A stretch of DNA of 16,329 nt, from assembly GCA_018400815.1 (NCBI GenBank), contig JAGYLS010000040.1:1-16329 (forward strand). The letters run 5' to 3'. The notes beneath the pieces are model-generated. The model did not search any database. It was not told where the DNA came from and saw only the letters and a list, made by a program, of their open reading frames with translations. A program made the position numbers and the translations under genes. Below are positions 1 through 16,329 of this stretch, in pieces (the stretch's first letter is position 1; each line of letters opens with the position of its first letter). The stretch comes from Candidatus Oleincola secundus (GTDB lineage Bacteria; Atribacterota; Phoenicimicrobiia; Phoenicimicrobiales; Stramentimicrobiaceae).

Positions 1-16
1 TGAAAGAGGGATAACA

Positions 17-865
17 ATGGAATATTTGAGCATGTTTTTTTGGTTTTTCTTTATTTTTTCAGTCCTCTCTCCATGGTTTAAACAAAAAACATTAGAATCA
101 TCGCGAGTTTCTCTTATTCATCGATTTGAAAAAAGCAGGGGCTCCAGAGTGATTACTATGATTCATCGTCAGGAAACAATGAGTATATTAGGGATACCTT
201 TGACCAGATATATTAATATAGAAGATTCTGAGGCAATATTAAGGGCTATAAGACTTACAGATGATAATATGCCTATTGATATCATTCTACACACTCCGGG
301 AGGATTGGTATTGGCTACGGAGCAGATTGCCAATGCCTTAATTCGTCATAAAGGAAAGATAACAGTTTTTATACCTCATTATGCGATGAGTGGAGGTACT
401 ATGCTTTCTCTGGCAGCGGATGAGATTGTTTTGGATGAAAACGCAGTATTAGGTCCCGTAGACCCTCAGTTAGGTCAATATCCGGCTGTTTCAATCCTCA
501 ATGTTTTGAAAGACAAAGACAGAAATGAGATTGACGATGAAACAATCATTCAGGCTGACATTGCCAGAAAGGCTATAACTCAGGTTTATAATTTTGTTAA
601 AAAATTGCTCATAGAAAATAATTGTACTGAAGAAAAAGCTCAAAAAATTGCCCAAACCCTGACTGAGGGAAGATGGACACATGATTACCCTATAAAATTT
701 GAAGAAGCAAAAGAATTAGGCCTTTGCGTTTCCAGTGAAATGCCAAAAGAAATCTATGAATTAATGGACCTTTATCCGCAAAATCCTGGAAAGAGGCCTT
801 CTGTTCAGTATATTCCGATACCGTATAAAAGACCATCTATACCTCCGGCAAAAAGTAATAATTGA
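17..865 (+). CDS. SDH-family (Ser-Asp-His) ClpP-fold serine protease with N-terminal membrane anchor
   Basis: 282-aa ORF with a hydrophobic N-terminus (MFFWFFFIFSVL). It has the family motifs HTPGG, HYAMSGGT (Ser125), LGPVDPQ (Asp149) and GRWTHDYPI (His222). A GAGGG RBS lies at 6-10. Confidence 0.9.
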   Translation: MEYLSMFFWFFFIFSVLSPWFKQKTLESSRVSLIHRFEKSRGSRVITMIHRQETMSILGIPLTRYINIEDSEAILRAIRLTDDNMPIDIILHTPGGLVLATEQIANALIRHKGKITVFIPHYAMSGGTMLSLAADEIVLDENAVLGPVDPQLGQYPAVSILNVLKDKDRNEIDDETIIQADIARKAITQVYNFVKKLLIENNCTEEKAQKIAQTLTEGRWTHDYPIKFEEAKELGLCVSSEMPKEIYELMDLYPQNPGKRPSVQYIPIPYKRPSIPPAKSNN

Positions 866-891
866 TAATCGGATAAATAATGATTTTCAGA

Positions 892-935
892 TATACTAAA
901 GTATTTAACATTTTTTATTGTTAAATTTTTATTAA
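892..935 (+). promoter_or_regulatory. Candidate promoter -10 element and operator upstream of the oxidoreductase genes
   Basis: TATACT at 892-897, an inverted repeat ATTTAACA-N8-TGTTAAAT at 903-926, and an overlapping Rex-like TTGTTAA-ATTT-TTATTAA at 918-935. No good -35 element at canonical spacing, and the region is very AT-rich. Confidence 0.3.
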
Positions 936-951
936 TAAAGGAGGAACTAAG

Positions 952-2709
952 ATGAAACAGGGTGAAAGAACCAGCAAGACTGCAGAAAATGATATATCTA
1001 TTGTTCTTTGCGGTGGAGCAGGACAGGGTATTCAAACAGTCGAACAATTGTTGACCCGTATGCTGAAACTTTCCGGATACCATGTTTTTGCTACCAAAGA
1101 GTATATGTCTCGCGTACGGGGAGGGAGTAATTCTATCCAAATACGTATTTCCGATCATCCGGTTCAGGCCCCAGTTAGGCGAATCGATCTTTTGATACCC
1201 CTGGATAAGGATGCTATTGCTCATGTTTCGGATCGCCTTAGCAAAAGCACAATCATTATTGGAGATCGGGGAAAATTTGATACTGATCGGGAAGTTGTGG
1301 ATGTTTCCTTCTCCAATATGGCTAAAGAAATTGGTAATATTATCTTTGCCAATACTATAGCGGTAGGCCTTTTGTTGGGATTAACTGAAGGAGATATCAA
1401 AGAAGGAAAACAATTTTTAAAGAATTATTTTACTCTAAAGAAAAAAGAAGAGTTTATCCCCGATAATCTTAAAGCTCTGGAGAAAGGCTTTCAGGAGGCA
1501 GCCAGATTAGTTAAAGAGAAACATATTGATCCTGACAAATTTCTTCATATGAAAAAATCCAAAGAGATTAAGGATGATCTGTTAATTAACGGAGCTGAAG
1601 CAATTGGCTTTGGGGCTATAGCGGGTGGATGCAATTTTATTTCTTCCTATCCCATGTCTCCTTCGACGGGTGTACTTGTTTTTCTGTCCCAACATGCTCA
1701 TGAATTTGATATTATTTCTGAACAGGCTGAAGATGAAATCAGTGCTGTTAACATGGCCATTGGGGCCTGGTATGCCGGAGCACGGGCTATGGTCACTACC
1801 TCAGGAGGCGGGTTGGCTCTCATGACTGAGGGTATCAGCCTGGCCGGAATGGTAGAAAGCCCTATGGTTATTCATTTAGCTCAACGCCCCGGTCCTGCTA
1901 CCGGATTACCTACCCGTACTGAGCAGGGAGATTTGCAGCTTGCCCTTTATGCCGGTCATGGAGAATTTCCCCGAATTATCCTGGCTCCCGGGCAAATTGA
2001 AGAGGCTTATGAGGTTACCCAAAAAGCTTTTTATCTGGCTGATAAGTATCAGGTTCCCGTGTTTATACTGACTGATCAGTATACTATGGATTCTTATTAT
2101 AATGTAAAAGAATTTAGTGTTCCAGAGGGGAAAATAGACAGATTTATAATCAAGACAGATGCTGATTACCAGCGTTATAGCCTGGATACAGATAATGGTA
2201 TAACTCCCAGAGGAATTCCCAATCATGGTGAAGGACTGGTAAGAGCAGATAGTGATGAACATGATGAGAACGGACTGATTACCGAAGATATGGAAGTCAG
2301 AATTAAGATGATGGAAAAGAGAAACAGTAAACTGAACGACTTTAAAAAAGAGGCTTTTGCACCGAACCTACTGGGACCGAAAGATTACCGTGTTCTTTGT
2401 GTAGGCTGGGGATCCACCTATCATGTTATCAAGGAAGCCCTTGATAAACTAAATATACCCGACGCAGCTTTACTGCATTTCAAACAGGTGTATCCTGTTC
2501 CTGAAGAAAGCATAAAATATCTAAGAAAAGCCAAGCAGATTATTTCAATAGAAAATAATTATAATGGCCAATTTGCTCAATTACTGGAAATCTCAACCGG
2601 TATCAGCATTGAAACAAAAATATTGAAATACAACGGTTTACCGTTTTATAGTGATGAGCTGGCTGAGGAAATCAATCATGCTATTTCCGAAAAGGGAGGT
2701 CAAAAATGA
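952..2709 (+). CDS. korA: 2-oxoacid:ferredoxin (acceptor) oxidoreductase alpha subunit, gamma-alpha domain fusion
   Basis: 585 aa. N-terminal gamma domain (GGAGQG...SRVRGG), then [39 protein letters not shown] and GHGEFPR, with C-terminal ENNYNGQ...KYNGLPF. Strong AAGGAGG RBS. The actual 2-oxoacid substrate cannot be assigned. Confidence 0.93.
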
Positions 2710-3569
2710 CAAAAATTAAACAATTTGAAATAGAACAGGTTAAAACAGCCTGGTGTCCCGGTTGCGGCAATTTTATGATATTAAAGGCATTACAGCAGGC
2801 TTTAAAAGAATTATCCCTCAAGCCCCAGCAGGTGGTAATCGTTTCCGGTATCGGCCAGGCTGCCAAGACACCGCATTATCTAAATGTTAATATGTTTAAC
2901 GGATTGCATGGAAGGGCTTTACCGCCAGCTACAGCCATCAAAGCCTGTAATCCTGAATTAACGGTCATTGCCGAAGGAGGAGATGGAGATATGTATGGTG
3001 AAGGAGGAAATCATTTTCTTCACACAATAAGGCGTAACCCCAATATTACTCATCTGGTACACAATAATATGGTCTATGGACTGACTAAAGGTCAGGCATC
3101 TCCTACCAGCGAATTTGGGTTTAAAACACCGGTACAAACTGATGGTGTTATTTCCGAACCAGTTAATCCCCTGGCATTGGCTATTTCCATGGGTGCTTCT
3201 TTTGTAGCCAGAGTATTTTGCGGGGATACCAAAAAAACTGCTGATATTATTAAAAAAGCAATTCAGCATTCCGGATATGCCCTGGTAGATATTTTTCAGC
3301 CCTGTGTCACTTTTAATAAAGTAAATACCTTTAAATGGTTTAAAGAACATACCTATGATTTAGAAGACCATGACTCACATGACCGTAATCAGGCTTTAAA
3401 AAGGGCGATGGAAAAAGAAAAGCTACCCCTGGGAATTTTCTATCAAAATGATGATAAAAAATCCTTTGAACAGCAATTATCCGTGCGTGAAGATAAAGAA
3501 ACTCCTTTTATCATGAGAGAGTTGAACCGACAGAAGCTAAAAGAATTGCTTAAATCAAAACAGTCTTAA
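2706..3569 (+). CDS. korB: 2-oxoacid:ferredoxin oxidoreductase beta subunit (TPP-binding)
   Basis: 287 aa with [13 protein letters not shown], the TPP motif GGDGD...[13 protein letters not shown] and QPCVTFN. ATGA overlap with the alpha gene and a GGGAGGT RBS. Confidence 0.93.
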
Positions 3570-3606
3570 CATAAATTGCATAATTAAAATGGTAACATAG
3601 CCTGGA

Positions 3607-3630
3607 TTAGCTGCAAAAAATTGTGGCTGA
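3607..3630 (+). terminator. Weak hairpin after korB, possible terminator
   Basis: TTAGCTGCAA-AAAA-TTGTGGCTGA forms a 10-bp stem on the + strand with three G-U pairs. No U-tract follows. Confidence 0.25.
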
Positions 3631-3697
3631 ATTGGATAGTTGAATATAACATAAAAGTAGTGTTGTAGAAATATTTTTAAGGAGAAAGATAGGCAAA

Positions 3698-5212
3698 ATG
3701 TCTAAAAAATACTTATTGAGTCAATACAACCATACTATCCTGGTAACTGTAATCAATATCTTAATCATTATTTTTAGTTTAACTAATTTTTCTATGGCAG
3801 AAACTATTCAAGATACTATTGATGTCAGGGACTATATTGAAAATAAATTTGATTCAGCCATATTTCATTTATATCTGGGGTCGATGGGAGAACTGGATAG
3901 CAAAGAAATTGAATTTATCGAATTGCTTGTTGACCAACCTGGAGATAGTCAAATATTTTACGGCAAAAAAGTTTACCAAAAAGGATTCGATTCAGCTCTT
4001 TTGGAGCAATTAAAAGAGGAAATCAAAGAAAGAGAAAAGTTAGCAATCGAAAAACTCGAAGAGGTTATTGATGATATTCCTGAATTATCCCTACCTACCT
4101 TGCCCCCAATGGAATTTTGGGAGAGAATCTATGCTCGCATGGTTTCCATGCAAAAAATAATCACTACTACCGATTATAATCGTTTTTCTATATGCGGTGT
4201 GGATTCTGCCCGTAGCGAACGAGTGGTGAAACGAGTAAAAAATTATTTCGACTGGTCTAAACAATGGAGTAAAGAAGGACAGGAACTAGAGCAGCTGGCA
4301 GAAAAAGCCAGGTTAGAGGGGAATATTTTTTTAGCTCGTCGATTATTTCATGAGGCAGCCGGTTGTTTTCATGTTGGTGCATTTATTAACTATTATAATG
4401 TTGAAGAAAAAATTGAGGCACAAAATCTTGCCAGAAAATGCTATCAAAAGGCAATTGCTTTATATAATGAAAAGGAAAGACCAATTAGAATCGAGATTCC
4501 CTTTCGGGGAGTGGAGATACCGGGATATCTTATGCTGACCAGCCAGCCCGACCAGCCTTTGATTATATTTGTCAATGTATTGAACAATATCAAAGAAGTA
4601 GAAAACCATTTCTTTGCCCAGGATTTCTTAAAAGCGGGATTTAATGTATTTAATTTTGATGGACCCGGCCAGGGTGAAATGCATCAAAAAATGCGTTTAA
4701 TACCTGATTATGAGAAAGCTATCCATGCTATCATCGACTGGTTTGAAGTAAATAATGACTTTAATATTAATCTAGATCGAATTGGAGTAATGGGAATTAG
4801 TTTTGGGGGTTTTTCTTCTATAAAAGCGGCGGCTTTGGATTCCAGGATTGACTGTGTTATAAGTAACGGTGGCTATGCCTATTTCCCACCGCTTTCACAT
4901 CTTAAGAAACTGAGTATTCCTACCAGACGTTCAATTTATTATATGACCGGCTATCAAAAAATGAGTGAAGTAGATGAACATTTTGGTCATCTGGATATCA
5001 AAACATGTCCGCCTCTTGATAGGCCTATGCTGATTATTCAGGGAGGCAAAGATAAAACAGTACCCCCGGAACATGCTGATTATTTTATGGAATGGGCAAC
5101 AAGTAATGAAAAGGAATTATTTTATATTGAAGATGCTAATCATTGCTGCCAGGATTACTTTGATTTGATTACCCCTTATACAATTGATTGGCTGAGGAAA
5201 CATTTATTATAA
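3698..5212 (+). CDS. Alpha/beta-fold hydrolase (FrsA / 2,6-dihydroxypseudooxynicotine hydrolase-like) with N-terminal signal-like segment and extra domain
   Basis: 504 aa. FDGPGQGE, nucleophile elbow GISFGG (Ser368), QGGKD (Asp452) and ANHCC (His482). A helical W..W...G..LE..A region precedes IEIPF...IPGYL, as in this family. Hydrophobic residues about 13-27 are followed by SMA-ET. AAGGAG lies upstream. Confidence 0.82.
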   Translation: MSKKYLLSQYNHTILVTVINILIIIFSLTNFSMAETIQDTIDVRDYIENKFDSAIFHLYLGSMGELDSKEIEFIELLVDQPGDSQIFYGKKVYQKGFDSALLEQLKEEIKEREKLAIEKLEEVIDDIPELSLPTLPPMEFWERIYARMVSMQKIITTTDYNRFSICGVDSARSERVVKRVKNYFDWSKQWSKEGQELEQLAEKARLEGNIFLARRLFHEAAGCFHVGAFINYYNVEEKIEAQNLARKCYQKAIALYNEKERPIRIEIPFRGVEIPGYLMLTSQPDQPLIIFVNVLNNIKEVENHFFAQDFLKAGFNVFNFDGPGQGEMHQKMRLIPDYEKAIHAIIDWFEVNNDFNINLDRIGVMGISFGGFSSIKAAALDSRIDCVISNGGYAYFPPLSHLKKLSIPTRRSIYYMTGYQKMSEVDEHFGHLDIKTCPPLDRPMLIIQGGKDKTVPPEHADYFMEWATSNEKELFYIEDANHCCQDYFDLITPYTIDWLRKHLL

Positions 5213-5245
5213 TAACGAATATTTTTTAGAAAAGATTAAATTAAA

Positions 5246-5481
5246 TTTATTTAACCATGAAAAAACACCTTCTAAGAAGGTGGTAATGGTTAAATAAAGG
5301 TTTTACCATAAAAATATCAAGATAAGCCATATGATAATTTTTCACCTGAAATCCAAAGAGTTATGTTATTTTGAAATATTCAGTTAAATATAAGAAAGAG
5401 CATAGCATAAATTAACCAGGAAAAAGGCATACATCTTTTAGAGATTCTTAAAGCCACCCGCTTTGCGGGTGTGATGTTTAT
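5246..5481 (+). mobile_element. Copy 1 of a dispersed hairpin-rich repeat, probable non-autonomous IS200/IS605-derived miniature element
   Basis: 5246-5350 aligns with 8148-8254 with 9 mismatches and one 2-nt indel by hand count. 5445-5471 is identical to 8307-8333 (27 nt). Left hairpin CACCTTC-TAA-GAAGGTG is nested in a perfect 13-bp stem (5246-5258/5286-5298), and the right hairpin is CACCCGC-TTT-GCGGGTG. No transposase ORF. The repeat itself is certain; the IS origin is inferred. Confidence 0.65.
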
Positions 5482-5512
5482 TAATCCAGTATTTAACAAC
5501 GGAATACTATAG

Positions 5513-6739
5513 ATGAAAAATAAAAATAAAAGATTACCCAATAAAATTATATCCGGATTATTTCTTAATAGCTTAAGATGGTATTTGGGAAACATCTTTT
5601 CTCTAAACCTGGAAAAGAATGATACCATAAAACTTAACCCTCCATATTTGTTGATCGGAAACCATGCCAATTTTTGGGACGGAGTTTTGGTAAATCTCTT
5701 TATCAAGGATCCTATCTGTTTCCTGGTTTCAGATGAATATTTTCGCAAACCCCTTTTAGGATGGCTTCTCCAAATAGAAGGTTCAATCCCCAAGAAAAAA
5801 TATTTTGCAGATTTTACGGCAATCAAAGAAGCTTTAAAAGCAAAAGAGACAGGACGTATTATCGGGATTTTCCCGGGAGGCAATCGTAACTGGGATGGCT
5901 CCACCGAAGAAATTCTTTTCCCTACTGCTAAACTGATTAAAATGTTAAATATACCGGTGGTACGTGTTTTGTCAAAAGGTTCTTATCTGACTTATCCCCG
6001 CTGGGCTAATTTTAAGCGAAGAGGCAAAATATCTTATTCTTATGATTTAATCTTAACAAATGAGAAAATTCAGGAATTGACTGTTGAAGATATTTACCGT
6101 GAAGTTACAAAAAGCCTGTCTTACCGGGAATATGATTATCAGAGAACGGCAATGAATAAATATATGGGAAAAAATCTTGCCGAAAGATTGGAATTATTTT
6201 TATTCTTATGCCCCAAGTGCCATCAAATAGGTTCACTTCGTTCCAGAGGTGATATTCTCAGTTGTCAGACCTGTGGTTATGAGGTGAAATATAACCAATA
6301 TGGTTTTCTCAGCTCTGAAAAACAACACCTCTATTTTGATAATCCTGATGATTGGAATCAATGGCAAATCAGCTGGATAAAAGATTTTTTAGAAAAAAGC
6401 ATTAAAAACGGAAGTCAGGAAACTCTTTTGCAGGATAAGGGAGTCAATATTACCAGGATTATTAAACAGAAAATTCTGGAACAGGTAAAATATGGCGAAT
6501 TGTCTTTAAGAGGAAAGGAACTTATTCTGAAAACAGATACCTCGGGGGCTTTACATTTTAAGTTAAGTTTGATTAAAGGACTTAATGTTCAATATAATAA
6601 TCAGCTCGAGTTTTATTATCAGGATGAATTATATAAATTTAATTTTGATAATCCCTCGATTTCAGCCTATAAATGGTATAAAATAATAAAATTATATCAA
6701 AATATATTTTTTAATATAAACAGCGTGGAGGAGACATGA
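5513..6739 (+). CDS. PlsC-family (1-acylglycerol-3-phosphate / lysophospholipid) acyltransferase with C-terminal Zn-ribbon-containing extension
   Basis: 408 aa with the catalytic NHxxxxD motif (NHANFWD), a block III variant IFPGGNR, and IPVV. CPKC-x14-CQTC at residues 233-254. The RBS is weak, so the start is less certain. Confidence 0.85.
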   Translation: MKNKNKRLPNKIISGLFLNSLRWYLGNIFSLNLEKNDTIKLNPPYLLIGNHANFWDGVLVNLFIKDPICFLVSDEYFRKPLLGWLLQIEGSIPKKKYFADFTAIKEALKAKETGRIIGIFPGGNRNWDGSTEEILFPTAKLIKMLNIPVVRVLSKGSYLTYPRWANFKRRGKISYSYDLILTNEKIQELTVEDIYREVTKSLSYREYDYQRTAMNKYMGKNLAERLELFLFLCPKCHQIGSLRSRGDILSCQTCGYEVKYNQYGFLSSEKQHLYFDNPDDWNQWQISWIKDFLEKSIKNGSQETLLQDKGVNITRIIKQKILEQVKYGELSLRGKELILKTDTSGALHFKLSLIKGLNVQYNNQLEFYYQDELYKFNFDNPSISAYKWYKIIKLYQNIFFNINSVEET

Positions 6740-8094
6740 ATCAAAATTGGACAATGATTATAGATTTTTTATGGCTTTCTTTGTTTGTTGGTATCGGTGT
6801 GTTCTTGAAAAGGAAAGTTTATTTTTTTCGCAAATATCTTTTCCCCACCGCTATTATTGCCGGGTTTATCGGCTTGCTGCTGGGTCCTGAAATACTAAAT
6901 ATTATACATTTAGATAATGAACGGCTAGGCAGTTTGGTTTATCATCTGATGGCTGTTGGGTTTATAGCTATTGCGCTGAAAAAAAGGGAACATACCCATA
7001 GTAAAAATATTGTCAATTCAGGTATTTATATTGTCAGCATTTATGTGGTTCAGGGAATTGTTGGTTTTACAATTTCTCTTTTGCTGGTAAATACTTTTTT
7101 CCCGGATTTGTTCCCGCCTTTTGGCTTATTATTGCCATTGGGGTTTGGCCAGGGACCGGGTCAGGCTTATGCTATAGGAAGCCAGTGGGAGGAAATTGGT
7201 TTTTTTCAGGGAGGAAACATTGGTCTTTCAATTGCTACCATCGGTTTTCTTTGGGCTTGTATTGTAGGAGTTATCTTTATGAATTACTTAGTCAGGAAGG
7301 GTATTTTCAAAATAGAATCTGATAGGGGTAACCGAAAAGAAGAAAAAATTCATGAAGAAATGGATTCAGGAGAACTTCCTCTGGGTGCTTCTTTAGACGA
7401 CATTTCTATTCAATTGTTTTTGATTGGTCTGGTGTATTTGGTAACTTATCTAACTTTATTAGGTTTAAATACTATATTGGTTTCGCTGGGTACCTTTGGA
7501 GAAACGCTTGCTCAGCTATTCTGGGGATTTCACTTTATTATCGGAACCACCTATGCTATTTTACTGAGAATTGGTTTTGACCTATTTAAGAGAATGAAAA
7601 TAATGACCCATGAATATCCAAATAATTATATGTTACAGAGAATTGCGGGTGGCTCTTTTGACTTCATGATTGCCGCAGCTATTACTGCTATTTCATTGAA
7701 AACATTACGCTATTATATGATTCCTACTTTGCTCATTACTACTATTGGGGGAATAGTAACAATTTTCTTTATCTTGTGGATGACTCGTCGTATTTTTAAA
7801 GAAGATATTTTTGAAAATACCCTGGCTTTTTACGGAACATATACAGGTACCATTTCTACCGGGATGGCTCTATTAAAACAAATAGACCCGGGTTTTCATT
7901 CACGAGCATCGGAAAATATTGTCCTGGGTAGTGGGGTTGCTCTTTTATTTGGTTTTCCTCTTATGGTGATTTTAAATATTCCCATATTCGGGTATGTTAC
8001 CAACCAGCCTTCAATGTATCTGCTGACATTGCTTGCATTTTTGGTTTATTTTGGCATTTTATATTTTATTCTATATAAGAATAAACCCAAGTGA
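6736..8094 (+). CDS. gltS: Sodium:glutamate symporter (GltS/ESS) family membrane transporter
   Basis: 452 aa with about 10-12 hydrophobic segments. N-terminal LKRKV..F.KYLFP.AIIAG.IGLLLGP, re-entrant-loop-like GFGQGPGQA and YGTYTGTISTGMALL..IDP. ATGA overlap with the upstream gene and a GGAGGAG RBS. The substrate is not established. Confidence 0.8.
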   Translation: MNQNWTMIIDFLWLSLFVGIGVFLKRKVYFFRKYLFPTAIIAGFIGLLLGPEILNIIHLDNERLGSLVYHLMAVGFIAIALKKREHTHSKNIVNSGIYIVSIYVVQGIVGFTISLLLVNTFFPDLFPPFGLLLPLGFGQGPGQAYAIGSQWEEIGFFQGGNIGLSIATIGFLWACIVGVIFMNYLVRKGIFKIESDRGNRKEEKIHEEMDSGELPLGASLDDISIQLFLIGLVYLVTYLTLLGLNTILVSLGTFGETLAQLFWGFHFIIGTTYAILLRIGFDLFKRMKIMTHEYPNNYMLQRIAGGSFDFMIAAAITAISLKTLRYYMIPTLLITTIGGIVTIFFILWMTRRIFKEDIFENTLAFYGTYTGTISTGMALLKQIDPGFHSRASENIVLGSGVALLFGFPLMVILNIPIFGYVTNQPSMYLLTLLAFLVYFGILYFILYKNKPK

Positions 8095-8147
8095 TAGAAA
8101 AGTCTTCAAATAGAAACGTTCTAGTCCTGTAAAGTTTATCAAAATAT

Positions 8148-8343
8148 TTTATTTAACCATGAAAAACCACCTTCTAAGAAAGTGGTAATGGTTAAATAAA
8201 ATGGTTTTATCATAAAAAGATTAAGATAAGCTAGATGTCAATTTTTCACCTGAAGTTCAATGTAGGAAGTGGGATTGCTAAGAAAAAGCTAAACCTCTTT
8301 AAGAGGTTCTTAAAGCCACCCGCTTTGCGGGTGCGATATTTAC
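8148..8343 (+). mobile_element. Copy 2 of the dispersed hairpin-rich repeat, probable non-autonomous IS200/IS605-derived miniature element
   Basis: Direct repeat of 5246-5481 with a middle about 40 nt shorter. Perfect 15-bp outer stem (8146-8160/8188-8202) encloses ACCACCTTC-TAA-GAAAGTGGT. Further hairpins are AACCTCT-TTA-AGAGGTT (8292-8308) and CACCCGC-TTT-GCGGGTG (8317-8333). Confidence 0.65.
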
Positions 8344-8358
8344 AGTTATGATAAGTTT

Positions 8359-8389
8359 TTGACAATACAAATAGCTTATAACATAATAG
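8359..8389 (+). promoter_or_regulatory. Possible sigma70-type promoter for the kinase-HIT-addBA genes
   Basis: Perfect TTGACA at 8359-8364. The best -10-like hexamer, TATAAG at 8384-8389, has a non-ideal 19-nt spacer. Confidence 0.3.
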
Positions 8390-8424
8390 AATTAATAAAT
8401 TTATTAAATTAAGGTTGGAGCGAG

Positions 8425-9354
8425 ATGTCAACTGTCATTATTATCGGTGCGATTAATTTGGATTGTATGGCTTATCTTCCTTATTTTCCGGTTGAAGGAG
8501 GAAACTTGCGTGCCAAAGATTTTAAATTCTGTCTTGGTGGCCATGGTGCAAATCAGGCAGTTGCTTTAAATAACTTAAAAGTTAACAGTTTATTAATGGG
8601 GAAAGTAGGCAATGACTTCGCTGGAGACCATATTCTATCTGTTTTAAAAAAATATAAGATTAATACGGAATATGTTTTTAAGAGCAATATTGGTAAAACC
8701 GGAATATGCTCTATTTTAGTCAGCCCTAACGGTGAAAATACCATTATCGGATTTCCTGCTGTAAATCGTATGGTTCAAGCGGATTTTTTGATGCGTTTTG
8801 AGCCTATTTTTGAATTGGCTGAATGGCTTAGCGTTTCCCTGGAATATCCAAAAGATACAGTGAAATTTGCCTTAAAATTAGCTAAAAAATGTCAATTAAA
8901 GACAGTGTTAGACCCTTCACCATTAATTGATTTGCCCGAAAAAGATTTATGGCCTATGGTAGATTATGCTTTACCCAATCAAAAAGAGTTAAAAATTTTA
9001 ACTGGAGAAGATGAAATGTTACAGGGAGCGAATGTACTCAAAGATTGGGGAGCAGGAGAAATAATTGTCAAACAGGGTGCAGGAGGAAGCAGTTTTTTAC
9101 ATCAGGATAACTTAATTAATGTATCTGCCTTTCCAACTAAATCCGTTGTCGATAGCACCGGAGCAGGTGATTTATTCAATGCTGCCTTTATCTATGGAAT
9201 GATTCAATCCAATTCTATTGCCAGGTCAGTGCAGATTGCCAACCTGGTTGCATCTTATTCAGTTCAGAAGAGGGGAACCTGTGAATCGTTTCCGGATAGA
9301 AGGGAAATTGACTGGGGACAGTTAGATAAGAGAAAAAATGATTTATTATTTTAG
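8425..9354 (+). CDS. rbsK: PfkB-family carbohydrate kinase, ribokinase-like
   Basis: 309 aa with N-terminal GAINLD, GGHGANQA (PfkB signature 1-like), GKVGNDFAG, LDPSP, PNQKE, VKQGAGG and DSTGAGDLF (signature 2). GGAG RBS. Confidence 0.88.
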   Translation: MSTVIIIGAINLDCMAYLPYFPVEGGNLRAKDFKFCLGGHGANQAVALNNLKVNSLLMGKVGNDFAGDHILSVLKKYKINTEYVFKSNIGKTGICSILVSPNGENTIIGFPAVNRMVQADFLMRFEPIFELAEWLSVSLEYPKDTVKFALKLAKKCQLKTVLDPSPLIDLPEKDLWPMVDYALPNQKELKILTGEDEMLQGANVLKDWGAGEIIVKQGAGGSSFLHQDNLINVSAFPTKSVVDSTGAGDLFNAAFIYGMIQSNSIARSVQIANLVASYSVQKRGTCESFPDRREIDWGQLDKRKNDLLF

Positions 9355-9420
9355 AGTTAAAAGAGCTTTAGAGAAAATCTTTTTCCAATAAACTTTTAGA
9401 TGATATAAGGAGCTGTTGTT

Positions 9421-9852
9421 ATGTCAGAAGAATGTACCTTTTGTAAGATTATCAACAAAGAGAAACAGGCTTATTTTGTTTATGAAGATGAGCATTGCGC
9501 AGCATTTCTAGATGCTTATCCGGTTAATGAAGGGCACACTCTGGTGGTACCTAAAAGACATTATGAAAATATCTATGATATCCCGGAAGAAATTCTTGCC
9601 CATATTATGAAAATAAGCAAGAGACTGGCTTTGGATTATCAAAAAATATTTCACTCAATAGGCTTGAACATTATTCAATCAAACGGAACAGCAGCCAAGC
9701 AAACAGTTTTTCATTTCCATTTACACATTATCCCCCGCTATCAGGATGATGGGTTGGCTTTATTTCGGCACCATTTTTCCAGGACCGATAGCGACCTTTC
9801 CGAAACTTATCAAAAGATTGTAGCATTTCAAAAACAACTTAAACCATCTTAG
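9421..9852 (+). CDS. HIT (histidine triad) family nucleotide-binding hydrolase
   Basis: 143 aa with CTFCKII, AFLD..P...GHTLVVPKRH and the triad QTVFHFHLHIIPR. AAGGAG RBS. Confidence 0.95.
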   Translation: MSEECTFCKIINKEKQAYFVYEDEHCAAFLDAYPVNEGHTLVVPKRHYENIYDIPEEILAHIMKISKRLALDYQKIFHSIGLNIIQSNGTAAKQTVFHFHLHIIPRYQDDGLALFRHHFSRTDSDLSETYQKIVAFQKQLKPS

Positions 9853-9865
9853 TAAGGTAAATTAT

Positions 9866-12800
9866 ATGTACCTATTATTAGAATCCTTACAGAAGATAAC
9901 ACAGAAATATCTTTTTGAAAAAAAAGTTATTATTGTACCTTCTTATTTGGATGGAAATACTTTAAAAAAAAATCTTTCCCATGAGGGATTTTCCGCTCTG
10001 AATTTCCGGAGTAGTACTCTTTTTGATTTTGCTAAAGAAATTTGTTCGGATGTCGTAATGAAAAAGGGTTTGAAAATCATGGATAGCCCGTTGGGGCAGG
10101 TTGTAATATTACAAATACTTAAAGAATTATCTTCACAGGACAGGCTGACTTATTTTCGATTACCTATTATTTCTCCGGGATTGGCAAAATCCATTTTTCG
10201 CACAATCAAAGAAATGAGAGTATCCGGTTATTTATCTGGTAATTGGCCTTCTGATGTATTTACAGGTTCGGAAAAAATGAAAGACCTACAGCAGGTTATG
10301 CTGGATTATGAAAAACAGTTAGGCAATAGAAATCTGATAGATGAAGCCGGGCTTTATTCTCTGGCAAGAAGGACAAATACAAAGAAAGACAATTCTATTT
10401 ATATTGTTCCTGCTAATATACAGATGAATGAATTAGAACTGGGATTCTTTAATGAAAAAATCAGACCCACTGCACATATACTTGAAATTTCCTGCCCGGA
10501 AGCAACGGTAGCTCCCCATTCCTTTTCTTTAACTGGCGTTCAGGAGAGGTTGCAATGTCAGGAGAAAAAAATTTTTGACTTTTTATTCAGCCGGGATGAA
10601 GTCCCTGATAGATTGCCTGAACCGGATATTGAATTCTATCAATCCTATGGAGGATATACGGAAACCAGGGAAGTCCTGAGGTATATTGCTGAGAAGGAAT
10701 TATCCCTTGATCAGGTCCAGGTTTTTTATACAACACAGGAACCATACTCACAATATTTCTATGAGTTATCTAATTTTTATGATATACCTGTAACTTTTTA
10801 CAGTGGGATACATATTAAAAATAGTCGTCCGGCCAGATTACTTTTTTCATTAATTGATTGGATAAATGATGATTATAGTGTTGCCAAACTATTTTCATTG
10901 TTAAATAGTGATCATATCAATTTGCATTTAGGAGAGCAGTTAGAGATTCGAGAAATGGCATCATTGTTACGTCAATCCCCGGTTGGCTGGGGTAGAAACC
11001 GTTATATCCCGGGCATCGAACTGGCTATTAGAGAAAGAGAAAGAAAGATTGAAAATGCTTCTGATGATAATGCTCAAAAATATCTGATTGAAATAGCACA
11101 TTACCGGGCATTAAAAGATTGGATTGAGAAAATATTTACAGAGATACCCCAAAGCAATTTTCATTATAGAGTGTCTCTTTCTGCCATTGCCCGCGGCTTT
11201 GGCAATATTATCAACCAATATGCAAAAATCGAAAAGAATAATAAGAATAATTTTCTTGATGAGGAAGCCAGTTCTATTATCCAGGAAAAAATGGACATGC
11301 TGGAGAAAAACGCCAGGAATGAGTTTTCGCTTAGTGAAGCTTTGCACCTGATTGAGGATTTGATAAATGAGATTCGTATTTGCTGCTCGGAGCCGCATGC
11401 CGGAAGCCTGCACGTTGCCAGTTACAAGAAGGGTATCTGGATGAATCGACCCTATACCTTTATTGTTGGAATGGACTCTCATAAATTTCCGGGAAATACC
11501 GATGAGGGGACAATATTCCTTGATACGGAGAAAAAGTTCTATAAACATTTACTAAGCGATGCACAGAAAAATAAAATTGAGCAATATAGATTACTTCAGC
11601 TTATCTTGTCTGCAACAGGGAAAAAAATCTTATCCTTTTCCTGTTTTGATACTGCAGACCAACGGGAACAGGCTCCTGCTTCAATGCTGTTACAGTTATA
11701 TCGCCTGAAGGAAAAGGATATTGGAAAGAACTATAATGATTTTTATCAATATTTAGGCGCAAAAAGAATATTAATTCCCAAAAAAAAGTCAGAGATTCTG
11801 GATAAGGGGGATATCTTTCTTTATTTTTCAAAACAGGAAAAGAGAAGTTTGGAATTTCTTGTTGAACAAGAATATCCCAATATTATAAAAGGAATCAAGG
11901 CAGACTTAGAGCGAAAAAAGGAAGAGTTCAATACCTATAATGGTAAGGTTGAAGTTATCGGTAAGAAAGTTGACCCACGTCAAAATCGTGGAATAATCTT
12001 ATCCAGTTCCAAGCTGGAGCGAATTGCCTATTGTCCTTATCTTTATTTTTTAAATGATATACTGAAGATAAAACCCCCCGAGGAAATGGCCTATGAACCG
12101 GGACAATGGATGAGTCCTTTAGAAAGAGGATTGCTTCTCCATCAGATTTATGAAAAATTCTATAAAACACTACTCAGTATTTCTAAAGGAAAATTAGAAC
12201 CTCCGTCCTTTAAAAAGCACTGGCCTATACTGGAAAATATTGTCCTGGAAAGCCTGGAAGAAAAAAGAAAATACCTGGCACCTCCCGGAGAATTAATTTA
12301 TCAGGCTGAGAAAAGAGGGATACTGGAGTCCTGTCAAATGTTTTTAACCGGGGAAGAGCAAAATTATCAGGGAGAGGTACCTGAATTCTTTGAACTGGCG
12401 TTTGGTACCAGGGATAATGAACACGAGGTTCTGGGAAAAGTCAGGGCAGTGGAATTAACCCTTCCTGATGGTGAGAAAATCAGTTTTCAGGGAAAAATTG
12501 ACCGGATAGATAGATTACCTGATGATACCTTCAGGATTATTGATTACAAGACGGGAATTTCCAGGGACTATAAAAAGGGAAAAAATTTTCGTCATGGTCA
12601 ACAGATACAGCATGCCTTATATGCTGTTTCCCTGGAGAAAATATTAGAAAAGAAAGATTATTGTCCTAAGCCGGAAGTTAGCCTGTCAGGTTATTATTTT
12701 CCGACTGTTCAGGGTCAAGGGCGTCTTGTCCTCTATGACAGAAAGGATAGAGAACAGGTTCTACAAATTATTGAAATCTTGCTTAATATAGTCACTCAGG

Positions 12801-12961
12801 GAAATTTTGCCATGACCAAAAAACCGGATGACTTTATGTGCCAGAATTATCAGGATATCATGGAACAGAATGAAATCATTTTTATCGAGGGGAATAAAAG
12901 CAAAATATATCAGAATGAACCTGCCCTGGATTGTATAAGGAGGCTACAGAACTTTGAATAA
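9866..12961 (+). CDS. addB: AddB-like subunit: inactive helicase scaffold plus C-terminal PD-(D/E)XK RecB-family nuclease
   Basis: 1031 aa. C-terminal LSSSKLE...CPY.YFL...L, RGLLLH, FEL.FG, GKIDRID, IIDYKTG and Q..LY. No Walker A motif. Overlaps the downstream UvrD-family gene. Confidence 0.82.
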   Translation: MYLLLESLQKITQKYLFEKKVIIVPSYLDGNTLKKNLSHEGFSALNFRSSTLFDFAKEICSDVVMKKGLKIMDSPLGQVVILQILKELSSQDRLTYFRLPIISPGLAKSIFRTIKEMRVSGYLSGNWPSDVFTGSEKMKDLQQVMLDYEKQLGNRNLIDEAGLYSLARRTNTKKDNSIYIVPANIQMNELELGFFNEKIRPTAHILEISCPEATVAPHSFSLTGVQERLQCQEKKIFDFLFSRDEVPDRLPEPDIEFYQSYGGYTETREVLRYIAEKELSLDQVQVFYTTQEPYSQYFYELSNFYDIPVTFYSGIHIKNSRPARLLFSLIDWINDDYSVAKLFSLLNSDHINLHLGEQLEIREMASLLRQSPVGWGRNRYIPGIELAIRERERKIENASDDNAQKYLIEIAHYRALKDWIEKIFTEIPQSNFHYRVSLSAIARGFGNIINQYAKIEKNNKNNFLDEEASSIIQEKMDMLEKNARNEFSLSEALHLIEDLINEIRICCSEPHAGSLHVASYKKGIWMNRPYTFIVGMDSHKFPGNTDEGTIFLDTEKKFYKHLLSDAQKNKIEQYRLLQLILSATGKKILSFSCFDTADQREQAPASMLLQLYRLKEKDIGKNYNDFYQYLGAKRILIPKKKSEILDKGDIFLYFSKQEKRSLEFLVEQEYPNIIKGIKADLERKKEEFNTYNGKVEVIGKKVDPRQNRGIILSSSKLERIAYCPYLYFLNDILKIKPPEEMAYEPGQWMSPLERGLLLHQIYEKFYKTLLSISKGKLEPPSFKKHWPILENIVLESLEEKRKYLAPPGELIYQAEKRGILESCQMFLTGEEQNYQGEVPEFFELAFGTRDNEHEVLGKVRAVELTLPDGEKISFQGKIDRIDRLPDDTFRIIDYKTGISRDYKKGKNFRHGQQIQHALYAVSLEKILEKKDYCPKPEVSLSGYYFPTVQGQGRLVLYDRKDREQVLQIIEILLNIVTQGNFAMTKKPDDFMCQNYQDIMEQNEIIFIEGNKSKIYQNEPALDCIRRLQNFE

Positions 12962-15900
12962 GAATTCCAAAGTAGCATTAAATGACAGTGAAGCCAGAAA
13001 TCAGATTGTTACCGACCTGAATCATAATTTCCTGGTTGAGGCAAGCGCCGGTTCAGGAAAAACATCCAGCCTGGTAAAAAGAATGGTTGCTCTTATTAGT
13101 TCTGGTGAATATTCTGTTGAACATATTACTGCTATTACCTTTACACGCAAAGCTGCCATTGAATTGAAGGAAAGGTTCCAGCAGGAAATTGAAATGGCCT
13201 TTATGGATACTGAACAATCCCGGGAAAGGGGCTTGCTGCAACAAGCACTGGCAAATATAGAACAGTGCTATCTTGGAACGATTCATTCCTTTTGTGCACG
13301 TATTTTGAGAGAGCGGCCTATTGAAGCAGGTTTAGACCCGGGTTTTAAAGAAATGGATGAGATTGACAATATATTATTTATGGAACAGGCCTGGGAGCAA
13401 TATTTAAGCAGTCTGAAGATACAGGATTCCCCCCTATTACAGAAGTTGGAAGAAGCAGGCATTCAGATACGGGAACTTAAGGAATGCTATAAACAGATTT
13501 GCCAGTATCCTGAAATACAGATAGTCCGCCAAAAGGCTTCCTGCCCTGATTTGAATCAGGCTATAGAACAGATCATTTCCTTTTCTAAAGAGGCAGTTGA
13601 ATATATACCCAAGCAGGAAACAGGACAAGGATATGATGCAATTCAACAGGCTGTTCTTTTAGTGCAAAGATTAAAGAACTATAGAGCCTATATGGAAAAA
13701 GATTTTAATAAAATTACCTTACTGGAAGCTTTTAATAAAAATTTTGCCGGTTCCGGACAGATAACCCTTAATCGCTGGTTATCAAAAGAAAAAGCCAAAG
13801 AATACAGAGATACAATATTGCCCCGGTTAAAAGAGGAATATATAGAACAGGTTATTAAAGAGTGGAGAGAATATTGTCATAATGATATTCTTCAATTTAT
13901 CCAACCGGCAGTGGATTACTACCATGTTTTTCGAGAGAAACGCTCTATGTTAAATTTCCAGGATTTACTATTAAAAACTGCCTTCCTTTTACGTGATAAT
14001 CCTGATATTCGTCGATATTTTCAGCAGAAGTATCGTTCCATACTGGTAGATGAATTTCAGGATACTGACCCTATCCAGGCAGAGATTATTTTCTATTTAA
14101 CCGGACATAATTTCCAGGAAAAAGACTGGAAAAAACTGGTTCCCCGAGCAGGTTCTCTGTTTATTGTCGGTGACCCGCAACAATCTATCTATCATTTTAG
14201 AAGAGCAGATATTGCGGTTTATAAACAGGTTAAATCTCTTATTAGAAACAGTAGGGGAAGAGTAATTAAGCTTAATGCCAATTTTCGTTCACTTCATTCT
14301 ATCGGAAAATATCTTAATCCCCTTTTTAATGAGTTGTTTTCTGCCCGGGAAGGAGAATTACAGGCGAAATATGCGCCTATGCAAACCGTTAGGCAAGACA
14401 GGAAGGGACATCTTTCCGGTATTCGACAGATTGTGATTTCCAAGGAGAAAGATAAAACAAAAACAATTGAAAATGATGCCCGGGCAATTGCCCGATTAAT
14501 CAGGGACTGGATAGACCGGAAGGTCAAGATTATCCGTACGGAAGAGGAATTGAAACAGAATATAGCTCCGGAAGTTAATTTTAGTGATTTTATGATACTA
14601 TTGCGCTATAAAAGCGGTATGGACATCTATGCCAGAGTACTGTCAGAATATGGAATCCCGGTTACGGTTTCCGGTTATGCTTCCATAAATCAATCCCAGA
14701 ATATACGTGAATTATTAAAATTATTACGTCTATTAAGGGATCCGGAAAATCAGGTATTATTGGTAGCTGTATTGCGGGGAATATTTTATGGTTTTTCCGA
14801 TCAGGAACTTTATGAATATAAGGCAGCAGGAGGAAGCTTTGATTTTTTATCTGATATTCCGGAAAACCTGGAAAGTGATTTAGCAGAGAAATTCAGGAAG
14901 GTTTTTGGAAATCTGAGAGATTATTATAAGTGGAGTTCAGAACTATTACCTGTAAATGTGCTGGAAAAAATCATGATTCAATCCGGTCTGCAGCCCTATG
15001 CTTGTGGAGATATTGGCGAAGATAATAAAGGAAATGAACTCTATTTTATACTTGAACATCTGAGAAAGTCAGATATCAATGATTTTTACACCTATGACGG
15101 GATGGTTGAAACATTGGAAAAGATATGGGAGTCAGGTATTGAAGAGGAATTGGATATGCTGGCTGAGGAAAACACAGTTCGGATTATGAATTTGCACAAA
15201 GCCAAGGGATTGGAATCACCTGTTGTATTTCTGGCTATTCCTTATCATAGCAATAACCAGGAACCTGAACATCATATTGAACGTCTTACTGAAATTCCCC
15301 GGGGTCATTTTCTGGTTAAGAGGGCACATCTTTATGGTAAGGGTAAAATTATTGCCCAACCAAAAAAATGGAAGGAATATTGCCAGTTAGAGACTTCCTA
15401 TCTACAAGCTGAAGAAATACGGCTTCTCTATGTTGCTACCACCAGGGCAAAAAATATGTTAGTTATCAGCAGTCTTGGTCAGGGTAATAGCAGTAACAAG
15501 AATAATCCGTGGAAGCCATTATTAAGAGACATTCAACCGGAAATGGTTCTGGAAATACCGGAAAAGCTAAAAATCGAGAAAAAGAGTAAGAGCAAAATTT
15601 ATAGTGTGGAAGAATTTGAAAAACAAAAAGAAATGACTGATAGATGGCATAAGCATGCTATAGCTAAAAATTTTCTTGAGAAAACGCCATCAGACCTGGA
15701 AAAGTTTGATGAAAATCAATCCAGGCTTATTCCTACTATAGACAAAGGTGGCATACATTGGGGTAATGCCGTACATGGGGTTCTGCAATACCTGGTAAGC
15801 AAGCAGCCGTCAGAAGAAATGCTTTTTTTATATATCAATTATTCCCTGGAAAAAAATAATATATCAACTCACCGGATAGATGAACTGTATCAGCTTGTTC

Positions 15901-16262
15901 AAAAATTCCGGGATAGTAAACTATTTTCCCGTATAGAAAAGTCTAAAAGGCGATTAACAGAAGTCCCCTTTAACTTAAAAATAATTTCAACAGATCCGCT
16001 TTATCAAAAATTAATCAGCGAGGAAGAAAAAAATGAAAAGGAGTCACGGCCTATCATTATGAATGGAACCATTGACCTGGTTTTCCGGGAATTAGAAGGA
16101 TGGGTTATTGTAGATTATAAAACAAATTGTCCCAAATATGAAAAAGGATATGAATATTTTCAGCAAAAATACCAGCAGCAGATTGATGTTTATAGTGCTA
16201 TCTGGCAAAAGATAAGTGGAGAAAAAGTAAAAGAAAAAATTATTCATTTTATAGCGAGGTAA
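12954..16262 (+). CDS. addA: AddA-like UvrD/SF1A helicase with C-terminal RecB-family nuclease
   Basis: 1102 aa with a TTG start and AAGGAGG at 12937-12943. Helicase motifs ASAGSGKT, AITFTRKAA, TIHSFC, LVDEFQDT, VGDPQQSIYHFRRAD, NFRS, MNLHKAKGLE and LLYVATTRAK. Nuclease motifs GNAVH, EVPF, GTIDLV, IVDYKT and QQQIDVY. Confidence 0.92.
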   Translation: MNKNSKVALNDSEARNQIVTDLNHNFLVEASAGSGKTSSLVKRMVALISSGEYSVEHITAITFTRKAAIELKERFQQEIEMAFMDTEQSRERGLLQQALANIEQCYLGTIHSFCARILRERPIEAGLDPGFKEMDEIDNILFMEQAWEQYLSSLKIQDSPLLQKLEEAGIQIRELKECYKQICQYPEIQIVRQKASCPDLNQAIEQIISFSKEAVEYIPKQETGQGYDAIQQAVLLVQRLKNYRAYMEKDFNKITLLEAFNKNFAGSGQITLNRWLSKEKAKEYRDTILPRLKEEYIEQVIKEWREYCHNDILQFIQPAVDYYHVFREKRSMLNFQDLLLKTAFLLRDNPDIRRYFQQKYRSILVDEFQDTDPIQAEIIFYLTGHNFQEKDWKKLVPRAGSLFIVGDPQQSIYHFRRADIAVYKQVKSLIRNSRGRVIKLNANFRSLHSIGKYLNPLFNELFSAREGELQAKYAPMQTVRQDRKGHLSGIRQIVISKEKDKTKTIENDARAIARLIRDWIDRKVKIIRTEEELKQNIAPEVNFSDFMILLRYKSGMDIYARVLSEYGIPVTVSGYASINQSQNIRELLKLLRLLRDPENQVLLVAVLRGIFYGFSDQELYEYKAAGGSFDFLSDIPENLESDLAEKFRKVFGNLRDYYKWSSELLPVNVLEKIMIQSGLQPYACGDIGEDNKGNELYFILEHLRKSDINDFYTYDGMVETLEKIWESGIEEELDMLAEENTVRIMNLHKAKGLESPVVFLAIPYHSNNQEPEHHIERLTEIPRGHFLVKRAHLYGKGKIIAQPKKWKEYCQLETSYLQAEEIRLLYVATTRAKNMLVISSLGQGNSSNKNNPWKPLLRDIQPEMVLEIPEKLKIEKKSKSKIYSVEEFEKQKEMTDRWHKHAIAKNFLEKTPSDLEKFDENQSRLIPTIDKGGIHWGNAVHGVLQYLVSKQPSEEMLFLYINYSLEKNNISTHRIDELYQLVQKFRDSKLFSRIEKSKRRLTEVPFNLKIISTDPLYQKLISEEEKNEKESRPIIMNGTIDLVFRELEGWVIVDYKTNCPKYEKGYEYFQQKYQQQIDVYSAIWQKISGEKVKEKIIHFIAR

Positions 16263-16329
16263 CCATTATTATTACTCCGGCTACCTCTTGGACCCCCTCA
16301 GACAATGCCTGTCATTAAAATACGGACAT

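Follow-up and report, generated by a model that had tools for sequence, protein, structure and literature searches.

The closest described counterparts of the repeat analyzed here are the PATEs (palindrome-associated transposable elements) of Haloquadratum walsbyi (PMC3119063) and the PATE-like IS605 remnant of Halanaerobium hydrogeniformans (PMC7290912). In the available text of these reports the elements are transposase-free and without terminal inverted repeats, carry near-terminal palindromes matching IS200/IS605 ends, and adjoin a target oligonucleotide that is not part of the element. Insertions that are specific to strains, cores that are heterogeneous or shortened by deletion, and the insertion of further mobile elements into them are also described, and all of these properties recur in the present family. 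With IS608, as presented in the available text of PMC3201880, the family shares subterminal hairpins with a four-base guide 5' of each, a strand bias, a left cleavage site outside and a right cleavage site inside the element, and insertion 3' of a tetranucleotide with no gain or loss of bases. Two further systems, again within the available text of the sources, bear on the comparison: Salmonella IS200 (PMC4513863), likewise of the tnpA-only group, with a left end made of two inverted repeats of which the first is terminator-like, and the REP, BIME and REPIN sequences associated with TnpA-REP (PMC3333891), which are also palindromic repeats that occur in large numbers between genes and have ties to Y1 transposases.

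The family nevertheless differs from each of these systems as their reports present them. Unlike the known PATEs, it is bacterial (likely Atribacterota), and its parent belongs to a tnpA-only IS200 group, not to IS605/tnpB. Unlike IS608, it contains neither tnpA nor tnpB, targets TTTAT instead of TTAC, and is cut on the left at a distance of 10 nt from the guide, a shorter spacing than in IS608, where the hairpin foot is 19 nt away. Its coding part is deleted, which sets it apart from Salmonella IS200, and in contrast to REP/REPIN sequences its two ends differ from each other, its target is fixed, and it derives directly from an IS200 parent whose enzyme is no RAYT. A classical MITE was rejected, as there are neither terminal inverted repeats nor target duplications. 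The family is selfish DNA of a known kind, and its one oddity is a left end whose predicted fold covers the element's own cutting site.

The window is a 16,329-nucleotide stretch of a 2.02 Mb genome that is 86% complete (G000). The original prediction located two copies of a repeat in it, and both are present at those places, on the plus strand, as copies of one transposon family. The left blocks (5246-5350 and 8148-8254) differ by the claimed 9 mismatches and a 2-nt indel, and the right blocks (5420-5480 and 8282-8342) agree at 87% and contain the 27 identical nucleotides that had been reported. The boundaries need a correction: the first five nucleotides, TTTAT, are the target and lie outside the element (5246..5250, the left cleavage site of copy 1, and 8148..8152 at copy 2). 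The element itself occupies 5251..5481 in copy 1 (231 bp, from the empty-site comparison and nhmmer) and 8153..8343 in copy 2 (191 bp, internally deleted). As had been noticed, the middles align poorly, because the copies come from separate sub-lineages and copy 2 falls about 45 nt short of its own subfamily consensus. The claimed lack of terminal inverted repeats and of coding sequence also stands: no such repeats and no ORF of at least 70 aa were found in either copy, and a tblastn search with the parent tnpA gave no match on the window contig.

At the left end of each copy, a quasi-palindrome surrounds the subterminal hairpin with an outer stem of 13 bp in copy 1 (5246..5298; fold z -4.5) and, in the predicted fold, 15 bp in copy 2 (8146..8202). 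In both copies, this stem is predicted to pair the target and the start of the left end with an internal arm. The enclosed left hairpins (5266..5282 and 8166..8186) are terminator-like on the minus strand; the right hairpin of copy 1, CACCCGC-TTT-GCGGGTG (5455..5471), is terminator-like on the plus strand, and that of copy 2 lies at 8317..8333. Both left hairpins fold better than shuffled sequences (z -4.5 in copy 1 and -4.3 in copy 2; 0/200 shuffles as good), as do the right hairpins (z -2.2 and -3.3; 6/200 and 2/200 as good), which upholds the hairpins of the original prediction but not its perfect 9-bp left stem: each copy has one substitution there. The prediction had missed the outer stem of 13-15 bp and also a third hairpin near the right end, a relic of the tnpA stop region (8291..8309 in copy 2, from fold and parent comparison). 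In copy 1, the last two tnpA codons and the stop persist as a relic at 5433..5441, and the CTC TTT TAG (L-F-stop) of the parent holds the same position before the right hairpin. Left guides AAAA are predicted at 5261..5264 (10 nt from the cut) and 8163..8166, by the rule seen in tnpA-bearing relatives, and right guides AAAG at 5450..5453 and 8312..8315. The right cleavage sites, placed by end alignment and the guide rule, are TTAT in copy 1 (5478..5481; TTAC in most copies) and TTAC in copy 2 (8340..8343, the last bases of the element). A target duplication at copy 1 was considered and rejected, as TTTAT stands at both ends there because C has changed to T in the right cleavage site.

Many more copies had been expected in the genome, and nhmmer finds 103 loci, 52 of them with both ends, against 0 in the reversed-genome control. 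They occupy 18.2 kb (0.9% of the assembly), fall into three subfamily consensuses, and lie at contig ends in 9 cases. In a separate collection of genome contigs, a scan with the right-end pattern gave 24 loci. The element is present in 12/41 relatives and is abundant in several genera of the bacterial family. TTTAT directly precedes 53/61 left ends, with conservation stopping at position -5, and on the right conservation stops 1 nt past TTTAC; target duplications were found at 0/51 copies. In 79/87 copies a T follows the right end, so the flanks alone leave a one-base shift of both cuts possible. In the IS200/IS605 mechanism, guides 5' of the hairpins pair with their cleavage sites by a position-by-position rule. 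This rule holds in tnpA-bearing relatives at 59/62 left and 61/63 right ends, whereas permuted guides satisfy it in at most 49 and 38, respectively, and such covariation across related elements fixes the element boundaries. The commonest pair in the family, AAAG/TTAC (30/87 right ends), is also the pair described for IS608 (PMC3201880).

Empty sites, which the original prediction had singled out as informative, exist in related genomes for both copies. Site 1 is empty in G013 (L069) and site 2 in G007 (L085), with exactly the element missing and a single TTTAT kept. A contig of sequencing run X6 also skips copy 1 (one contig, with a 30-nt side), and a joint of 5196-5499 in runs X6 and X7 was set aside as a larger deletion that gives no clean empty site. 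Copy 2 has an orthologue in the same-genus genome G001, whose identity to it (166/191) does not exceed that of the flanks (119/137) but is above that of the four-fold sites of the ribokinase gene (80/107).

The transposase-bearing element anticipated by the original prediction also exists, and it has both ends in common with the family. Full-length IS200 elements of 570 bp that carry a Y1 tnpA occur in three genomes of a sister family (G036, G083 and G084) and in metagenomes. The transposase scores 149.8 bits on the IS200 model NF033573 (cut-off 55) and also matches PF01797. Three such parents (L099, L100 and L113) agree with the family at 48-55/62 positions of the left end and 37-41/45-47 of the right end; for copy 1 and L100, the values are 55/62 and 38/46. 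The parent is an IS200-group element with tnpA only, its 570 bp leaving no room for tnpB. G084 contains two intact tnpA frames together with two identical 252-bp short copies in different flanks, so that a cognate tnpA is found there beside a related short element. As judged by alignment, these short copies are internal-deletion derivatives whose core joins the 3' part of tnpA (score 87, against a maximum of 44 in 200 shuffles) to the second subfamily of the genome under study (score 77, against a maximum of 51 in 30 shuffles). The three subfamily cores themselves align with tnpA no better than shuffled sequences do (of 300 shuffles each, 17, 79 and 47 did equally well), and the link therefore passes through the intermediates in G084 and G036.

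No cognate tnpA was found in the genome under study, which is 86% complete and where the best tblastn match is a different IS200 with 38% identity and other ends, nor in 21 genomes of the same family at E<=1e-40. Among the matches listed for six parent coding sequences searched by blastn against the genome, only short A-rich ones occur (E at least 0.005), and nothing in a collection of plasmids matched the parent. The intact IS200 tnpA on contig C133, the 38% match, was rejected as the parent, as it has other hairpins and is present as a single copy. It sits directly behind the right end of one family copy.

Based on these observations, we consider it highly probable that the two copies belong to a PATE of the IS200 group, a transposase-less, internally deleted element of roughly 240 bases, present at about 100 intergenic sites and moved by the Y1 transposase of a relative, as the original prediction of a non-autonomous IS200/IS605-derived family mobilized in trans had it; copy number, shared ends and empty sites all support this. 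By analogy with IS608 biochemistry, the Y1 (HUH) transposase of a full-length relative would move the element as single-stranded DNA: TnpA would bind both subterminal hairpins, guide AAAA would pair with TTAT on the left and AAAG with TTAC on the right, and the top strand would be excised as a circle that enters another TTTAT, on its 3' side, on the lagging-strand template and with no target duplication. The orientation of the copies is compatible with lagging-strand-template insertion as presented in the available text of PMC3201880: 72/81 lie on the majority gene strand, a bias that intergenic TTTATT sites lack (609 versus 744), and flank GC skew is positive in 87/100, both measures being proxies for replication direction in a fragmented assembly, where strand bias is inseparable from transcription. 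The copies are at most 95% alike, with no identical pair, and together with the missing cognate tnpA this makes the spread look old; the parent has probably since been lost from the lineage or lies in unassembled sequence. Inserted copies may then decay by point mutation, by core deletion, or by template switching that perfects or deletes the left quasi-palindrome; the last two outcomes remove the guide and would immobilize the copy. Copies survive between genes only, probably through the purging of insertions into genes, and some may serve as incidental terminators.

This last possibility touches on a stronger reading, also raised by the original prediction, in which the IS200-derived sequences are now selected as hairpins that terminate or stabilize transcripts between co-directed genes. 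The setting of the copies speaks for such a role: none of the 103 overlaps an ORF by more than 45 nt, though 13317/18815 TTTAT sites fall in ORFs, a co-directed gene precedes 72/90 copies (median distance 36 bp in co-directed pairs), and each copy has 2 terminator-like matches where 0.1 are expected. There is precedent in the available text on Salmonella IS200, whose left hairpin is a bidirectional terminator (PMC4513863) and whose 5' end is reported to give a regulatory RNA (PMC5435999). The right stem also has a lower substitution rate, with 11/455 private substitutions at GC sites versus 64/1182 in the core (both stems together, Fisher P=0.05), a difference that could reflect selection, although the copies had been chosen for their intact ends. 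Yet relatives lack the element at both window sites, the right hairpin is broken in the copy 2 orthologue of G001 (-2.6 versus -8.1 kcal/mol), which is conserved no better than its flanks, and the left hairpin is gone from 17/76 left ends. Neither copy has a match to any Rfam family at E<=5 (the 5 matches in the window at that threshold all lie away from the copies and below the gathering score), so the displacement of the transposon reading that such a match would have brought did not occur, and no promoter-like sites were found within either copy. Of the words of the stretch, five RNA runs contain no more than 5-12%, which carries no weight for expression, and since template switching also yields compensatory changes, covariation would not distinguish a functional RNA from repair at the DNA level. 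The case for a domesticated RNA is weak, and we regard this reading as very improbable. Slightly less probable still is a REP/REPIN-like family maintained and dispersed by a Y1 enzyme that is resident in the genome and vertically inherited, either RAYT-like or the C133 IS200 tnpA. It would account for abundance in several genera with no cognate tnpA detected, and the genome does have four Y1 matches, two of them in frames of 256 and 305 aa, as well as the intact tnpA adjoining a copy on C133. The ends, target and guide spacing, however, are of the cognate IS200 type and not REP-type, and the parent tnpA reaches only 28 bits on the RAYT model NF047646 (cut-off 80), far below its score on the IS200 model. 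Y1 matches occur in 39/41 relatives, many more than contain the element, the C133 element has its own hairpins and is present once, and the degree of divergence among copies gives no sign of current activity.

Returning to the PATE of the IS200 group, the arm pairing with the target and with the left end is a derived feature, and it has no described counterpart in the available text on the PATEs of PMC3119063 and PMC7290912. The target of copy 1 is predicted to be unpaired 2% of the time and to cost 4.8 kcal/mol to free; across the family, the predicted cost of freeing the cleavage site has a median of 5 kcal/mol versus 0-1 in the autonomous parents. Left ends have recurrently become perfect hairpins, whereby the guide is erased (15/76, the same set in which 17 lost the hairpin; the type calls for C79+6296 and C185+6292, kept in these counts, look wrong by eye). 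One might speculate, and we think it rather unlikely, that the element is a self-locking PATE turning REP-like. The arm would act as a two-state switch that covers the element's own cleavage site (TTTAT and the first 8 bases) and throttles excision while still permitting spread, and template switching would ratchet copies singly into perfect palindromes of more than 20 bp, guide-less and immobile, which the host and group IIC introns could use.

For a repeat that often lies at contig breaks, the analysis defines the exact ends and the target and identifies a parent and a likely mechanism. It also shows clearly how guides and cleavage sites covary in IS200-group ends and provides a clean natural series that leads from a full element, through a fresh 252-bp derivative beside its transposase, to an old, diverged family with no transposase. 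Searches combining Atribacterota with IS200 or miniature-element terms found no publications, within a scope that takes in few subscription journals. The target-covering arm and the recurrent perfection offer a small, testable idea of how single-strand transposons may turn into inactive hairpin repeats. If the self-locking reading is true, the outcome would be strong intergenic hairpins across the lineage, free of any transposase, which could serve as host terminators, perhaps, and as homing sites for group IIC introns.

The two intergenic copies of the repeat, both on the forward strand, lie between an alpha/beta-hydrolase gene (3698–5212, +) and an acyltransferase gene (5513–6739, +) for copy 1 (5251–5481, 231 bp), and between a sodium/glutamate-symporter-like gene (6736–8094, +) and a ribokinase-family gene (8425–9354, +) for copy 2 (8153–8343, 191 bp). 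The likeness of their ends described in the original prediction was reproduced: a 105-nt alignment of the left blocks contains 9 mismatches and one 2-nt indel, the right blocks are 87% identical over 61 nt with 27 identical bases, and the proposed hairpins fold better than shuffled sequences. Rfam gave no match over either copy.

Several features of the neighbourhood were recorded separately. The hydrolase (504 aa, FrsA-like) is hydrophobic at its N-terminus and extends about 180 residues ahead of its matched domain, and the same-genus genome G001 has a second paralogue. A near-consensus sigma-70-like promoter (11/12) at 8359–8387, 15 nt past copy 2, lies upstream of the ribokinase-family gene; comparable hexamers can be made out in relatives that lack the element. 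Genes resembling the helicase/nucleases AddB and AddA, with scores well short of the curated cut-offs, occupy 9866–16262 and are preceded by a HIT-family gene.

The expectation of many more copies, for which a BLASTN count had been proposed, was borne out by profile search. Using 37 seed rows, we obtained 164 raw hits, 117 without overlaps and 103 merged loci in the 2.02-Mb source assembly (18.2 kb, or 0.9%), with both ends at 52, the right end at 87 and the left end at 63; the reversed genome gave no profile matches. The 42 near-full-length copies show pairwise identities of 63–95% (mean 82%), include no identical copies, and group into three principal subfamilies (19, 9 and 7 members). The right-end pattern is present in 12 of the 41 genomes searched, including the source genome, which together with G001 and the relatives G007 and G013 has 45–72 matches each; with a looser pattern, 20 of the 86 phylum genomes are positive, every one inside the order, and 22 of 24 named contigs bearing the exact pattern are titled Atribacterota. 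Longer copies of 260–390 bp (C203:21384–21776, C57:13925–14290, C159:15307–15629 and C170:36439–36699 of the source genome) have in common an additional internal stretch (about 150 nt) that contains G- and C-rich runs and is unmatched to tnpA.

The element boundaries are settled by orthologous empty sites, a check suggested at the outset: G013 lacks exactly 5251–5481 and G007 lacks exactly 8153–8343, each keeping a single TTTAT. Copy 1 is also skipped by one contig of sequencing run X6 (short side 30 nt), and of the other relatives listed, 4 span site 1 and 6 span site 2, without the element and with shorter, more diverged gaps. G001 carries copy 2 at the same position with the same internal deletion (166/191 identical). 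Across the family, TTTAT precedes 53 of 61 left ends, with no conservation from position −6 outward, right ends terminate in TTTAC (45/87) or variants and are followed by T in 79/87, and target duplication was seen in 0 of 51 copies. Runs X6 and X7 also contain related strains with a 302-nt deletion (5196–5499) comprising copy 1 and the final hydrolase codons.

In IS608, the guide, a tetranucleotide 5′ of each subterminal hairpin, and the cleavage site follow a pairing rule that fits the pair AAAG/TTAC. For the present family this rule gives AAAA → TTAT and AAAG → TTAC, the boundaries derived from the empty sites. We also applied it to tnpA-bearing relatives among 86 loci, leaving out duplicates and loci without an anchor motif or hairpin match; the predicted cleavage site is present at 59 of 62 left and 61 of 63 right ends, versus means of 39.5 and 28.3 (maxima 49 and 38) when guides were permuted 2000 times, a comparison that carries no formal P value because the elements are kin. 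About ten copies on several G007 contigs have the right guide ACAG, not AAAG, which suggests a sub-lineage that spread although its guide breaks the rule. At C79:12029–12312 of the source genome and at L104–L106, tandem junctions occur in which a right end directly abuts the next left end, with the right cleavage site used as target.

Searching 41 genomes for Y1_Tnp and scanning 43 loci with a profile revealed a parent element in G036, a full-length, tnpA-carrying copy of the kind that the original prediction proposed to look for, its two ends surrounding a 148-codon open frame. The product was identified as an IS200/IS605 transposase by NF033573 (149.8 bits against a cut-off of 55) and PF01797. 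Five of 86 phylum genomes, every one from sister family f2, have close tnpA relatives, as do metagenome contigs (the best 80 of 498 were retained). Full elements are about 570 bp with tnpA as sole gene. Compared with the window copies, they agree at 48–55 of 62 nt in the left end and at 37–41 of 45–47 nt in the right; what remains of the final tnpA codons and stop forms a third hairpin in the repeat. Cores of the source-genome subfamilies align to tnpA no better than shuffles. The link to tnpA runs through genome G084, where two tnpA frames are intact and a 252-bp short copy occurs twice, identical in sequence and unrelated in its flanks; its core aligns both to the 3′ part of tnpA (score 87 versus a maximum of 44 in 200 shuffles) and to the second source-genome subfamily (77 versus 51 in 30 shuffles). 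We therefore conclude that internal deletion was followed by spread in trans, fresh in G084 and old in the source genome, which upholds the proposed non-autonomous IS200/IS605-derived family mobilised in trans. The cognate tnpA was not found in the source assembly (86% complete, 9 copies at contig ends) or in 21 same-family genomes. The sole intact IS200 tnpA of the source genome was rejected as parent because it belongs to a different element, one with hairpins of its own and present once; this second IS200 (C133:17098–17640, L001) lies directly past the right end of a family copy, and related elements are present in G015, G019 and G027.

The left end is derived. Its first bases and an internal arm are complementary over 13 bp, target included, and the target is predicted to be paired 98–99% of the time in both window copies and 57–79% free in four parents; freeing it is predicted to cost a median of 5.2 kcal/mol in 31 guide-retaining copies versus 0–0.9 in parents. 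Among the 76 left ends, 15 have been perfected as palindromes and carry no guide, and in 17 the hairpin is gone. A tree built from 50 cores includes 11 perfected and 11 hairpin-less rows; each state needs 11 changes, at least 5 of the 11 forced by strongly supported branches, so that perfection and hairpin loss were repeated and followed insertion. In 26 of 52 copies, versus 17 expected, flank base −6 complements the base past the arm (P = 0.002, which A/T runs may inflate), and compensatory pairs are seen in single copies. Template switching is known to produce mutations at quasi-palindromes. Private substitutions at right-stem GC sites are about half those of the core, which may reflect selection, template-switch repair or the choice of intact copies; against selection on the hairpins, the right hairpin is broken in the G001 orthologue of copy 2.

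No copy (0/103) extends more than 45 nt into a crudely called ORF, whereas 71% of TTTAT sites lie inside ORFs. A co-directed gene precedes 72 of 90 copies (41.6% expected), 72 of 81 copies are on the majority strand of their contig, and flank GC skew is positive in 87 of 100. Orientation and intergenic placement are consistent with replication-coupled insertion and purging from genes, replication and transcription being confounded here. One copy (C192:1820–3935 of the source genome, minus strand) is interrupted immediately past its left hairpin; the insert is a group II intron, about 1.85 kb long, whose open frame is reverse-transcriptase-like. At the autonomous locus L116 an intron 3′ end abuts the equivalent position, with a similar one in L117, and at L147 an intron start comes after the right end. 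PMC7923331 describes introns and an IS605 element close together, without bearing on this family.

As classes, we rejected the classical MITE and the REP/RAYT system (PMC3333891); the G036 protein scores 28 bits on the RAYT model, under the cut-off of 80. By analogy, the family would work like IS608 and Salmonella IS200, the left hairpin of the latter being a bidirectional terminator (PMC4513863). No paper linking Atribacterota to IS200 or miniature elements turned up in the literature searched. The element is a palindrome-associated transposable element (PATE), a transposase-less class defined from Haloquadratum (PMC3119063) and also noted for Halanaerobium (PMC7290912). The two-block repeat is thus real, well explained, and a member of this known class.
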